Shown in pieces: positions 1 to 64,000 of a DNA stretch of 64,000 nucleotides (the first letter of the stretch is position 1; each line of letters begins with the position of its first letter). The stretch lies in the IMG/VR virus record IMGVR_UViG_3300018962_000001, positions 140,686-204,685 of that record; one strand, 5' to 3'. A model generated the notes under the pieces. The model saw only the letters and a program-made list of their open reading frames with translations, was not told the origin of the DNA and made no database searches. Both the position numbers and the translations under genes were made by a program.

Positions 1-473
1 TGGCTAATCCAGAAACAGCGGAGCCAGTGCCCAACCGAGGCTGAAAAGGCAGCGACCGCTTCGCGCGTCCCTTGCAACATGGTTGCGTTGGGGACGCGCG
101 ACCACTGCTGAAGCAGCGAAAGGACGCTGGTCTCGGCAGCCGTTCCAGGCACCGTGTTTAAAAAGATCGGTCCTTCCCGCCAATAGCGTTGGGGAACCCC
201 AAAACTCCGCACCAGCGTATCGTCGGGAGTGACGCACACAGAGCCGGTGGTTCCACCTCCATGAATGGCGTCCGCTCCTTGCCACCCATAGGCCGCCCCA
301 GGACTTCCAGCGGCTTCCATGCCGGTTGGAATGACACCGGCTCGGCCCGTCCGCGAATAAATGCGATTCCACCGCAGAACTGTTGGGTTGGGGCGGATAA
401 CCGCCTGGACTCGCGGCGTTTGAATCGCCGCGGAATCGGCGCGGAGAAAGTCGAGACTCAGATCCGTGCGCAC
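1..473 (-). CDS. Partial tail/virion protein running off the left edge (MRTDLSLDFLRADSAAIQTP...)
   Basis: Manual translation: GTG at 473 with AAAGGA RBS, directly after the stop of 478..7185; frame is open to position 1. Not in the ORF track. Confidence 0.7.
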   Translation of the reverse strand, partial: MRTDLSLDFLRADSAAIQTPRVQAVIRPNPTVLRWNRIYSRTGRAGVIPTGMEAAGSPGAAYGWQGADAIHGGGTTGSVCVTPDDTLVRSFGVPQRYWREGPIFLNTVPGTAAETSVLSLLQQWSRVPNATMLQGTREAVAAFSASVGHWLRCFWIS

Positions 474-477
474 ATGC

Positions 478-3400
478 CTATCCTTTCAAGATATACCACC
501 GATGTAAGCAGGCCGTCCCTTCACTGACCGCCAGCATTGCCAGCGGCACCTCGCTCAGAGTCACCGGCCACGGAATCGTTCCGACACTCACCATCCGTTT
601 GCGATTCTGCCAGATTTCGAGTCGTGCCCCCCCAGGCCGCGCCGCCAGCACGACGAGATAGCGGCCTGCCACACGACCGTCGACACTGCCCGCGACTCGT
701 GCTGTCTGGCCGGTTGGATCAGCGGGGTCCACCCCCCATAGGAGAAAGCCCTGCGTTCGCCATTCTAACCAGATCCCGGCGCTGCCAAATCGTCGGTCGC
801 GGGAGCTTGGGAGGGACAATCCGATTTTGCCGGTTGCCGCCCCGCGCACGGCCTGAATCGTTAGATCGGCGACCAACGTGGGCTGGAATCGTGTCCCCGC
901 TGCGCGTTCCCGAATCGACGTACTTGCGAGGTGCGAGCCGTTCCCCGTCAAGACGATTCCAACATCCGGCTCATGGTCCACAACCCCCTGGATCGTATAC
1001 AGCGGAGCAGGCAGATCGCTATAGGCGAACGCCCCCGTGGCTGATCGCCAAAAGACATCGGCCAGGGCTACGTCATGGCGGACGCGCCAGGTCGTTTGAT
1101 ACTGATCGGTTCCGCGCGCATAGTGTCCCCGAACGCTGTGTGCGCGCAGCTCCGGCGTTTCGACCGCCACGCGCGTCCCATCCAGTAAAATCATGGGAAG
1201 AACGCCTGGGAGGGCCAGGAGACGCGGAAGGACTGCCGCCGTCGCCGCATCCGGCGGATAGGGTTCAACGGTCAGCGTTGTCAGATGGACGGCGCTCCGT
1301 TGGGCCACCGTTCGGCCACTCGTGGTTTCGGTAGCCTGAACCATGCCGCCACCAAAGCCGCGCTCAATCGTCCCTGCGCGGGTGTATAACGCCACCCCGC
1401 CCAGGAACAGCATATTCCTGGGCACCTCCGACTCTGCCGGAAGGGTGGCTCCCGGTACCGGCGGCGACCACGGCGAGGGGCCACTTGGCCCCACGGTACG
1501 AATCTGGTACCAGTACACACTTCCGCGTGGGAGGGGAACGTGATCCCACTGATAGGTGCGCTGCGTCGGATCGATCGGCAGCTGCGCGACGGGAGTCCAC
1601 GTCAGCGCAGCTAAGGCATACGCGATTTCAAACCGCTGGGCAGTCGGGCTTGCCTGGGGATCGAAGGTCCAGTGGACTCGAATCCGATCAGCAAAGCCGC
1701 TCTCCGTCCGTACCGACTCCGGCGGCGGCGGCAGGACCGGCAAGGAGCCACTGACAAAGGACGACCACGGAGACACGCGCATGCCACTGACGGCGCGAAC
1801 CGCATACGTCACAACGGTTCCGGGAGGCACCTGCGGATGCACCAACATCGGATGCGTCGCAGGCACGGATGGGAAACGGTACCACTGGCGGCGGTCAATG
1901 GTCCAGATCAGCTCATTACTTTCTACCAGCGGCGTTGGATTGGTCCACTGGACCACGAGATCCGGTGCTTGCGGAATTACCACTAGATCAACGGGAGCTG
2001 CGAGCGACACTTCTTCGTGCCGGACGAGCGCGGCATGCTGGGTGGGGCGTCGCCCCGCTGCTCCGAGCAACATCGGCACCATGCGCAGGAGGACATGGTT
2101 TCCAGGGCGTCGTGGAATCACCGCCCCACCCTGGGCCAGAGTATGCAGGAAATCAAGTCCGGCGACAGCGGGGTGGCGATTCCACCCCGGACTTCCGCCC
2201 AATGGATGCCGCAGACCACTGATCGTTGCCGCCGCTCCTGCCATTCGCACGGGCATGGCTCCCCCAAGCGGATGGTGGCGATCGAAGGCGGCGGTGGGTG
2301 CGCGGGGTGCGGCTGGGACCGATCCGCGTAGACTCACCTGGACCTGAAGCAGTGCGGCCCCGCCCTTCGCGGCTGCATGCTGGTGCCCCTGGATCGCGTG
2401 GCCGACTCGCACGGAGGCCGCCCCGGTAGGCCGGTGGCCGAAACTCGTCCCTTGGAGTGACGCGGCGGGAATCGCGGGCGTGCTACTCAGGAGCGCCACG
2501 GGCCGGACACGGCGGGCCGCCGCTGCCGCCCATAAGGTCGTCACTCCCCCACCCCAGGTAAGGCCACCCTGGATCGGGACGATCGCGGTCCCGTCCCGGC
2601 GACCCACGGTGCGCCGCAGGAGCCGCCCCTGGAGTCCCATACTGGCAGGAACCATACGGCGCAGGAGGGTACGGCGCAGGAGGGTTGTTCCCGGTGCTCC
2701 TGGGAGTGTAGGAAGGGCTACCGTGCGCCACTTCTGGCGATGAACGGCCAGGGCTGCTAGAATCGAGTGTGTGCCCGTGCGTTGGAGCACCACGCGCCGG
2801 AGCACACTTCCCTCCACGCCCACCGTTGCTGCCACACCGCGCGCACGCCCCGTTCGCCACCCCACGGTGATGAGCAGCGCCGCCCCGGCCTGCTGGAACC
2901 GAGCACGGCCCACACGGTATCCCAGGCTGGTCGTATTCGGGGTGGTCGCCGCAACAGCCCGCGGGACCGCCACACGGATCGTCAGATCCGTGGCGGCGCG
3001 ACTCCGGCTCAAACTCGCCCCGGTAATGGCATGGGTCGTCATGAGGGCATTCACGTTATCGTAGGCGAGGGTATTCGGGGCACTTAGCGCTCCACCCGTA
3101 CTGACATACGAATCGAATCGCACTCTGGTCGTGGCAAGCTGGCCCGCCGTGTAGAATCCTTGCCAGGCCAGATTCCATCCTGGCGGGTTCGTCCAGGTCG
3201 TGCCATCCGGCGAGAACTCAGCATAGATCGTCCCGCCGGTTTCCCGAATTCGTGCCCAGCGATTAGCATTCAAGTCAAGCGGTGCGGAGGCAATCGTGGT
3301 ATCCACGCCTGCCACACGCCGCTCAAAACTTAATGTCGCCCCAATGATTCGGATCTGAATCCAATGGCTTGAGTCAAAGCGGAGCGTGATTTGGTTGCGT

Positions 3401-6400
3401 TGCCGACTATCCAGCGTGCCGAAGTCCGTAAATTGCCAGTGCAACCCGGATTCGGTGAGATCATAGGTCCCAGCACTCTGAAGCACCGGGAAAATGCCCG
3501 GCGCACTGGTATCAAACGCGATCTGGAGCACTTCCTGCTGGGTAATGGTCGCCCCCATCGCTGCCGTCATCGCCCAGCGGGTGGAATCGATCGTCGTCCC
3601 GGTAAAGCGATCGACCAGATCACTCAATCGCCGAGATTCGAGTCGTCCTCCAAGACTAAAGGCCGTTTCCGACGCCTGGAGGTGCCCACTCACGCCAAAG
3701 CTCAGATCCTGAAGTGCCCGCAGCTGGCCGCTCACCAGAAATGACGCATCCAGTTGTTGCAGGAGCGCGGCCTTGATTTCGACCGCATGGAGCACCCAGT
3801 AGGTTGCGGCAGCAAAGGTGCCATCCAGAGTCACCTGCCCTGGCACCGGAACATCCGCGTACTCAATCGACACACTGGAGTTTGCGGATGCCGAGCTGGC
3901 TCCGGCGCGATGATTCAGGCGCAGGGGACTTTCGCCCTCACCCACGGCGAAGGTCGCATCCCGTGTCCCAACAATGGCAAGCGCACGCGCCTGGGCCGAG
4001 GTCGTCGATAACGCCACACTTGGCGTGGTTTCTTGGGCCGTATCCTTCGTCGTCACGGGAACGCCGAATGCGCCACTCCCGCCGCTTCCCGTCGTGGCCG
4101 CATTGGTAAGCGGGACTGCGAGAATAACCGCCGAGTCGGACACCGCACTGAGGGTGGCAGTGGTTGGCCCGGTGGTTGGCGCAGCGCCAATACCACGAAA
4201 CACGGCGAGCTGCGATCGTCCGCCACCATCAAAATCGTGAGTGATCCGAGTCCAGGTGATTCCATTCCCGGCCACCGAGTCGATCGTGAGGGGGACTTGC
4301 CGCCGCGCAACCACGGCGACCAGAATGGGCGTATTCGACGGCGGGGACCAGGTGCTCGTGGCGACCGTTTGCGCGGCAAGCGCTGATCCCACCACCTCGG
4401 TGCCGAATCCCAGCGGCGCAATCTGTGGCGGAGCTTGCAGCTTTGCTCCCACGCTGAAGCTGCACTCTCGTTCCTCAACGGTCATGATCGCAGGTTGAAT
4501 CACCAGAACCGAGGCCGCCGCCGCCGCCGCATACGTGAACCCCGATGTTTTCACGCCACTGGGGGAAAGAGCACTGAGGTGTTGTGATGCGGTGGCGAAG
4601 CTGATTTGGACGCCGGAGGTTTTTCCCTGTGCCTGGATCGTCATCTCGCCTGGTGGGGTGATCGTATTCAGCGCGCCAATGGAGGAAACAAAAAGCAATA
4701 AGAGTCCATCGGCGACATCTGGTTGGAGTGACGGAGCAAGGATCTGGGATTCGGTCGACAGATTGGTTGAGCCATCGATCACATTGACCAGGCTGGAACG
4801 GTCCACATTGTTGAGGGTATAGATCGTTCCCCCACTCGGGACCGCTTCTTCAAGGGTAAAGGTAAACGGCTGCGCTCCACCCGCCGGGGCGTAGCGTCCA
4901 AACACCGCGTCGGCGACCGAATAGTCTTTGTTGGTTCGGATCAGGAGACTCCACCCTTCGGGCGGCGTAATCTCCACGCGCGGTAACGTCCCTGTATTAC
5001 GAATGGCAACATGCGCAATCAGCGCCTGATCCGCGAGGGTCTGTGCCACGCTCGTGAGCGTGATCGTCCCCGCAGCGGCTTGGGGTGGCGTGACGCCCAC
5101 CCCGACAATCGAGATCGGCTTCGATTGCACACGCTGTCCAACGTGCAGCATGCCGCCAAGCGGAACCAGGAGCGAATGTTCGCCCGTGGTCGTGCCTGCT
5201 GCAATTTTGCCCCCTACCGTAAAGGACCGATCCACAACCGTGATCCCGGCACTCGCTGCTAAGACCGAGATCGATCCCAGGAGATAGGAATCATCGGCTT
5301 GTTTTCCGTTCTGAGCGAGCCGGAGATTCGGGGCTTTGCCCGCCTGATCCACGATGACCACATGCAGGTTATACGATCCAGCGGGAACCGTGAGCGGTAT
5401 ATTGATGGTATCAAGGACGGTCACCGGCGCTTCGCCGGTGGGCAGCAGTTTCGTGAGATCGAGACTCGATGCGGGACTTTGCCACGTGACCGTTCCCGTC
5501 GAGGGATGGCGGAATTGGTAATAGATTAGCCAGCGGAGAAAGCTGCGGCTCACGCCCAGGTTCTTCCACTCGCTGGTGATCGTCGTTTGTTGCCCTGCAC
5601 GAATCGTGGTCCCTCGGATGCCAGTCATCGCATAGCGATACCCCGACGTGGACATACAGAGGATAAAGTTCTGCTGTTCTTCAAGCGTTAAGTTGCTATA
5701 TGCCTGTGAGATGTTGCCATTCATCACCGAATCGACGCCGTAATAGCGGATGTGATCGAGGGTCAGGGCATAGTTCTCGCTGCCTCGGTACCATTCCCCG
5801 GTAAACGGCGCATCATAGATCTGGGTCCGCAGCAGTGCCCATAGGGTACGACTCGCCCCCATTTTGCGGCGGAGGTCAAAATGCTCGATCTTGCCGAGGC
5901 TTTCGCGTCGCGCGCCGACCCAGGGATAGGTCGATCGGGCATATTCGTAGGAATAGGTGTCATCGGTCATGATGTACACAAACGTGTTTGGAAACATCGC
6001 CACCAGTTGATCGATGACATATTGCTTGGTCGCGTTCGTTGCAAAATACGGGGCGTTGCCCGGAAGATACCCCTCCCCAAATTGTCCATACCAGAACAGA
6101 TCGATCGCCTCGAAGTTCACATTCTTATCGTAGCGAGTCGCAATCGCTTGAAAGCAAGCGAGCAACCGTTCCAAGAAGTAGGCATGATTCCAGTTCGGAC
6201 ACCACAGGTCGCCGAGCCACGCGCCATACGGGGAAACCGTGAGGTAGCCGGGCACTTTTGATCCGGTATAACCGCCCCCACCCATCGGGTTTAACCCAAA
6301 CTGGAAACGTCGCCCTTTCTGGGTTGCCCACCCGACCCAGGTATCCAGCGAGGACCAGTCATACACGCCCTGGCTGGTTTCAAAGTCATTCCAGAACCGC

Positions 6401-7185
6401 CGTCGATACGAGACGCGCCCCGGCATCGCAACGACCTGCGAACTAAACCATTCAACCGAGCCACGCATGGGATTGGGAATCTCATTGGCGGCAACCGTGG
6501 AATACGGGATCAGGGTGGGAGTAAACTGAAATGCGGGGGACGGCGGAACCGTGCCGGGCGCGAGCCGCAGGACAACCATTTGCCCGATATTGGTCGCCGC
6601 CGCCGCCGCCGAGGCGGTTAAGGAGGCAATCGTGCTGGCATTCAGGATCGTGCGATCGGCGACGGAGACGGTCAGGCTTAGGTTGGCGGCACGTGCTTGG
6701 GGAGTCCAGGTAGTCGGATCGGTGATCGTGGTTCCCGCAGCGGTCGCCGTAAAGACGAGGACATGGACATCCGCCACCTGGGGGAGCGTAACCCCAGGAA
6801 TCGCGATCCCCGTGCTGGTACTGGTAAAGACGCCGGTGGAGTCGAGGACGGGAGCGGTCGGATCGAGTCCACCCAGACAGGCAATGGCACCCGCAGCTTG
6901 GTACTTGGTGTCAAAGGTTGCAAGATGATAGCGTGGCTCAGTCGCCGTCACCTTACGGATATACAGCGCCGAGGCGATCGTCGATCCCGACTGCGTACGT
7001 CGGATGGGCGTCCAGTTGGGCAGCGTGATCGTCACCGTGGCACTGGTGACCGCGATCTGCGCGATCAGCCATTCGCCGGGCACGGCATTATACGGAGTCA
7101 CGAGGAGGAGAAAGTCGGCGAGCGCCGCTCCCCCACTCGTCGTTCCGTTGTGATCGGCGAGAATGCCGCGCCGGACAATTGGCAT
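478..7185 (-). CDS. 2235 aa multidomain virion fibre/receptor-binding protein with a GH-type TIM barrel plus DUF4832-like domain, a ConA-like domain and two FN3-like domains
   Basis: NPMRG / W..FETSQGVYDWSSLD / GYR..KNLG motifs resemble GH42-like/DUF4832 proteins; C-terminal W..P..Y..R.V..SPWS FN3 patterns; located downstream of the tape measure gene. Confidence 0.7.
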   Translation of the reverse strand: MPIVRRGILADHNGTTSGGAALADFLLLVTPYNAVPGEWLIAQIAVTSATVTITLPNWTPIRRTQSGSTIASALYIRKVTATEPRYHLATFDTKYQAAGAIACLGGLDPTAPVLDSTGVFTSTSTGIAIPGVTLPQVADVHVLVFTATAAGTTITDPTTWTPQARAANLSLTVSVADRTILNASTIASLTASAAAAATNIGQMVVLRLAPGTVPPSPAFQFTPTLIPYSTVAANEIPNPMRGSVEWFSSQVVAMPGRVSYRRRFWNDFETSQGVYDWSSLDTWVGWATQKGRRFQFGLNPMGGGGYTGSKVPGYLTVSPYGAWLGDLWCPNWNHAYFLERLLACFQAIATRYDKNVNFEAIDLFWYGQFGEGYLPGNAPYFATNATKQYVIDQLVAMFPNTFVYIMTDDTYSYEYARSTYPWVGARRESLGKIEHFDLRRKMGASRTLWALLRTQIYDAPFTGEWYRGSENYALTLDHIRYYGVDSVMNGNISQAYSNLTLEEQQNFILCMSTSGYRYAMTGIRGTTIRAGQQTTITSEWKNLGVSRSFLRWLIYYQFRHPSTGTVTWQSPASSLDLTKLLPTGEAPVTVLDTINIPLTVPAGSYNLHVVIVDQAGKAPNLRLAQNGKQADDSYLLGSISVLAASAGITVVDRSFTVGGKIAAGTTTGEHSLLVPLGGMLHVGQRVQSKPISIVGVGVTPPQAAAGTITLTSVAQTLADQALIAHVAIRNTGTLPRVEITPPEGWSLLIRTNKDYSVADAVFGRYAPAGGAQPFTFTLEEAVPSGGTIYTLNNVDRSSLVNVIDGSTNLSTESQILAPSLQPDVADGLLLLFVSSIGALNTITPPGEMTIQAQGKTSGVQISFATASQHLSALSPSGVKTSGFTYAAAAAASVLVIQPAIMTVEERECSFSVGAKLQAPPQIAPLGFGTEVVGSALAAQTVATSTWSPPSNTPILVAVVARRQVPLTIDSVAGNGITWTRITHDFDGGGRSQLAVFRGIGAAPTTGPTTATLSAVSDSAVILAVPLTNAATTGSGGSGAFGVPVTTKDTAQETTPSVALSTTSAQARALAIVGTRDATFAVGEGESPLRLNHRAGASSASANSSVSIEYADVPVPGQVTLDGTFAAATYWVLHAVEIKAALLQQLDASFLVSGQLRALQDLSFGVSGHLQASETAFSLGGRLESRRLSDLVDRFTGTTIDSTRWAMTAAMGATITQQEVLQIAFDTSAPGIFPVLQSAGTYDLTESGLHWQFTDFGTLDSRQRNQITLRFDSSHWIQIRIIGATLSFERRVAGVDTTIASAPLDLNANRWARIRETGGTIYAEFSPDGTTWTNPPGWNLAWQGFYTAGQLATTRVRFDSYVSTGGALSAPNTLAYDNVNALMTTHAITGASLSRSRAATDLTIRVAVPRAVAATTPNTTSLGYRVGRARFQQAGAALLITVGWRTGRARGVAATVGVEGSVLRRVVLQRTGTHSILAALAVHRQKWRTVALPTLPGAPGTTLLRRTLLRRMVPASMGLQGRLLRRTVGRRDGTAIVPIQGGLTWGGGVTTLWAAAAARRVRPVALLSSTPAIPAASLQGTSFGHRPTGAASVRVGHAIQGHQHAAAKGGAALLQVQVSLRGSVPAAPRAPTAAFDRHHPLGGAMPVRMAGAAATISGLRHPLGGSPGWNRHPAVAGLDFLHTLAQGGAVIPRRPGNHVLLRMVPMLLGAAGRRPTQHAALVRHEEVSLAAPVDLVVIPQAPDLVVQWTNPTPLVESNELIWTIDRRQWYRFPSVPATHPMLVHPQVPPGTVVTYAVRAVSGMRVSPWSSFVSGSLPVLPPPPESVRTESGFADRIRVHWTFDPQASPTAQRFEIAYALAALTWTPVAQLPIDPTQRTYQWDHVPLPRGSVYWYQIRTVGPSGPSPWSPPVPGATLPAESEVPRNMLFLGGVALYTRAGTIERGFGGGMVQATETTSGRTVAQRSAVHLTTLTVEPYPPDAATAAVLPRLLALPGVLPMILLDGTRVAVETPELRAHSVRGHYARGTDQYQTTWRVRHDVALADVFWRSATGAFAYSDLPAPLYTIQGVVDHEPDVGIVLTGNGSHLASTSIRERAAGTRFQPTLVADLTIQAVRGAATGKIGLSLPSSRDRRFGSAGIWLEWRTQGFLLWGVDPADPTGQTARVAGSVDGRVAGRYLVVLAARPGGARLEIWQNRKRMVSVGTIPWPVTLSEVPLAMLAVSEGTACLHRWYILKG

Positions 7186-7187
7186 GC

Positions 7188-7586
7188 CTATGCTTCTCCG
7201 GTCGTCAGTTTCAGATCACCGTTCGGATAGATGTACAGACGCACCGCGCGGACGCTGGTGATCTCAAGCTTGTCCGCAACGAGGCTCTGGGTCACCGTTC
7301 CCTGCATCACCTGGAGACTTTTCTCAACCACCCATGTTTTCGCCCAGCGTTCGTCAGCCGCCACCTCCAGGATGATCCGGCGGTGCGTTAAGTAGATGGG
7401 GGTGAGCACGATACGTCGCAGGGCCGACTCGCGCACCACGTCGATCGATTGTTCAACCCATCGATCGTGCTCCCAGCGATATTGGGAAATCGTGGTCCCA
7501 TCCACCAGATCCGCGTTCCAGATGTACCCCCCGCGGAGATTCTCGACGCCCACCTGAGCCACCAGATCGACAACCGATAGATCCAT
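7188..7586 (-). CDS. Hypothetical tail-module protein, 132 aa
   Basis: GGAGG RBS; tightly packed in the tail operon. Confidence 0.75.
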   Translation of the reverse strand: MDLSVVDLVAQVGVENLRGGYIWNADLVDGTTISQYRWEHDRWVEQSIDVVRESALRRIVLTPIYLTHRRIILEVAADERWAKTWVVEKSLQVMQGTVTQSLVADKLEITSVRAVRLYIYPNGDLKLTTGEA

Positions 7587-7595
7587 CCAGCCTCC

Positions 7596-8102
7596 TTAGG
7601 TTTCGTCATACCGATACGTCAGCGTATAGTTTGGAAGCACCCCGGCGGCGGCGGCGGCGGTCACGCCCATTTGCGCATGCACATAATCTTGTGTGCCAAC
7701 GCCGGTGCTGGCACTCAGCACCGTCCCCGCATTCACCACAAGGGGACTGGCGGCGGTATAGGAGGCCGCACTGACTCCATTGGAAATCCGCGTGGTTTCT
7801 TCCGCCGCATTGGGCTGGCTATAGGTCGAAGTTGTGCGGAGATACAAGGTTACGCCGGTTGCCCAAGCCCCTGATCCAAACAGCCGCAGATTGCTAATGC
7901 TGCCACTTGGCGCGGTGGTCGCTTCCATCTTAAAATACTTCGACCAGGAAAAGACCTCCCCCTGTCCCGGTATCTGCACGGGAACCGTTGCGACATCGGT
8001 GGTCGGATCACTATCACCTTTATGAAACCGCCCACCAGCAGCCAGCGCGGTCCCTGCCGCCACCGCACCGTGATAGGAAAGTGCCCGCGTGGTTGCTGGC
8101 AT
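7596..8102 (-). CDS. Putative virion structural protein, 168 aa
   Basis: AGGAG RBS; Thr/Ala/Gly-rich beta-type composition; operon position. Confidence 0.7.
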   Translation of the reverse strand: MPATTRALSYHGAVAAGTALAAGGRFHKGDSDPTTDVATVPVQIPGQGEVFSWSKYFKMEATTAPSGSISNLRLFGSGAWATGVTLYLRTTSTYSQPNAAEETTRISNGVSAASYTAASPLVVNAGTVLSASTGVGTQDYVHAQMGVTAAAAAGVLPNYTLTYRYDET

Positions 8103-8113
8103 GGAGAGCCTCC

Positions 8114-8743
8114 TTAGCCTTCATAGAGCGCCAGTGCGCCGGGGGCAATCGACGGCGCACTATCGCCCGCGTTGATCGTGCGTGGCAAGCCCAGCAGCAC
8201 GCCTGCGGAGTCCGTGTGCCCGGTTGCTCCAGCACCGCGCGTCACGGTCCACACGGTGGTTCCTTGCCCGGCGGTCACCGTCAGTTGCTCATCGTCGATC
8301 GTGATGGTATAGCTCCCGGAGGTGGGAAAGCCACTCGCAGACGCGACGGTGATCGTCGTCGCCACGGCAGTGATTGCGCCGACCAACAAGGTGTACGCGC
8401 CGACCGGACCACCTTCCCAATAATTGCCCCCCACCGCCGCATCCCAGATTCCAAAGAAGGCCACCGTTCCCCAGTTCGCGCCGGTCGGCACCGGAAACGT
8501 AATGGCATTCACATTCGTAATGCGCTGCACCTCATTCCCCACGGCAACGGGCGCAAACCACGAGGCATCGCCAACCGGCACCGCCACGCGGGCATAGCCT
8601 CCTCCGGACACCTCATTCGCGCCGGTATCTCCTGGATCGCCGGTATGGAGGGATACATACACGGTGGTTGGTTTTGCCAGGGTGGCCGATCGGTAGCGAT
8701 GATTCAGGAGGGCTGCCTCCAAGTAGTTCGACTTTCCAGCCAT
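8114..8743 (-). CDS. Phage minor tail / tail-fibre-associated protein, 209 aa
   Basis: N-terminal SNYLEAALLNH...VYVSLHTGDPGDTGANEVSGGGYAR motif, typical of a widespread phage tail protein family. Confidence 0.75.
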   Translation of the reverse strand: MAGKSNYLEAALLNHRYRSATLAKPTTVYVSLHTGDPGDTGANEVSGGGYARVAVPVGDASWFAPVAVGNEVQRITNVNAITFPVPTGANWGTVAFFGIWDAAVGGNYWEGGPVGAYTLLVGAITAVATTITVASASGFPTSGSYTITIDDEQLTVTAGQGTTVWTVTRGAGATGHTDSAGVLLGLPRTINAGDSAPSIAPGALALYEG

Positions 8744-8748
8744 ACGGC

Positions 8749-9057
8749 TTAGACTCCTTCCATGACAATTTCAAGGATCTCCAGCGTCAGCGTCACCGGG
8801 CGCTGCGGGTCGGGGATCGCAACCGGCGTGATCGCTCCTGCCGGAAGGTGGATTCCAGATGGCAAGGTGATCGGGAGCGGCATGCCACCCATCGCCAGCA
8901 GCAGGGCGGATTCTTGGGCGGGTGTTTCCACCACCACACCGATTTGCCAGCGCCGTGCCGCCTGCCAGATCTGTCCCCCGCCGAGTTGTTGGGTTTCCGA
9001 TCCGGCAACCGTGTAGAACGGGGTCGATCCGAGATAGAATGGGCTTAATAGTACCAT
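8749..9057 (-). CDS. Small protein directly after the tape measure gene (possible distal-tail-like protein)
   Basis: GGAG RBS and position only. Confidence 0.55.
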   Translation of the reverse strand: MVLLSPFYLGSTPFYTVAGSETQQLGGGQIWQAARRWQIGVVVETPAQESALLLAMGGMPLPITLPSGIHLPAGAITPVAIPDPQRPVTLTLEILEIVMEGV

Positions 9058-9069
9058 CCCCTGGACTCC

Positions 9070-12000
9070 TTAAATATATCCAGCGGCACGCAGATCGCGC
9101 AAAAAGCCTGCCCAGGCTTCTTCTTGCCGGGCATCAATCATCCGGGCAATTTGATCAAGGGTATAATTGACGCCCTCAATCTGGTAGGTCGGAGCATAGG
9201 TGATGGGCGGCAGGTTCAGCCGGGTCGCCACGGCAGCCAGCGCGGGCGCTGCTGTTTGTGCCCGGAATCGGTCAAAGGTCGCAGCGCCGCCACCAAGCGA
9301 ACGGTCGAGCAATCCATGCTCCAGCTCCTGTGTCAATGCGACTAATTGATCCTCCATCGCCGCCCGCAATCGCGCGAGTCGTTCGCGTAACCGATCGACG
9401 GGAACGACGACCTCCGGCCCAGCCTCGCCCAATAAGTAATTGGTACCAGTATGCGCCCCGATCCCGGTCACCGGCTCCCGAATGACGCCACCTGTGGCAT
9501 ACCCAACCCAGCCACCACCACGCATCACCGACTGGACCCCAGGCAGATCACGAATATGGCCGTACCGGCGTTTAATATAATTAATCGCGGCGATCAGGTT
9601 TTCAATGGGATCATAGATGTCTCCGGGATTGCCAAGATCCCGTCCGTTCGCATAGCCCAGATCTCCGGTATAGGCACGGGCGGATGCCCGTTTGTTGGCA
9701 TTAAAGGTTTGCGGAATCGTTTGAGCCAGGCCGCGCGATGGATACCCCGCGCGAAAATTCGAGTCCCATAGATTGATAGATCGGGGATTCCAGCCTGACT
9801 CATACTTGCCAAGAATGGACAGCCCCTGAAGCCAATCGCGGGTAACCGCAGCCCCTGCCAGTGCCTCGCTGATCCACGATCGCGCTGGCCCCGGTGTGCC
9901 CGGCCAGTACTCGCCACCCCGTGGGTCCGGCGTGTCTTGAGTCACGCCCCGCAGTTCGCGGAGGAAGGCCGCGAGTTCCAGCTTGGGATCAACCCAATTG
10001 CCCCGTTTGTCACTAATCTGATAGTGGAGGTGATCGACCATTTCCCCGTCGCGGTAGGGCGTATGCCCGACGTTGCCGATGTCATAGCCCCGCTCGATCT
10101 GCTGGCCCGCGCGGAAGTTGGCTGGATCAACGAGGTGGGCATAGTAGTGTTCGCGACCCGATTGCCCGCGAATTTGAATATAGTTTCCACCGAATCCGTT
10201 CCAGCCCTGATAGGAAACGACGCCGCTCTCCAGTGCTCGGATGATCGTCCCTTCATCGGCGAGAATGTCGATGCCCTCGTGTCTCCCGGTGGTATCAGGA
10301 CGCGCATCCCCCCACCACGATACGATCTCCCGGCTGCCGACCATAAACTCGGCAGCGTCATAGACATCGGTCCCGACCTGGGCATCCTCAAAGGCACGCA
10401 GTAAGCCTTCGACCAGCGCGAGTGCCCACTCTTTCACTTTGCCGAAGATCGCCGTGCCCACACCAGCAAAGGCATCACCAGCAAAGTCGAACGACTCGAA
10501 TCCCACGGCGCTCAGCCCACGATCCAGCACCCACCCCGCACCTTGACTGATCCAGTTAATGACATCGCCGATCGCGTCGCCAATGCCAAGTTCATAGGCC
10601 GGGTAGTTCCCCGGTAGCAACCCACGCCGCCGCAGGCGCGCGGTCTCCTGATGCGGGAGGACCGTTGAGCCGCGCGGCAACATAACGATTTCCGGTCCCT
10701 TTTCTCCCACAATGGCCGGGCCACCTGGATGGTACCCCCGCCGCGTGCCCCGCGCATATTGGGGAATGGTCGGAAGATTAAAGGTATCGGGAAGCGGCGC
10801 GGCAGCACCGAGCTTCTCGGCAATCCAATTGATCGCGTCGCGGAATTTGTTGACAAAGAACTCAAACCCTTTAATGGCAGCATTAAGTCCCGACGATCCA
10901 TCCGCCGGGCCGATGGCCGTGTTTGCCATCTTTTTCATAATGGTGCCGATCTCGTTAGCAGCTCCCACGAACGGGGCGAGAATGGCCTCCTTGATCTCGC
11001 TGATTCGGTCGCTCATCCCTTTCCAGGCGCGATAGCCTCCATTGAGCACGCCATTGCCCCGGTCATCCCAGGTGCCGACAAAATCACGCATCGCGGTTTT
11101 GCCACCCTCGACGAGATTCGCAAAGAGTCCCAGCACGCCAGGGCCACCAACGGTGTACGTTCCCACCAAATTGTTCCGAATAAGATTCGGAAGATTAACG
11201 ACCAGTTGTGCCACCTGGCCGATTAAGGAGTCGCCGCTGGTATCACTCAGCCCAATCCACTGCTTCACGGTGCGACTGGTATCGTTGATTAACCCCCAGA
11301 ATAGCCCAAGGACGCCGCCGCCGCCGGACGCATAGCGCCCGACCAACTCGCCGATGAGTCGGAAGAATCCATTCGCGAGGCGTTGGATCGTGCCTAACAT
11401 CGATCCGGCAGCAGAATCCGATCCGACCCAGGCAATCAGCGCATCGAGGCCTTCATTGACAAGCCAATACAGCCAGCCCAGTACCCCGTTCTGCCCGGAC
11501 GCATACGTGCCAACCATCCATCTGATCGCAGCGAGATAGTCATCCGCAAGCGTGCGGATCAGACCGAGCATCCCCCCCTGTTGGTAGGCTCCGATCCATC
11601 GCTCAATATTTGTTAGCGCGGTATCCACCAGCGTTGCCAGGAGTCCAAGCAGACCGCCGCCGCCGGGAGTCCACGTGCCGACCATCCAACGGATGGTCTG
11701 AAGCATGGCATCCGCGAGACCCTGGATTTTCGCAAGCCCCCAGTCCCATAAGTTCTGGAACCACCGCACGATCCCGTTGACCATATCGGGAATAATCGAG
11801 TGCCCAACCAGATCCACCCACAGCTGGTAAAAGGCGTTTTTCACCCCTTCCCACAAGCCAACTGCCAGGCCGATCACCGTGGTCACTGCCCCGGTGAAGA
11901 TCGATACTACACTGTCAATAATCCCCTGGACAAAATCGCCAACCGCTTGCCAAAGCGGCTGCCAATCGCCGGTATAGAATCCGTAGATGATTCCCGCAAC

Positions 12001-15000
12001 AATCCGCACCACCCCGGTGATCACCGTCGCGATTAGTTGAATCACGCCAAGGAAGACCTCAATGATTCCGCCAAGCCCGACGATCACGCCCGGCAGCACC
12101 CCGGACAGCAGATTGATGATGAATCCCAGGACATAGAGAAACGTCGTTCCCAGAATCGTGCCCACCGTCACCAATACCGCAGCGATACCTCCTAAGATGG
12201 GCATGAGCGACCGCAGGGTATTGAAAAAGATGGTGACCAGAGGACTCAGCACCTGGAACGCGGTTTGGAGATTCGCCCAGAGGCGTCCGAACGCTAACCC
12301 AACCGCTCCCACGGCACGTTGAAAATCATGAAAGAGCGGTTGCAGGAAGGCGATGAATCGACTCCAGGTCGGCGTGACCGTGGTGTTCCAGTACTGAACA
12401 AACTCGGCGACGCGCCCCTGAATATTGCCCCAGTTCTTCAGCCACGCCACCGTTAACAGCCCGATCACCAGCGCGATCGCGCCAATCGCGAGGGTGACGG
12501 GGTTGATCGCGACCGCTAAGGCTGAGAAGATGGCTGGCCCGGTGCGGAATAGCCCCAGGAGGTTGCTGACAGGATTGGTCAGCATGGTGAGCGGGTTCAA
12601 TGCCCGCCAGATTGCGCTGAACACCGGTCCCAGCCGTGATCCCACGGCTGCCAGGACCGGGAAGCGCGTGCCGAGGGCCGTAAATAGGCCCGTAACCGTG
12701 TTGACAGGGTGGATTAACAGTTGGAATGGATTCAGGATTCCGCGCAGCGCAGGGGCTAGGGGACCAAGGTAGGTTGTCACCCCTTGGATTCCAAGATGAA
12801 TCGCACCGCCAACGCGGAAGACGGCAAAGGCCGTCCCAATCCCCGCGACGACACTGAGAATCGTCCCGCCATTGGTTTGCAAGAAGGCAAAGAAGGGCTG
12901 GATTTCGGCCCGCACCCCTTGCATCGTCGCCCGCAGATTGGCAAACTCATCGGGGAGTTGACCGAGTCCGCCGAACTCGGATTCCCAATCCACCCGTGCT
13001 TCGCCCCCCGCAGGCATCGGAGGCAGCGGGATGTCGGGAGCCGTCATGCCAAAGAGGGCAGTGACAAATTGGACAACCGCATTGCGGGCTAAGTCGATTC
13101 GCTCCTTAGCCGTATCAATCGTGGTGCTGAATGATTGCCATGCTTGTTGGCCTTGGGCCAGGCCAGTCGTGATATTGTCGGTGAGCTGCGTGATCGCCTG
13201 GGTCGCGTCACCAAAGGTCGATTGTTGTCCACGAGCCGCTTGATCGGCTGCTTTTTGCGCCTTTTCCTGAATGTTCAGGATCATCTGCTCAATTTCTGAG
13301 TACTCTTGTGATCCCTCGGCATAGCGACTGCGAAGGCCCATCAACAGCTCAAGGGCTTCGTTATATCGTCCTTGATCCGTCAGGAGGCGCGCTTGGGCCT
13401 TGATCTGCCGCTCATAGGCGTTTTCTGCCTTGATCCCCGAACTTGCGATCGAACGATCCCGCTGGGCTTGCAGACGCTCAATCTGCGCCTCGATGTTGAG
13501 CCACTCTTTCGATCCCTCGGCAAAGTGCGACTGTCGCTCCCGCAGCTTCGCAATCGCTCCATCATAATCGCCGGTTGCCTTTTCCAGATTGGCTTGCGCG
13601 GCGATCTGTTGATCCATCGCCTTCGCAGCCTTGCCGGTTGCCTCCTCCTGCAACCGTGCCCGGCGTTCTTCGAGCACCTGGATCTGGCGCAGCGTGTCAA
13701 AGTACTCCTTGCTCCCCGGCTCCAAGCCCGCCAACTTTTCGCGCAAGATGGCGATCTGCCCGTTGGTGTCCTCCAGTTCCAGGTTGTATTTTTCCTGGGC
13801 GGTTCCCACCTTGGCAGCATCGCGGGCGGCGTCCTCCGCTTGCTGGCGTTGGAGATTGGCGATCTGCTCCATGATGCGGTAGCGCTCTGCCGGATCAGTG
13901 GTTCGTTCAAGCTCCTCGTTAAGCAACGCGATTTTGCCGGGCGTATCCGCAATGGCGAGCTGGTAGTCGAGGAGGGCTTTTCGCTGCCGTTCCTGTTCTT
14001 CCGTCGCTTCACGCCGGGCTTGATTGAGTTCTCGCTCCGCTTCCAGATATTCCAGTGTGCCGGGGGTCAATTCACTTAAGCGTTGCTCTAGGATCGCGGT
14101 CTTTTCCGCCGCCGTCGCCGTTTCGAGGGCATTGCGGCGCTGCGCCTCGGCCAAGGCTTCCGCTTCTTTGCGCGACTTTTCTTCAGCCGCCGCCTGAAGC
14201 TGCGCCAACTGGGTCCGCAGCCGGTATCCTTCTTCAGACTCTTCGCCAACCGCCGCGATCCGGTCGCGCAACATTTGCTGGCGTGTTGCATCATCGGCAA
14301 TCGCGTATTGATAATCCCACTGTGCGTCCGCTAAGCGCTTGAGCCGATCTTCTTCCTTTTTGGTCCCACTTTCGCGTTCATCGGCCAGGCGATGCTCCAG
14401 GTCATAGATCTGCGCGAGAATCTTGTAGTATTCTTCACTTCCATGCTCAACATTCGCAAGTTCACCGCGCAGGATCGCCAGTTTCCCGGCAGTATCGGCA
14501 ATATGGAAGTTGTAGTCGCGCTGGGCTTTCGCGCGGCGGTTGGCTTCCAAGACCGCCTCGCGTTCCCCCGGCGTCATGCCCGGCAGCAGCCCAAGTTTGC
14601 GATCTTCATTGATCTGGCGTTGAATTTGCAGCACCTGCTCCATGAAGCGGAGTTCCCGCTCTTGGAGGCGGTCGGCGGCGGCAAATCCGGCCAAACGGTC
14701 GGCGACCACCTGCTGCTGCTGTTTCAAAATCTCAAGCTGCTGCTGGAGTTGGGTCTTTTGATCGTCTTGGGCCTGTTCCTGGGCCTCCAACATCGCCAGC
14801 TGATCGCGCGCGGCACGTTGTTGCGTAAAGGTGCGTGCGTTGCGCAGGGCACGTTCTGCCGAGCGTGTTGCTTCTTGGAGACGGCGGCGGGCGGCGGGAT
14901 CATCCAAGGCCCGCAGCTTCGCTTGCACCTCATCGATCTGTTGGGTAAGAACGGCCTGATTCAACCGCTCTTGAATACGTAGGAAGATGTCGCGGTTTTG

Positions 15001-16713
15001 TTCGCCGAGGCGCGACTCGATCTGCATCAATGATTCGGCACTGATCCTCCCCGTTTGATTGATGGAGTCGATCGCCTGCGCGACCAGTTGCGTGATCCCC
15101 GGATCTCCATTGGTGCCCACGGAGATGCGAATCGCTTCCTCAGCACTAATTTTGCCCGCCGTAACCAGCGCCGTCAGCCGATCTTGAACCTCCTCGGCGA
15201 TCGTCGTCAGTGCGCCAAAGTCCGAATCGTCCCACTCAAGATAGGCCCGGAGGACCGGACTAAACCACGTGTCAATGGTCGAGAGCGGCCCTTCTCGCGG
15301 CGGCGAGAAACCACGCAAGAACGCTTCGATCCGGCTAGTGATTGCCAGGATTGCCATCTCGACGTAGCTACTGGCTCCTGCTAACATGCCATCGGCGAAG
15401 GCTGCAATGCTGTTCACACCGCCAAGGAACAGTTCACGCGACAGGTTCTGAATCAGGCGAAGAATGAGTCCACTTAATCCCAGCAGGAGATTCGTAATCT
15501 GGGTGGCAGCCGTGCCGAAATCGCCGCTAAACAGGGAGATCAAGGCTCCCCGGAGCGGCGCGAGCGCGGCCAGCACCTGCGCTGCAAACTGGCCGTATCC
15601 TCCCACGACCCGATCCACAAAGGCCAGCGCTGGGGCGGTTGCCTGGCTGAATCCGGTTGCCATTGCCTGAACCGTGCTGATAGCGAGGCGCATGCCTGCG
15701 GCAATGCCCTGCCCCAGCGTGGCGGCGGCGGCGAATAACGCCGGGTCTTTCAGTAAATTTTCGAGGCCAACCAACTGCTCTTTGATGACATCAAAGATTG
15801 GTGCTCCGAACACGCTGCGCAGCATGAACCAGCGGTCAGAAATATTCGACAGAATACCGTCCATCGATCGGGCGGCAAGTTGGGCGGCACCGCCGAACTT
15901 CTCGGCAAGAATCTCGTTGAGGGCGGTGAGCGCCTGATCCGCCGTGCCGAGATACGTTCCCTGCGCATCGAACTTGAGTCCCTTCATCTCAAGATCGGAG
16001 CGAGTCGCAATCGCAAGCTCTCGGAGGCGGCGGAAGGCATCGCCGAAGTCACCCGTTCCAACACGAGCAATCGCGAAGGTGACTTGTTCCAATTGGCTGC
16101 TTAAATCACGGATCGCCGGACGAGTGACGACCGCTGCGTTGGCGACGTTGAGGAGAAATTCTTGCGTGCGCGCGCCAGCAACCTGGAGTTGCCGATCCGC
16201 TTCCACCAGCGCGGGCAGATCAAACGGGGTTTGCACATTAATCGCCTGCAATTCGGCAAGGCGACTTCGGGCGCGCGCGAGCATCTGCGCTGTCGTATCG
16301 CCTTCCTGTCGCAGCAGGGTCATGTAGGAGATGATGCTGTTTTCGAGTTGCTGGTTGGGACCAACCAGCCCGGAGAGTGCTGCCGAGGCAATCCGGCCTA
16401 ACTCACGGAATCCAAAGGTCAACGCGCCCACGCGCGTGATCAGGCCGACCATCCCCCCGCCTAAGACGTTGATCGACGATGACAATCCTGACGAGGTTTG
16501 CTGGGCACGGACGAACGTGTCGCGAAGCACGGAAGCCAGGGTTCGGGCTGACGCGGTAAGTGAACTCATGGATCGCGTGCTCGTCTGCGTGTTGACGTTA
16601 AACCCCTGGAGCTGTGATCCAAGCGCTTGAAGATTTGACCCGATGGCGCGGAGGGCGTTCAGCGCCGACTGGGCATTGCCCGTAAAATTTAAGAGAACCT
16701 GAATTTGATTCAC
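9070..16713 (-). CDS. Tail tape measure protein (2547 aa) with C-terminal M23 peptidase and SLT lytic-transglycosylase domains
   Basis: Start re-assigned to GTG 16713 (AAGGAGG RBS). N-terminal tape-measure domain, long helical repeats, HEGID...YAHL...HLHY (M23), ESGWNP..INLWDSN..G.PS.GL.Q (SLT). Confidence 0.9.
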   Translation of the reverse strand: MNQIQVLLNFTGNAQSALNALRAIGSNLQALGSQLQGFNVNTQTSTRSMSSLTASARTLASVLRDTFVRAQQTSSGLSSSINVLGGGMVGLITRVGALTFGFRELGRIASAALSGLVGPNQQLENSIISYMTLLRQEGDTTAQMLARARSRLAELQAINVQTPFDLPALVEADRQLQVAGARTQEFLLNVANAAVVTRPAIRDLSSQLEQVTFAIARVGTGDFGDAFRRLRELAIATRSDLEMKGLKFDAQGTYLGTADQALTALNEILAEKFGGAAQLAARSMDGILSNISDRWFMLRSVFGAPIFDVIKEQLVGLENLLKDPALFAAAATLGQGIAAGMRLAISTVQAMATGFSQATAPALAFVDRVVGGYGQFAAQVLAALAPLRGALISLFSGDFGTAATQITNLLLGLSGLILRLIQNLSRELFLGGVNSIAAFADGMLAGASSYVEMAILAITSRIEAFLRGFSPPREGPLSTIDTWFSPVLRAYLEWDDSDFGALTTIAEEVQDRLTALVTAGKISAEEAIRISVGTNGDPGITQLVAQAIDSINQTGRISAESLMQIESRLGEQNRDIFLRIQERLNQAVLTQQIDEVQAKLRALDDPAARRRLQEATRSAERALRNARTFTQQRAARDQLAMLEAQEQAQDDQKTQLQQQLEILKQQQQVVADRLAGFAAADRLQERELRFMEQVLQIQRQINEDRKLGLLPGMTPGEREAVLEANRRAKAQRDYNFHIADTAGKLAILRGELANVEHGSEEYYKILAQIYDLEHRLADERESGTKKEEDRLKRLADAQWDYQYAIADDATRQQMLRDRIAAVGEESEEGYRLRTQLAQLQAAAEEKSRKEAEALAEAQRRNALETATAAEKTAILEQRLSELTPGTLEYLEAERELNQARREATEEQERQRKALLDYQLAIADTPGKIALLNEELERTTDPAERYRIMEQIANLQRQQAEDAARDAAKVGTAQEKYNLELEDTNGQIAILREKLAGLEPGSKEYFDTLRQIQVLEERRARLQEEATGKAAKAMDQQIAAQANLEKATGDYDGAIAKLRERQSHFAEGSKEWLNIEAQIERLQAQRDRSIASSGIKAENAYERQIKAQARLLTDQGRYNEALELLMGLRSRYAEGSQEYSEIEQMILNIQEKAQKAADQAARGQQSTFGDATQAITQLTDNITTGLAQGQQAWQSFSTTIDTAKERIDLARNAVVQFVTALFGMTAPDIPLPPMPAGGEARVDWESEFGGLGQLPDEFANLRATMQGVRAEIQPFFAFLQTNGGTILSVVAGIGTAFAVFRVGGAIHLGIQGVTTYLGPLAPALRGILNPFQLLIHPVNTVTGLFTALGTRFPVLAAVGSRLGPVFSAIWRALNPLTMLTNPVSNLLGLFRTGPAIFSALAVAINPVTLAIGAIALVIGLLTVAWLKNWGNIQGRVAEFVQYWNTTVTPTWSRFIAFLQPLFHDFQRAVGAVGLAFGRLWANLQTAFQVLSPLVTIFFNTLRSLMPILGGIAAVLVTVGTILGTTFLYVLGFIINLLSGVLPGVIVGLGGIIEVFLGVIQLIATVITGVVRIVAGIIYGFYTGDWQPLWQAVGDFVQGIIDSVVSIFTGAVTTVIGLAVGLWEGVKNAFYQLWVDLVGHSIIPDMVNGIVRWFQNLWDWGLAKIQGLADAMLQTIRWMVGTWTPGGGGLLGLLATLVDTALTNIERWIGAYQQGGMLGLIRTLADDYLAAIRWMVGTYASGQNGVLGWLYWLVNEGLDALIAWVGSDSAAGSMLGTIQRLANGFFRLIGELVGRYASGGGGVLGLFWGLINDTSRTVKQWIGLSDTSGDSLIGQVAQLVVNLPNLIRNNLVGTYTVGGPGVLGLFANLVEGGKTAMRDFVGTWDDRGNGVLNGGYRAWKGMSDRISEIKEAILAPFVGAANEIGTIMKKMANTAIGPADGSSGLNAAIKGFEFFVNKFRDAINWIAEKLGAAAPLPDTFNLPTIPQYARGTRRGYHPGGPAIVGEKGPEIVMLPRGSTVLPHQETARLRRRGLLPGNYPAYELGIGDAIGDVINWISQGAGWVLDRGLSAVGFESFDFAGDAFAGVGTAIFGKVKEWALALVEGLLRAFEDAQVGTDVYDAAEFMVGSREIVSWWGDARPDTTGRHEGIDILADEGTIIRALESGVVSYQGWNGFGGNYIQIRGQSGREHYYAHLVDPANFRAGQQIERGYDIGNVGHTPYRDGEMVDHLHYQISDKRGNWVDPKLELAAFLRELRGVTQDTPDPRGGEYWPGTPGPARSWISEALAGAAVTRDWLQGLSILGKYESGWNPRSINLWDSNFRAGYPSRGLAQTIPQTFNANKRASARAYTGDLGYANGRDLGNPGDIYDPIENLIAAINYIKRRYGHIRDLPGVQSVMRGGGWVGYATGGVIREPVTGIGAHTGTNYLLGEAGPEVVVPVDRLRERLARLRAAMEDQLVALTQELEHGLLDRSLGGGAATFDRFRAQTAAPALAAVATRLNLPPITYAPTYQIEGVNYTLDQIARMIDARQEEAWAGFLRDLRAAGYI

Positions 16714-16725
16714 GGTTGTCCCTCC

Positions 16726-16754
16726 TTGCCGAAGGGACGAACGTGATCTACAGT
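16726..16754 (+). promoter_or_regulatory. Putative SigA promoter for the isolated pentamer tract
   Basis: TTGCCG-N17-TACAGT; lies immediately next to the tape measure RBS on the opposite strand. Confidence 0.5.
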
Positions 16755-16765
16755 GCGGTGAACGC

Positions 16766-16845
16766 GGCCTGGATCGGCCTGAGACGGCATCGACGGGCAA
16801 GGCACGGTTGGGCTATCCGTGGCTAGGTATGGTTGGGCGTGGCGC
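16766..16845 (+). ncRNA. Isolated GGY-NN pentamer tract (16 phased units); candidate stand-alone guide RNA
   Basis: GGCCT GGATC GGCCT GAGAC GGCAT CGACG GGCAA GGCAC GGTTG GGCTA TCCGT GGCTA GGTAT GGTTG GGCGT GGCGC, between a promoter-like element and a terminator. Confidence 0.7.
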
Positions 16846-16880
16846 AGCACCTCACATGTGTGAGGTGCTGTTTGATTCTT
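16845..16880 (+). terminator. Intrinsic terminator
   Basis: 11 bp perfect stem CAGCACCTCAC-ATGT-GTGAGGTGCTG followed by TTTGATTCTT. Confidence 0.8.
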
Positions 16881-17029
16881 GGGATGCCAACGGTGCCCCA
16901 TCCGAGCCTCGCACGATACGGATCATGTGTCGGATGGGCGAGCACGGGGGAATGGTGGCCCATATAGGAGAAGTCGGGGCAGATGCGCGGACTTCTGCCC
17001 CGTAGTATAGCAAAGACCAGCGGCGTCGT

Positions 17030-17221
17030 CTAGGATGGGTCGGTGGGGGACTCCCACGGGAAGGGAATCCCATTGGCGAGAAAATACTTCCGCCAAAACT
17101 CGGTGTCGAAGGGATGGCGATCCGGCGGCGGCGGCGTGAGATGGCGCGTCTTAATGGCTGCCGCGATTGCCACCAGCGAACGGTAGATCACGGCCCAGAA
17201 CAAGCGATCGGCGTTCTTCAT
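17030..17221 (-). CDS. Hypothetical protein, 63 aa (MKNADRLFWAV...)
   Basis: AAAGGAGG RBS before ATG 17221. Confidence 0.65.
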   Translation of the reverse strand: MKNADRLFWAVIYRSLVAIAAAIKTRHLTPPPPDRHPFDTEFWRKYFLANGIPFPWESPTDPS

Positions 17222-17231
17222 TGTTCCTCCT

Positions 17232-18239
17232 TTAAGGAGCAGTGCGCTCCGCTGCTTCGATGGTGTGAATCCCGGTGAGAAGTTGATAATACGCCAAGCT
17301 TCCAGGCTGAAATAAGAGCAGATAGCCTTGGAGCAACTCTTTCCGCGTGGCACGCGCGGGTTCTAAGGTGATGCGTGCTCGAATCAGCGCCATCCGTTCG
17401 TCATCCGTCAACTGCGGATCGGCCAGCCGATCTTCAAGCAGCAGGATCTTCTGGACGCGCGCAGCGGCAGCGAGGGCCATTGTGGTCGGCGAGATGATCG
17501 AGTCGGAGTCGTCCTCCGGTGGCGTATAAGGCCGGGGGGCAGCTAATCGGGTGGTTGGCCCCGTCGCCGGACGCAGACGTTGATAAATCTCGACCCACGA
17601 CAGGCCCAACCGCCGGAGTGCGAGGATTTCCGCACGCCGGTTCGGCAGATTCTGATAGGCCACCGACTGACGCAGATCCTCCCAGAGCGGCTGAATCTCG
17701 CTGAACCACTGCTGACGGCGGAGAACATCCTGTGGCCCCGGATCAAGCACTCGCACCTCCTCCGGCCAGAAAGCAATCGCCTGATCGATCTGGAGATTAA
17801 TGAGTCCCAGTGGCACGCCCGCAGCATCGCACTCAACACCATCTTGATCGATCCACGGCTTGTGCGGTGATCGCCGGATGAGATGGGGTTTCGTTCCCTG
17901 GATGACCGGGAAGATCGCCGGATCGAGTGGGGGGACAAAGGCCGCATGCGACGTGGGATCATCCACGCGGGCCAGATCTGGGATCGTGTGCCCACACCCG
18001 GAACAAAACTTCGCACCGGGTTCGATTCCACGATACCCACAGCGGGTACACTGATTTGCTGCGCGCGCGCGCTGTAGGCACTGATTTGCGAGCAATGTCC
18101 GGGACCGAAACTCTGCCAGATCAGATCGATAGAGCAGGGTGGTCCGGTAGGCTGCATACAAGGTCGCCATCAGGACTCCTACCTGAACTCCCTCACTCGA
18201 AAGATGGAATAGGAGATCCACGAACCAATCATTCATCAC
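17232..18239 (-). CDS. 335 aa protein with N-terminal hydrophobic segment, double zinc ribbon and a possible HTH
   Basis: CTRC...CSGC; RRAEILALRRLGLSWVEIYQRL; overlaps the HTH gene stop. Confidence 0.7.
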   Translation of the reverse strand: MMNDWFVDLLFHLSSEGVQVGVLMATLYAAYRTTLLYRSDLAEFRSRTLLANQCLQRARAANQCTRCGYRGIEPGAKFCSGCGHTIPDLARVDDPTSHAAFVPPLDPAIFPVIQGTKPHLIRRSPHKPWIDQDGVECDAAGVPLGLINLQIDQAIAFWPEEVRVLDPGPQDVLRRQQWFSEIQPLWEDLRQSVAYQNLPNRRAEILALRRLGLSWVEIYQRLRPATGPTTRLAAPRPYTPPEDDSDSIISPTTMALAAAARVQKILLLEDRLADPQLTDDERMALIRARITLEPARATRKELLQGYLLLFQPGSLAYYQLLTGIHTIEAAERTAP

Positions 18240-18451
18240 TCCTCCCGTTCCTCCGGCGGCGGCGGCGCGAACAATGCCAGCAACGGCACACCGAGCGCGG
18301 CAGCCATTTTGTCAAGCGATCCGATCGTTAACGTCTCGACGTGGCGATTATGCCAGGCTTTGCGAACCGTCCCCACCCCCAGATCGGCCCGTCGTGCCAG
18401 CTTCGAGATATTTAACGCCTGGGCGGTGGCGATAACAGCTACTTGAAACAT
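18236..18451 (-). CDS. Cro/C1-type (XRE) HTH regulator, 71 aa
   Basis: ISKLARRADLGVGTVRKAW...LDKMAAALGV pattern; AAGGAGG RBS; divergent from the RAMP locus. Confidence 0.85.
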   Translation of the reverse strand: MFQVAVIATAQALNISKLARRADLGVGTVRKAWHNRHVETLTIGSLDKMAAALGVPLLALFAPPPPEEREE

Positions 18452-18491
18452 TCGATCCTCCTTCCTCGTGTGGAGCGCGCATCATTGTGCA

Positions 18492-18580
18492 TTGACAGAC
18501 CGCATATCTATGTTATACTGTCATTATAATGTATAGTATATAGAGTATAGCATACAAAACCTATGCTACATTATACTCCC
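18492..18580 (+). promoter_or_regulatory. SigA promoter and inverted-repeat operator region upstream of the pentamer array
   Basis: TTGACA-N16-TATACT with extended TG; AT-rich island with TATAATGTA/TACATTATA and TAGCATA/TATGCTA inverted repeats. Confidence 0.7.
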
Positions 18581-18624
18581 ACTCCCGGCAGAATGCTAGA
18601 CATTCGACAGATGAATTCGGACAT

Positions 18625-19025
18625 GGTTGGGTGTGGATTGGCTAGGCTAGGAGAGGCACGGTGAGGTCTGGCACGGATGACTCTGCACTGAGTCCAATCC
18701 CTTCGGGGTATCTGGGTATGGCATGGGAACGGTTGGGTCCGGTAAGGATCGGCTGGGAGCGGCAAGGTGTGGCAAGGTCGGGCTGGGCCGGGCAACGCAG
18801 GGCACGGATGGCGGTGTATTCCGCCACCATTCCCCACCAGGGGAATACGAGGATGGCTGGGCGCGGGCATGGCGAGGCGTGGCAAGTCGAGGCTGGGCCG
18901 CGCTAGGTGCGGCAAGGCACGGATGATCGTGGATTCGATCACCATCCCTCACACGAGGGTTATTTGGCTCGGATCGGTCAGGATTGGCTAGGTCAGGTGG
19001 GGCTGGGTGAGGCTTGGTTTGGTAC
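18625..19025 (+). ncRNA. Upstream array of four GGY-NN pentamer tracts separated by double hairpins (candidate guide-RNA array)
   Basis: Tracts at 18625-18679, 18715-18810, 18855-18925 and 18966-19025; the first three end GGCAC-GGATG plus a stem-loop. Confidence 0.85.
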
Positions 19026-19038
19026 AAGGAGCAGTATG

Positions 19039-19674
19039 ATGGCATCCAACATGATTCAAGCGACGGTTGAGATCCAGGGAACGAAGCCACTGTTGTGGCA
19101 CGCCTTTACGCCCGACAGCATTCCGGCGGACGGCAAGAAGGAAAAGACCGGGGTGGCGGGTAACGATCCCCAGGAATGGCGGCGATCCTTCCTGGCGGAT
19201 CACGAAGGCCGCTTGTTTGTGAACCCGGAATACATCTTCGGCTGCCTGCGCGATGGCGCGCGACACACCAAAAAAGGCCGTGGATCGATTATGTCGAATG
19301 TGGCGGCAACGCTTCAGATCGTGGACGAGCGGATCTACACCGATCGCTATTTCCCACGCAACGGCGCGACTGGCCCCTTTGATCCGGCATCGGCGGATCG
19401 CCCGCCGATCGAGATCACCGAGCCGGTTTATCTCGACGTGCGATCGGTGAAGAACCCGTCCACGAAAGGTCGGAACGTCCGCTACCGGGTGGCGGCGAGT
19501 CCAGGGTGGCGGGCGAGCTTTACGATTCTGTGGGACAAAACCATTGTCAGCCGCACCGAGATGGAGGCGGTCATTACTGATGCGGGCCGACTCGTCGGGC
19601 TGGGTGATGGCCGATCGATCGGCTTTGGTCGATTCATGGTGGTGCCAGGGTCCATCACGTTTACCGAGGTCTAG
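19039..19674 (+). CDS. Stand-alone RAMP/Cas7-like protein (211 aa), Vipr-like candidate
   Basis: N-terminal beta-strand VEIQGTKPLLWH and C-terminal glycine loop GRLVGLGDGRSIGFGRF characteristic of RAMPs; AAGGAG RBS at 19026 (alternative ATG 19036). Confidence 0.8.
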   Translation: MASNMIQATVEIQGTKPLLWHAFTPDSIPADGKKEKTGVAGNDPQEWRRSFLADHEGRLFVNPEYIFGCLRDGARHTKKGRGSIMSNVAATLQIVDERIYTDRYFPRNGATGPFDPASADRPPIEITEPVYLDVRSVKNPSTKGRNVRYRVAASPGWRASFTILWDKTIVSRTEMEAVITDAGRLVGLGDGRSIGFGRFMVVPGSITFTEV

Positions 19675-19684
19675 AGTCTTTCGA

Positions 19685-19743
19685 GGCGAGGCATGGTGAG
19701 GTGAGGTATGGGGTGGTTGGCGAGGTACGGCCTGGCAAGGAGT
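19685..19743 (+). ncRNA. GGY-NN pentamer tract between the RAMP and HNH genes
   Basis: GGCGA GGCAT GGTGA GGTGA GGTAT GGGGT GGTT GGCGA GGTAC GGCCT GGCAA GGAG; the end doubles as an RBS. Confidence 0.75.
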
Positions 19744-19749
19744 TTGAAC

Positions 19750-20067
19750 ATGGGCATGAAACGACAACCTCCGAAGATCTGGGAAGGAACCCGCAAACGA
19801 ATATTCGAACGCGATCGGGGGATCTGCCAATCTCCCCTGGCTCCACCCCTGTGTCAAGGGAAACGCGGCGAGTTAACGCTTGCCACGGCGCATATCGACC
19901 ACCGGCGAAGCGGTCGGTTTGGCACGAATGCGGATAGCAACCTCCGGGTGCTCTGCCGCGCGTGCCACGTCCTCCGCGACGATCCGCGCCACCGAGGCAT
20001 GATCGGCGGAGCCTTGCGCGACGGGATCATCCCTCCCCATTGGCGGGAGCTAACCTGGGGAGAGTAG
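19750..20067 (+). CDS. HNH endonuclease, 105 aa
   Basis: IFERDRGICQ..C...HIDH...G.N..SNLRVLCRACH; AAGGAG RBS 7 nt upstream. Confidence 0.85.
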   Translation: MGMKRQPPKIWEGTRKRIFERDRGICQSPLAPPLCQGKRGELTLATAHIDHRRSGRFGTNADSNLRVLCRACHVLRDDPRHRGMIGGALRDGIIPPHWRELTWGE

Positions 20068-20289
20068 ATGGGTCGTCCAAGGCACAGAACGGGTGCCGTG
20101 CGCCAGCTGCCGTGGCGCAGAGTCGTCACGGCAGCACGTGATGGCGGAATCATGGGGGCGGTGCTGGGAGGGGTGTTCTTTGGCCCTTCTGGCGCGCTGG
20201 TGACCAGCTTAGTAGGAGCGGTGGCAGCGGCGGCGGTTCGCTGGTATCGAAGCGTCAAGGCGAGAGGTCGCATGGGAAGGCATGGATGA
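20068..20289 (+). CDS. Small putative membrane protein, 73 aa
   Basis: Abuts the HNH stop; Gly-rich hydrophobic segment GAVLGGVFFGPSGALVTSLVGAVAAAAV. Confidence 0.55.
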   Translation: MGRPRHRTGAVRQLPWRRVVTAARDGGIMGAVLGGVFFGPSGALVTSLVGAVAAAAVRWYRSVKARGRMGRHG

Positions 20290-20640
20290 TCGTGGATCGA
20301 TCCCACTTCTCGGTTGGGCAAGCGAGGGTCTGGCAAGGACAGGCAAGGCTTGGCTCGGCAGGGTCGGGTTCGGCTGGGCAAGGATACTGGTGTTTCCAGT
20401 ACCATCGATTGGGTGTGGCGGGGCGGTGGTAGGGTGGGGCTTGGCTTGGTCCGGCACGGCAGGGATGATGGTGTCTCCATTCCACCTCATGGTCGGGCGA
20501 GGAGGGGCGAGGCAGGGCTAGGCGGGGCAAGGTGAGGCCCGGCAAGGTTCGGCACCGATCCTCGTGTCATCGAGGCCACCACGGGGTATGCCGAGGCGTG
20601 GTAAGGTGAGGCTAGGCTGCGGTGAGGTCCGGCGAGACGG
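20259..20640 (+). ncRNA. Downstream array of GGY-NN tracts (one degenerate plus four)
   Basis: Tracts at 20259-20288, 20312-20386, 20412-20467, 20491-20560 and 20585-20640, with TG-loop hairpins after the first four. Confidence 0.85.
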
Positions 20641-20642
20641 GG

Positions 20643-20673
20643 AACAGGACGGGTGCTGGTCACCCGTCCTGTT
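20643..20673. terminator. Hairpin at the convergence of the pentamer array and the tail chaperone genes
   Basis: AACAGGACGGGTG-CTGGT-CACCCGTCCTGTT perfect 13 bp stem. Confidence 0.75.
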
Positions 20674-21145
20674 GATTCTCCGGTGCCTGGTCGGCGAACT
20701 CATCAACCTTGTTGGCACGTTTGTAGGCTTGCCAGAAGGCTGACTGCATCGGCGGCGGCGGCGGCGGGGCGAATGGATCTTGATAGACCTTCTCAAACGG
20801 CGGCAGCGCCTGCGGTTTCTTGCCACCGAACGCGGGTCCAAGGACGCGGGCCAGGGCGGTTTCGAGGGCCATAATCTGACTCATTTGCTGGTCCCAGCGA
20901 TTCCGCGCGACCTGCTGGTACTCGCGATGGAGTCGCCGCCACCGCCAGCCCAGCACCTCCTCCAGGGGCAAATGCCGGGTTGCCACGATCTCGGTCACCA
21001 TGTCGTCGATCAGGGTGCCAATGGCTCCTATGATGTCGAAGGCGAGTTGACCACCGTTGCGCCAGCTGGTGGTGGAGTCTTGGCCGGTTGTTGATTGCGC
21101 TTGCCCCACAGCTCCACCGCTTGCCGGGCGAGCGTGAAGTTTCCC
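20660..21145 (-). CDS. Tail assembly chaperone, frameshifted C-terminal part (gpT-like)
   Basis: The -1 frame is open from the slippery site G GGA AAC (21145-21139) to the stop at 20660. Confidence 0.75.
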   Translation of the reverse strand, partial: GKLHARPASGGAVGQAQSTTGQDSTTSWRNGGQLAFDIIGAIGTLIDDMVTEIVATRHLPLEEVLGWRWRRLHREYQQVARNRWDQQMSQIMALETALARVLGPAFGGKKPQALPPFEKVYQDPFAPPPPPPMQSAFWQAYKRANKVDEFADQAPENQQDG

Positions 21146-21693
21146 AGTGCCGCTGCCAAGTCTTCGGACTGCCGGATGCGCCAGGCCAGTGCCTTCACAA
21201 TCGGCGCGACCTTTACATCGTCCTCCGACAGCTGCCGGAAAAACAACTCCGCCTCTTTCTTCTGGTGATCCTTGCCACCGAACAACACGATCGCGGCAAT
21301 CCGCAAAAAGTGTTGCACATTGATGGTTGCAAGCAAGGCGAAGATCGTGGCTTCAAATGGCTGCGCCGACTGGACCTTGCCGTTCACCAGCGCTGTAAAC
21401 GCACTGCCCAGCTGCCCGGCGAGGTATTTTTCAGCCCGCAACGACACGTCCCCAATCACATTACACAGTGCCAAGATCGCGTGAATATCGGGTTCTCCGA
21501 TCTCAAAGACTCGTCCGCCAAAGGTGACTCGATAGTCCACCACTTCCTCGACCACCGCCTCCGTAGGCCCGTCCTCGGCAGCTGGTGGAAACAAGGGTTC
21601 ATCGGGCGCAGCGATCGGTTCCGATCCCCAGAGCGATTGGTCGTTGGGCAAGGGAGCCTGGCCCCCCAGGTCGAAGCTATTGCCGTCTGCCAT
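21028..21693 (-). CDS. Tail assembly chaperone (gpG-like), 221 aa
   Basis: Follows the tail tube gene; contains an in-phase slippery heptamer. Confidence 0.8.
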   Translation of the reverse strand: MADGNSFDLGGQAPLPNDQSLWGSEPIAAPDEPLFPPAAEDGPTEAVVEEVVDYRVTFGGRVFEIGEPDIHAILALCNVIGDVSLRAEKYLAGQLGSAFTALVNGKVQSAQPFEATIFALLATINVQHFLRIAAIVLFGGKDHQKKEAELFFRQLSEDDVKVAPIVKALAWRIRQSEDLAAALGNFTLARQAVELWGKRNQQPAKTPPPAGATVVNSPSTS

Positions 21694-21705
21694 AGCGAAT
21701 CCTTC

Positions 21706-22371
21706 TTAGGTAAGCTCAAACAAGAGTCCGAAGTCCGAGCCGTCCGTGACGCCGGGATCGGGCAGGATGTTAAAGCTAAACTCGTTCGTGGTCGTGCCAC
21801 GCGATTGAATTTGGAAGTCTCCGGCGGAGGCGATCCGCGCTTTCCGCAAGAAGAACATGCGAATCTTGCCGGTCACATCATTTTGCTGGAGCACCACCAG
21901 CGGGCGCTCGATCAAGGCAGATGGCGCACCAAGCCCTACCCGTCGCTGCGCAGCGTTGGCGGGCGTCCCGCTCGGGTTTGCGGAAATCGCGGTGATCGCG
22001 CCGAGTGCCCACAACCATTTCATACGGTCGAGACTGGTATCCATACTGGTCCCGCCGAGCGTCATGGCAAAGTTATTCGGACGACCGCCGCGCAGCGGAT
22101 AATCGCGTTGATCGATATTGATGCCGTCTTGTATATCAAAGCTGCGACCGAGCGTAATTCCATCCTCACTGGTCGCCCCGAAGTCATGATAGCCATCTTC
22201 CAGGGCGTAGCTCGTCAGATTCAGGATGTCCTCAATGTAGCGCGGCACCGCCTGAGTCGGCACCGGCGTTTCCGGCGCGACCGCGGCATAAACGAGGCGT
22301 GCCCCGCCTTGCCAGATGCGCGCATCTGCGCTGGCATCAATACTAATGGCACTAACCAGTTGCGTTGCCAT
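21706..22371 (-). CDS. Major tail (tube) protein, 221 aa
   Basis: FGATSEDGITL...IDQ...MTLGGTSMDT pattern; position before the chaperones. Confidence 0.8.
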   Translation of the reverse strand: MATQLVSAISIDASADARIWQGGARLVYAAVAPETPVPTQAVPRYIEDILNLTSYALEDGYHDFGATSEDGITLGRSFDIQDGINIDQRDYPLRGGRPNNFAMTLGGTSMDTSLDRMKWLWALGAITAISANPSGTPANAAQRRVGLGAPSALIERPLVVLQQNDVTGKIRMFFLRKARIASAGDFQIQSRGTTTNEFSFNILPDPGVTDGSDFGLLFELT

Positions 22372-22384
22372 CTACTCCCTCCTT

Positions 22385-22894
22385 CTAGTCCGTTGAGTCG
22401 GTGCCACTGGTCCGACTTCCGCGACTTCCTGCACCAGTGGCACGGGGGGGAGTTCCAGGCGTGCTACCCGGTGTGGGATCGGCGGCGGTGCTCGTGTGGA
22501 CCGTACCGGGTGCGTCCACACCGCCCTGCCCAACGCTTCCGCCGCCGCCGTGTGGCGTGGTTGCGCCCGTCGTCAGCGCGGCCCCCGACTGGAGATGCGC
22601 ACTGATCTCCGCGGAGTAACGCTGCTCGGCAAGCCGCCGCTGTTTCGGCGACAACCCCCGCAGCGCTTCGTCCCGGCTGGGCGGCGGCGTCGCTTCCTTG
22701 ATGTGAAATTTAAAGTCAGGATGCCCGCGGAGATACTCGGCCATGTCGCCATCCACCGGAACGGCGACACCCCGCGCAAAGGTCAGGTCATCGATCTCGA
22801 CCGCATCGGCGTAAAAGTGTCGCCCGGCCACGAACTCAGCCAGGTAGCTTGTGGGCTGATCCTGGGTGGGCGCATCATCTTGCTGCTTTGGCAT
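22385..22894 (-). CDS. Hypothetical virion-module protein, 169 aa (MPKQQDD...)
   Basis: Start re-assigned to ATG 22894; operon packing. Confidence 0.65.
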   Translation of the reverse strand: MPKQQDDAPTQDQPTSYLAEFVAGRHFYADAVEIDDLTFARGVAVPVDGDMAEYLRGHPDFKFHIKEATPPPSRDEALRGLSPKQRRLAEQRYSAEISAHLQSGAALTTGATTPHGGGGSVGQGGVDAPGTVHTSTAADPTPGSTPGTPPRATGAGSRGSRTSGTDSTD

Positions 22895-22898
22895 CGCA

Positions 22899-23408
22899 TT
22901 ATCCCATCGTTCCCAGCGCATCGCGCGCCACCTGCCGCAAACGAGCGATCGTCTCGGCCTGCGTCCGCTGCCACGCGCGTTCAATAAATGGATTGGGCCG
23001 AGTACCGGGATGATTGACCTTCCGAAAGAAGTAGATCCCCCCGGTCCCAAACGGCGCATTCGGCCATTCAAACGCCAAGGCCCGGCCACGGCGCGATCGA
23101 ATGACGTGAGGCGGTGATCCTTCCACGACCAGCGGGATCAGATCGGCATGCGGGCCTTCGGCAATGATTTGTGCTTGTGCCCGACCTGGCCCGAGCGAAC
23201 GAATCCGATACGTGATCGAATCGGCCATGTGCGGATCGGCCCGATTCGCCTCAGTTCGCACACCGCGCGGCGCTTCGGCACGCAGCGCCTCCACGACTCG
23301 CTCGGCTTCTTCCCGCAGCCGTTGGATCTGGGCACGCTCTAAACTGCTGGAATACCGGGCATAGCGACCTTGCGCATCGCGGAGTCCCGTCGTCGTCAGG
23401 GTAATCAT
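22899..23408 (-). CDS. HK97 gp10-like neck/tail-completion protein
   Basis: APRG...MADSI...V.HPGTRPNPFIERAW motif; ATG 23408 overlaps the upstream stop. Confidence 0.75.
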   Translation of the reverse strand: MITLTTTGLRDAQGRYARYSSSLERAQIQRLREEAERVVEALRAEAPRGVRTEANRADPHMADSITYRIRSLGPGRAQAQIIAEGPHADLIPLVVEGSPPHVIRSRRGRALAFEWPNAPFGTGGIYFFRKVNHPGTRPNPFIERAWQRTQAETIARLRQVARDALGTMG

Positions 23409-23938
23409 CGCGTGTACCTCACTTGCAGGCCGATCGTGGTTGATCCTCCGGCGAGCAGGCCCAACTCCGCGCCAATGTTCGGGCCGGTGTCCGGGCGCAG
23501 GCTCGATGCTTGGCCTTCGTCCACCGGCGGCGTGATCGACATGATCTCGTAGGGCCAGCGTGGCTCTGCGGCGAGGATCGTTTCCAGCAGGGCTTCGCCA
23601 TACCGCCAGCCCATCAGGGTTGCTTCTCGTACAGTTGGTCCCAGGACCTGCCATTCCACCAGCACGCTGTGGAGCGCCAGCGCAATCTTCTGACTTGTCT
23701 GGCCCGGTAGCGGCGACCGAGGCGCAGCGATCACGGCTACGCGCGGAAAGTCGTCGATAAACAAATCCAGCACGTTCTCCCGAAAGCCGAACGTGATCTC
23801 GGCAGGCGGGGGGAGCACAATCGGCTCACGGGCTGCCCAGCGCGTTTGCACCGTGCTCAGCCAGGTAGGCAGATCCGCGCGAATGGCCTCCTCGACGGCC
23901 CGCGCCACATACTCGGTTTGCAGCGCTGGTGTTGCCAC
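23405..23938 (-). CDS. Putative tail terminator, 177 aa
   Basis: Synteny between head-tail and tube genes; DDFPRVAV motif. Confidence 0.55.
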   Translation of the reverse strand: MATPALQTEYVARAVEEAIRADLPTWLSTVQTRWAAREPIVLPPPAEITFGFRENVLDLFIDDFPRVAVIAAPRSPLPGQTSQKIALALHSVLVEWQVLGPTVREATLMGWRYGEALLETILAAEPRWPYEIMSITPPVDEGQASSLRPDTGPNIGAELGLLAGGSTTIGLQVRYTR

Positions 23939-24309
23939 TAGCTCGGTCCTCCTCGATTCCGGCGAAGATGAATGTCCAGGCGATACACGATCCCCATCCC
24001 ACCCTCGTCGTTGATTCGCCGGATACCATATTCGCCTTCTGTGACCATCCGATCATGCACAACCGTTGCTTTATCAGCGGTCGTGACCACGGGAATCCCG
24101 GTGGGAACGAGCGCTGCCGGAACGTACACCAAGAAATCCACATCATCATGATCGGGATCAGTCTGAATCACCGCCGCGAGATCCTGCCACTCCGGAATAG
24201 GCACCCAGGTTCGCGTTTCGTGAACAAAGCGCCAGATCGTGACCGTTCCATTAAACGCTTCGAGGTCTTGGAGCAGGCCGAGGGCATCCTCATCCGAAAT
24301 CAGGCCCAT
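23938..24309 (-). CDS. Putative head-closure (stopper) protein, 123 aa
   Basis: Synteny and size. Confidence 0.5.
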   Translation of the reverse strand: MGLISDEDALGLLQDLEAFNGTVTIWRFVHETRTWVPIPEWQDLAAVIQTDPDHDDVDFLVYVPAALVPTGIPVVTTADKATVVHDRMVTEGEYGIRRINDEGGMGIVYRLDIHLRRNRGGPS

Positions 24310-24797
24310 TCATCCTCCCGGACACCACCCAATGGGATCGGCGTCACGGACGCTTGGCGTCCGGCAACATGGTTGAGATGGATTAACGCCAGTTCCCAGG
24401 AGGCATCGGCTTCCACGATCAGGCCGCGCTGCTGCATGGCAACCGCTGCCCCATACACTTTGTTATCCAGCAGATCCTTAAGATGGGCGAAGGTTTGGGA
24501 TCGGGCCTTGCTCATCGCCAGCCCACCGCCCATTTGGACATTCACCTGCGGCACGGCCTTCCGAAGAAAGCGCAGCAGCGCGAAATAGGTCGCCGCCCAC
24601 TGCACGTCATCCACCGAGCTATAGTGCAGGCCGGGGATTAACTCAGCAGGCGGCGGATGAATTCCACTAAACAACCGCAGGGTTGCGTCGAGGACGGGCT
24701 TATAGCCATCGGGATCGTCGCGATCCGACAGCTTAAGTTCAGCAGTGACCGCTGAAAACTCATTCCGTAGCCAACTCAGCAATTCCCCACGTAGCAT
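24300..24797 (-). CDS. Putative head-tail adaptor, 165 aa
   Basis: Synteny; helical protein after the capsid genes. Confidence 0.55.
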   Translation of the reverse strand: MLRGELLSWLRNEFSAVTAELKLSDRDDPDGYKPVLDATLRLFSGIHPPPAELIPGLHYSSVDDVQWAATYFALLRFLRKAVPQVNVQMGGGLAMSKARSQTFAHLKDLLDNKVYGAAVAMQQRGLIVEADASWELALIHLNHVAGRQASVTPIPLGGVREDEWA

Positions 24798-25351
24798 TAG
24801 CGCCTCTGCTGCTTGGTCGCGATCGGGACGCCATCGGCGTCCACTTCCACGCCACCGACGATATAGACCGGGCCGCCAGGTCCAGCCTGGTCTAAGCCCA
24901 GCCCGGCCAGTTCCGCAGCGGCACTCGCCGCCTGGGCGGATCGCAGGATTGCCTCACTAATCACGATCTGGCCGCCGCCGTGGGCCGCCGCCGCCGCCGA
25001 CTGGGCTGCCTGAACATCCTGCGCCAACGTCCGTTCGCGCTGCGTTTGCTGCTGGATCGAGACCTGCGTGGTCGCCTGGGCTGCTTCCTCCGCGCGCGGC
25101 GCGCGCACTTCGCCCGTCGTTAGCTCTTTGCCATCCGGCGGATTCTGCGCCAAGGTGTCTGCGAGCGCCTGCTCCCGCGCCAAGCGTTCTTTTGTCGCCG
25201 CACGTAGCTCCTCGCGCCGGGCTTCCTGCTGCTCCTGTTCCTGGCGGGCTTGGGCCTCGGCGACCTCTTTCGTGGTCTGATCCGCGACCTTCGTGGCTTC
25301 CCGGTCCAGTGCCGCATCCCGCTTGGCCTGCTCGTCTTTCTTCTCAGCCAT
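24797..25351 (-). CDS. Hypothetical Ala/Glu/Gln-rich protein after the major capsid gene, 184 aa
   Basis: AAGGA RBS; coiled-coil-like composition. Confidence 0.7.
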   Translation of the reverse strand: MAEKKDEQAKRDAALDREATKVADQTTKEVAEAQARQEQEQQEARREELRAATKERLAREQALADTLAQNPPDGKELTTGEVRAPRAEEAAQATTQVSIQQQTQRERTLAQDVQAAQSAAAAAHGGGQIVISEAILRSAQAASAAAELAGLGLDQAGPGGPVYIVGGVEVDADGVPIATKQQRR

Positions 25352-25393
25352 GATCGGTTCCTTTATGCCGTGCGCCCGGAGGCGCGATTCGGC

Positions 25394-26455
25394 CTAGATC
25401 GTTGGAGCCGTATAGGTTGCGCCCCCAACATAGAGGACGGCCCCGTTCGTCCTATTCCAGACCCCGATCCCAAACTCCCTGTCCATCGTCTGGGCGCGCA
25501 GTGGATAGTGCTCGTGGTCGGCAGCAATCGTCAGATCCCCGGCGAGACCACCATCACGGGTGCGCAGCACCAGCGGTTTCAGCGGCGAGGCGGCATCGAA
25601 GCAGAAAAGGTAGCCGGATGGAACCCACGGCTTCACCCACACCTCCGCTGGCCCGAAGATCCCGATGGCGCGGTTATACATCGTGCCCATATCGAGAGTC
25701 CGACCCGGTGCGGTTCGCTCGTTGGCTCCCGGCTGAATCCGCATATCGAAATAGGGCGTGAAGTTCGAGAATGCCCGGAACGTGGCTTCCGACGCGCGAT
25801 TGATATACAGCCGGACCCCTACGCCAAACCCGTGCTCGACCACCGTCTCAACCACGTTCAGCGCTGCCGCTTCGGTCAGCGTGGTGGTTGCGAGGTAGTG
25901 GGTATGTGTGCTTGAATCAAACGGCTGCCCGTAGGGATCGTTGGGGATGGCCGTCCCATCCGCATTGACCAACGCCCGCAGCGGCACGTTGACGTTATCC
26001 ACCAACCGATCGATGTAGGCAAGGTTGTTCGTTGGGGTAAATAACGCACGCTTAATCTGCCGTTGGATATTCCGAATATCCGCCGTGCGGGCCGCGACAT
26101 ATTGTGCGTCCAGCTCGGCGACGGTTCGGTTCATCATGTAGAGTCGCGTCCATTGAATCGAGTACTGGAACAGGCGCATCGGAAAGCCCACGGTAACACC
26201 GGCGGCGATCTTCTGCGCGTCTGCCGTGCCGTACTCGTCAACTTCGACCATCTCGCCCTCGGCCACGCCACCGTAGCGGCGCTGGCGATCGACGGTCGGA
26301 TCGACCAGATCCCCGATCATTTCGCGCACAATCATATTGTGGGCATCGAGGTTGGCTTGAATCGCGGCGAACGCACGGTCCTCCCCAAACTGCGCAATCG
26401 TCTGATTGGCGGCCTGGGTGTCAAGGACCTGTAAGGTACCGTATGAGGTTGCCAT
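25394..26455 (-). CDS. Major capsid protein, 353 aa
   Basis: Size; position after scaffold and decoration genes; EVDEYG, FPMRLFQYSIQWT, REFGIGVWNR motifs consistent with an HK97-fold MCP. Confidence 0.85.
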   Translation of the reverse strand: MATSYGTLQVLDTQAANQTIAQFGEDRAFAAIQANLDAHNMIVREMIGDLVDPTVDRQRRYGGVAEGEMVEVDEYGTADAQKIAAGVTVGFPMRLFQYSIQWTRLYMMNRTVAELDAQYVAARTADIRNIQRQIKRALFTPTNNLAYIDRLVDNVNVPLRALVNADGTAIPNDPYGQPFDSSTHTHYLATTTLTEAAALNVVETVVEHGFGVGVRLYINRASEATFRAFSNFTPYFDMRIQPGANERTAPGRTLDMGTMYNRAIGIFGPAEVWVKPWVPSGYLFCFDAASPLKPLVLRTRDGGLAGDLTIAADHEHYPLRAQTMDREFGIGVWNRTNGAVLYVGGATYTAPTI

Positions 26456-26467
26456 TGCAGATCCTCC

Positions 26468-26866
26468 CTAGTATGAGCGCATCGTATGGATGCGCGTGCC
26501 GTCGAGCGTTCGTCCAACCGGCACGGTGCCACCCGTCGAGGCCACCGTATCATAGCCACCCGGCACCGTGCCGGACAGGTACAAGAAGATTCCGGGCGTT
26601 AGGCCCGCGCCATAGCGCACGTTCACATCGTAGTTCAACGTGCATGCTTCACCAATGGCCGCTGCCTGTAACGCCATACCGTCCACCACGGCGGCGGCAT
26701 TGGCCGCCGCCCCGGACGAGCGGTAGATCCGCCCGTCCACTGCGGAGATATAGCACAGGTCACCGGCAGCGATCGGCTCGCCTGCGATCAAGCCCGTATA
26801 GCGATTAACGGCGGGCGGGACCACATGCGAGAGGGTTGGAACCCCACTTTTCGCGATAGCAGCCAT
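26468..26866 (-). CDS. Capsid decoration/cement protein, 132 aa
   Basis: AGEPIAAGDLCYI...G.ALQAAAIGE...YLSGTVPG pattern; position between scaffold and MCP. Confidence 0.7.
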   Translation of the reverse strand: MAAIAKSGVPTLSHVVPPAVNRYTGLIAGEPIAAGDLCYISAVDGRIYRSSGAAANAAAVVDGMALQAAAIGEACTLNYDVNVRYGAGLTPGIFLYLSGTVPGGYDTVASTGGTVPVGRTLDGTRIHTMRSY

Positions 26867-26881
26867 AATGCTGAGACCTCA

Positions 26882-27685
26882 CTACAGGGAATACATGCCT
26901 GTCTGGTGCAGGCGTGCGCGCTGTTCATCGGTCGCTTGCTGCGAGGCCGATGGCTGCGCACTCCCATCTGGTTTCGGGGGGCGCGGATTACCGGGCGGGA
27001 TTGGGGTCATGAGTCGCTGGGCAAGCGATCGTGCTTGTTTCGCCCACTGGACCCGCTGCTCCAGGGCAGCCGCTCCGGGGTCGAGCACTTTCACTTCAGT
27101 CGGCCATTCACCCGTTTCCGTGTCGATTAATTCATTGACCATCGCGGCATACCGCTCGGCCTGGGCACGCGCCGTGGCGAGTTCGCCCTGCGCTTGCTCC
27201 TGCTGCACGGTCAGCTGGGTCGTCAGTTGCGTGGTCTGGGCTTCCAACTCGGTGACTCGGCGTTTGTGATCACCGATCTCGCGTTCGCGTTTATCGGCGA
27301 GCTTTTGCCACTGTCGTTGTTTTTCAGCTTCCTCCTCCTCGGCTTTGCGCGCGGCCTCCGCGGCCTCCGCTGCTGCCGTCGCCGCCGCCGCCGCCGCTTC
27401 CTCCTGGGCCACCCGTTCCTGGGTTTCGCGGTCCAGAATTTGTTGCCGCAAGCGCGCCGCTTCCGCCTCCGCATCCTGCTTGGCCTTGTTCACTTCGTCA
27501 AACCGGGCCTTGGGGATCATATGGTCCGCCGGGGCAGGCGTTGGTGCGGGGCTGGGCGTTGGTGCAGGATCGGTCCCCGTAGGCGCAGGATCACCGTCAC
27601 CCGGCGCAGGATCAGTCGTGAATGACCGGGTAAGGAGGAATAACGACCACAGCGCCAATTGTGGGAGCATGAATGTGCCAAACAT
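26882..27685 (-). CDS. Capsid scaffolding protein, 267 aa
   Basis: IPKARFDEVNKAK motif, long coiled coil, PPGNPRPP tail; start re-assigned to ATG 27685 (GGAG RBS). Confidence 0.85.
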   Translation of the reverse strand: MFGTFMLPQLALWSLFLLTRSFTTDPAPGDGDPAPTGTDPAPTPSPAPTPAPADHMIPKARFDEVNKAKQDAEAEAARLRQQILDRETQERVAQEEAAAAAATAAAEAAEAARKAEEEEAEKQRQWQKLADKREREIGDHKRRVTELEAQTTQLTTQLTVQQEQAQGELATARAQAERYAAMVNELIDTETGEWPTEVKVLDPGAAALEQRVQWAKQARSLAQRLMTPIPPGNPRPPKPDGSAQPSASQQATDEQRARLHQTGMYSL

Positions 27686-27786
27686 ACAGGAATCTCCGGT
27701 ACGATCCGTTTCGAGTTTTTCGTGCAACGCCACGGGATCAATACTGCTAGGATGGGGGGATTGAGCAGCTGCTTCAGCGGGGGAGG

Positions 27787-27835
27787 TTAAACAACAACAG
27801 CGCTCGAACTACCTCGTGAGGTAGTCTGAGCGCTG
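27787..27835 (-). terminator. Terminator/attenuator-like hairpin in the capsid operon leader
   Basis: CAGCGCTC..ACTACCTC GT GAGGTAGT..GAGCGCTG stem followed on the minus strand by TTGTTGTTTAA. Confidence 0.6.
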
Positions 27836-27871
27836 ACGAAACCGTGCTCCGCAGCTATACGTAATGCCCAT

Positions 27872-27900
27872 AGTATAAGGACCGCTGGTGCTGGTGTCAA
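27872..27900 (-). promoter_or_regulatory. Near-consensus SigA promoter upstream of the scaffold/capsid operon
   Basis: TTGACA-N17-TATACT. Confidence 0.8.
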
Positions 27901-27914
27901 TAGCGGGGGTTGAC

Positions 27915-28169
27915 TCAGGCGGGATCTCGCCTCGATTCTGGGTCGGAATCGAGCAGCGGTGAGCTGGAATCATGGCGCAGCCGCTGACGATCCGCGCGGC
28001 GTTCCGTTCGCGACAGCACGCTATGCGGGAGTCCCAAATAGTCCTCCAGGCTGGTCAACAGCAAAATCAGCGCCTGACGTGCCGCCATGCCGAGTCGATA
28101 GTGATCTCCTTGGGCACTTGGCCGGAGCGGTACCGGAGATTTCGTGGGCGAATCGTGAGCCATACCCAT
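27915..28169 (-). CDS. Hypothetical protein, 84 aa
   Basis: AAGGA RBS; packs after the BppU-like gene. Confidence 0.55.
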   Translation of the reverse strand: MGMAHDSPTKSPVPLRPSAQGDHYRLGMAARQALILLLTSLEDYLGLPHSVLSRTERRADRQRLRHDSSSPLLDSDPESRRDPA

Positions 28170-28182
28170 TCCTTCTTGCTCC

Positions 28183-28548
28183 CTACAGGGGATTCAGATC
28201 TTCGATCACTCGAATGGTAAAATAATCGTCGGTTGGAATTGTGAGTCGCTGATCTGGCGACCCATACTGGACCTCGATTTCGGCGAGATAATCCCCCGGC
28301 GGGAGCGCGGTCTCGCCCGGAAGCCACTGAAACTGAAAGCGCGTGGTTACCCGCCCATCATACGTTCCGGTTTCCGCCGTTCCAGGACGTTGAATGACCA
28401 ACACCCCCCGCTCATTCCGCACGAAAAACCAGAACACGCCATTGAGTGTTGGGAGGGGCGTGCCATCCGCCTGCCACAGATCGGCCCGAAACGGCGTGAG
28501 TGTATCATTGCGCTTCTGATAATGAACCAGATTTGACCCGCGATTCAT
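28183..28548 (-). CDS. BppU-like (baseplate upper, N-terminal domain) protein, 121 aa
   Basis: KRNDT..F.A.L...GDYLAEIEVQY...TIPTDDY..I.V.EDL pattern; GGAGGTG RBS. Confidence 0.7.
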   Translation of the reverse strand: MNRGSNLVHYQKRNDTLTPFRADLWQADGTPLPTLNGVFWFFVRNERGVLVIQRPGTAETGTYDGRVTTRFQFQWLPGETALPPGDYLAEIEVQYGSPDQRLTIPTDDYFTIRVIEDLNPL

Positions 28549-28552
28549 TGTG

Positions 28553-31500
28553 TCACCTCCGTACCTGGGCGCGTGTTCGGCTGGGGAGCACCATGCTGCG
28601 ACAACGATGGCTGACCACTGCTGCGCGCATCCGCAGATCACGCACGACGGCGCGAATTGGGAGCGCGAGCGTCGGGATCGCGCCCTGAAGATCGCCTGCC
28701 ACGACCGCAAAACTGAGCACGGCGTGGCCGATCGATCGACTCAGCACCTGCCCGGCCCGCAGGGAAGCCTCCACGCTGAGCACGACCAACAGCGCACGCT
28801 GTCGGTGCGCTGTCGCGCCTGGCCCGACATCAAGCGCGATTCCGGCAGTCACCGATCGATACCCCGCACGTCGGGTGCCAGCAGCAATGATACTCGGTGC
28901 TGCGCTGACCAGGCTCCGAGCCACCGTGCTTTTGGCATGGAGGCTTCCCGTTCCAGCGGCGGTGCTGGTGAGCTGCCGCTGGGAATCTCGTCGCACCTGG
29001 GCGGTCATCAGATCGAGGACGCTTATCGCAATCGTATGCCCCCGCGCACTGATTCGATCGACGGTCCCCTGTACCGGGCCATGCCATCCACCAGGCCGGT
29101 GCGATTCTTGTGCCCGCGCGCCGGTGATGGTGGTGGCATGATCCACCTCGCCGAACCGAGTAGCCCCACCCCGACGCAGCACGTGGGCTTCCCCAACGAC
29201 CCCCGCCGACACTCCCTGCCGGACCAGTGCTTGCCGGGCCAGCTGGAGACCGGTCTCCAGCGGAACGCCGAGACCGCGCACGGTGCTTGCCTGCGACCCA
29301 ATCACAGCCTCAGCTTCCGCGTCCACCGTCCCGCTTCGATCGCGTCGACTCCACCGTTCAGCAAAGGTGCTCCCCGGAATAACGAATCCCGCATGGCGGG
29401 CACTTTGCCCCCCCGGACTCACCAGCGGGACCGCTGCCAGGCTGTCGCTCACGGCCCGAATCAGGCGTTGATCGCCACGCAGCCACGCCACCGCCAGCGC
29501 CCCCCACGGAGCTGCGCGACCAAAGCCCCGTCGCGTCGCGCTGGCCGGGTCGATCCCTTGGCTCACTGAGGGCGCGCGCGCGAGGATCTGGCGGCCTCCG
29601 GTTGTCGCGACCGGAGCAATTGCCTCTGCCACCCACTGGATCATGGTTGTGACTCGATCCCCGATCGTGGTTGTGACGATGGCGATCGGAGCCGTGCGGC
29701 GCTGGGCAAGGATGCGCGTCCCAACACTCATGACTCCCGTACCCCAGCCTGGCACACGGCGCACGGCCTGATGGGCCGCGAGGCCGATCGCTGGAAGATT
29801 TGCAGTTGCCGTTTGGCGAGACGCCGCCGTTCCCGCAGCGATGCCGGTGCCGATCGGCATCACTTGACTACGCAGGCGGGTTAACGCTTGGGCAGTGCGT
29901 AGCAGGCCGATCCCTGGCAGGTCCAGTAGCACGCCCCGCAGCGCCTCACGGCGCTGGGTAAGTCCGGCGGCGGCGGCGGCGATCGCCATGATCCCCCGGC
30001 GAATCGTTTGCTGTCCGCCCAGCGCGAGGGTGCTGCCGGTTCCCGCCGCGATCTGGCGCTGGGTCATGGTGCGATACCCAAGCCCACTGTTCGCCGCCTG
30101 GGTGCTGCCGATCCCGCGCAGGCCGTGGGTCATACGACTCGTGGTCATGGTGATGGGGACGGGCACCGCTGGGACCTTCAGTGCGTGTCCGCCTTTTGCC
30201 AGAGGGACCCCGATCTCGGTGGCGATTGCCACCGAGCGCGTCACCACTTGGCCCGCAGCAACGGTTGTATAATCGAGGTGATAGTCGTCAACATCAAAGA
30301 TTTGCTGGGTTCCCGCAGGGACATTATCGATCTGCAAGGCGGCAACAATCCGGGGTGAGTTCCACATATCCACCACGCCCGGATAGCTTTCGTTCAGGAC
30401 AAACAGCACGCCATCCGAAAGAAGCCAGCGGTAGGTAATCTGGTCATTCGCGATGTCCACAACAAACTCCAGGCGATGCCATACATCTGGGTCTAGCTCC
30501 TGCGTGAATCCATAGGCTTGCTCCGTTGAGGGCCGGTTGGCATCCCAGCCACGAGTCGCGCCAAACGGTCGCCAGTGCCGCGTTGGCGCGGTGATGATGT
30601 ACGTAAAGGCAGCCTCCAAGCGCCGTCCCTGCTGGTACACCGAAAACGGAAACTCGACGGCTTGCGGGGCATTGACCGTGCCCGCATAGCGCCAGTTGAT
30701 CCGGTAGATCCATCGCACGGCATCGACCCACGGAAGATCCTGGTACCGATACACATTGACATAGACCGGCTCACTCCCCGTATTGACCCCACCTGAGGTG
30801 GTGATTTCGATTTGATAGATCTGTCCATCGCCCGATGGAGCCGATGCGTCCGCGACGATTCGATGGGTCTGCGTCATCGTATAGCCGGGCGACCCATCAT
30901 TCGGGTTGAAGGTTGTGAGCGCGCCGTGAGTCCAAAATGCCTCGGTGTAGAGTTTCCATGCACTCAGCGCCGCCTGATCCAGCGGACCAAAAAATCCCTG
31001 GCTGCTACTGTCTCGCCGGGTCAGCGCTCCACTTGCAGGGAGGTTGACCCCTCCAGCGCGCTGGAGTGCCCGCCGCCCAATAGGCAGAGCGGCACTGTTT
31101 GCGAGGGTTGTGACTGCCTGGCGGCGTGCGGCGATCGTCCGCCAGATGCCGCGACTTCCGGGCAGCAACACACTGAGTTGTTTCGTGGCCTGGCCGCGCA
31201 GGCTTAACGCGGCCAGGGCTGGCCCGACCCAGGAGCCAGCAAGATGGGCACCTATGCGACGGACCAGCAGGCCGTTAACAGGGATGATGTGGTCCACCCC
31301 GCGCGGCTGTCCGATCCTCCGCCCAGCACTCGTCTCCAAGGCGATCGAGGTCGTGGCAGCGCGCGTGATCGCGTTGCCAGCCGCAGGCGGGGCATTTAGA
31401 TTGTCAAAGCTCGCGGTGTAGGCAGCGGCAGCGGCTCCCGCCGAGGACGTGCGTGCCCCAAATTGGACATATACCGACTCCAGCTCCGCGCCGGTGAGGA

Positions 31501-33613
31501 TGGAGGTACTTTTCCACGCGGTTGTCCCATCCGGCAAGGCATCAGGATGACTCCAGGTCAGCCCGTCTGCCGATACATCTCCATACAGAACCCCCGCCGT
31601 TTCCCGAATCCGCCACCATCGATGGGCTGCCTCCTGGTAGCTGATCGTAATCGCTCCAATCCCGGTTTGCTGCCATTCCAGCGCCTGGGTATTCCCGTTA
31701 TACTGAATCCAGACCGCATCCGCACTGGGATTGACGACCGCGGTTGCTTGCACCCGCAGCAGCACCCGCACGTTCGTTGTTGCGACTAAGGGGAGCACTT
31801 CCACGTGAATCGCTTGGCCGGTCAGGCGATAGGCGCTCGCAGAGGTGTAATAGCCGTAGTCACTCCCTGCTCCGGCGGAGGAAAGACTGATCTGAAGAAC
31901 GGCTCCCGTTTCTGTCAGCGTTGGGGTTGCTGTCTTGTGGACGGTCCACATCGGACTCGCCACCGTGTCACTAAACGTATCGACCAGGCTTCCAAGGTTG
32001 GCGGTACTACTCATCATCTGGATCGTCGGTTCGACGCCAACACCCACCGCCGGACCGATAAAGGCACCGCGCGCCACCGAGTCGATCGAATTTACTCCCA
32101 GAGACGCATTCCCGCTGATCAGCGCTCCTCGGCCAGTGCTTCGGATCGGTGCGGGTCCTGCCGTGGCGGGTATCGCGACGGTGCTGGATCGTGGATAGGC
32201 GGATCGATCGCCAAGTCCTGATGTGTTTGGCGAGGCAATCGTGCTGGCACGGCGAATACTAACGCCCACGCCAACACCGGGGGTGACACTGACTCCGACC
32301 GTTGGCTGACGGATGACCGCCGTGGCTCCGGCGGCGGCCTCCTTATAGGTCACAATACCGCCAATCCAGGTTGCCGTGGCCGACAGGGTAAAGCCCACGG
32401 TTTCCGCTGCCCCACCCACAAGGTCGCGGGTCCCCACGGTTAACGCGGCAGTCGTGGCGTCAGGATAACTCCCGCGACTCGCGTATGGACTGGCAACGCT
32501 GACCGACGCGACGGTCGCCGCATTCGCCAGCAGGCCGATCGCGAGGCGATTGCCACTGCCAAGGGCGGCACTGGTCGTCGCACTCGCAGCAGTCCCCATC
32601 CCGCCGCTGAACCCCGTGCGATCAACGGGATTGGTTGTGGCAATGCCAACAAACTCAAATGCGATGATCGAAAGATTGCCGGACCCAGCGCCACGCTGCA
32701 CGGTGATCAAGGGATTCGTGGTTGTCTGATTGTTTGCGTAGCGCCAGATCTGAATTTCATCACTCCCGCTAACCTGAACAAAATCGCGCGTGAAGCCGAG
32801 ACCGCTGTTGTAGCTGACACTGGTAATCTCACTGGTTCCCGACATGCGATTATTCAGGGCGACGATCAGGGACGATCCTGATCGCGCGGCTTGCGGGAAG
32901 GAAAGGTTAAAGGTCGTGGTCGAGATTCCCTGGTTCCGGGCGGATTGGCAGAGGCCAAACGCACTGGGGGTCGCTGGGACGAGAAACACCGTGAGTCCAC
33001 TATAGGCTCCGCTTCCCGCGTCATGCGATCGTGATCCGGTGACTCCTTCGGCAAGATCGTAGCCATACGCGACAAACTGGCGGCAATGAGCCGTGGTGGT
33101 CCCACCACTATTTTGATCGGTCTCCTTGAACATCCGCCAATCCGCGGTGTACGTCGTGCCGGGCACCGCGCTCGTCTCTACCGTTAACCGCATCGCGCCG
33201 CGATAGCCAAGCCCTGCCCCATTGGTGGCAGCCGCATCCGTATGGGTGGTTCCGGTGGTACCACTGTACGACAAGAGACCGACCGCGCGCGCGCCCGCCG
33301 TGGTGAGCACGCCAGAGATCCCGCAACATGACCAGACACCGCGGCCCGATGTTCCCCAGGAAATGACGGGCGCGGCGGCGTTCCAGGCCGCTGAGAACAG
33401 CGCGGTACAGGTGGCGTTCGTCGAATCCTGGACCTGGCCTTCCTTGGTCCATCCGGTCGTTGCCGTTGTCACGGTGATGGCCGTGCTCGTTTTGATCGAC
33501 ACAAACACCCACAGCGTATCCTCGCTTGTCAGTGCAGGCGAGGATGGCAACGTGGGCGTTACCGACGCGGCGCTGAAGGTGCCCGTGGTTTTGTTTTTAT
33601 GGCGAATGGGCAC
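28553..33613 (-). CDS. 1686 aa virion fibre-like protein
   Basis: Thr/Ser/Ala-rich beta domains; ConA-like domain paralogous to the one in 478..7185; long ~19-21 aa pseudo-repeats. Confidence 0.7.
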   Translation of the reverse strand: MPIRHKNKTTGTFSAASVTPTLPSSPALTSEDTLWVFVSIKTSTAITVTTATTGWTKEGQVQDSTNATCTALFSAAWNAAAPVISWGTSGRGVWSCCGISGVLTTAGARAVGLLSYSGTTGTTHTDAAATNGAGLGYRGAMRLTVETSAVPGTTYTADWRMFKETDQNSGGTTTAHCRQFVAYGYDLAEGVTGSRSHDAGSGAYSGLTVFLVPATPSAFGLCQSARNQGISTTTFNLSFPQAARSGSSLIVALNNRMSGTSEITSVSYNSGLGFTRDFVQVSGSDEIQIWRYANNQTTTNPLITVQRGAGSGNLSIIAFEFVGIATTNPVDRTGFSGGMGTAASATTSAALGSGNRLAIGLLANAATVASVSVASPYASRGSYPDATTAALTVGTRDLVGGAAETVGFTLSATATWIGGIVTYKEAAAGATAVIRQPTVGVSVTPGVGVGVSIRRASTIASPNTSGLGDRSAYPRSSTVAIPATAGPAPIRSTGRGALISGNASLGVNSIDSVARGAFIGPAVGVGVEPTIQMMSSTANLGSLVDTFSDTVASPMWTVHKTATPTLTETGAVLQISLSSAGAGSDYGYYTSASAYRLTGQAIHVEVLPLVATTNVRVLLRVQATAVVNPSADAVWIQYNGNTQALEWQQTGIGAITISYQEAAHRWWRIRETAGVLYGDVSADGLTWSHPDALPDGTTAWKSTSILTGAELESVYVQFGARTSSAGAAAAAYTASFDNLNAPPAAGNAITRAATTSIALETSAGRRIGQPRGVDHIIPVNGLLVRRIGAHLAGSWVGPALAALSLRGQATKQLSVLLPGSRGIWRTIAARRQAVTTLANSAALPIGRRALQRAGGVNLPASGALTRRDSSSQGFFGPLDQAALSAWKLYTEAFWTHGALTTFNPNDGSPGYTMTQTHRIVADASAPSGDGQIYQIEITTSGGVNTGSEPVYVNVYRYQDLPWVDAVRWIYRINWRYAGTVNAPQAVEFPFSVYQQGRRLEAAFTYIITAPTRHWRPFGATRGWDANRPSTEQAYGFTQELDPDVWHRLEFVVDIANDQITYRWLLSDGVLFVLNESYPGVVDMWNSPRIVAALQIDNVPAGTQQIFDVDDYHLDYTTVAAGQVVTRSVAIATEIGVPLAKGGHALKVPAVPVPITMTTSRMTHGLRGIGSTQAANSGLGYRTMTQRQIAAGTGSTLALGGQQTIRRGIMAIAAAAAGLTQRREALRGVLLDLPGIGLLRTAQALTRLRSQVMPIGTGIAAGTAASRQTATANLPAIGLAAHQAVRRVPGWGTGVMSVGTRILAQRRTAPIAIVTTTIGDRVTTMIQWVAEAIAPVATTGGRQILARAPSVSQGIDPASATRRGFGRAAPWGALAVAWLRGDQRLIRAVSDSLAAVPLVSPGGQSARHAGFVIPGSTFAERWSRRDRSGTVDAEAEAVIGSQASTVRGLGVPLETGLQLARQALVRQGVSAGVVGEAHVLRRGGATRFGEVDHATTITGARAQESHRPGGWHGPVQGTVDRISARGHTIAISVLDLMTAQVRRDSQRQLTSTAAGTGSLHAKSTVARSLVSAAPSIIAAGTRRAGYRSVTAGIALDVGPGATAHRQRALLVVLSVEASLRAGQVLSRSIGHAVLSFAVVAGDLQGAIPTLALPIRAVVRDLRMRAAVVSHRCRSMVLPSRTRAQVRR

Positions 33614-33615
33614 CG

Positions 33616-33927
33616 TCAGGCTCCAAGATCATCAAATCCGTAGGAGAACTCGTCGCTAACCGTATTGACGTTAAACAGCCCCGCACCGATCGGCGGGGTG
33701 CTCGCTATGGGACTGCCGGTCGTGGGATGGCGTGGACTGGGGGGCACCTCATAGGTCCACCGCCGCCGCCGCCGGACGTTGGCGGCCCAGAACCGCAGGG
33801 TGTTGGGCGTGAGGTTCGTAATCACGATTCCGTTTTCGACATTCGCGCCGGTCACCGTGTCATACGAAACAAGGACTCGAATCAACCCCTGCTCGTATTC
33901 AGCCACCAGATCCGTCACCACAGCCAT
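33616..33927 (-). CDS. Hypothetical protein, 103 aa
   Basis: GGAGG RBS; operon packing. Confidence 0.7.
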   Translation of the reverse strand: MAVVTDLVAEYEQGLIRVLVSYDTVTGANVENGIVITNLTPNTLRFWAANVRRRRRWTYEVPPSPRHPTTGSPIASTPPIGAGLFNVNTVSDEFSYGFDDLGA

Positions 33928-33942
33928 GATCCCTCCTTCGCG

Positions 33943-34587
33943 CTAGTTGGAGATGGTCCAATCCACGCGCAGGGTGTCATTGGTGGCTAAGACGGCATTC
34001 GACGAGAAATTGTCCTCCGCATACAGCACCGATCCCGCCACTGTCGCCGAGTCAAATAATCCGGCTCCATACGCCGTGGCCGCGCCGGTGGCGGTATAGG
34101 TGTACTGGACAAGCTGGCTGAATTGTGCGCCGTTGGTGGCGGGAGCCGTGTAGTTGCCCGTAATCACCGTTGCCGCCGCACGCGCGAGGCCCAGGGTCGT
34201 GAACTCGTTGGTGGTAACCCCCGCCGAGGTTGACCCGAGCGACAGATTGGCTTTCGATTTGGTGAGGGCAGCGCTGGCAACAGCGATAATCTTAAACTGG
34301 TTGGTATTGACCGCCCCCGGCGAGGCTCCGCCCCCAAAGATCTGAAGCGCCTGACGATTCGCACCCGAATCGACGCGCTCGTTACAGGACAGATCGACCC
34401 AGAGGGTGTCCCACCTCAAGATCTGCCCCGCCTCCATCACAGGTCGCCGTTGCACGGCGACGACCAACCCAAATTCTCCCGGCTGCCGGGTGGCTTTCCG
34501 GCCACCAGGGTAGATCCGCATGGCATCCCAGGAGGCCGGGCGAAAAATGCGTCCCAGCAGGGGATGCGTATAGAGCACCTGCGTCAT
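33943..34587 (-). CDS. Putative virion structural protein, 214 aa
   Basis: C-terminal AGLFDSATVAGSVLY...F...VLATNDTLRVDWTI motif seen in phage fibre-associated proteins. Confidence 0.65.
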   Translation of the reverse strand: MTQVLYTHPLLGRIFRPASWDAMRIYPGGRKATRQPGEFGLVVAVQRRPVMEAGQILRWDTLWVDLSCNERVDSGANRQALQIFGGGASPGAVNTNQFKIIAVASAALTKSKANLSLGSTSAGVTTNEFTTLGLARAAATVITGNYTAPATNGAQFSQLVQYTYTATGAATAYGAGLFDSATVAGSVLYAEDNFSSNAVLATNDTLRVDWTISN

Positions 34588-35255
34588 GACCCGGACTCCT
34601 TCTGCTGTGTGGCGGTGGCATCGCTACTCAGATCCTCGCCTTGGCGGGACCGTTCGGCACGAGCGAGCGTTTCGGCGGCCTGGTCGGCTTGCTGCCGGAG
34701 CTGTTCCTCCGGCGGCGGCGCAGTCTGATTCGTCGGATTGAGATTCATCGCCCGAAACCCGTCCCCCTTCCGGTATAACCGCTCCTGGCTGGGATCAACG
34801 TCCCAGGATCGTCCATGTGGATCAGTGACCGTGACCGGGGTGGACCGGGGACTCGTCTGGTACTGGCGGAGCGCACTATCCCGCAAGATCGTCCACTGGG
34901 CGACCAGGGTATTCACCGCAACCTCCGCCGCCGCCAGTGCGCCTTCATCTGCCGCATCGACGACTCCGTCGTCTTCCACGCCTTTGAGAAAGGTGGTAAT
35001 CGCGGTTCGTGCGCCATCAAAAACCGGCTTTAAGTCACGGGCCAGGGTTTTGAGGTCAGCCCGATAGGGATTCCAGCCCTGCGCCTGGAGCGCGGCCACG
35101 GCTGTTTGGGGGGCTTTAATACAGATTTCGCCGCGCGCATCCCAGAGATCAACGAGCACATCACCATTGACCTCAACCGTGGTCGCTGCCTGAGAGGCAA
35201 GCTGAACAGCCCCGCCACTTTCGACGGTCGCGCCGATGGCTTGTGGATCAGCCAT
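34584..35255 (-). CDS. Hypothetical protein, 223 aa
   Basis: AGGAGG RBS; first gene after the promoter at 35292-35319. Confidence 0.75.
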   Translation of the reverse strand: MADPQAIGATVESGGAVQLASQAATTVEVNGDVLVDLWDARGEICIKAPQTAVAALQAQGWNPYRADLKTLARDLKPVFDGARTAITTFLKGVEDDGVVDAADEGALAAAEVAVNTLVAQWTILRDSALRQYQTSPRSTPVTVTDPHGRSWDVDPSQERLYRKGDGFRAMNLNPTNQTAPPPEEQLRQQADQAAETLARAERSRQGEDLSSDATATQQKESGS

Positions 35256-35291
35256 ACGTATCCTCCTGGTGTCGGTGGGGGGCGTGCCTAC

Positions 35292-35319
35292 AGTATAGCA
35301 TCTGCCACGCGGTTGTCAC
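35292..35319 (-). promoter_or_regulatory. Putative leftward promoter of the second fibre module
   Basis: GTGACA-N16-TATACT. Confidence 0.55.
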
Positions 35320-35349
35320 ATGGTCCGTGCAAACTCCGATCGATGCCCC

Positions 35350-35378
35350 TTGACATACGCTGATACATGCGCTAAGCT
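35350..35378 (+). promoter_or_regulatory. SigA-type promoter of the plus-strand accessory block
   Basis: TTGACA-N17-TAAGCT. Confidence 0.7.
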
Positions 35379-35405
35379 GGGAGCAAGCAAGGGAGGTACC
35401 GGACA

Positions 35406-35801
35406 ATGAGGGATCGTGAACTGCTGAACCGGGTCCGCGAAATATTAGCCCGCATCGGATTGAAGCCGACGCACCAGCAAAGCGGCCTGGATACGCGACG
35501 GATCGATCCGACCATGCTTGCCAGGAGCGGCGGGCGCATGCCGTATCGGATGAAACCACAGCACCGCGCCGGGTATCGACTCGCCAACCATGTCCTCCGA
35601 GTTGCGGATCAGCACCAGCACACGATGCGGATCGTGTGGCAACCGGAGTCGGACAACTACGCAGCGACCACCATGCCCCAATACCAGTATGTGTTGGAGC
35701 GTGCCCGTGCCGCCTGCGAATCCGCAGGCGTTCGGGTCATCACCGATACGCAGTATCCATATGATCTCATTCTTTTGCCCACTGAGGAGGATCGCCCATG
35801 A
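35406..35801 (+). CDS. Hypothetical protein, 131 aa
   Basis: GGAGG RBS; ATGA overlap with the next gene. Confidence 0.75.
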   Translation: MRDRELLNRVREILARIGLKPTHQQSGLDTRRIDPTMLARSGGRMPYRMKPQHRAGYRLANHVLRVADQHQHTMRIVWQPESDNYAATTMPQYQYVLERARAACESAGVRVITDTQYPYDLILLPTEEDRP

Positions 35802-36520
35802 CTCGATCGATTGGCCCTGGATGGAATGGCTACGCCACCATCGATAACCTGGAGGCCATTGCCACGGCCATCAGGACGCTTCTCGCCGGACGCCGCTATG
35901 TATTTATCGCGGTTAACGAATCGTATCCCTACCGAGTCGACGCCCGCACCGGCCAGCGACTTAGCCCGGAAAAAGCCACCTCGCGCCAGTCCCTGCGAGT
36001 CTGGTATAACGATGACGTGAAGCACCCGGCGACCGCGCGCTTTGGCGGCCTCACCGCGATCGATACCTATGGAACCTGGGGAATTACGACCAGCGCGCGG
36101 GACACCATGAAAGTTAATGAGCTGGACACGTTGCAAACCCCTTACATCAGCTTCGATGGGCGCGGGGAGCACGCGAAAATCCAGATCCGGCACTACAATG
36201 GCATGAGCGAGGTGTTAAACTGGACCATCGCCGTTGAAGCCGAGCCGGATGCCGATGCGACTTGGTGGCCGCGCCTGTCGCCGGAGCGGGTCATGGAGCG
36301 GCTTACGCAGCAGCGAGTCAACGTCACCGCCTGCTATATGGACGGGGGAACGCATCATCCCTATTGGGTGATCGCAGGCTATACCAGCGGCGGCGAATTT
36401 GCGGTGCTATACGACGATACCACCTGGAGCGTTCGGGGTGATCGATCGATGCAGCCGGTGGTTGAGGAGTGGCTCGCGCCGATCCTGGGTGGGCGAGTCT
36501 ATCGGGAACGCCCGGTATGA
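35798..36520 (+). CDS. Hypothetical protein, 240 aa
   Basis: GAGGAGG RBS; coupled overlaps. Confidence 0.75.
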   Translation: MTRSIGPGWNGYATIDNLEAIATAIRTLLAGRRYVFIAVNESYPYRVDARTGQRLSPEKATSRQSLRVWYNDDVKHPATARFGGLTAIDTYGTWGITTSARDTMKVNELDTLQTPYISFDGRGEHAKIQIRHYNGMSEVLNWTIAVEAEPDADATWWPRLSPERVMERLTQQRVNVTACYMDGGTHHPYWVIAGYTSGGEFAVLYDDTTWSVRGDRSMQPVVEEWLAPILGGRVYRERPV

Positions 36521-36828
36521 GCCCTCATACCCCTGGCTACTTTTACGCGATCCGGTGTGTCTGTGGGTGTATTCACGGCTGGATCACCCACCCTGCCGTT
36601 CGCAAAGTGACCCGCGAATCGCGAACGGCGATGGAAACTGTCTGGTACTGCCCGGCATGCGGTCGCCAACATCGCACCACCGATGGTACCTGGCTAGGCC
36701 AACCTCGCAAAGCCTATGAGGAAATCACGGACGAATCGCAGCTGCCCACACAAGGCAGTCGTGGTCATGGGCCAAGGCGGATACGGAACGGGCAGATCTT
36801 CGAGGTTCCTGAGGAGGATAGCTGGTGA
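36517..36828 (+). CDS. Zinc-finger-like protein, 103 aa
   Basis: CVCGC and CPACG motifs; ATGA overlap. Confidence 0.65.
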   Translation: MSPHTPGYFYAIRCVCGCIHGWITHPAVRKVTRESRTAMETVWYCPACGRQHRTTDGTWLGQPRKAYEEITDESQLPTQGSRGHGPRRIRNGQIFEVPEEDSW

Positions 36829-37265
36829 GTGATTCATTGGTGTCGGAGGGAGCGTATCGGCATCCGCGTGGCGTCTATTTTGCGCACGAGTGGGATGCGT
36901 GGCGCAAGCGCGTTGTCGCCGCCCAGGAGGCCGTGAGTGCCGCCAATCGGGCAGCAGAGCGTGCTACGGAGGAGTATGATGCCGCGATGGCCGAGTATGC
37001 CGAACGGCTGGTGACGCGCTGGGCCACATATAGCGCGGGTGGGGTGCTGCCAGATGTCATCTATGCCCGGCTGCGGCAGGAGGGACATCCCGGCCAGCTC
37101 ATTGCCGATAGCATCTGGTGGGTCTGGCGGCGACTCGATCGCGAGTTTTATGCCATCGAGCATATTACGGACGATCAGGCGCGGACAGGGTATGAACAGC
37201 TCGATCAGTTTCGCACGTGGTGGTCGATCGCCAATCGCTGTGCCGAACAGGAAGGCACCGCATGA
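36825..37265 (+). CDS. Hypothetical protein, 146 aa
   Basis: GAGGAGG RBS; GTGA overlap. Confidence 0.7.
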   Translation: MSDSLVSEGAYRHPRGVYFAHEWDAWRKRVVAAQEAVSAANRAAERATEEYDAAMAEYAERLVTRWATYSAGGVLPDVIYARLRQEGHPGQLIADSIWWVWRRLDREFYAIEHITDDQARTGYEQLDQFRTWWSIANRCAEQEGTA

Positions 37266-37741
37266 TTCTGCAAGTTGGGAATATGTGGGATATGTGGGAT
37301 ACTGCCGACCTGTTTCTCATTACGACCAACAGCACGATCAAAAAGAACGGCGCGCTCGTGATGGGTCGCGGGATTGCGCACCAGGCACGCGACCGTTTTT
37401 CAGGGATCGATCATACGTGGGGCCAGCACATTGAGCAGCTGTGTGGACATCTCGGAGTCTATGGCCTGCTCATCAGCGCCGCGTGGCCCGACAAGAAGAT
37501 TGGGGCGTTCCAGGTCAAACAACATTTCCGCGATCGGGCAGATCCGGCGCTGATTGCCGCCAGTGCTGCTCGCCTGCGGGCGTGGTGTACGACTCATCCC
37601 CAGGCCACCGTGCATCTCAACTTTCCCGGCATTGGGAATGGTCGTTTAGATCGATCGGTCGTCCTGCCCCTGCTTCATCGCTTACCGGATTCGGTAACGG
37701 TCTGGGAATTGCCCAAGGAGACTCACGATGACCCGGCCTGA
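37262..37741 (+). CDS. Macrodomain (ADP-ribosylglycohydrolase-like) protein, 159 aa
   Basis: ITTNSTIKKNGALVMGRGIA and NFPGIGNGRL motifs typical of macrodomains. Confidence 0.8.
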   Translation: MILQVGNMWDMWDTADLFLITTNSTIKKNGALVMGRGIAHQARDRFSGIDHTWGQHIEQLCGHLGVYGLLISAAWPDKKIGAFQVKQHFRDRADPALIAASAARLRAWCTTHPQATVHLNFPGIGNGRLDRSVVLPLLHRLPDSVTVWELPKETHDDPA

Positions 37742-38069
37742 TTCCCCCATTGTCACCATTTCCGGCGATGTCAGCAGCCCGACAGAGGGGTCGGCTACCT
37801 ATGCCATCGGAGCACTGCGCGGTGGGCCGGTTCGCCGGGTCTTTGTGTATGGTCCCGGCGAAGGGATGCCGCCCATGTTTGAAATGATCGGTGTCGTCCG
37901 TGGGCGCACCCCTGGGGACGCAATCGCGACGTGGCTCCAAGATCGCTTTCGCGAGGCCAGGGAAATTCACGCCAGCATCTTCTGGCATCCGAAAAATGTC
38001 CAGCTGCGCCGATTTGTGTACGATGTTCATATCCAGATTGCGGGAGAAGAACGCGATGCCACGATTTAA
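37728..38069 (+). CDS. Hypothetical protein, 113 aa
   Basis: AAGGAG RBS; operon packing. Confidence 0.65.
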   Translation: MTRPDSPIVTISGDVSSPTEGSATYAIGALRGGPVRRVFVYGPGEGMPPMFEMIGVVRGRTPGDAIATWLQDRFREAREIHASIFWHPKNVQLRRFVYDVHIQIAGEERDATI

Positions 38070-38364
38070 CCGCTCCAAGACCTTATTCCGGGTGTATCGA
38101 TTGCTGTGCATTCCCTTGCCCCAAGGCGGCGGCGGCACGAAGTCTGCCGCAACGACCGGCTATGTATCCTTTAGCGAAGATATGCGCCATGCCTTGCCGC
38201 TGATTCAGGACGTGATCCGCCAGTGTTATCAAGGCGAGGATTACCAGGGATCGGTAGAGGAAACGTTAACCAAACTGGAAGCCTGGCATGCCGCGCGTAC
38301 CCGTGCGAATTGGGATTTTGCCGGGTCTGGGTGGAAACAACGGGTGTCGGAGGACGGCCAATGA
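38056..38364 (+). CDS. Hypothetical protein, paralogue of 38361..38624
   Basis: Shared ALP.I..VI..C....E.TL...E.WHA.R...W...G.G pattern. Confidence 0.7.
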   Translation: MPRFNRSKTLFRVYRLLCIPLPQGGGGTKSAATTGYVSFSEDMRHALPLIQDVIRQCYQGEDYQGSVEETLTKLEAWHAARTRANWDFAGSGWKQRVSEDGQ

Positions 38365-38624
38365 CGATTCAAGAAGCACTCCAACGACTCGGACGGGTGA
38401 TCCGCATCCCGATTCACAATGGCAGTAATCAGTATGCTGCCGACCTGATGTATGCCCTGCCAAAGATCGAAGCGGTTATTGATGAATGCTCTCGCAACAC
38501 CCCCGATATGGAGATCATCGAGCAAACACTCCAGCTCATGGAACGCTGGCACGCCATCCGCGTCGAGGAGGGGTGGAGCTACCTGGGCGCGGGCATTGTG
38601 GGCGTGATCCGGCGCGCTCCCTGA
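38361..38624 (+). CDS. Hypothetical protein, paralogue of 38056..38364
   Basis: GGAGG RBS; ATGA overlap. Confidence 0.7.
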   Translation: MTIQEALQRLGRVIRIPIHNGSNQYAADLMYALPKIEAVIDECSRNTPDMEIIEQTLQLMERWHAIRVEEGWSYLGAGIVGVIRRAP

Positions 38625-38698
38625 TATTATTTCCGGTTGTGGCCCTCCGAGACGATTAACAGAGTGGGAGCCTTTTCCCGTCGTAGGAGTGTCACGAT

Positions 38699-39007
38699 AT
38701 GCCACGGAAACCAATCACGGAAATCCTGCGCGAAGTAACGGAGCAACTGGAGCGCGAAACCCCGGAAGAACGCGAGGCGCGGCATCGCGCGCAAATCCCT
38801 GGCGATCTGGTGTGTGAGTGGTTGATCCAGAAAGAGGACGAGCGGCAGGCACGCGAGTCAGGGACTCCCATCCCGACCCTGCGCCTGCACACCTTTGTCA
38901 CCCGGTTATACCACCACTACGGCCAGGAGGTGGCCCATGAGGTCGTCGAGTTGATCCTGCTCCATCACCAGATGACCGACTATGAAAGCCTCGAACCCGA
39001 AGTCTAG
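38699..39007 (+). CDS. Hypothetical protein, 102 aa
   Basis: AGGAG RBS. Confidence 0.7.
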   Translation: MPRKPITEILREVTEQLERETPEEREARHRAQIPGDLVCEWLIQKEDERQARESGTPIPTLRLHTFVTRLYHHYGQEVAHEVVELILLHHQMTDYESLEPEV

Positions 39008-39372
39008 GTTTCGTCGCGGGGGCGCGTCTCGCCCGCCCGCTTACATGCCAGGAGCTGGCGCGCGGTATCAGTTGGCATCGATTCGATATGGAGATCATCG
39101 CCCACGACAACCGTGGGCGATCGTTTCGTCCATCCCGCCACCAATGCTTCACCGAACGACTGCGCAAACGCCGCCGCCGCCGGATCATCGGCATCGAACC
39201 CGATCAGGACAATGGCGCGTGCCGACGAGACCACCTCGCGAATAGTTGTCCGCAGCCCCAACTGTTCTTCAAGCCACTGAATGCGCGCGTAGCAGCGCTC
39301 CAGATGGTCGTGTGCAGCCCGTTCTCCATCGGTTAAGGGACGGGCATCGGGCGGCCAGGTTGCTTCACTCAT
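39004..39372 (-). CDS. Hypothetical protein, 122 aa
   Basis: GGAGG RBS; own promoter-like TTGCAC-N16-TATACT at 39434-39407. Confidence 0.7.
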   Translation of the reverse strand: MSEATWPPDARPLTDGERAAHDHLERCYARIQWLEEQLGLRTTIREVVSSARAIVLIGFDADDPAAAAFAQSFGEALVAGWTKRSPTVVVGDDLHIESMPTDTARQLLACKRAGETRPRDET

Positions 39373-39451
39373 CGAATTAATCCTCCCTGATAGGCATACC
39401 AGGAGCAGTATAGCGACCTTTGGAATCTGTGCAATCTGCGCGATGTGCCTC

Positions 39452-39480
39452 TTGACATTCGCGTGTATATGCGCTATTCT
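39452..39480 (+). promoter_or_regulatory. SigA-type promoter
   Basis: TTGACA-N17-TATTCT. Confidence 0.75.
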
Positions 39481-39539
39481 ACCCTCATCGGAACCGCGTG
39501 ACGAAGAAACGGGCCATATACGAAAGGACAGGAAGCCAC

Positions 39540-40619
39540 ATGGACAACATTCTCGGCGATCGCTTCATTATGCACGGGACGGATGAACGGGACAAAGCCT
39601 GGCACCGCAAGGGAAACACCTTCACAAAGGATGTCATGTCAGCAATGGAAGCCTACGAGCGCCTGGGGCGCATGCCGGTTCGCCTGGTCCCACTGCAAAC
39701 CGCGCCGGAGATCGCGCCTGATGGCAGCACCATCCCTGGGATCACGATCCCGAATCGGGCGATCATGCGCGGCCCGATCCCGGAGGACCAAACGGATGTG
39801 TGCTTCGGAGTCGTCGGGCCGGAGTATGTCCTCATCACCCCGGAGCAAGTCGCCCGTATCTGGGACGAGGTTTCAGGGCAGGGTCGAATCGAAACGATGG
39901 GCTTTCTGGGCCAGGGCGAGCGTCTGTTCGTCACGCGCAAGGAACGCCCGCTGGAAATCGACGGCGACGAGGTGGAGATGTACACGGTCCTCGACTCGCC
40001 GATGCAGCAGGGCTATAGCGCCCAGATCTTGATCACGCCCTGGCGAGTTGTCTGCCAAAATACGCTGATTGCAGCGATCGAAGGGGCACGCGAACGCTGG
40101 CAAATTGCCCACAGCGAGGGGGCACATATCAAGCTGATGGAATGGCTCTCGCTCGCCTTCGCGCGCACCGACGAGAAGGTTAACAACATCAAGACCGCCT
40201 TTGAAGCCCTGGCTGCCGGAGGCTCCTGCACGATCGAGGAGATCGAATACGTCGCGATCCAGACCTATCCCGATCCGAAAAAGCCCCGCCGCAACTGCCC
40301 GCCCGCGCAGTACACGCAGCGCATGGAAATCTTCGAGGACGTGCTGACTCGGCAGCGCAACCGGCGCGCGGCGGCGATCGAGTTTGCGCAGGGGAAGGGT
40401 GCAGGGCTGGCGGATCGCGCGATCACCCCCTGGGTCATCTATAATGCAATGGCCGAGCACGCCCAATACTGCTCATCCACACGGGGCAAGATCGGTGCGG
40501 ACACGTTGTTCGGAGAGCGGGCAAAGTGGATCGCGAATGCCTTTAACGCATCGATGGATCTGGTGACGGGCAAGCGGCACGCGACTCCCGAAGTCGAAAT
40601 GGCCGCGCTCGCCAACTAG
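39540..40619 (+). CDS. DUF932 family (phage/plasmid) protein, 359 aa
   Basis: AWH..G, IETMGFLGQGERLF, TPWRVVCQNTL...HS motifs. Confidence 0.8.
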   Translation: MDNILGDRFIMHGTDERDKAWHRKGNTFTKDVMSAMEAYERLGRMPVRLVPLQTAPEIAPDGSTIPGITIPNRAIMRGPIPEDQTDVCFGVVGPEYVLITPEQVARIWDEVSGQGRIETMGFLGQGERLFVTRKERPLEIDGDEVEMYTVLDSPMQQGYSAQILITPWRVVCQNTLIAAIEGARERWQIAHSEGAHIKLMEWLSLAFARTDEKVNNIKTAFEALAAGGSCTIEEIEYVAIQTYPDPKKPRRNCPPAQYTQRMEIFEDVLTRQRNRRAAAIEFAQGKGAGLADRAITPWVIYNAMAEHAQYCSSTRGKIGADTLFGERAKWIANAFNASMDLVTGKRHATPEVEMAALAN

Positions 40620-40687
40620 AATCGCTCTGGGGGGAAGCAACCTCTCGCTTCCCCCACCGTATCTCTCCTTAAGAGAAAGGAATCGCT

Positions 40688-41269
40688 ATGTTAAGCTTCA
40701 TGCACCGCTGGATTGGCCTGCTGCTCGTACTCCTGATGCTGGCCGCTTGCGGCACGAACAACGCCCCGCCACCACAAAGTGATGCGCGCGGGACGAGCTG
40801 GAATGTCTCAACCTTCGGCGGTGATCTCGCCGTCGATGTCGATCGCGCCTACTACCGGATTGAAGGCGAGGTGATTGGGGAGCTGCGCGATCTGGAGCGC
40901 TATCGCAGCAGCAGTTCCTTTACTGCCGTGAATGGGGTTGCGTCCGGCTCCAGTTGGAGTGAAACAGACGGAAAAGGGTTTGTCCGGGTGCGTGTCTCTC
41001 GGATCGAACCCGCAGCGCCCCATATCGGCACGGTCGAGCAAGTGCTCCTGCTCAAATCCACGGATAGCAAGATTAAGGCGGTCTTGCCCGGCGATCGGGT
41101 GACCTTTATCTGCCGGGCGAATTTTGAAGCGGTTGCCCCCGTCCTCGTCGATCAGGTGTACACCGCCGAGGATAAAGAGCAAGGCGGCGTATGGGAATTC
41201 GATTACTGCCGTATGGACACGCCGCAGCTGGGCGTTCCCGACCCCACCCCCACCATCCCCAAGGAGTAA
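40688..41269 (+). CDS. Lipoprotein, 193 aa
   Basis: Signal peptide with lipobox LAAC; flanked by hairpins at 40628-40656 and 41290-41314. Confidence 0.8.
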   Translation: MLSFMHRWIGLLLVLLMLAACGTNNAPPPQSDARGTSWNVSTFGGDLAVDVDRAYYRIEGEVIGELRDLERYRSSSSFTAVNGVASGSSWSETDGKGFVRVRVSRIEPAAPHIGTVEQVLLLKSTDSKIKAVLPGDRVTFICRANFEAVAPVLVDQVYTAEDKEQGGVWEFDYCRMDTPQLGVPDPTPTIPKE

Positions 41270-41338
41270 CGACTCAATCCACACACGGAAGGGGGGATCA
41301 TCACGATCCCCCCTCGGCTTGCTGAAAGGAAGAACGCG

Positions 41339-42076
41339 ATGCCTAAATATCACACGGCACACGATACGCTGCGCACCAAGAACCAGCTTCACGTGGTAGG
41401 GCACTGTCCAATCTCGCACAAGCGCCAGTTTGCTGCCTTGGAACCGGCGACCAGCGAGGCCAAGCGACTCAGCGACGAGTCCGGGTATGTCATCCTTCCC
41501 TACCAAGCAGTGTGTTGCCCGTATTACCACGTCGGCAAGCAGCGGTGTCCCCGTTGTTCGGGGTATCTGAAGCTGGCAGGCCATGTGTGCCCCAATCCTG
41601 ATATGACCGTGCCACCACGCGGCTTCGATCTAGCCGATCTTCCCGCGATTGACTCCGAGTATGCTGCGCTGGGCGCGCAGCTCACGGCCCTTTCACGCGA
41701 TCTCGCGCAGATTCGCCAGGGCATTCTCGATCCGGCGCTCCGGGCGGGCCAGCCCGTGGCGGTGTATCGGGCAATGGCAATCGCTGAATGTGAGCGAATC
41801 AAAGATCGCCGCCGGGAGCTTCAGCCGATTCGCCATCGCCTCCATCAGTTTCGCGACTATCAGGCAAAAGTCGCGCGGATCAGCACGTGGAGCGCCGATC
41901 CCCCGGATCTCGCCGACACCCGTGATCTCCTCATGCAGATTCGGACCTATTTTGCCATCCGTGAGATCGAGGGCGATCTCACGCCTGTGGAACAGGCACT
42001 CCGAACGGCAATCTCACGCTGGCTTGTGGCAAATCAGCCCCCCGACCCACTGGAAGCTGCCGATGAAGCCCCTTGA
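41339..42076 (+). CDS. Hypothetical protein with Cys/His cluster and coiled coil, 245 aa
   Basis: CCP..H...CPRC...H.C motif; RBS present. Confidence 0.7.
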   Translation: MPKYHTAHDTLRTKNQLHVVGHCPISHKRQFAALEPATSEAKRLSDESGYVILPYQAVCCPYYHVGKQRCPRCSGYLKLAGHVCPNPDMTVPPRGFDLADLPAIDSEYAALGAQLTALSRDLAQIRQGILDPALRAGQPVAVYRAMAIAECERIKDRRRELQPIRHRLHQFRDYQAKVARISTWSADPPDLADTRDLLMQIRTYFAIREIEGDLTPVEQALRTAISRWLVANQPPDPLEAADEAP

Positions 42077-42101
42077 CTTGCGCGCCGGAATACGCTAAGA
42101 T
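42073..42101 (+). promoter_or_regulatory. SigA-type promoter of the same family as those at 58-62 kb
   Basis: TTGACT-TGCGCGCCGGAATACGC-TAAGAT. Confidence 0.7.
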
Positions 42102-42129
42102 GAGTGAGTAGCAAGACAGGAGCGCACGT

Positions 42130-42783
42130 ATGACATATCCACTCACGCAGGAGGGACCGGCGGCGGCGGGCCGGTATCTGACACGCGAGGAAGCCCGGCA
42201 GATCTACCACCAGTACGACTCGGAGCATACCGCCCTGAAGGGTCAGATCGATCGTCTCAGCGAGTGTGTGCTGGCACGCGAGATCGCTGAAGGGGCAGCG
42301 GCGGCGGTTCGCTTTGCCGATGATCTGACCTCTGACCCGTGGACCGGATTCTTTCTGTCGGTTGCGGAGCAACCGACGCGGTTTCCCGGCGTCTTTTGCA
42401 ATGCCCGCTGCGAGGCAGAGGGACGAATCGCGTATCCCGACAAGTCCGATGCCGCGTGGCATGGCGCGCAAACGGGACATTGCCATGCCCCGACCTGCGG
42501 CCAATGGGATGTACGGCACGAGGCTCCGTTATGGAGTCCCCAGAACCCCATCTATCTGATCGTGCGGCACCGCAGCGCGGCGCTGGACTATCTGGATGGC
42601 TATGCCGTGATCGCCGCGCGCGTGGGAGCCTTCCTGATCGCCGCTGTGCGGCCCCAGGATGCCGTCTATTGCCGCGACCGCATGATCAGCGGTATCCGGG
42701 TGCTGGGCGCGCGCGAGTTCTTTCCCACGCTCGCCACGGCGGTCACGGTGGCGGCGGGGCTGGATCGGTTTGAAAGAGTCTAA
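42130..42783 (+). CDS. Hypothetical protein, 217 aa
   Basis: AGGAG RBS; Cys motifs. Confidence 0.7.
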   Translation: MTYPLTQEGPAAAGRYLTREEARQIYHQYDSEHTALKGQIDRLSECVLAREIAEGAAAAVRFADDLTSDPWTGFFLSVAEQPTRFPGVFCNARCEAEGRIAYPDKSDAAWHGAQTGHCHAPTCGQWDVRHEAPLWSPQNPIYLIVRHRSAALDYLDGYAVIAARVGAFLIAAVRPQDAVYCRDRMISGIRVLGAREFFPTLATAVTVAAGLDRFERV

Positions 42784-42784
42784 C

Positions 42785-43102
42785 ATGGTACAGCCATTTA
42801 CCGAGAAAACTCCTGCCCACACGATTGCGCAGGAACCATTGTCGGAGCAGCGCCAGAGTGATCAAAGCATTGTGATTGTTGCCGCGCGCCGCCTCCTGCG
42901 AATCTCGCCCTATCCGTGGACCTTTCGCCGATGTACACCGGGAAGTCAAGTCGTCGAGTTTCAAGCCCTGATCCCAGGGGACGGCGTGATTGCGACCTAT
43001 TACCCGTTTACACGGCTCATCACCTTCGCGTTCATGTCCGGGTTACAGGCGCGGATTGAGTTTACCGCGCCGCTGGAGCCGGACTCAACCGGCACTAGCT
43101 AA
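42785..43102 (+). CDS. Hypothetical protein, 105 aa
   Basis: Packed operon. Confidence 0.6.
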   Translation: MVQPFTEKTPAHTIAQEPLSEQRQSDQSIVIVAARRLLRISPYPWTFRRCTPGSQVVEFQALIPGDGVIATYYPFTRLITFAFMSGLQARIEFTAPLEPDSTGTS

Positions 43103-43115
43103 AAGGAGCGTGTGC

Positions 43116-43526
43116 ATGTCGACTCAGGATGATCTGATCCCACCACGATCCAAGGAGCGATTCCTGGTTCAGTTTGAATCTACCCGTGAGGAAGTGGACG
43201 CCCTGCTGCGGTTGCTCGCTTGCGCGCCATCGATTGTGTCGATCGTCGATCCCGACAGCTTCCATCTTCTGCGCATCGAACCAGCCGTGCATAGCGCGCT
43301 CCTCCTCCCTCTGCCGCTGGATGGGCCGACCGTGCCATCCTTGGAGCTGTATCAGCTTGAAATGCAGCTCGCGCAGGCGCGGCAGAACGCCTGGGAGTCG
43401 CTGACGCGCTCGGTAGCGGAGGCGGATCGCAACGCCGCCTTCGAGGCGCTGGAACGGGCGCGAGTCGCCTACGATCAAGCACTGGGGCGACTTCCAGGCC
43501 GCGAAGCACCTGAGGAGTCCCGATGA
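43116..43526 (+). CDS. Hypothetical protein, 136 aa
   Basis: AAGGAG RBS. Confidence 0.7.
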   Translation: MSTQDDLIPPRSKERFLVQFESTREEVDALLRLLACAPSIVSIVDPDSFHLLRIEPAVHSALLLPLPLDGPTVPSLELYQLEMQLAQARQNAWESLTRSVAEADRNAAFEALERARVAYDQALGRLPGREAPEESR

Positions 43527-43996
43527 AACCACCCCTGTTTGACGAGCCGCCCCCAGTTGACGAGCCGCCGCCGGATCTCAGCCTTGCACTCCGGCAGGTG
43601 GCGGCCTGGGAGCAGATCGCCGCCGCCGCCGCCGGGAGGGTTGCCATTCTCCGGGCAATCTTCGTTCTTCTCATCCTGTATATCTTGATGTACGGGTACT
43701 TCCTCTCTCCAAGCGCCGACGATCTGCGCATTCAAACCCTGCCCGGCGCAACCTGCGTCTGGATTGAAGGCCAAATGCGACTTACGATGCAGTGCGTCCC
43801 GAATGGTCGGGCCACGATTCCATCACAGGAGGAGACCCCCGATGACTCTGTCCCGATGGGGCGAACTAACCACCGTTCAGGTAGCCTACTTTCGCACGGG
43901 CGATCACCCCTGGACGGCGCTGGACGGACCGATTGCCACGAGCGCAGAGTCGGACTCTGCGCTCGTGGGGACCGTCATTGCCGGGTTGTCGATTGA
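43523..43996 (+). CDS. Putative membrane protein
   Basis: Hydrophobic segment AIFVLLILYILMYGYFL; the 3' end overlaps the next gene by about 150 nt. Confidence 0.55.
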   Translation: MKPPLFDEPPPVDEPPPDLSLALRQVAAWEQIAAAAAGRVAILRAIFVLLILYILMYGYFLSPSADDLRIQTLPGATCVWIEGQMRLTMQCVPNGRATIPSQEETPDDSVPMGRTNHRSGSLLSHGRSPLDGAGRTDCHERRVGLCARGDRHCRVVD

Positions 43997-44855
43997 GCCA
44001 TTTTCGACCGATGAGCTGGAGCGGCTCGTCGACGCAGCGGAGATGCCCGCACCCTCCGAAGCCAGTCCTCTGCGACTGTGCGGCTGTTGCGGGGCGGTAT
44101 TAAGCGGATCGCCGCCGTTTGATCCGGTCTGGTGGCAAGGTGGCGAACTCTGGTGGTTGGCCGACCAAGACTATGGCACCGTGGAAACCGCCTGGGACGA
44201 GGCGACCGGCCTGCTGTTGTGCGACGCGGCACGATTCGAGATCGCGGCGATCGCCTGGGGATCGACCGATGAGCCAGGAAACGGTCCCAGCTATCTCGCC
44301 ACAGAGATCGGGAATGTCAGTATGCGCGACCTGTTTGCGCCGTTTCTCGGGGATCTGAAGGTCGCTGCCGATTGGGTCCGCTGGCGGCGCGGTGAAGGGC
44401 GCGATCGGTTCGTCAGCTTCGTGGTCTTGTGGGAATGTTCCCAGGAGATCGGAGGCGGCTATTTTGGCGATGATTGGGAGGTGGCGGTGGATTTCGTCGG
44501 GATTGTGCGGCCCACACGCACCGGCCTCGATGTGATCCCTCCCGCCCAGTACGATACACGAGGAGGACCGCAGATGCAAATTACAACCCAGCGCCGATCC
44601 GGCGATTGGATGGCGTGCCTGGATGGGGATCTCACCAAGTTTGAAACCGGACGGACGGAGGAGGAGGCGGTTGGGACGCTGATTCGGACTCGTGCCGCCG
44701 AAGTGCCCGATCATACCGTGATCCAAACGCAGCTGACCAACTGGCGGGCAAGCCGGGCGGGCGTGGCGGTGCTCGGAGCGGAGGCGATCGCCTCCGGCAG
44801 CGTCCAGATCCGGCGGCTTCCTCCCGAATCGGGTGGAACTGGAGCCCCACGATGA
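43842..44855 (+). CDS. Hypothetical protein, 337 aa, with an in-frame internal start at 44574
   Basis: GGAGGAG RBS at both starts. Confidence 0.65.
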   Translation: MTLSRWGELTTVQVAYFRTGDHPWTALDGPIATSAESDSALVGTVIAGLSIEPFSTDELERLVDAAEMPAPSEASPLRLCGCCGAVLSGSPPFDPVWWQGGELWWLADQDYGTVETAWDEATGLLLCDAARFEIAAIAWGSTDEPGNGPSYLATEIGNVSMRDLFAPFLGDLKVAADWVRWRRGEGRDRFVSFVVLWECSQEIGGGYFGDDWEVAVDFVGIVRPTRTGLDVIPPAQYDTRGGPQMQITTQRRSGDWMACLDGDLTKFETGRTEEEAVGTLIRTRAAEVPDHTVIQTQLTNWRASRAGVAVLGAEAIASGSVQIRRLPPESGGTGAPR

Positions 44856-45208
44856 GCACCGAGACTCCCGATTCCTTGGATCTGTTGCGCCATTGGCCGA
44901 CCCCGTGGACCGTTCGCCCCGTAACCCGGTATCACATTGGACTCTATGATGCCGTGGGAAAGCTGGTGCTATCCGCAGAAACGAGTCACCAGACCTTGCT
45001 GCTCAGTCTCATCGCTACCTGTGTGAATCAGGCCGCGGCAACGAAGGACCTGATCGCCGCTGCGCGCGCGCTGTCGGCGGATTGGGAGCCGTTCACCGAT
45101 GATCAGGAACGGCTGGTCGTTGCCCCGCCGTATATCCGGGCTGTCCAGCGGGCGGTCGCCCGCTACGACGGCAAACCAACCTGGCCCTATGAAGGAGGTC
45201 CGGCATGA
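44852..45208 (+). CDS. Hypothetical protein, 118 aa
   Basis: ATGA overlap; GGAG RBS. Confidence 0.7.
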   Translation: MSTETPDSLDLLRHWPTPWTVRPVTRYHIGLYDAVGKLVLSAETSHQTLLLSLIATCVNQAAATKDLIAAARALSADWEPFTDDQERLVVAPPYIRAVQRAVARYDGKPTWPYEGGPA

Positions 45209-45492
45209 CCCAGTGCAGTCATCAGCGGGCCGTGGAACACCACCAGTACAAATCCCTGATTCCACGCTTGGATCAAGGACACCTTTTTACCGAGCGCGTG
45301 CCCTGCCCGGATTGCGCGCTCCCCGTTACCCTGATCCCGCAATATAGTCGTCCGGTTCCTCATCTGTTGGTCGTCACCGACGACTACGCGATCACGGCGG
45401 ATTTCGCGTTCTACGGCGGCCAGCTCTATCAGACGGTGCAAACCGAGCCACGGACCTATCCGCCGCCGTACGAACGGGAGGTGGGTGGATGA
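45205..45492 (+). CDS. Small Cys/His-containing protein, 95 aa
   Basis: GGAGG RBS; CPDC motif. Confidence 0.65.
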   Translation: MTQCSHQRAVEHHQYKSLIPRLDQGHLFTERVPCPDCALPVTLIPQYSRPVPHLLVVTDDYAITADFAFYGGQLYQTVQTEPRTYPPPYEREVGG

Positions 45493-45851
45493 CGATCTCG
45501 TTTCCGAATGATCCACAAGCCTTCTTTCTCCACCTTGCCAACTATTGTGACGGGCCGGTCACGGCGGTAACCCTGAGCTTCCACGCCGATCCGGTGGCCT
45601 TTGGGTGGCGAATCTCGGCAAATTACTATCCTGAGTCCCGGCGGCTGATGCGCGACCACTTTTATCTCACCGCTGATCCGCAGATGGATCGGTTGATCCA
45701 ACTCAGCATTGAGGGGCGCATCATTGAGGCCGTGCCAGGCGGGATTCCAGGGCCGGATGGTGATCCGCCGTATCGCCTGTGTGCGGGGATTATGCCCGAT
45801 ACCGATTCCCGGTCCAACCCGCTGCGCCTGGAGGACCGACATGGCGCTTAG
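45489..45851 (+). CDS. Hypothetical protein, 120 aa
   Basis: GGAGG RBS; overlap coupling. Confidence 0.65.
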   Translation: MTISFPNDPQAFFLHLANYCDGPVTAVTLSFHADPVAFGWRISANYYPESRRLMRDHFYLTADPQMDRLIQLSIEGRIIEAVPGGIPGPDGDPPYRLCAGIMPDTDSRSNPLRLEDRHGA

Positions 45852-46137
45852 CCCGGATCTGGTGTGTGCGATTAATACGTGGTTTGCCTTTCGGCGAACT
45901 CCGCGATGGATCAATCACGAAGGCCGGAGTCGCCGGGCTGGTGGTCGCGCGGTGCAGATTCTGACCTGGCCGGATGACCGGACCAAGCAGATGATCGAGG
46001 AGCATGTCATCACCGTGGCCGCTGCGCACGGGATCGCGGTCACGATCCGGCAGTCGGGCATGCTGCTGCTGGCGTGCGGCGATGATCGCTGGATCATCAC
46101 GGAGCCGATTCCTCCGTGGGAGGACCGAACGCAATGA
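45841..46137 (+). CDS. Tandem paralogue 1 of 3 (LS..L..AINT.FAF family)
   Basis: GGAGG RBS; similarity to the next two genes. Confidence 0.75.
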   Translation: MALSPDLVCAINTWFAFRRTPRWINHEGRSRRAGGRAVQILTWPDDRTKQMIEEHVITVAAAHGIAVTIRQSGMLLLACGDDRWIITEPIPPWEDRTQ

Positions 46138-46601
46138 ATCTCAGTATGAACCTGCTGGCCGCGCTAAACACCTATTTCGCCTTCCAGACCATGCCACACC
46201 AGCACGGCACGGTCCAGGTGGTTGGATGGCGCGATGACCCCACGCGCCAGCGGGTCTGTGCCGCGCTGACGGCTACTGCCGAGGAGGATGGGTGGCGGAT
46301 CGCCATCCGTTCGGACGGTATTGCCCTGTTTCGTGATGACGAGTCCCATCTCATCACCGGCCCGATCGAGATTCCACGCCACGCGCCCGGACGGATTCCT
46401 ACCCGGCTGGCGGAGTATCTCTGGACCTATACGTGTCTGTGTTTGGGTGATCCGCGCATGACCGGGCCAATTGCCCTGTTTGCCCTGTCGGTGGATGCCG
46501 ACGCCCACCGGGAGCAGCTTGCCAGCACGTATCACCAACGCGAGGTGGTGCTCCTTGGCTTCGACGACTGGTGTGATCGTTTTGAAGGAGGATCGGTCTA
46601 A
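46134..46601 (+). CDS. Tandem paralogue 2 of 3
   Basis: GGAGG RBS; LSMNLLAALNTYFAF. Confidence 0.75.
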   Translation: MNLSMNLLAALNTYFAFQTMPHQHGTVQVVGWRDDPTRQRVCAALTATAEEDGWRIAIRSDGIALFRDDESHLITGPIEIPRHAPGRIPTRLAEYLWTYTCLCLGDPRMTGPIALFALSVDADAHREQLASTYHQREVVLLGFDDWCDRFEGGSV

Positions 46602-46861
46602 TGCGCCTGAGTGCTGCGATGAAAGCCGCGATTAATACCTATTATGCGTTCCGGCGGACCCCAACCCGCGTGGCAACACTGGAACGTGGTGGATCGCTCT
46701 ACAACGTCGGCTGGCCCGACAGTGCGACCAAGGAGCGGATCTGCCAACACGTGTGTGATGTTGCCGCTACGCACGGGATCAGTGTGTCGATTGTGCCGGG
46801 GACCATCTTCCTCCGGCGTGGCACGCAACGCCTGCAAGTGAATGGACCAATCGAGCCATGA
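46601..46861 (+). CDS. Tandem paralogue 3 of 3
   Basis: AGGAGG RBS; LSAAMKAAINTYYAF. Confidence 0.75.
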   Translation: MRLSAAMKAAINTYYAFRRTPTRVATLERGGSLYNVGWPDSATKERICQHVCDVAATHGISVSIVPGTIFLRRGTQRLQVNGPIEP

Positions 46862-47733
46862 GTGACCACCGAACCCTGCGCAGCGATGGGACGCTGCGCT
46901 ATGCTGATGGAATCTACCGACTCGCGCAGTTCGAGGGCGGCGACCCTGACGGCGAGTGGTGGAATCAACGAGTTGATCCGTATCTAGGAAAGCGGGTGGA
47001 GGTGGAGCTGGACGACGGGATTCAACTCGGAAAATTGGCCGTGTCTGATCCACGCACGGGCGACTTCCTCTTTTATATGTTTCGCGATCAGGACGTTGGT
47101 CCGCCGCCGCCGCCACTGGATACCCAGGTGGCGGAAGATGGCGCGGTGTATTATTCCTGGCGCTGGTGGATGCCGGAAGCCCCCGCTTCAGTCTGGCGGC
47201 GCTGGATCGGCAAGGTGGTGCATCTCCATGATGATCCCGACGCGCCCCAGGATCGAGTTCAGGTCGTTGATCCGGCGACCGGCACCACCCTGTGGTGGGC
47301 GCTCATCGTGCCACTCCCGCCGCGCGATCCCCTTGCGCGACCGACGCGGCAACCAACCGTGATCGACAAACTCCAGGAGGCTCTCACGGGTCTCGAAGCG
47401 ATGCAGGCGCAGATTGATCGGTGGCGCGACCAGCTCACCTGGCTGGTCGATGCCTGGGATCAAGATCTGGGCACCCGCATTGATCCCGATCACCTGATCG
47501 ACCTGATCGCCGACTTCGCCGGTATTCCTGGGCGCGGCCCCAAGGAACGCGCCGACGTGGGGACGTTTACCGTGCGACTTTCTGCGGAGCAGATCGCGCT
47601 GCTGCGTACGGCGACGCAGGCAGACGCGCAGCACGTCCTCCCCGCCATCCTGTCGCAGCTCACGATCGCGGCACGGGCGCGATCGGCGCACGGCCTCATC
47701 GATCTCCGGCAGCCGTCCCCGCCCCGCCCCTAA
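46858..47733 (+). CDS. Hypothetical protein, 291 aa
   Basis: ATGA overlap; last gene of the plus-strand block. Confidence 0.7.
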   Translation: MSDHRTLRSDGTLRYADGIYRLAQFEGGDPDGEWWNQRVDPYLGKRVEVELDDGIQLGKLAVSDPRTGDFLFYMFRDQDVGPPPPPLDTQVAEDGAVYYSWRWWMPEAPASVWRRWIGKVVHLHDDPDAPQDRVQVVDPATGTTLWWALIVPLPPRDPLARPTRQPTVIDKLQEALTGLEAMQAQIDRWRDQLTWLVDAWDQDLGTRIDPDHLIDLIADFAGIPGRGPKERADVGTFTVRLSAEQIALLRTATQADAQHVLPAILSQLTIAARARSAHGLIDLRQPSPPRP

Positions 47734-48539
47734 CGAAACACCACCTGTGGCGCGGTGGTCAATGGATCAAGCTGGACCACCCGCCGCCACTGCTGGCCGA
47801 TTCGCCACGGATGGACGTGATCCAGATCGGTAAACAAGGTCCGACCCAGCAGTGGCCCCAGCAGTGGCGCACAGGTGTCGAGCAGCCGAGGAGCCAGGGT
47901 CGAACTGGATACGCACAGCACCACAAAGCGCCGGGCCGCGCCCGCGCCCTCGGCTGCGCGCCGATACATCCGCAGCTTCTCCTCCCAGACCCCGATCCGC
48001 CGTGCCCGATCCACCTCCAGATAGTACTGGATGGCTCCCTTCGGATGCTCAAGGGAAAAGACCGCATCCGGCGTGGAGGTATCGGATTCTTCCCGCAGGC
48101 GTGGCGCAAGCTGCCAGCCTTGCAATCCAGTCGGCGTGGTTTCCTCCAGACGGCTCCGCACCGCCGCATACACGCGCCCGACATCAAGCCGCTGCTGAAG
48201 CGCCTCATCGGACTCTGGAGGCATCGCGACATACCGGATCGTGGCCTCTGGGCGGCCCGTGGTGACATGCAGCCGCTCAGCACCCCGCGCCGTGAGGCCA
48301 TAGGCGATCTCGGCCCGTCCAGGCCGTTGCAGGCGCTGGAGATAGCCCGCGCGCGTCAATCGCCGCAGCCGATCGTACAGCCACGAGGCGGCGGGGACGC
48401 GCCCGCCATCCTCGCCGGTGCGCGTCCGCCAGCCGGTGTAGTGCAGCCATTCGATGGCCGGGACCGTAAGATACTGGGCGTCCGCCAGGCTCCCAAACAT
48501 CGCCAGATCGCGATCCGTCACTTCAACGCCCACCGTCAT
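47730..48539 (-). CDS. Replication-relaxation (Replic_Relax-like) family protein
   Basis: TDRD..F..L...YLT, RLRRL...GYL, Y.LT..G, PDAVF...YYLEVDR...EKL..Y motifs; GGAGG RBS. Confidence 0.7.
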   Translation of the reverse strand: MTVGVEVTDRDLAMFGSLADAQYLTVPAIEWLHYTGWRTRTGEDGGRVPAASWLYDRLRRLTRAGYLQRLQRPGRAEIAYGLTARGAERLHVTTGRPEATIRYVAMPPESDEALQQRLDVGRVYAAVRSRLEETTPTGLQGWQLAPRLREESDTSTPDAVFSLEHPKGAIQYYLEVDRARRIGVWEEKLRMYRRAAEGAGAARRFVVLCVSSSTLAPRLLDTCAPLLGPLLGRTLFTDLDHVHPWRIGQQWRRVVQLDPLTTAPQVVFR

Positions 48540-48762
48540 GCGAATCCTCCGATAAGACCGTGATCGAGTCAAACGCGCCGATCTCGATCCACAGATCGTC
48601 CAACCGATCAGTCCTGGGAACCTGGAATCGCTCGCCCGTGGTCATAGGCGGAATCTCGCCTACCACACGTCCATGCAACACGATCTTCAATCCCACGCTT
48701 AGCTGTTCATGGAAGATCGGCTCATCCCCGCTTGGCTGTTCATCGAATATCGGCTCGTCCAT
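48523..48762 (-). CDS. Hypothetical protein, 79 aa
   Basis: GGAGG RBS. Confidence 0.55.
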   Translation of the reverse strand: MDEPIFDEQPSGDEPIFHEQLSVGLKIVLHGRVVGEIPPMTTGERFQVPRTDRLDDLWIEIGAFDSITVLSEDSHDGGR

Positions 48763-48922
48763 TATCCCTCCGCGCTGGACCCGTCAGATACCCCAGGAGA
48801 TCCTAGACTTCCGCACAGGTTGACGCATATTCTAGGAGATCGCGCCGACTTTTGCAAATCCGTGTCGCACTTTGCGAAGTTTTGGGGAAAGAGAAGTAAG
48901 ACAGGTATATAAGGAGGCCATC

Positions 48923-49213
48923 ATGGGGTTTGTCGATCTTCGATTTCACACGGAACAGAGTTGCAGCTGGTGCCACACGATGAACGCGACCACCGTGCAG
49001 CGCTGCGCGCGCTGCGGCCACGATGCGCACCAGCCACGGATGGTGTGTACCTGCCCACGCTGTCAGGGCGGCTGGCAACCGTTGGGGCTACAAAAACACC
49101 ACGCGGAAGCGGATCGCGCCGACCAGTCGCCAAAACACCGCGAGGTACGGGATCAGGACGGAGGTGACGATCATCTCGGCGATATGCGCGGGCCGGTGCG
49201 AGGTGCCGGTTAA
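48923..49213 (+). CDS. Cys-rich zinc-ribbon protein, 96 aa
   Basis: AAGGAGG RBS; CSWC, CARC, CTCPRC. Confidence 0.65.
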   Translation: MGFVDLRFHTEQSCSWCHTMNATTVQRCARCGHDAHQPRMVCTCPRCQGGWQPLGLQKHHAEADRADQSPKHREVRDQDGGDDHLGDMRGPVRGAG

Positions 49214-50142
49214 GCGCTCCAGACAAAAATCATGATCCAGAGGATCGCCAGCGTTGCCAAAAATAGGGCGATGACGCCAGCTCCCGCAACGCTGGCGATC
49301 CCGGCCAGCACGGTGCTGATCACAATCGCATAATAGTGGCCGGGAGGCCAGCGCTGAATCTGCGCCCGATACAGGGCGGGGTATTTTTTATACAGGAGCG
49401 CATTGTATTGTGACTTGCGTTGTTGCCCAATCGACACGCCCCACGGGGCAGGGCGGATCGGATGGACGACGATCGCCTCCGGTGCGGGAACGACCCGCAT
49501 CCCTGCCGTGAGCAGCGTAAAGTACAGGTCGCTATCTTCACGCCAGGCGGCGCGGTAGCGTTCATCAAAGCCGTCGATCGACTCTAAGGCTTGGCGCTTC
49601 ACAAAACAGTTCGCGGTGATAAATCCGAGACCGGCGAGGCCAGCGGCATTTCGTTCATAATCCGTTGGCACCGCCGGGAGGGGCATCGTCGTCAACCCAA
49701 AGGCCGCTGCCGCCTCGCCGGTGTCGATGGCTGCCACGCCCGACGCGAGCCAGTCCGGATCAGGCACGGTGTCATCGTCCGTAAAGGCGATAATGATCCC
49801 CTCGGCGCTGCGCCAGCCCACATTCCGGGCCGCCGCCGGGCCAGCAGGAGATCCCGGCTGTCCGGCGCGCAGGTAGCGAAGCCGCCGTCCGGTGATCACC
49901 GCAGGTTGCTCGTGATGCCGAATCAGCGCGAGCATTCCGGCAGCGGACATGCCTGCGTCCTCCACCACCAGCACCTCGTAGGCAAACGATACGCGCTGGT
50001 GCATCACTGCGGCGACGCACCGATCCAGGAGATCGAGTCGTCGATAGGTTGGGATGACCACCGACACCAGCGGACGAGCAAACGGGACCTGTTTGGCCCG
50101 ATGCTCCACCGCCCCGTGAGTCCACCGATTCTGCCGATCCAT
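49210..50142 (-). CDS. Glycosyltransferase family 2
   Basis: VSVVIPTY, GPAAARN.G, FTDDD (DxD) and REDSDL motifs; C-terminal hydrophobic segments. Confidence 0.9.
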   Translation of the reverse strand: MDRQNRWTHGAVEHRAKQVPFARPLVSVVIPTYRRLDLLDRCVAAVMHQRVSFAYEVLVVEDAGMSAAGMLALIRHHEQPAVITGRRLRYLRAGQPGSPAGPAAARNVGWRSAEGIIIAFTDDDTVPDPDWLASGVAAIDTGEAAAAFGLTTMPLPAVPTDYERNAAGLAGLGFITANCFVKRQALESIDGFDERYRAAWREDSDLYFTLLTAGMRVVPAPEAIVVHPIRPAPWGVSIGQQRKSQYNALLYKKYPALYRAQIQRWPPGHYYAIVISTVLAGIASVAGAGVIALFLATLAILWIMIFVWSA

Positions 50143-50144
50143 CC

Positions 50145-51788
50145 CTATCCTCCTGCCGATCCGCGCTGCCCGCTTGTTTGATCTGCCGCCGCGGTCTGAT
50201 CCGCCGTTTCGGCAGCCGCCGCCGCCGCCGCCGCCGCCTGGGCCAACAGGCGCTGACTCGCACTGGTTTTCTCGGTCAGCGGGTTGGCCGATCCCGCTGC
50301 CCCCGCAATCCGCCCTGCCTGGAGGGCGGTTTGGACCCCAGCGCGATCGGCTTCCAACTCCAACCGGGCACGCTCGTATTCCAACTGCTCCAACGCCGTG
50401 AGCGCCACCAACGGGCGTGGCATGATCTCATGATCCAGCTCACCACGGGCATAGCTTTCGAGATCGAAGGGCAGGAACTTCTTTTGCTGGCGCGTGAGCT
50501 GGGCAGGCGTGGCCGACCAGGCTCCCGAGTTGGCGCGAAAGCCGCCCATTGCGACCGCCATCTGCTGCAATTTCATCATTTGCTGATCGTAGTTTGCCTG
50601 CGCCTCCAGCACCGTGCCCGACACATCGCCCATCAAGCGAATCGCCGCCGGACCCGTGACCTGACTCATCGCGCGGAGTTCCCGATACATCGACAGTTCC
50701 GGGTGATCATGCTCGATCTCGGCCAACAAGGACTCAATCCAGGGCAGCGCTTCCGCCGGATTGAGTTCGCCCAGCAGGGACTCGACCTTCCCACCGATCG
50801 GTCCCTTCAGCATCAGCACGGAATCGCGATCGGTATTATCGGGCAGATCAATATCCACCTTCTGCTGCTCGGTGTCGCGATTCTTCCGCGCGCCGAAGAT
50901 GTTGGTAATCGATCCTCCCGACCAAAAAACGACCGGGTTGGCGATCGCTTTGTGCATCTGATCGTGAATATGGGCGGCCATACTATTCAGCTGGTCGAGC
51001 TTCCCGATCGCCCGAATCGCCGGAGCGCCAAAGTCTCCGCCGAGATCGACATGCTTACACCACACTGCCGGAACAAACCCGTACGGATTCTCGATCTCAG
51101 GCGGCGTGCCGTCATAGCTGAACAGCTCGTGATTCCGAAGCGTGCGAATGGATTCCTTGGAGACTTCCTTGGTGTACACATAGGGGGTGCCGTCCGGGGC
51201 CAGCGCCCGGTATTCCATTGCATAAAAGAGGACGTTGCCCGTCGCATCGAGCTGGAGATCATCGCGGACCAGGCCCGGCCACACAATATTGCGGGTGATC
51301 TTGCCGCGATCCAGCTCATCGAGGAGCTCGACCAACACATCCCCACTACACCCGCCATACCGGACCAGCACCGACTTTCCCGCTTGCCAGTTCGCCCATT
51401 GCCACCATTGGCCGATCGCGTGTTTCAGGGCTTCGGGCGTATCTTCGGCCAACGGAATCGCCAGGGGCACGCCATCAGGAAGGCGGGACCCATCGATCGC
51501 CAGCACGCCCGGATATACCTGGGCGGCGTAGAAATCCACCAGTCGCCGTACCGGGTTGTACAGAATGCGCGTTTGTTTGTAGAGGCGATACTGGCTTTTA
51601 TACCGTGCCCATTGTGCGGCGGTGGTGGCGAGATCTTCGAAGGCCTCATTCCGATACCAGGACCAATACAAGGCATATTGATCGATTCGTCCATTAAACG
51701 ACCCTCGCCCGGCGGCGGGTTGCCCCGCACTCCCTGGATCAGCAAGGCGCTGTCGAAACGCCGTCAATCCTGCGCGCGTTGCTGCCAT
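50145..51788 (-). CDS. Portal protein (SPP1 gp6-like), about 547 aa
   Basis: YNPVRRLVDFY, ENPYGFVP.V...H, D.LN motifs and size; GGAGG RBS at ATG 51788. Confidence 0.8.
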   Translation of the reverse strand: MAATRAGLTAFRQRLADPGSAGQPAAGRGSFNGRIDQYALYWSWYRNEAFEDLATTAAQWARYKSQYRLYKQTRILYNPVRRLVDFYAAQVYPGVLAIDGSRLPDGVPLAIPLAEDTPEALKHAIGQWWQWANWQAGKSVLVRYGGCSGDVLVELLDELDRGKITRNIVWPGLVRDDLQLDATGNVLFYAMEYRALAPDGTPYVYTKEVSKESIRTLRNHELFSYDGTPPEIENPYGFVPAVWCKHVDLGGDFGAPAIRAIGKLDQLNSMAAHIHDQMHKAIANPVVFWSGGSITNIFGARKNRDTEQQKVDIDLPDNTDRDSVLMLKGPIGGKVESLLGELNPAEALPWIESLLAEIEHDHPELSMYRELRAMSQVTGPAAIRLMGDVSGTVLEAQANYDQQMMKLQQMAVAMGGFRANSGAWSATPAQLTRQQKKFLPFDLESYARGELDHEIMPRPLVALTALEQLEYERARLELEADRAGVQTALQAGRIAGAAGSANPLTEKTSASQRLLAQAAAAAAAAAETADQTAAADQTSGQRGSAGG

Positions 51789-51981
51789 TAAGCGCCTCCC
51801 CACTGCTGCTGGTCGATCTTGCACCACCGTCGCTCCTACTCCGTCCCGGAGTGCTAGGTTGAAATAGACCATCCGGTACGGTGGGGGGCGCGCAGGCGCA
51901 CGCAGAGTGGTCGGTGCCTATAGCATACCAAAGAAACGCGCTCCGGCATAGTCGGAGCGCGTCAGTCGGGAGAGGAGCGTG

Positions 51982-52419
51982 TCAGGATGGGGGAGTCGGG
52001 GCAATTAAGGGCGGACAGGACTCGACGATTTCGGCATGATCAAGGGAGACCGCCCCTCCTGGCGTGGACGCCCAGGTAACGCGATAGCCCTGCATCGTCG
52101 GATCTTCAAAGACCTGCGCGCGGGAGCCTTTCCAGATCGTCTCACCGAGATAGATCAGGGGGGCATGCGGCGACCGCGCCTCAGTATCCTGATCCCCCAG
52201 GTGCCAGGCCGCCAGGCCGGTGATCCCGCCATGCCGCTGCACCATACGCAGCCCTTCTTCCAGCGCAAACGCCTCGATCTGGCCTGCGGCCCACTCGTCG
52301 TTGGTCGGCACGGTCCATGACCCGGTGGCCTGCGGGATCTCAGCCTCCCAATACGTTACGTCCTGCCGCTGCGTATAGCTCGATCCATCGGCAAAATCGA
52401 ACCGAAAAAAATACGCCAT
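51982..52419 (-). CDS. Hypothetical protein, 145 aa
   Basis: AGGAGG RBS. Confidence 0.7.
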   Translation of the reverse strand: MAYFFRFDFADGSSYTQRQDVTYWEAEIPQATGSWTVPTNDEWAAGQIEAFALEEGLRMVQRHGGITGLAAWHLGDQDTEARSPHAPLIYLGETIWKGSRAQVFEDPTMQGYRVTWASTPGGAVSLDHAEIVESCPPLIAPTPPS

Positions 52420-52431
52420 GTTTCCTCCTGA

Positions 52432-52845
52432 TCAGGACCGGGGCAAGCGGAGCGCTGCCTCGATCTCCTCGGCGCTGAGTGGCTGCATCACGGTGACGCA
52501 ACGATCGAGCGCTTGCCAGCCAATCCACCAATCGGAACCGGGAGCCAGCGTCAAATCCCGCACGCGATTCCCGCCGGTATAGCCAAACCACGTCGCCAAG
52601 GTCCACACCGCATGGTTGCCCGGCCTCTGGCCGCCGGGCAAGGAGATGCGCAGATGCCGATAGACTCCGTGGGGCCGCTCCGCCAGATAGAAAACACAAC
52701 GGTAACTTCCGACCAGACAGGCATGGCGACCATGATCCCCCGGTGGTGGCGATCCGGCCACGGCGCGATGCCAGCGCTGCTGGGGGGTTGCCCAGGATCG
52801 GACGCGGGTGATGCGCGCAAGCGCGTGCGGCGAGCTTTCTAGCAT
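52432..52845 (-). CDS. Hypothetical protein, about 137 aa
   Basis: Overlap coupling with the upstream gene; start uncertain. Confidence 0.55.
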   Translation of the reverse strand: MLESSPHALARITRVRSWATPQQRWHRAVAGSPPPGDHGRHACLVGSYRCVFYLAERPHGVYRHLRISLPGGQRPGNHAVWTLATWFGYTGGNRVRDLTLAPGSDWWIGWQALDRCVTVMQPLSAEEIEAALRLPRS

Positions 52846-53186
52846 TCGGGCCGACTCCGGGGCGACTCGATCCAGGTCACCGTCCCGGCGGCGATGCAAC
52901 TCGCCAGGAGCACCTGCCGCAGCGACCAGCCGCGCACGCGCCCGACCTGGCCGACAATCAGGCCAGCTCCGTAGCCCAGGAGCCGCCGTCGCCACCGCCG
53001 CCCCGCTGCGGTGATCCCGCGCTCCGGCGTCCACAGGCCCAGATCAACGGCATAGGCACAGAGCACGACCGTCCGCCAGTGCCGCCAGCGACTCCAGGGG
53101 AAGCTCGCGGCAGTATTGGGTCCCATCGTTGCAATGAATCGTGCGCCGTGGGCAAGCCAGCGCCCCCGCTCAAGCAGCTTGTTCAT
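52839..53186 (-). CDS. Putative membrane protein, 115 aa
   Basis: AAGGATG RBS; hydrophobic stretches. Confidence 0.55.
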   Translation of the reverse strand: MNKLLERGRWLAHGARFIATMGPNTAASFPWSRWRHWRTVVLCAYAVDLGLWTPERGITAAGRRWRRRLLGYGAGLIVGQVGRVRGWSLRQVLLASCIAAGTVTWIESPRSRPEC

Positions 53187-53204
53187 CCATTCATCCTTCC
53201 ATGT

Positions 53205-53486
53205 TCACACATAGGTATCCAGGCCCAGGCGTTGCCGGACCTGGCGAATCCACCAGATCACCGTAATAAACTCAATGTGGAGGTGCCAGTGATAGCCTGC
53301 CGGATGCCCAGGCCGAACGTCAAGCCGGGTGGTCAGCACCTGGATTCGGAGTTGGCAGTCACACCACGTCGTGAACGCAGTGAGTGAATCTCGATAGGCC
53401 GTCGCGAAATCGGCGGCCTTGCCATGCAGATCAGCGACATAGGGGACCAGATAGACCGGATTCTGGTCGGCGGGAAGAACCGCCAT
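53205..53486 (-). CDS. Hypothetical protein, 93 aa
   Basis: AAGGAGG RBS. Confidence 0.65.
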   Translation of the reverse strand: MAVLPADQNPVYLVPYVADLHGKAADFATAYRDSLTAFTTWCDCQLRIQVLTTRLDVRPGHPAGYHWHLHIEFITVIWWIRQVRQRLGLDTYV

Positions 53487-53496
53487 AGTGTCCTCC

Positions 53497-53841
53497 TTAC
53501 TGGGGCATTTCCGTCGACTGAGCCAGCAAGAATCGTTGCACCACGGAGGGAGCCGACTCCGTAGGGAGGAGCGCCCCGTCAGACTCAAGCCACTCCGCGA
53601 AGCGATGCACCAGCGCAGTGGCCTGGTCCTCAGCTGCACGGCCCTCTGGCGGGGACTCCTGCGCGCACGTTGGGCACCGCCACTGGCCCCTCGCATCAGC
53701 GATCCAGCCCTCGCGCTCCCACACCGCCAGCGCCGCCGCCGCCGATCGCCCCTGTTGCAAGACATCCGCCGTGGTCGGACACGTCAGACAGTGAATCCGT
53801 ATCAGGCGGACCCATCCCCCTGCAAGCACTAGCTTCCCCAT
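53497..53841 (-). CDS. Zinc-ribbon protein, 114 aa
   Basis: GGAGGAG RBS; CLTC and CPTC. Confidence 0.65.
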   Translation of the reverse strand: MGKLVLAGGWVRLIRIHCLTCPTTADVLQQGRSAAAALAVWEREGWIADARGQWRCPTCAQESPPEGRAAEDQATALVHRFAEWLESDGALLPTESAPSVVQRFLLAQSTEMPQ

Positions 53842-53855
53842 AACTCCTCCACGTG

Positions 53856-54275
53856 TCACCGTATCCCAGATGCCTGCTTTCGTCCTAAACACCGCAGACA
53901 CAAGGGGTGCAGATTAGCGCGCCGATTTCGTCCGCCGCGTTCCAACGGAATCAGATGCTGGAGATACAGCCGCTCTCCCTCCGCTCGGCACCACCCACAT
54001 CGGTTCCCATACAAGGCCAAACAGGCATCCCAATCCTCAACGGTAATGCGCTCGGCAAGTCCCCGGAGCGCCGCCCGCTGGTTGGCTGCCGCAACATCAT
54101 AATAATCGCCCATTGGGCGGCGCGCTGGCACAACGGGCGGCATAGTCGGCGTGCCCACCGTGATCCTCGCCCGATCCCGTGGGATCGGCGTGGGATCGGG
54201 ATCGGCGTGCGCTGCCAGGCAGCGATCACACCAGCACTTGAATCCATGCGCGGTGCGACGATTCTCGTGGTTCAC
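53856..54275 (-). CDS. Second HNH endonuclease-like protein
   Basis: CGWC...HLIPLERGG.N...NL.PLCLRC motif; start uncertain. Confidence 0.7.
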   Translation of the reverse strand: MNHENRRTAHGFKCWCDRCLAAHADPDPTPIPRDRARITVGTPTMPPVVPARRPMGDYYDVAAANQRAALRGLAERITVEDWDACLALYGNRCGWCRAEGERLYLQHLIPLERGGRNRRANLHPLCLRCLGRKQASGIR

Positions 54276-54316
54276 GCGCTCCCCATATGCCCGCCAGCAC
54301 CGATAACAACCCACGC

Positions 54317-55021
54317 TTAGCCGTCCTGTTCCGCCCGATAGCGCGCGCCAATCCCAGTCAGAGCAGACCACGGAGCTTCCGTGGCAGCCCAGGCCCGAAT
54401 CTCCGCCAGCAGATTCAGCGCTTCCACCGTTTCGGCGGCATCCGTTGCCGCCGTCACCAACCCCCAGGTCCGATCGTCGCGGAAGATCAGGTGGACATCA
54501 CTGCCCGTCGCGACCAGCGCCGGATACGTCTCACAATGAAACGGCCCCGGTAGCCGGATTAATTGTGCGGGACCACCGTAGGTTGCCGACACTTCCACCA
54601 GCCCCGGATCGATTCGCATCCAGGCTTTCGGCGGAAACCACTCGGCATCCACTCCGGCGGCGGCGGCGGCGGCGCTTAAGACCGCATCTGGGCGATAATC
54701 GGTCGCGACCAAGCGATCCGGGCCGGGAGTATCCGCCCACGGATCGGCGGGATTCCAGACCACGGGAGTCTCACGAAACCACCGATCGATCTCGCGGGCC
54801 AACGCCGACTCAAAACACGCCACCTGTTCCCCGGTTGGGATCGGTTCCGACCACAGCCGCTCCGCTGCCAATATCCCGATTGAGTCGGCCAGATCCCGTT
54901 TCGTTGGCGCTGCCTGGCGCAGCGCAATGCGCTGGATGATCTGATCAGCCCACCAGCGTGCTGCCGCGCGCACCTCCCGTGCCCACCGTGGATCACATGC
55001 TCCCTGCCTGGATTTCTCCAT
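54317..55021 (-). CDS. Hypothetical protein, 234 aa
   Basis: GGAG RBS; AA.WWA motif common in phage early proteins. Confidence 0.7.
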   Translation of the reverse strand: MEKSRQGACDPRWAREVRAAARWWADQIIQRIALRQAAPTKRDLADSIGILAAERLWSEPIPTGEQVACFESALAREIDRWFRETPVVWNPADPWADTPGPDRLVATDYRPDAVLSAAAAAAGVDAEWFPPKAWMRIDPGLVEVSATYGGPAQLIRLPGPFHCETYPALVATGSDVHLIFRDDRTWGLVTAATDAAETVEALNLLAEIRAWAATEAPWSALTGIGARYRAEQDG

Positions 55022-55094
55022 ACGTCGTGACTCCGATCTGTAAAGGATAAACCCCCCAAATCCCGGCTTTTTGGCCCTTAACGCTTGACACCGC

Positions 55095-55421
55095 TTAGGA
55101 TTCGTTCACCGCGCGGGCACGGCGCACCGGGATCATTAACTCGATCGCATGCTGCCGCTCAAACCGCTCGTACACGTGCGCGACCACACTCCCACCGTCC
55201 AGTTGCGCCGATCCAAGATACCGGCGCGGCAGCTCCGACATCGGCTTCCCGGTCCCGAAGGTTTCAATCCAGCGTTCTTCCGCCGGAAAATCGGTCTCCA
55301 CTTCTGCCCACAGACAGGCTTCGTTCTCCTGAGCCTGCACCGTGAGAATCTGCGCCCCGCGCGGCATCCTGATCGACTGGAGACTTTGCCGCGTGAGCGG
55401 ATATTTGTAGATGGTTCGCAT
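55095..55421 (-). CDS. Widespread small phage protein (DUF7352-like)
   Basis: MRTIYKYPL...MPRGAQILTVQ...CLWAEV...FGTG...YLGS.Q...V.HV.E pattern. Confidence 0.65.
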   Translation of the reverse strand: MRTIYKYPLTRQSLQSIRMPRGAQILTVQAQENEACLWAEVETDFPAEERWIETFGTGKPMSELPRRYLGSAQLDGGSVVAHVYERFERQHAIELMIPVRRARAVNES

Positions 55422-55422
55422 A

Positions 55423-55692
55423 TTAATCCTGTTTCTCCCGCGCGGATTGCCGCGCGGTACGGCGATCCCGACGAGTCACAACAGCCTGCCGGACACCGCA
55501 CTGCTGACAGCGACGGCTGGTTTTCTGCTGGAGCGCCGTCGCTGCGACCTCGCGCTCCGCCCCACAGCTGCACCGACACCAATAGTACACTTTTGAGCTT
55601 GGACCGTAGGCACTGACCCGGTTGGGAAGCCGATGCAGCACCGTCCACTCGCCAATCACCTGCCCGCTCAGATCAACCGCCCGGAGTGGCAT
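55423..55692 (-). CDS. Small Cys-rich protein resembling the N-terminal module of HNH/AP2 homing endonucleases
   Basis: DLSGQ.IGEWTV...W.C.CSCG..REV....L....SRRC..C. Confidence 0.65.
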   Translation of the reverse strand: MPLRAVDLSGQVIGEWTVLHRLPNRVSAYGPSSKVYYWCRCSCGAEREVAATALQQKTSRRCQQCGVRQAVVTRRDRRTARQSAREKQD

Positions 55693-56452
55693 CCTGATCT
55701 CCTTCCTCCTTCGCCACCAGCGTCCACAGTGGATTTCCGTTGCCACTGGTGCCATCCTCGTTCCAGTGGTTCGACTGGCTCCACGCGGACCAGCCCGACC
55801 ACTGCGTGCTCCGCTGGAGCCGCGCAACCAGCTCAACCCGTTCGCCCTCCTGGGTCCGGTACCAGCCCGGCCCGGTGATGAACACCGGAGCCGGTGGTGC
55901 GGTGACCGTAATGGTCGCCTCCAACGACTCCCCCGCCGCCGAGGCAGCCAGCACCCGCGGCACTAGCTCGTCGAGGAGATAGGCAATCACCGCACGCCGA
56001 TCAGTCCCGCTGGTCAGGCCACTGGTGCGATCCGGCGCGACGATTTGCACCGCCACGAAACTCAGCAATCGACTGTCCGCCTCCCGCCTTTCGTTATCCC
56101 CACATTGGGGATGGTTTGGGGATAGTGGGGATGATTCGCGACCAAGCAGCAACCCTAGCGCGCTCCGCGCGCGCGCGCCCATATCGCCTGCTCCCAGGTC
56201 GGTATGCCCATACTCCGCAGCATATCCGTCCGGGTTGGCATACAAGCGCAACGCATCCACCACCGGGTCTTCTTGATCGCTATGGATGGTGATCGCCACC
56301 CGATTCGATCCGGTTGCCAGGGCGGCGGCGCGCACCCACCCGATGAGGTATCCGGCCAGCGCATCGTCGATTCCAGTCACTGCCGAGTCCAGCGTTACCT
56401 CCTGCCGCGATCCAAGGGTCGGATCAGAGATAATAATCGTTAGCTCATCCAT
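55673..56452 (-). CDS. Hypothetical protein, 259 aa; N-terminal half paralogous to 57333..57659
   Basis: DALR.YA...Y...GHTDL..GD.G.RA..AL..LLG shared. Confidence 0.75.
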   Translation of the reverse strand: MDELTIIISDPTLGSRQEVTLDSAVTGIDDALAGYLIGWVRAAALATGSNRVAITIHSDQEDPVVDALRLYANPDGYAAEYGHTDLGAGDMGARARSALGLLLGRESSPLSPNHPQCGDNERREADSRLLSFVAVQIVAPDRTSGLTSGTDRRAVIAYLLDELVPRVLAASAAGESLEATITVTAPPAPVFITGPGWYRTQEGERVELVARLQRSTQWSGWSAWSQSNHWNEDGTSGNGNPLWTLVAKEEGDQDATPGG

Positions 56453-56508
56453 TGGCTCCTCCCTCCAGGGCCGAGATACTCCGAATCGGACATTCTAAGG
56501 CGGATATT

Positions 56509-56955
56509 TTACTCGTCGCGGGCCGGGGTCCGCCACCGGGTCCGTTCCCCCTGCTCACGGGCCTTCCGGGCCAACGCTAACGCCCGCTGCTCACCATGAC
56601 GCGGGATGGAAAACTTGGTCCGTCGTTGCTTGCCAGTGGTTGTGGTCCAGGTGGCCTCGTAGTATTCGGTATGGCCTTCGCGCCGCCGCCGAACACCGGG
56701 CACGCCCGTGGAAGAATGGATGATCCCCAGCACCTGCCGCTCGGTGCGCGGCTTGCCAATATCGCGCTCGGTCGCATTGCGCCAGTCGAGCGCGGCCCCC
56801 AAGGCCGCTAACCGATCGCCATAGACCTGATCCGAGAAGAACTTGGAGCGACGTTCGCCTTTCCATTGAATGCGCACAAAATATCCATGCGTTCCCTTGG
56901 CGGCACGGTCGATGCGCGTCAGGTTCTTGTGCTTAACGGTGCGTGGTCGCTTCAT
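56509..56955 (-). CDS. AP2-domain DNA-binding protein, 148 aa
   Basis: Two AP2-like repeats (GYFVRI..KGERRSKFFS...; TGV.GV...YEATW...RRTKFS...GE..AL.LA). Confidence 0.75.
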   Translation of the reverse strand: MKRPRTVKHKNLTRIDRAAKGTHGYFVRIQWKGERRSKFFSDQVYGDRLAALGAALDWRNATERDIGKPRTERQVLGIIHSSTGVPGVRRRREGHTEYYEATWTTTTGKQRRTKFSIPRHGEQRALALARKAREQGERTRWRTPARDE

Positions 56956-57200
56956 AGCATCCTCCGCGACATCATCGGAAGCACGACATACACGCCATAG
57001 GCATCGGAGTCGTTCGCAAGCTCCTGCCAACACGCAGCTTCGGTGGGGTGATCCTCGAATCGACCGTAGGGACCGCCATACCCACTTTGCTGCGGCTCCT
57101 TCAGCAACCCTTCCCGGATCTCATAGATCCGGTACCAGACGCGGACGTTGGATGGTGGCCCGGATGGCGATTCGGGCACTGATTCCGGCGGTTGACACAT
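56952..57200 (-). CDS. Hypothetical protein, 82 aa
   Basis: ATGA overlap with the AP2 gene; AAAGGA RBS. Confidence 0.6.
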   Translation of the reverse strand: MCQPPESVPESPSGPPSNVRVWYRIYEIREGLLKEPQQSGYGGPYGRFEDHPTEAACWQELANDSDAYGVYVVLPMMSRRML

Positions 57201-57332
57201 GGGCAAGTAATCCTTTCGTGCCCCTGGCGATACCGTCAAGGGGTCATAAACGATGCGGAAGTTTTAATCCCCCCCCGCGCAGGGCGGCAACGCGATTCAA
57301 GCAAAAACCTTACAAATAACGAGGTTCGGGCC

Positions 57333-57659
57333 TTAGCGTGCCTCCTGCGCCCCCAACAAGGCCATTAACGCAGCCTGGGCGCGCTGACCCCCATCGCCGG
57401 TTGCCAGGTCGGTATGCCCATGCTGATCGTAATAGGCATTAAGGTCCGCGTAGAAGCGTAGGGCGTCGATACACGCGGTGATCGCATCAGAATTGACCTG
57501 AATCAGCACATGGAGGCGGAGACCAATCAGGCGGGCAGCAACCAACTGTGGGAGGACATGCTCCCGCAGGTACACGTCGGTTGCTTCAGTATCCGCGAGC
57601 ACCTGCCGCCGGTGCGATTGGGTGTGCGGATCGATGATGAGGCATTCAATGTCGGCCAT
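57333..57659 (-). CDS. Hypothetical protein, 108 aa
   Basis: GAGGA RBS; paralogue of 55673..56452. Confidence 0.7.
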   Translation of the reverse strand: MADIECLIIDPHTQSHRRQVLADTEATDVYLREHVLPQLVAARLIGLRLHVLIQVNSDAITACIDALRFYADLNAYYDQHGHTDLATGDGGQRAQAALMALLGAQEAR

Positions 57660-57755
57660 CGTGGTCCTCGCGTTCAGGTCGATGCGGGAGGAATTGCTCC
57701 CCCCCGCGCTCAGATCAAACATCCAGCAAGTCAAAAATTCGTATAGTTAGGATAG

Positions 57756-57787
57756 GGGGGGATTCGGGCGCGGTACCCGAATCCCCC
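57756..57787 (-). terminator. Hairpin after 57796..58170
   Basis: GGGGGATTCGGG...CCCGAATCCCCC 12 bp stem. Confidence 0.65.
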
Positions 57788-57795
57788 GATCGATT

Positions 57796-58170
57796 CTAGC
57801 GCGGGCGGAAAAAATCGCCGCGCGCGATCGCGCTATCGATCGGCGCGGCGATCGGATCGTTTAATTCGCCGCGCCCCGATCGGGTATTTTCGTAGGCGGC
57901 GGCGGCGGCGGGTAGCGGGCGGCGATTCGCGCGCGCCCAAATTTTATCCGCGCGATCGATACCGCGATTCGCGGCGGCGTACGCGGCGGAATCGGATAGT
58001 AGATCCGGGCGGGCGTAAAATTCGGCGGCGGCTAGTACGATCGGATCGGGGTAAAAATCGCGGCGATCGATAATTAAGCCGTTAAGCGCGTAGCGTAGAT
58101 AAATTTGGGCGGCGGCGGATTCGATTCGGGCTAGGATCGTAGCGGTAGCGGTAGCGGTAGCGGTAGTCAT
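57796..58170 (-). CDS. Compositionally extreme protein 1, 124 aa
   Basis: Own promoter, GGGGA RBS and terminator. Confidence 0.75.
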   Translation of the reverse strand: MTTATATATATILARIESAAAQIYLRYALNGLIIDRRDFYPDPIVLAAAEFYARPDLLSDSAAYAAANRGIDRADKIWARANRRPLPAAAAAYENTRSGRGELNDPIAAPIDSAIARGDFFRPR

Positions 58171-58221
58171 TTTGGTATCCCCTAGTAGCGGCGCGGCGGG
58201 CGCGATTCATTTGATAGGTAT

Positions 58222-58250
58222 AGTATAGCGTATATCGGCGCGCTAGTCAA
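58222..58250 (-). promoter_or_regulatory. Repeated strong promoter, copy 1
   Basis: TTGACT-AGCGCGCCGATATACGC-TATACT, then TATCAAATGAATCG leader. Confidence 0.85.
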
Positions 58251-58389
58251 TCAAAATCTAGTAAAAATAGCGGCGGATTTTGTATAGATATATTAACTAT
58301 ATCTAGGCGGATCGGGCGCGCTAGGCGGCGCGCTAGGGGCGATAGGGGCGCTATCCGCGCCCCTATACGCGATCGGGGGATACGCGGCG

Positions 58390-59043
58390 CTACGCGGCGC
58401 GGGTAGCCTTAAGGCCCGTCTTAACCGTACCGTGCCCCTTAATTTCTACCGCGATCGGCGTATCGCGTACTACGCGGGCGCGTACCGTATAGCGGATACG
58501 GGTAGCGGTACGATCCGCTACGATCGCCTTAATTTCGCCGTAGATCGCGCCGCCGGTAGCGGCTATATCGCGGATAAAATCGGCGCGGGCGCTATCGATC
58601 GTACTATCGATCGGGCGGCTATAGCGGATAAATTCGGATCGGGCGCATTTCGGTACCGCTACCGGATAGACGCGGGCGCGGCGGGCGCTAGGCGCTACGG
58701 GCGCGGGCGCTACGGGCGCGGGCGCGGTATAGATCCGGGCGCGGCGCGGGCTATCGTAGGCATGCGATAGTAGGCGGGCGATTCGGGCGCGGCGGGCGGA
58801 TTCGTAGCGGGCGGCGGCGCGGCGGGCATTAATTTCTAGCGATTCGCGGGCGTACGTACTAGCCGGATAGGTACCCGCCGAAAATTCGCGCCCGGTACGC
58901 GGATCGGTTAAGTAGGCCGTATTTTCAAATTGGCCGGGATTCGGGCGGCGGCGATCGTAGCGAATCGCGTAGGTAGTACCGTTAATTTCGATCGTAGCGG
59001 CGGCGGCGGATTTTTTGGCGGCGGTAGTAGCGGTAGTAGTCAT
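58390..59043 (-). CDS. Compositionally extreme protein 2, 217 aa
   Basis: Own promoter; GGGGA RBS. Confidence 0.75.
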   Translation of the reverse strand: MTTTATTAAKKSAAAATIEINGTTYAIRYDRRRPNPGQFENTAYLTDPRTGREFSAGTYPASTYARESLEINARRAAARYESARRARIARLLSHAYDSPRRARIYTAPAPVAPAPVAPSARRARVYPVAVPKCARSEFIRYSRPIDSTIDSARADFIRDIAATGGAIYGEIKAIVADRTATRIRYTVRARVVRDTPIAVEIKGHGTVKTGLKATRAA

Positions 59044-59101
59044 TTCCGTATCCCCTAGATACTAGGCCGCTATCGGTAGCGGCGATTCATTTGATAGCGG
59101 T

Positions 59102-59130
59102 AGTATAGCGCGTATCGGCGCGTACGTCAA
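59102..59130 (-). promoter_or_regulatory. Repeated strong promoter, copy 2
   Basis: TTGACG-TACGCGCCGATACGCGC-TATACT, then TATCAAATGAATCG. Confidence 0.85.
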
Positions 59131-59298
59131 GTATAGATTTGGTAAAAATAGGCCGGATTTTGTATAGATTTGGTAAAAATTTTATACGGGTATGGTTGTA
59201 AAAAATCGGTAAAAAAGTACCGGAATCAACCGCCCGGATCGACATAAGGAGGCGCGCATGTGCGCGTGTGTGAGCGTGCGTGTGCGCGCCGATTCGCA

Positions 59299-59480
59299 CG
59301 TACGGCCAACCAGCCATTCTCAACGAAGCGCCTGCGCGTGCGCGTTGATACCCGCGTGCGGCCAACCAGCGATTCCCAACAAACCGCCTGCACGCATCCA
59401 TGAATACCCGCGTACGGCCAACCATGCAGTTCCGAGAATGTCCCTGCGCCCCTGTGTTGATGCCCGCGTGCGGCCAACCA
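59299..59480 (+). repeat. Four copies of CGTRCGGCCAACCA at exact 56 bp spacing
   Basis: Copies start at 59299, 59355, 59411 and 59467. Confidence 0.85.
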
Positions 59481-59487
59481 TCTATGG

Positions 59488-59775
59488 TCAGGGGAGCGGA
59501 TCAGGATCATGCCAGCCATGCGGGCTATCCGCATAACAACCACGAAACACCAACGAGTCCCCAAGCACCGACGCTTCCGCATCGGTTCGGCGCGTCTTGA
59601 TACGCCAACCCAACCGCCGACAAACGGCGACCATCTGCTCGAACTGGTCGGGCGCGGCCTGGATCGCCAGGCCGCCGGGCACGATGTCGGAGGAAATGCC
59701 AACCTCGGCCAAGGCCGCTTGCGCAGCACACGCCTGCTGATAGGTGCGCGGTTGAATGGTGTACTCTTTGGTCAT
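59488..59775 (-). CDS. Hypothetical protein, 95 aa
   Basis: GAGGAG RBS. Confidence 0.65.
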   Translation of the reverse strand: MTKEYTIQPRTYQQACAAQAALAEVGISSDIVPGGLAIQAAPDQFEQMVAVCRRLGWRIKTRRTDAEASVLGDSLVFRGCYADSPHGWHDPDPLP

Positions 59776-59846
59776 GGTCTAACTCCTCGGCAGAATCCCT
59801 GCCCGATGCGAGGGCCGGTCGTTGTGATCGGCCCTCGGTACCCGAC

Positions 59847-60089
59847 CTACCAATCGTAGTCAGCAGCAATCGACACGAAGCTGGACGAGCCGACCGCGAA
59901 TGCGTGATCCTCAACACGGGAATCGGCATCGGTCGCAGCCTCGATCATGGTTGACAGCACCCAGCACTCGGCAGGATCGGTCGTTTCCGCGTGGGCGGCG
60001 GCGGCGGCGTCGAGCACTTCTTGCCGGGCGGCAGGACTCAACTTGGCGGCAAGGGCAAGCAAGGCAACATATTCGGTTGATGACCTCAT
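59847..60089 (-). CDS. Hypothetical acidic protein, 80 aa
   Basis: CGAAAGGAACCCGCC-ATG leader; promoter TTGACA-N17-TAAGCT at 60167-60139. Confidence 0.7.
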   Translation of the reverse strand: MRSSTEYVALLALAAKLSPAARQEVLDAAAAAHAETTDPAECWVLSTMIEAATDADSRVEDHAFAVGSSSFVSIAADYDW

Positions 60090-60196
60090 GGCGGGTTCCT
60101 TTCGTGCTCGGCGCTGGGCCGGTATCTATCGTGCTTGGAGCTTACCGCTGGTCGGCCAGTATGTCAAGGGGTTACAAGAACGACCTGCCGAACGCT

Positions 60197-60481
60197 TTAC
60201 GAATCCGCCAGGGCGCGCGGAGCGAGGTGGTTGGCGACATCGCGCGATTGCTCGGCCAGCTGCCGCAGCGTGTCGGCCAGCGGGCCAGCCGCAGGGGTGA
60301 TTCGGGCCAGGGCCGCAGCCTCGGCGGCCAACCGCAGGACATCTGCCGCAATGCAGGTTGCGAGGGTGGCGGCAACCTGCGCCTCGTGCTCGGCATTGGT
60401 ATGCTGCGCGCCGATCCGGCAAAACGCGCATGGTTGGGGGAGATTTGGTGACACGACCTGATTCCTTTCGTATGCAAGCAT
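60197..60481 (-). CDS. Hypothetical protein with CAFC motif, 94 aa
   Basis: Follows the 37 aa peptide gene; start uncertain. Confidence 0.5.
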   Translation of the reverse strand: MLAYERNQVVSPNLPQPCAFCRIGAQHTNAEHEAQVAATLATCIAADVLRLAAEAAALARITPAAGPLADTLRQLAEQSRDVANHLAPRALADS

Positions 60482-60493
60482 GGTTGGAGAGGG

Positions 60494-60607
60494 CTATGCC
60501 CCCTCCTCCTCGTCCTCGTCCCGGTTGTCCTGGTCGGCGGCGGCATCTTCGCGTTCGAGTCGCGCTACGGCTTCCTCGGCTTCTCGGTCGGCCCAATCGC
60601 GGTACAT
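60494..60607 (-). CDS. 37 aa highly acidic peptide (not in ORF track)
   Basis: MYRDWADREAEEAVARLEREDAAADQDNRDEDEEEGA; same CGAAAGGAACCCGCC-ATG leader as 59847..60089; promoter TTGACG-N17-TATGAT at 60673-60645. Confidence 0.7.
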   Translation of the reverse strand: MYRDWADREAEEAVARLEREDAAADQDNRDEDEEEGA

Positions 60608-60677
60608 GGCGGGTTCCTTTCGCTCCATCGTCGTATCTGAGCACATCATACCGGAGGTCGATCGGAACGTCAAGGGG

Positions 60678-61001
60678 TTATGATACGACCTTTGATCGAC
60701 CCGATTCCCTGGGGGTCCGGGCGAGCCGCGCCCTGGCGTCGGCGATTAAGGCGACCAGATCGGCAGGCTTGCGCCGTGGGGGGAGCGACTGCTCTAGGGC
60801 AACCACGGCGGCCTCAACCCCTTGGGCGGCGCGTTCTCGCGCCTCGCAGGTTTGCCGGGAGGGCATCCATACCTGGCCGAATCCATAGGCGGGCATAGGC
60901 CGCTTCGACCGATCAACGGCTCGGTTGGCCTCCTGCAAGGTTTGGAGCGCTGCGCGAAGACAGTCGGCGCGATACGCACGGGTGGTTGCTCGATGGCCCA
61001 T
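60678..61001 (-). CDS. Hypothetical protein, 107 aa
   Basis: AAAGGAGG RBS. Confidence 0.7.
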   Translation of the reverse strand: MGHRATTRAYRADCLRAALQTLQEANRAVDRSKRPMPAYGFGQVWMPSRQTCEARERAAQGVEAAVVALEQSLPPRRKPADLVALIADARARLARTPRESGRSKVVS

Positions 61002-61028
61002 GACGGCCTCCTTTCGGTTGCAGGTTGC

Positions 61029-61054
61029 CGCCGGGCGGATTAATCCGCCCGGCG
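61029..61054. terminator. Perfect 26 bp palindrome after 61065..61520
   Basis: CGCCGGGCGGATTAATCCGCCCGGCG. Confidence 0.7.
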
Positions 61055-61064
61055 ATTCGCGGAT

Positions 61065-61520
61065 CTAGCGGGTTGATTTTTCCCCGTAGCGCGGGTCGAG
61101 TCGCGGTAGCGCGTTAAGCGCGGCGGCTAGGGCCGAATCGTAGATCGCGGCTACGGCGGCGGCGTACCGATCGAGTCGATCCGAATCGTAGGCCGCGCCC
61201 GATTCGAGGTCGGCGGCGATCGCGGCGGCGGATTCCGATTCGTAGCCGCCGCCTAGCGCGGCAAAAATCGATTCGGCGGCGGCGGCGGCGGTCGATAGGA
61301 TATACAAATCGCTATAGGATTCGAGTCCGGCGGCGGCTAGGATTTCGCCAAATCCTACGGCGCTATCCCCCCCGATATACCCGGCGCGATTCCCCGCTAC
61401 GATTCCGGCGGAAATCCCGGCGGCGGCGGCGGCGATTAATTCGACCGAATCTAGGGGATAGACGGCTAGGGCGGCGGCGGCGGCGGCGGCGGATTTTGGG
61501 GCGATTTGGATCGGGTTCAT
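61065..61520 (-). CDS. Compositionally extreme Ala-rich acidic protein 3, 151 aa
   Basis: Own promoter and terminator. Confidence 0.75.
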   Translation of the reverse strand: MNPIQIAPKSAAAAAAALAVYPLDSVELIAAAAAGISAGIVAGNRAGYIGGDSAVGFGEILAAAGLESYSDLYILSTAAAAAESIFAALGGGYESESAAAIAADLESGAAYDSDRLDRYAAAVAAIYDSALAAALNALPRLDPRYGEKSTR

Positions 61521-61572
61521 TAATTTTTCCCTACTAGCCCGTATCGCTACGGGCGATTAATTTGATAGCCGT

Positions 61573-61601
61573 AGTATAGCGCAAAAATACGCGCTAGTCA
61601 A
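61573..61601 (-). promoter_or_regulatory. Repeated strong promoter, copy 3
   Basis: TTGACT-N17-TATACT, then TATCAAATTAATCG. Confidence 0.85.
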
Positions 61602-61722
61602 GGGAGGTTGACGGGGAAAAAGAAGGTCGATCCGACGAATCGCACCGGGCCGGGTTGGATCGGCGCTGCGCAGCGGCGGTAGGTTGGCGGGCGGGTTGGC
61701 ATTACCCAACCCGCCCGGCGAT

Positions 61723-62163
61723 CTAGGGATTAAGCAGGTTGGTTACGATTCCCCCCGGATCGGTACGGTAAAATGCGATCAACTTCCCCCCGGAAATGCA
61801 ACCTTCGAAGGTCGGGCCGAGGGCCGCGTCTAGGTACGTATCCAAATCGGGAATCGCGGCGGCGGATTCGGCGCGCGGGCAACCTTCGGCTACCCATTTA
61901 ACGTAGCCCGCCGCGATTCCAACATGGGCGGCGGCGATTCCGCGCGCGATCCGGGGCGGATCAACCGGAATCCCGTAGGCGGCAAATCCGGCGGCGGCGA
62001 TCGGCGGCGCGGCGATCGGCGGCGCGGGCGCGGCGGGCGGCGCGGGCGGATAGGGATACGTTAAGCGATCGTAGGTATAGGCGGCGGCGGATTCGCGGAT
62101 CATTTCAAATTCGGCGGCGTAGGATTCGGGCGAATTGTTGGAATCGTAGACTCGGATAGGCAT
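61723..62163 (-). CDS. Compositionally biased protein 4, 146 aa
   Basis: Own promoter; GGGAG RBS; hairpin 61689-61716 downstream. Confidence 0.75.
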   Translation of the reverse strand: MPIRVYDSNNSPESYAAEFEMIRESAAAYTYDRLTYPYPPAPPAAPAPPIAAPPIAAAGFAAYGIPVDPPRIARGIAAAHVGIAAGYVKWVAEGCPRAESAAAIPDLDTYLDAALGPTFEGCISGGKLIAFYRTDPGGIVTNLLNP

Positions 62164-62217
62164 TTTCGGACTCCCGTAGCGGTAGCGGCGCGTAGGCCGG
62201 ATTTATTTGATACCGCT

Positions 62218-62246
62218 ATATTACCGCGTATCGGCGCGCTAGTCAA
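62218..62246 (-). promoter_or_regulatory. Repeated strong promoter, copy 4
   Basis: TTGACT-AGCGCGCCGATACGCGG-TAATAT, then TATCAAATAAATC. Confidence 0.8.
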
Positions 62247-62559
62247 GGGTAACCTTCGCCCGATCGCGCAGGTCGATCCGCCGATCGCACCCGGCGTACT
62301 GCTGAAGGTCGGGCTTGACAACCAGGCCCGTGGGCAGCGATGCTGCTGGCAGGGGCCACGCCAGGGGCCAGCAGCACGCTGAGCTGCGTCCACCTTCTGA
62401 CCTGCACCCACCTGGACAGGTGGACTTGTACGTACGGCCAACCATTCAAACCCAGCGATGCGCAGCTTGGCGCGTACGGCCAACCATCCAAACCCAGGGA
62501 TGGCCCGACCTTGCAGCGATCCGGTTTCACTGAACCTGCGCCAGCGTCCACGGTCACGC

Positions 62560-62588
62560 TTGACGACCGCACCGCATAGCGCTATGCT
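62560..62588 (+). promoter_or_regulatory. SigA-type promoter
   Basis: TTGACG-N17-TATGCT. Confidence 0.7.
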
Positions 62589-62625
62589 GCCCCTATCGAA
62601 TGACGAGTCTACGAGGAGGATGTCC

Positions 62626-62859
62626 ATGATCGTCTGTGTGCCGGTATCACCCGCCGAAGAAGCCCGCATTGCCGCGCTGAACCTGCCGGATCGGGTCTGG
62701 CGTATCCGTCTTGACCCGCACGAAGAACGCGAGATCGCCGCTCCGCTGGTCGAGCTGGCGCAGCATCGGTACCTCCAAGCCTTAGACCTGGACCGGGATG
62801 CTCGTGCCTGGGACCGGGTGCAGGCGATCCCAGGCACCGACCCCCATCCGCAGCGATAG
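62626..62859 (+). CDS. Hypothetical protein, 77 aa
   Basis: GAGGAGG RBS after the promoter. Confidence 0.7.
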   Translation: MIVCVPVSPAEEARIAALNLPDRVWRIRLDPHEEREIAAPLVELAQHRYLQALDLDRDARAWDRVQAIPGTDPHPQR

Positions 62860-62950
62860 CCCTCCAGGTCCACCTGCGCAGACAGAGCGATGTGCGCGTA
62901 CGGCCCACCACGTGTGCGCACCGATTCGCAGGTCCGGCCCACCATCGGGT

Positions 62951-63241
62951 TTATGCCGCACGGCGCTCCACAATCGACTCCCCGACGACCCAGTTCATCG
63001 CCACCGCCACATGTGCCGCCATCGCGACCGGATCGTGCCCGTCGCAGGTCGCGATGGCAAGAATATAGCTCCAAACGAGGACTGCATCTCCCGCGCATGC
63101 CCATCCCGACACGTGCAGCCCTTGCCCGGCGAGCCGCCGGGCAAGGTGTTCTCCTTGATCGACCGTCAACCGAACGCGATCGACGGTGTACACGACTCGG
63201 ATCGGCGCTAGGGGATCGTTCCCCGGTTGATCATCGGTCAT
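62951..63241 (-). CDS. Hypothetical protein, 96 aa
   Basis: GGAGG RBS; overlap with the upstream stop. Confidence 0.6.
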   Translation of the reverse strand: MTDDQPGNDPLAPIRVVYTVDRVRLTVDQGEHLARRLAGQGLHVSGWACAGDAVLVWSYILAIATCDGHDPVAMAAHVAVAMNWVVGESIVERRAA

Positions 63242-63476
63242 GGTGCTTCGCGCCTCCCCGACGATGCCAGCTTCGAATATCGACCACATGCTGGGTGCTG
63301 GTGTACAGCATCCAGGTTGCCCCGGCCCGCTCAAAGATGATACCGGTCCAGCCGGTATCGAAGGCCATCATCATGCGGAGGCTCAGGATTTCACGGTCGA
63401 GCACCGTTGCCGCCTCGTCATGGAGGTCGGGCGGCAGCTGAAACCAGCCCTGGGGTGTTTCGAGTGCGATCACCAT
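63231..63476 (-). CDS. Hypothetical protein, 81 aa
   Basis: GGAGG RBS. Confidence 0.65.
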   Translation of the reverse strand: MVIALETPQGWFQLPPDLHDEAATVLDREILSLRMMMAFDTGWTGIIFERAGATWMLYTSTQHVVDIRSWHRRGGAKHHDR

Positions 63477-64000
63477 GCTGGGCGATCCTCCAGCCGAACG
63501 ACCGATCCGGGTACGATGTCGTTGAAGACTGCGGCCAGCCGACCGGCCACCTCTGCGGGATCTTGCCCGTGGATCACGCCCTGATCAATCAACACCTCCC
63601 AGATCACTTCGGAGTCGCCCAGGCCGAAGTCGATTCGATAGGTCCACATCGGGGGTGCCGCCGCCTGGAGGATCGTCGCTGCCACGGCCCGCGAGTGGAC
63701 GGCAAAGGGTTGAATCTGATAGGTCGCATGGACGGCTTCAAGCGCGGGATTCGGCGGCAGCTCCGGGTTGGGATACCGATCCAGTACCCACGCCCGGCGA
63801 CACAACCGCCGCCGGTGCCAGGCCGCGCGCACCACAGTGCGGGCCTCGACGATCGCCGGTTGTCGATCGGGTGCGTCGCGCAGAAGCCGACCCAGCTCGT
63901 GCTCGGCCTGCGCGACGGCGAGATTGGCTTCCTGCCAGGCGGTTTCGATCGCGTCCGGTTGCGCAGGCCCAATCAGGAGATCCAGGAGCGGCGAAACCGC
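63470..64000 (-). CDS. Partial hypothetical protein entering from the right edge
   Basis: Frame is open from 64000 to the stop at 63470. Confidence 0.65.
   Translation of the reverse strand, partial: AVSPLLDLLIGPAQPDAIETAWQEANLAVAQAEHELGRLLRDAPDRQPAIVEARTVVRAAWHRRRLCRRAWVLDRYPNPELPPNPALEAVHATYQIQPFAVHSRAVAATILQAAAPPMWTYRIDFGLGDSEVIWEVLIDQGVIHGQDPAEVAGRLAAVFNDIVPGSVVRLEDRPAW

What the first reader, a model, noticed from the sequence alone, without database searches (positions are those of the whole stretch)
57756..62246. Four single-gene cassettes with a shared promoter and a conserved TATCAAAT(G/T/A)AATC leader
Seen: each biased gene has TTGAC(T/G)-N17-TA(T/A)(A/T)(C/A)T with a similar GCGCG-rich spacer, the same 13 nt element at the predicted start site, and a downstream hairpin. 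Related promoters occur at 35350, 39452, 42073, 60139, 60645 and 62560. Inference: an immediate-early host-takeover or anti-defence module with a shared operator or RNA leader.
Basis: partly seen in the sequence, partly recalled or inferred. Interest (0 to 1): 0.6.

Follow-up and report, generated by a model that had tools for sequence, protein, structure and literature searches.

The report
Four CA/TG-free phage early genes
Four small genes of a roughly 220-kb soil-crust phage use the phage's ordinary early promoter, but each whole unit, from promoter to stop codon, has been rewritten to lack the dinucleotides CA and TG, a local recoding I could not find described anywhere.

Summary
Four minus-strand single-gene units each carry TTGAC(T/G)-N17-TA(T/A)(A/T)(C/A)T, then 5 nt, then TATCAAATNAATC, an ORF and a strong GC hairpin (0 expected by chance).

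The promoter is not module-specific. The phage (204.7-kb contig, extended here to 216.6 kb; biocrust metagenome; 39 tRNAs) has 72 promoters of one grammar, including the "GCGCG-rich" spacer. Seven normal units also have ATC(A/G)AA exactly 7 nt after the -10. The four form a tight subfamily of this class (65-81% identity outside the hexamers, against 37±9%).

What sets them apart is composition.
- They are the only places in the genome with CA+TG near 2% (genome 12.7±2%) and CG+TA at 22-27%.
- The bias is strand-symmetric and acts across codon boundaries (15 junctions against 92±6).
- It is also imposed on the spacer, -10, start-site motif and Shine-Dalgarno, and it bends amino-acid composition.
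- It starts near the -35 and stops at the stop codon or hairpin.
- One gene (g2) is a recoded paralogue of a normal early gene.
- The whole genome lacks 15 hexamer palindromes, and so do the cassettes.

Best reading: these are standard host-polymerase early units secondarily stripped of short DNA target words. The reason is inferred, not shown. The proteins are orphans.

The parts
62218..62246 (-). Cassette 4 promoter: TTGACT, 17-nt spacer, TAATAT
62200..62212 (-). Cassette 4 start-site/leader element TATCAAATAAATC. The predicted +1 is the A that lies 7 nt after the -10.
61723..62163 (-). g4, 146-aa acidic orphan protein (P0004)
61688..61717 (-). 12-bp GC hairpin directly after the g4 stop codon. 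It has normal composition and no U tract.
61573..61601 (-). Cassette 3 promoter: TTGACT, 17-nt spacer, TATACT
61555..61567 (-). Cassette 3 leader element TATCAAATTAATC
61537..61554 (-). 7-bp hairpin in the 5'UTR. On the + strand, this hairpin plus the leader complement scores as a terminator.
61065..61520 (-). g3, 151-aa acidic, Ala-rich orphan (P0003), predicted all-helical at low confidence
61029..61054 (-). 11-bp GC hairpin after g3. The next gene (60678-61001) starts just beyond it.
59131..59225 (-). AT-rich region upstream of cassette 2 with two copies of a ~20-nt repeat. It is shared in part with cassette 1 and is already CA/TG-poor.
59102..59130 (-). Cassette 2 promoter: TTGACG, 17-nt spacer, TATACT
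59084..59096 (-). Cassette 2 leader element TATCAAATGAATC
59066..59083 (-). 7-bp hairpin in the 5'UTR
58390..59043 (-). g2, 217-aa basic protein (P0002). It is a recoded paralogue of the normal-composition early gene P0005 of the same phage (L139:3951-4442).
58342..58366 (-). 10-bp GC hairpin after g2
58222..58250 (-). Cassette 1 promoter: TTGACT, 17-nt spacer, TATACT
58204..58216 (-). Cassette 1 leader element TATCAAATGAATC
57796..58170 (-). g1, 124-aa orphan protein (P0001)
57757..57787 (-). 13-bp GC hairpin after g1. The composition bias ends here.

Best explanation
The four units are ordinary members of this phage's class of early, host-RNA-polymerase-driven, single-gene transcription units. 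The standard layout is -35 TTGACN, a 17-nt spacer, -10 TAnnnT, start at an A 7 nt downstream within ATC(A/G)AA, a UTR of about 50 nt that often holds a hairpin, a Shine-Dalgarno, a small ORF and a GC hairpin.

The four have been rewritten, unit by unit, in a restricted DNA vocabulary.
- CA/TG is almost banned, and only CAA/TTG is tolerated.
- A followed by C or G is allowed only after T.
- Every signal was translated into that vocabulary with its function kept: TGCGC became ACGC in the spacer, TAAGCT became TATACT, ATCGAAAC became ATCAAAT, and GAAAGGA became TAGGGGA.
- The proteins' amino-acid make-up was bent to fit.

The conserved 13-mer is therefore the recoded version of the common start-site/initial-transcribed element. 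It is not a private operator.

Inferred, not shown: the recoding is selected target avoidance. The phage already purges restriction sites to an extreme degree. These four units have in addition been cleared of most short mixed words that a DNA-reading enzyme (restriction, modification or another defence) could recognise. The promoter-to-stop segment would then stay intact or unmodified and keep being transcribed whatever happens to the rest of the DNA. That is what one would want for first-line counter-defence genes.
For: Shown:
- There are 4 exact promoter-plus-leader copies against 0 expected.
- The genome holds 59-72 promoters with a shared spacer consensus.
- The same grammar precedes tRNA genes in bacterial MAGs, so it is a housekeeping-sigma promoter type.
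- ATC(A/G)AA sits exactly 7 nt after the -10 in 11 units, 7 of them of normal composition.
- 17 of 19 normal units of the arm have GAAAGG-type Shine-Dalgarno sequences where the cassettes have TAGGGGA, TAGGGA or CGGGAG.
- The cassettes are the only CA/TG-poor stretches in 216 kb, at 0.02-0.04 against 0.127±0.020. Nothing comparable turned up in 1.16 Mb of unrelated loci.
- CAG/CTG and CAC/GTG occur once each in 2,482 nt, and the depletion is symmetric on both strands.
- The avoidance works across codon junctions: 15 observed against 92±6.3, minimum 70 in 2,000 synonymous shuffles.
- The ORFs are intact despite abundant out-of-frame TAG/TAA.
- g2 is a full-length paralogue of a normal early gene (E 5e-14). 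Of 27 CA/TG-containing codons in the paralogue that align to g2, only 1 survives.
- The bias switches on within about 40-80 nt of the -35 and off at the stop codon or hairpin.

Context for the inference:
- 15 hexamer palindromes are completely absent from the genome where 10-200 are expected. CYCGRG, GRGCYC and CTCTTC are near zero.
- The cassettes also have none of these palindromes, although about 33 are expected from their own dinucleotide content. They hold 25 CTAG but none of the four NCTAGN palindromes.
- The same selective regime therefore acts inside the cassettes.
Against: - There are no expression data of any kind. All holders are DNA contigs.
- No relatives carry the early arm, so there is no comparative test.
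- A DNA-cutting enemy should select genome-wide, because one cut kills. The local pattern needs the extra assumption that an intact expression unit has value in itself.
- The cassettes keep many 4-bp palindromes (GATC 40, CGCG 77, GCGC 63, CTAG 25). They are enriched in CTAG and AATT, which the rest of the genome under-uses.
- The proteins are orphans that fold at pLDDT 42-43, so nothing ties them to counter-defence.
- Other early units with the same promoter are not recoded.
Confidence: 0.5

Rival explanations
1. Import. The four units are moron-like imports, by recombination at conserved promoter and terminator sequences, from an unsampled relative. That relative's whole genome would be CA/TG-free, for example because of a different host defence or a DNA hypermodification. 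The local pattern would then need no local advantage.
For: - The bias coincides with promoter-to-terminator units.
- The four promoter-plus-leader segments are 65-81% identical to each other and stand apart from the 68 others.
- Pairs 1/2 and 3/4 share extra upstream flank.
- The early arm is a mosaic of paralogues.
- The cassettes obey the same palindrome taboo, as a donor on the same host would.
Against: - No such donor or any homologue exists among 5.8 billion and 1.84 billion searched proteins, apart from the in-genome paralogue.
- No genome with this composition is known to me.
- The units use this phage's own promoter grammar and UTR layout.
- It only moves the question of why CA/TG is avoided to the donor.
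Confidence: 0.22
2. This is a dedicated immediate-early regulon. The 13-mer and/or the shared spacer core (CGCGCCGATAC in three of four) is an operator or RNA leader bound by a specific regulator that co-controls just these four genes.
For: - The four are much more alike than other promoters, including at spacer positions that are otherwise unconserved.
- The 13-mer is invariant at 12 of 13 positions.
- The phage encodes several HTH proteins and a sigma70-region-4 protein.
Against: - The core ATC(A/G)AA at the same offset occurs in 7 normal units, and the full 13-mer in one.
- The 13-mer is not palindromic.
- The 5'UTR hairpin is present in only 2 of 4.
- There is no Rfam match.
- Similarity can be explained by common descent plus the restricted vocabulary.
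- It does not explain the composition.
Confidence: 0.15
3. A context-dependent mutational process (RIP-like deamination or targeted hypermutation) acted on these units, filtered by purifying selection.
For: - TpA is up and CpA/TpG are down, as in RIP.
- Total pyrimidine-purine steps are conserved (0.258 against 0.276), as expected if CA/TG changed by transitions.
Against: - GC content is unchanged (0.60-0.63 against 0.61) and CpG is enriched 1.8-fold. Both C-to-T and A-to-G changes at the same dinucleotide would therefore be needed.
- Gln, Trp, His, Met and Cys codons are purged rather than retained. C-to-T at CAR or G-to-A at TGG gives stops and would leave those residues in place.
- The ORFs are intact.
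- No reverse transcriptase or deaminase appeared in the Pfam census.
Confidence: 0.08
4. Artefact: an assembly chimera or synthetic spike-in DNA.
For: The composition looks designed, like CpG/UpA-maximised synthetic recoding.
Against: - The same sequence is embedded in the same flanks in three assemblies (JGI, Logan, ENA).
- An identical low-coverage piece spans the cassette 4 boundary in a second sample.
- The units use the phage's own promoter grammar and obey its palindrome taboo. One is a paralogue of a neighbouring gene.
Confidence: 0.02

Closest known systems
Phage 'morons' (autonomous promoter-gene-terminator units of lambdoid phages such as HK97; from my own knowledge of the Hendrix/Juhala definition)
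   Same: A single gene sits between its own sigma70-type promoter and a hairpin, with a nucleotide composition unlike its neighbours.
   Different: Here nearly every gene of the arm is such a unit. The four use the phage's own promoter grammar, and one is a paralogue of a resident gene. The compositional difference is a dinucleotide rule at unchanged GC, not a GC shift. Presence/absence among relatives could not be tested.
Strong early promoters of T5 (N25 family) and T7 (A1-A3), which have conserved initial transcribed regions and lie ahead of anti-restriction genes such as T7 0.3/ocr (own knowledge)
   Same: Near-consensus hexamers with a 17-nt spacer, a conserved A/T-rich sequence from +1 onward, AT-rich upstream DNA in two of four, and small early genes.
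   Different: No sequence relationship. Timing and strength are untested. These examples have no whole-unit dinucleotide recoding that I know of.
Restriction-site (palindrome) avoidance in phage genomes
   Same: The genome lacks 15 hexamer palindromes outright, and the cassettes share this. The CA/TG rule behaves like avoidance: it is strand-symmetric, ignores reading frame, and extends to non-coding signals.
   Different: Classical avoidance removes specific 4-6-bp words genome-wide. Here whole dinucleotide and trinucleotide classes are removed, and only in four transcription units.
Synthetic CpG/UpA-enriched recoding of viral genes (for example PMC10191365, seen)
   Same: The end state is similar: CpG and TpA raised, with protein coding kept.
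   Different: That recoding is man-made, synonymous-only and meant to attenuate. This one is natural, also changes the amino acids and the regulatory signals, and is defined by loss of CA/TG.
Repeat-induced point mutation (fungal RIP)
   Same: High TpA and low CpA/TpG.
   Different: GC is not lowered, CpG is enriched, there are no stop codons, and the organism is a phage. The membership test failed (see Membership tests).

Membership tests
Housekeeping (sigma70/sigmaA-type) bacterial promoter | A -35 hexamer close to TTGACA and a -10 hexamer TAnnnT, separated by 17±1 nt | tested here: met
   The hexamers are TTGACT or TTGACG, the spacer is 17 nt, and the -10 is TATACT or TAATAT, scoring 9-10 of 12.
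Housekeeping (sigma70/sigmaA-type) bacterial promoter | The same grammar is used by bona fide cellular promoters | tested here: met
   CCCTTGAC-N4-GC-N7-TGCGC-TAnnnT is found in 66 bacterial contigs, several directly ahead of tRNA genes, in Clostridia and Chloroflexota MAGs.
Housekeeping (sigma70/sigmaA-type) bacterial promoter | Transcription actually starts 6-8 nt downstream of the -10 | not testable with these tools
   No RNA runs hold the sequence.
Phage moron | A gene flanked by its own promoter and terminator | tested here: met
   The hairpins lack a U tract.
Phage moron | Composition distinct from the neighbouring genes | tested here: met
   CA+TG is 0.02-0.04 against 0.127±0.020. GC is unchanged.
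Phage moron | An insertion between backbone genes, present or absent among related phages | not testable with these tools
   No relatives carry this arm.
Integron gene cassette | A promoterless ORF with an attC site, next to an intI integrase | tested here: not met
   Each unit has its own promoter. The hairpins are simple GC stems. No integrase family appeared in the Pfam census of 210 ORFs.
RIP-like C-to-T hypermutation | TpA up and CpA/TpG down, together with falling GC, no CpG gain and nonsense mutations | tested here: not met
   GC is 0.60-0.63 against 0.61. CpG rho is 1.84. There are no in-frame stops.
Diversity-generating retroelement target | A reverse transcriptase gene and a template repeat nearly identical to the variable region | tested here: not met
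   No RT family appeared in the census. tblastn found no second copy of any cassette gene in the genome.
Known RNA leader or riboswitch families (Rfam) | A match to a curated covariance model | tested here: not met
   No matches at E<=1 over 57000-63000.
Restriction-site avoidance | Specific short palindromes absent far beyond expectation | tested here: met
   15 hexamers have 0 copies against 10-200 expected genome-wide. In the cassettes the count is 0 against about 33 expected.
Restriction-site avoidance | The avoided words are targets of enzymes present in the host | not testable with these tools
   The host is unknown.

The most novel reading that the evidence does not exclude
These are 'stealth' expression units, a counter-defence strategy working at the level of DNA vocabulary. 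A phage that cannot clear a 220-kb genome of every short or variable target word clears four promoter-to-stop units of whole dinucleotide and trinucleotide classes. These first-line genes then stay uncut, unmodified and transcribable, and can still deliver their (anti-defence) products while the rest of the DNA is under attack. This would be gene-scale restriction avoidance strong enough to reshape promoter, ribosome-binding site and protein sequence.
Probability: 0.3. Interest if true: 0.85.

Novelty: new variant of a known kind. Interest (0 to 1): 0.62.

Why it matters
The promoter finding by itself is routine. It does give a clean 72-member promoter set and a start-site motif for an uncultured, tRNA-rich jumbo phage.

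The recoding is the interesting part.
- It is a natural case where selection (or an unknown process) on DNA words overrides codon choice, regulatory consensus and amino-acid composition, and does so within sharply bounded transcription units.
- A normal paralogue in the same genome serves as an internal control.
- If it is target avoidance, it defines which short words the enemy reads, and it points to four orphan proteins as prime candidates for new anti-defence functions.
- If it is import, it predicts a phage lineage with a very unusual genome-wide DNA composition or chemistry.
- Either way it is directly testable with synthetic de-recoded genes.

Tried and rejected
Searches for relatives:
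- blastn of the locus against 50,697 phage records gave no match.
- Promoter-plus-leader patterns in IMG/VR and JGI/ENA metagenomes gave only AT-rich chance hits or an unrelated conserved bacterial promoter. None had CA/TG depletion.
- A recoded Shine-Dalgarno-plus-start pattern hit an unrelated phage group.
- A neighbouring 259-aa protein had no relatives.
- The terminase had one 17-kb fragment at 46% identity.
- DnaB had at most 34% identity to isolates.
- P0005 had no match in phages.

Protein function:
- Pfam and PHROGs found nothing.
- Word searches for P0001, P0002 and P0004 found only the query itself.
- The ESM Atlas gave no usable hit.
- AlphaFold single-sequence models of P0004 and P0003 had pLDDT 42-43, too poor for fold search.
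- The four proteins are not paralogues of each other. Only g2 has an in-genome paralogue.

Expression:
- No RNA run holds the sequence. Read laying (5,901 letters) showed only the source contig and identical fragments in a second sample.

Ideas rejected:
- Codon or tRNA-level bias: the avoidance crosses codon junctions and covers non-coding DNA, even though the phage has Leu-TAG, Leu-TAA and Val-TAC tRNAs.
- mRNA-level avoidance of one RNase motif: CA and UG are both depleted on the mRNA strand, and the untranscribed promoter is recoded too.
- Unusually structured mRNA: MFE per nt is ordinary.
- An upstream ORF from the ATG in the leader: the ATG is absent in cassettes 3 and 4.
- An IHF or DnaA box, or a palindromic operator, in the 13-mer: no adequate match by inspection.
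- Cyanobacterial HIP1 enrichment: absent.
- CcrM-type GANTC regulation: only 2.4-fold enrichment, and the site is in only 2 of 4 leaders.
- The specificity of the phage's N6/N4 methyltransferases could not be inferred.
- The full ENA record could not be searched.

Full report
**Where the window lies.** The window is the last 64 kb of a single 204,685-bp contig, 60.8% GC. It is the JGI biocrust metagenome contig Ga0193589_1000010, which IMG/VR holds as a linear virus record. A Logan contig and a 224,726-bp ENA contig from the same sample carry the same sequence and run past the window's end. I joined the extra 12 kb (L139) to give a 216,640-bp working genome.

It is a phage.
- It has a terminase, DnaB, RNase H, and a 2,576-aa protein with M23 and SLT domains.
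- It has three N6/N4 DNA methyltransferase matches, one of them below the family's score cut-off, a CCA-adding enzyme, an RNA ligase and a sigma70-region-4 protein.
- No RNA polymerase or reverse transcriptase was found.
- It has 39 tRNA genes.
- It has no close relative among isolates or IMG/VR.

The composite pattern (-35, spacer, -10, 4-6 nt, TATCAAAT) occurs four times, all on the minus strand, against 0 in shuffles. It occurs nowhere else in the genome. An independent consensus scan lists the same four at 9-10 of 12. Each is followed by an ORF of 124, 217, 151 or 146 aa. These ORFs are open although TAA/TAG are abundant in the other frames (3-13 per frame), so they are real coding frames. 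Each ORF is followed by a 10-13-bp GC hairpin without a U tract.

**The promoter is the phage's general promoter.**
- TTGAC-N17-19-TAnnnT occurs 59 times in the contig against 3-9 in Markov controls. It occurs 72 times with the 17-nt spacer in the extended genome.
- The 68 non-cassette copies give the consensus CCCC-TTGACa-t.cGC.c.....TGCGC-TAagcT. The 'GCGCG-rich spacer' is therefore a genome-wide feature.
- The promoters face rightwards over 0-128 kb and 159-183 kb, and leftwards over 198-217 kb. The structural block has almost none.
- The same grammar, searched in 185,579 species genomes, hits 66 contigs. Several hits lie directly in front of tRNA genes, in Clostridia and Chloroflexota MAGs. 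It is thus a housekeeping-sigma promoter type read by host polymerase. That fits an early or middle class, but timing is inferred only.

**The leader is a dialect of the common early leader.**
- In the leftward arm almost every small gene is its own unit. The layout is promoter, 6 nt, ATCGAAAC-like start region, a short GC hairpin, GAAAGGA, then ATG. 17 of 19 normal units have this type of Shine-Dalgarno.
- ATC(A/G)AA sits exactly 7 nt after the -10 in 11 units. These are the four cassettes and seven normal ones. One normal unit has the full TATCAAATCAATC, and the divergent promoter at 62560 has TATCGAATGAC.
- The four cassettes nevertheless form a tight subfamily. They are 65-81% identical outside the hexamers, against 37±9% for other pairs (99th percentile 59%).
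- Cassettes 1 and 2 share about 40 nt of further AT-rich upstream sequence. Cassettes 3 and 4 share a block of about 25 nt of normal composition.
- The 5'UTR hairpin is clear in only two of four. There is no Rfam match.

**What really distinguishes the four units is composition.**
- Sliding windows show them as the only places in the genome where CA+TG falls to 0.02-0.04. The genome value is 0.127±0.020 in 300-nt windows. CG+TA rises to 0.22-0.27 from 0.135, at unchanged GC.
- Odds ratios in the cassettes against the genome are CA/TG 0.19 (1.07), TA 2.15 (0.66), CG 1.84 (1.14) and AT 2.08 (1.51).
- At the trinucleotide level, CAG/CTG and CAC/GTG occur once each in 2,482 nt. GAG/CTC, ACA/TGT, CCA/TGG and GCA/TGC are 7-10-fold down. 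CTA/TAG is 5.5-fold up and GTA/TAC 3.3-fold up. Counts are symmetric between strands.
- The residual CA/TG are almost all CAA/TTG, start codons, or the TTGAC and TCAAAT signals.
- The rule seems to be: no CA/TG, and A may be followed by C or G only after T. AAAG, GAGC, GAGA and CGACG are absent, and GAAC and AAAC occur once each, against 8-20 expected.
- The avoidance is not a codon effect. At codon junctions there are 15 CA/TG against 92±6.3 in synonymous shuffles (minimum 70).
- It extends to untranslated and untranscribed DNA. In the spacer the consensus TGCGC is ACGC or ACGCG in three of four. The -10 is TATACT or TAATAT rather than the arm's usual TAAGCT. The Shine-Dalgarno is TAGGGGA, TAGGGA or CGGGAG rather than GAAAGGA.
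- It reaches the proteins. Gln, His, Met, Trp and Cys are nearly absent. Ala (23%), Arg, Ile and Tyr are inflated. Leu is CTA, Val is GTA and Glu is GAA.
- Total pyrimidine-purine steps are conserved (0.258 against 0.276). That fits CA/TG having been replaced by transitions to CG or TA.
- The switch is sharp. Forbidden words fall from about 7-13 per 40 nt to 0-4 at, or 40-80 nt before, the -35. They jump back to 10-12 right after the hairpin of g1 and g3. In cassette 4 they rise again towards the stop.
- The mRNAs are C-rich (GC skew -0.12 to -0.20, against +0.02±0.09) but not unusually structured.

**An internal control.** A full HMMER search of 1.84 billion representatives found one relative of g2's product. 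This is P0005, encoded 13 kb further along the same arm of the same phage. It has its own standard promoter, an ATCGAAACC leader, a GAAAGGA Shine-Dalgarno and normal composition (CA+TG 0.110). The two align end to end at 30% identity, E 5e-14. Of the 27 CA/TG-containing codons in the paralogue that align to g2, only the His in a conserved KGHG motif keeps CA in g2. The others became synonymous CA/TG-free codons or different residues: Gln to Glu, Thr, Ala or Val; GTG-Val to Arg, Ile, Asp or GTA; Cys to Val or Thr. So at least one cassette is a recoded member of a resident gene family. The arm contains several other paralogue pairs, and one gene with a half-way bias.

**Context: extreme site avoidance.** Outside the cassettes the genome has zero copies of 15 hexamer palindromes. 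Among them are CGGCCG, GCCGGC, GGCGCC, GGATCC, CCCGGG, GGGCCC, CCATGG, TGGCCA, CTCGAG, CTGCAG, GACGTC and GATATC, with 10-200 expected. It is nearly free of ACGCGT, GAGCTC, GTGCAC, CYCGRG, GRGCYC, CTCTTC and CCGACGG. The cassettes obey the same taboo. They have 0 against about 33 expected from their own dinucleotides, and 25 CTAG without a single ACTAGT, CCTAGG, GCTAGC or TCTAGA. They have therefore evolved under the same regime as the rest of the phage, or of a close relative on the same host. They are not stray foreign or synthetic DNA. Three assemblies, and a boundary-spanning piece from a second sample, also argue against an artefact.

**Interpretation.**

*Shown:*
- The four are standard early-type single-gene units of this phage.
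- Their shared leader is the local version of a common start-site element.
- The whole unit has been translated into a CA/TG-free vocabulary that acts at the level of double-stranded DNA.

*Inferred:* this is selected avoidance of short target words, which I rate most likely at roughly 0.3-0.35 for this specific reason. The arguments are:
- it behaves like restriction avoidance, being strand-symmetric, frame-blind and applied to non-coding signals;
- it occurs in a genome where such avoidance is already extreme;
- its extent matches exactly the segment that must stay intact for a functional mRNA.

*The weak point:* a cut elsewhere would still kill the genome. One must therefore assume a value in continued expression from a fragment or from unmodified DNA, for example by helping co-infecting genomes or by winning a race against restriction.

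*Main rival:* import of the units from an unsampled relative whose whole genome has this composition (about 0.2). A private regulon with its own operator (about 0.15), a mutational process (about 0.08) and an artefact (about 0.02) follow. The mutational model is disfavoured. It needs two different transitions at the same dinucleotide, it keeps GC constant, and it cannot explain the purge of Gln and Trp codons, whose C-to-T or G-to-A products are stops.

**Comparison with known systems.** The anatomy is that of phage morons and of strong early promoters with conserved initial transcribed regions, such as T5 N25 and T7 A1-A3 (my own knowledge). Integron cassettes, DGR targets, RIP and known RNA leaders fail their defining tests (see Membership tests). 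I found no description of natural genes lacking CA/TG in three literature searches. The closest look-alike is man-made CpG/UpA recoding of animal viruses. I therefore rate it a new variant of a known kind. The promoter part is ordinary. The recoding is surprising and directly testable.

- Read laying was given 5,901 letters.
- No alternative genetic code was used.

Noticed in passing
whole genome (G000 plus L139), including window 1-64000: Fifteen hexamer palindromes are completely absent where 10-200 are expected: CGGCCG, GCCGGC, GGCGCC, GGATCC, CCCGGG, GGGCCC, CCATGG, TGGCCA, CTCGAG, CTGCAG, GACGTC, GATATC, GCTAGC, CCTAGG and ACTAGT. ACGCGT, GAGCTC, GTGCAC, CYCGRG, GRGCYC, CTCTTC and CCGACGG are near zero. 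This is an unusually thorough restriction-site purge.
   Followed up: yes
G000:C1:99684-129065 (outside the window): The genome has 39 tRNA genes covering nearly all amino acids, including Leu-TAG, Leu-TAA and Val-TAC. A CCA-adding enzyme and an RNA ligase are encoded elsewhere in the genome.
   Followed up: partly
window 35350, 39452, 42073, 60139-60167, 60645-60673, 62560, and 60 or more further sites genome-wide: There are 72 promoters of one grammar: CCCC-TTGACa-N4-GC-N7-TGCGC-TAnnnT. About 7 nt after the -10 there is often TAGCA or ATCGAA. The same grammar precedes tRNA genes in Clostridia and Chloroflexota MAGs, which is a weak hint at the host.
   Followed up: yes
window 59290-59490, 62420-62490, 62895-62950; also G000 923, 1967, 80643 and ext 214838: The motif GCGTACGGCC(A/C)ACCA occurs 12 times, always on the + strand. 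Four copies lie at a 56-bp period just upstream of cassette 2, and pairs lie upstream of the + strand promoter at 62560. This could be iterons or a regulator-binding array. A + strand ORF at 59258-59536 with a strong Shine-Dalgarno overlaps the four-copy array.
   Followed up: partly
L139:3951-4442 (about 13 kb beyond cassette 2 on the same arm, outside the window): This is P0005, the normal-composition paralogue of g2. The arm holds several further paralogue pairs.
   Followed up: yes
L139:2994-3323: This 109-aa early gene has an intermediate bias (CA+TG 0.064, CG+TA 0.213, no CTAG). It has a normal paralogue at L139:9563-9883 and may be a partly recoded unit.
   Followed up: partly
window 59066-59096 and 61537-61567: On the + strand, the 5'UTR hairpin followed by the complement of the leader (GATTCATTTG or GATTAATTTG) scores as an intrinsic terminator. 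It could block antisense read-through into cassettes 2 and 3.
   Followed up: no
window 61628-61665 and 62265-62295: Cassettes 3 and 4 share a block of about 25 nt of normal composition (GGTGCGAT..GGATCGACCT) some 25 nt upstream of their -35. This suggests a tandem duplication of the promoter region, or a shared upstream site.
   Followed up: partly
L140 (JGI Ga0193589_1000271, 11.9 kb): A second contig in the same metagenome carries the distal early arm with small differences (160 against 163 aa, and 103 against 105 aa). It is a co-occurring strain variant. It ends before the cassettes.
   Followed up: no
window 57796-62163, the four ORFs: The cassette mRNAs are markedly C-rich and G-poor: 37% C, GC skew -0.12 to -0.20, against +0.02±0.09 for 44 neighbouring early genes. 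This is the one clear strand asymmetry.
   Followed up: partly
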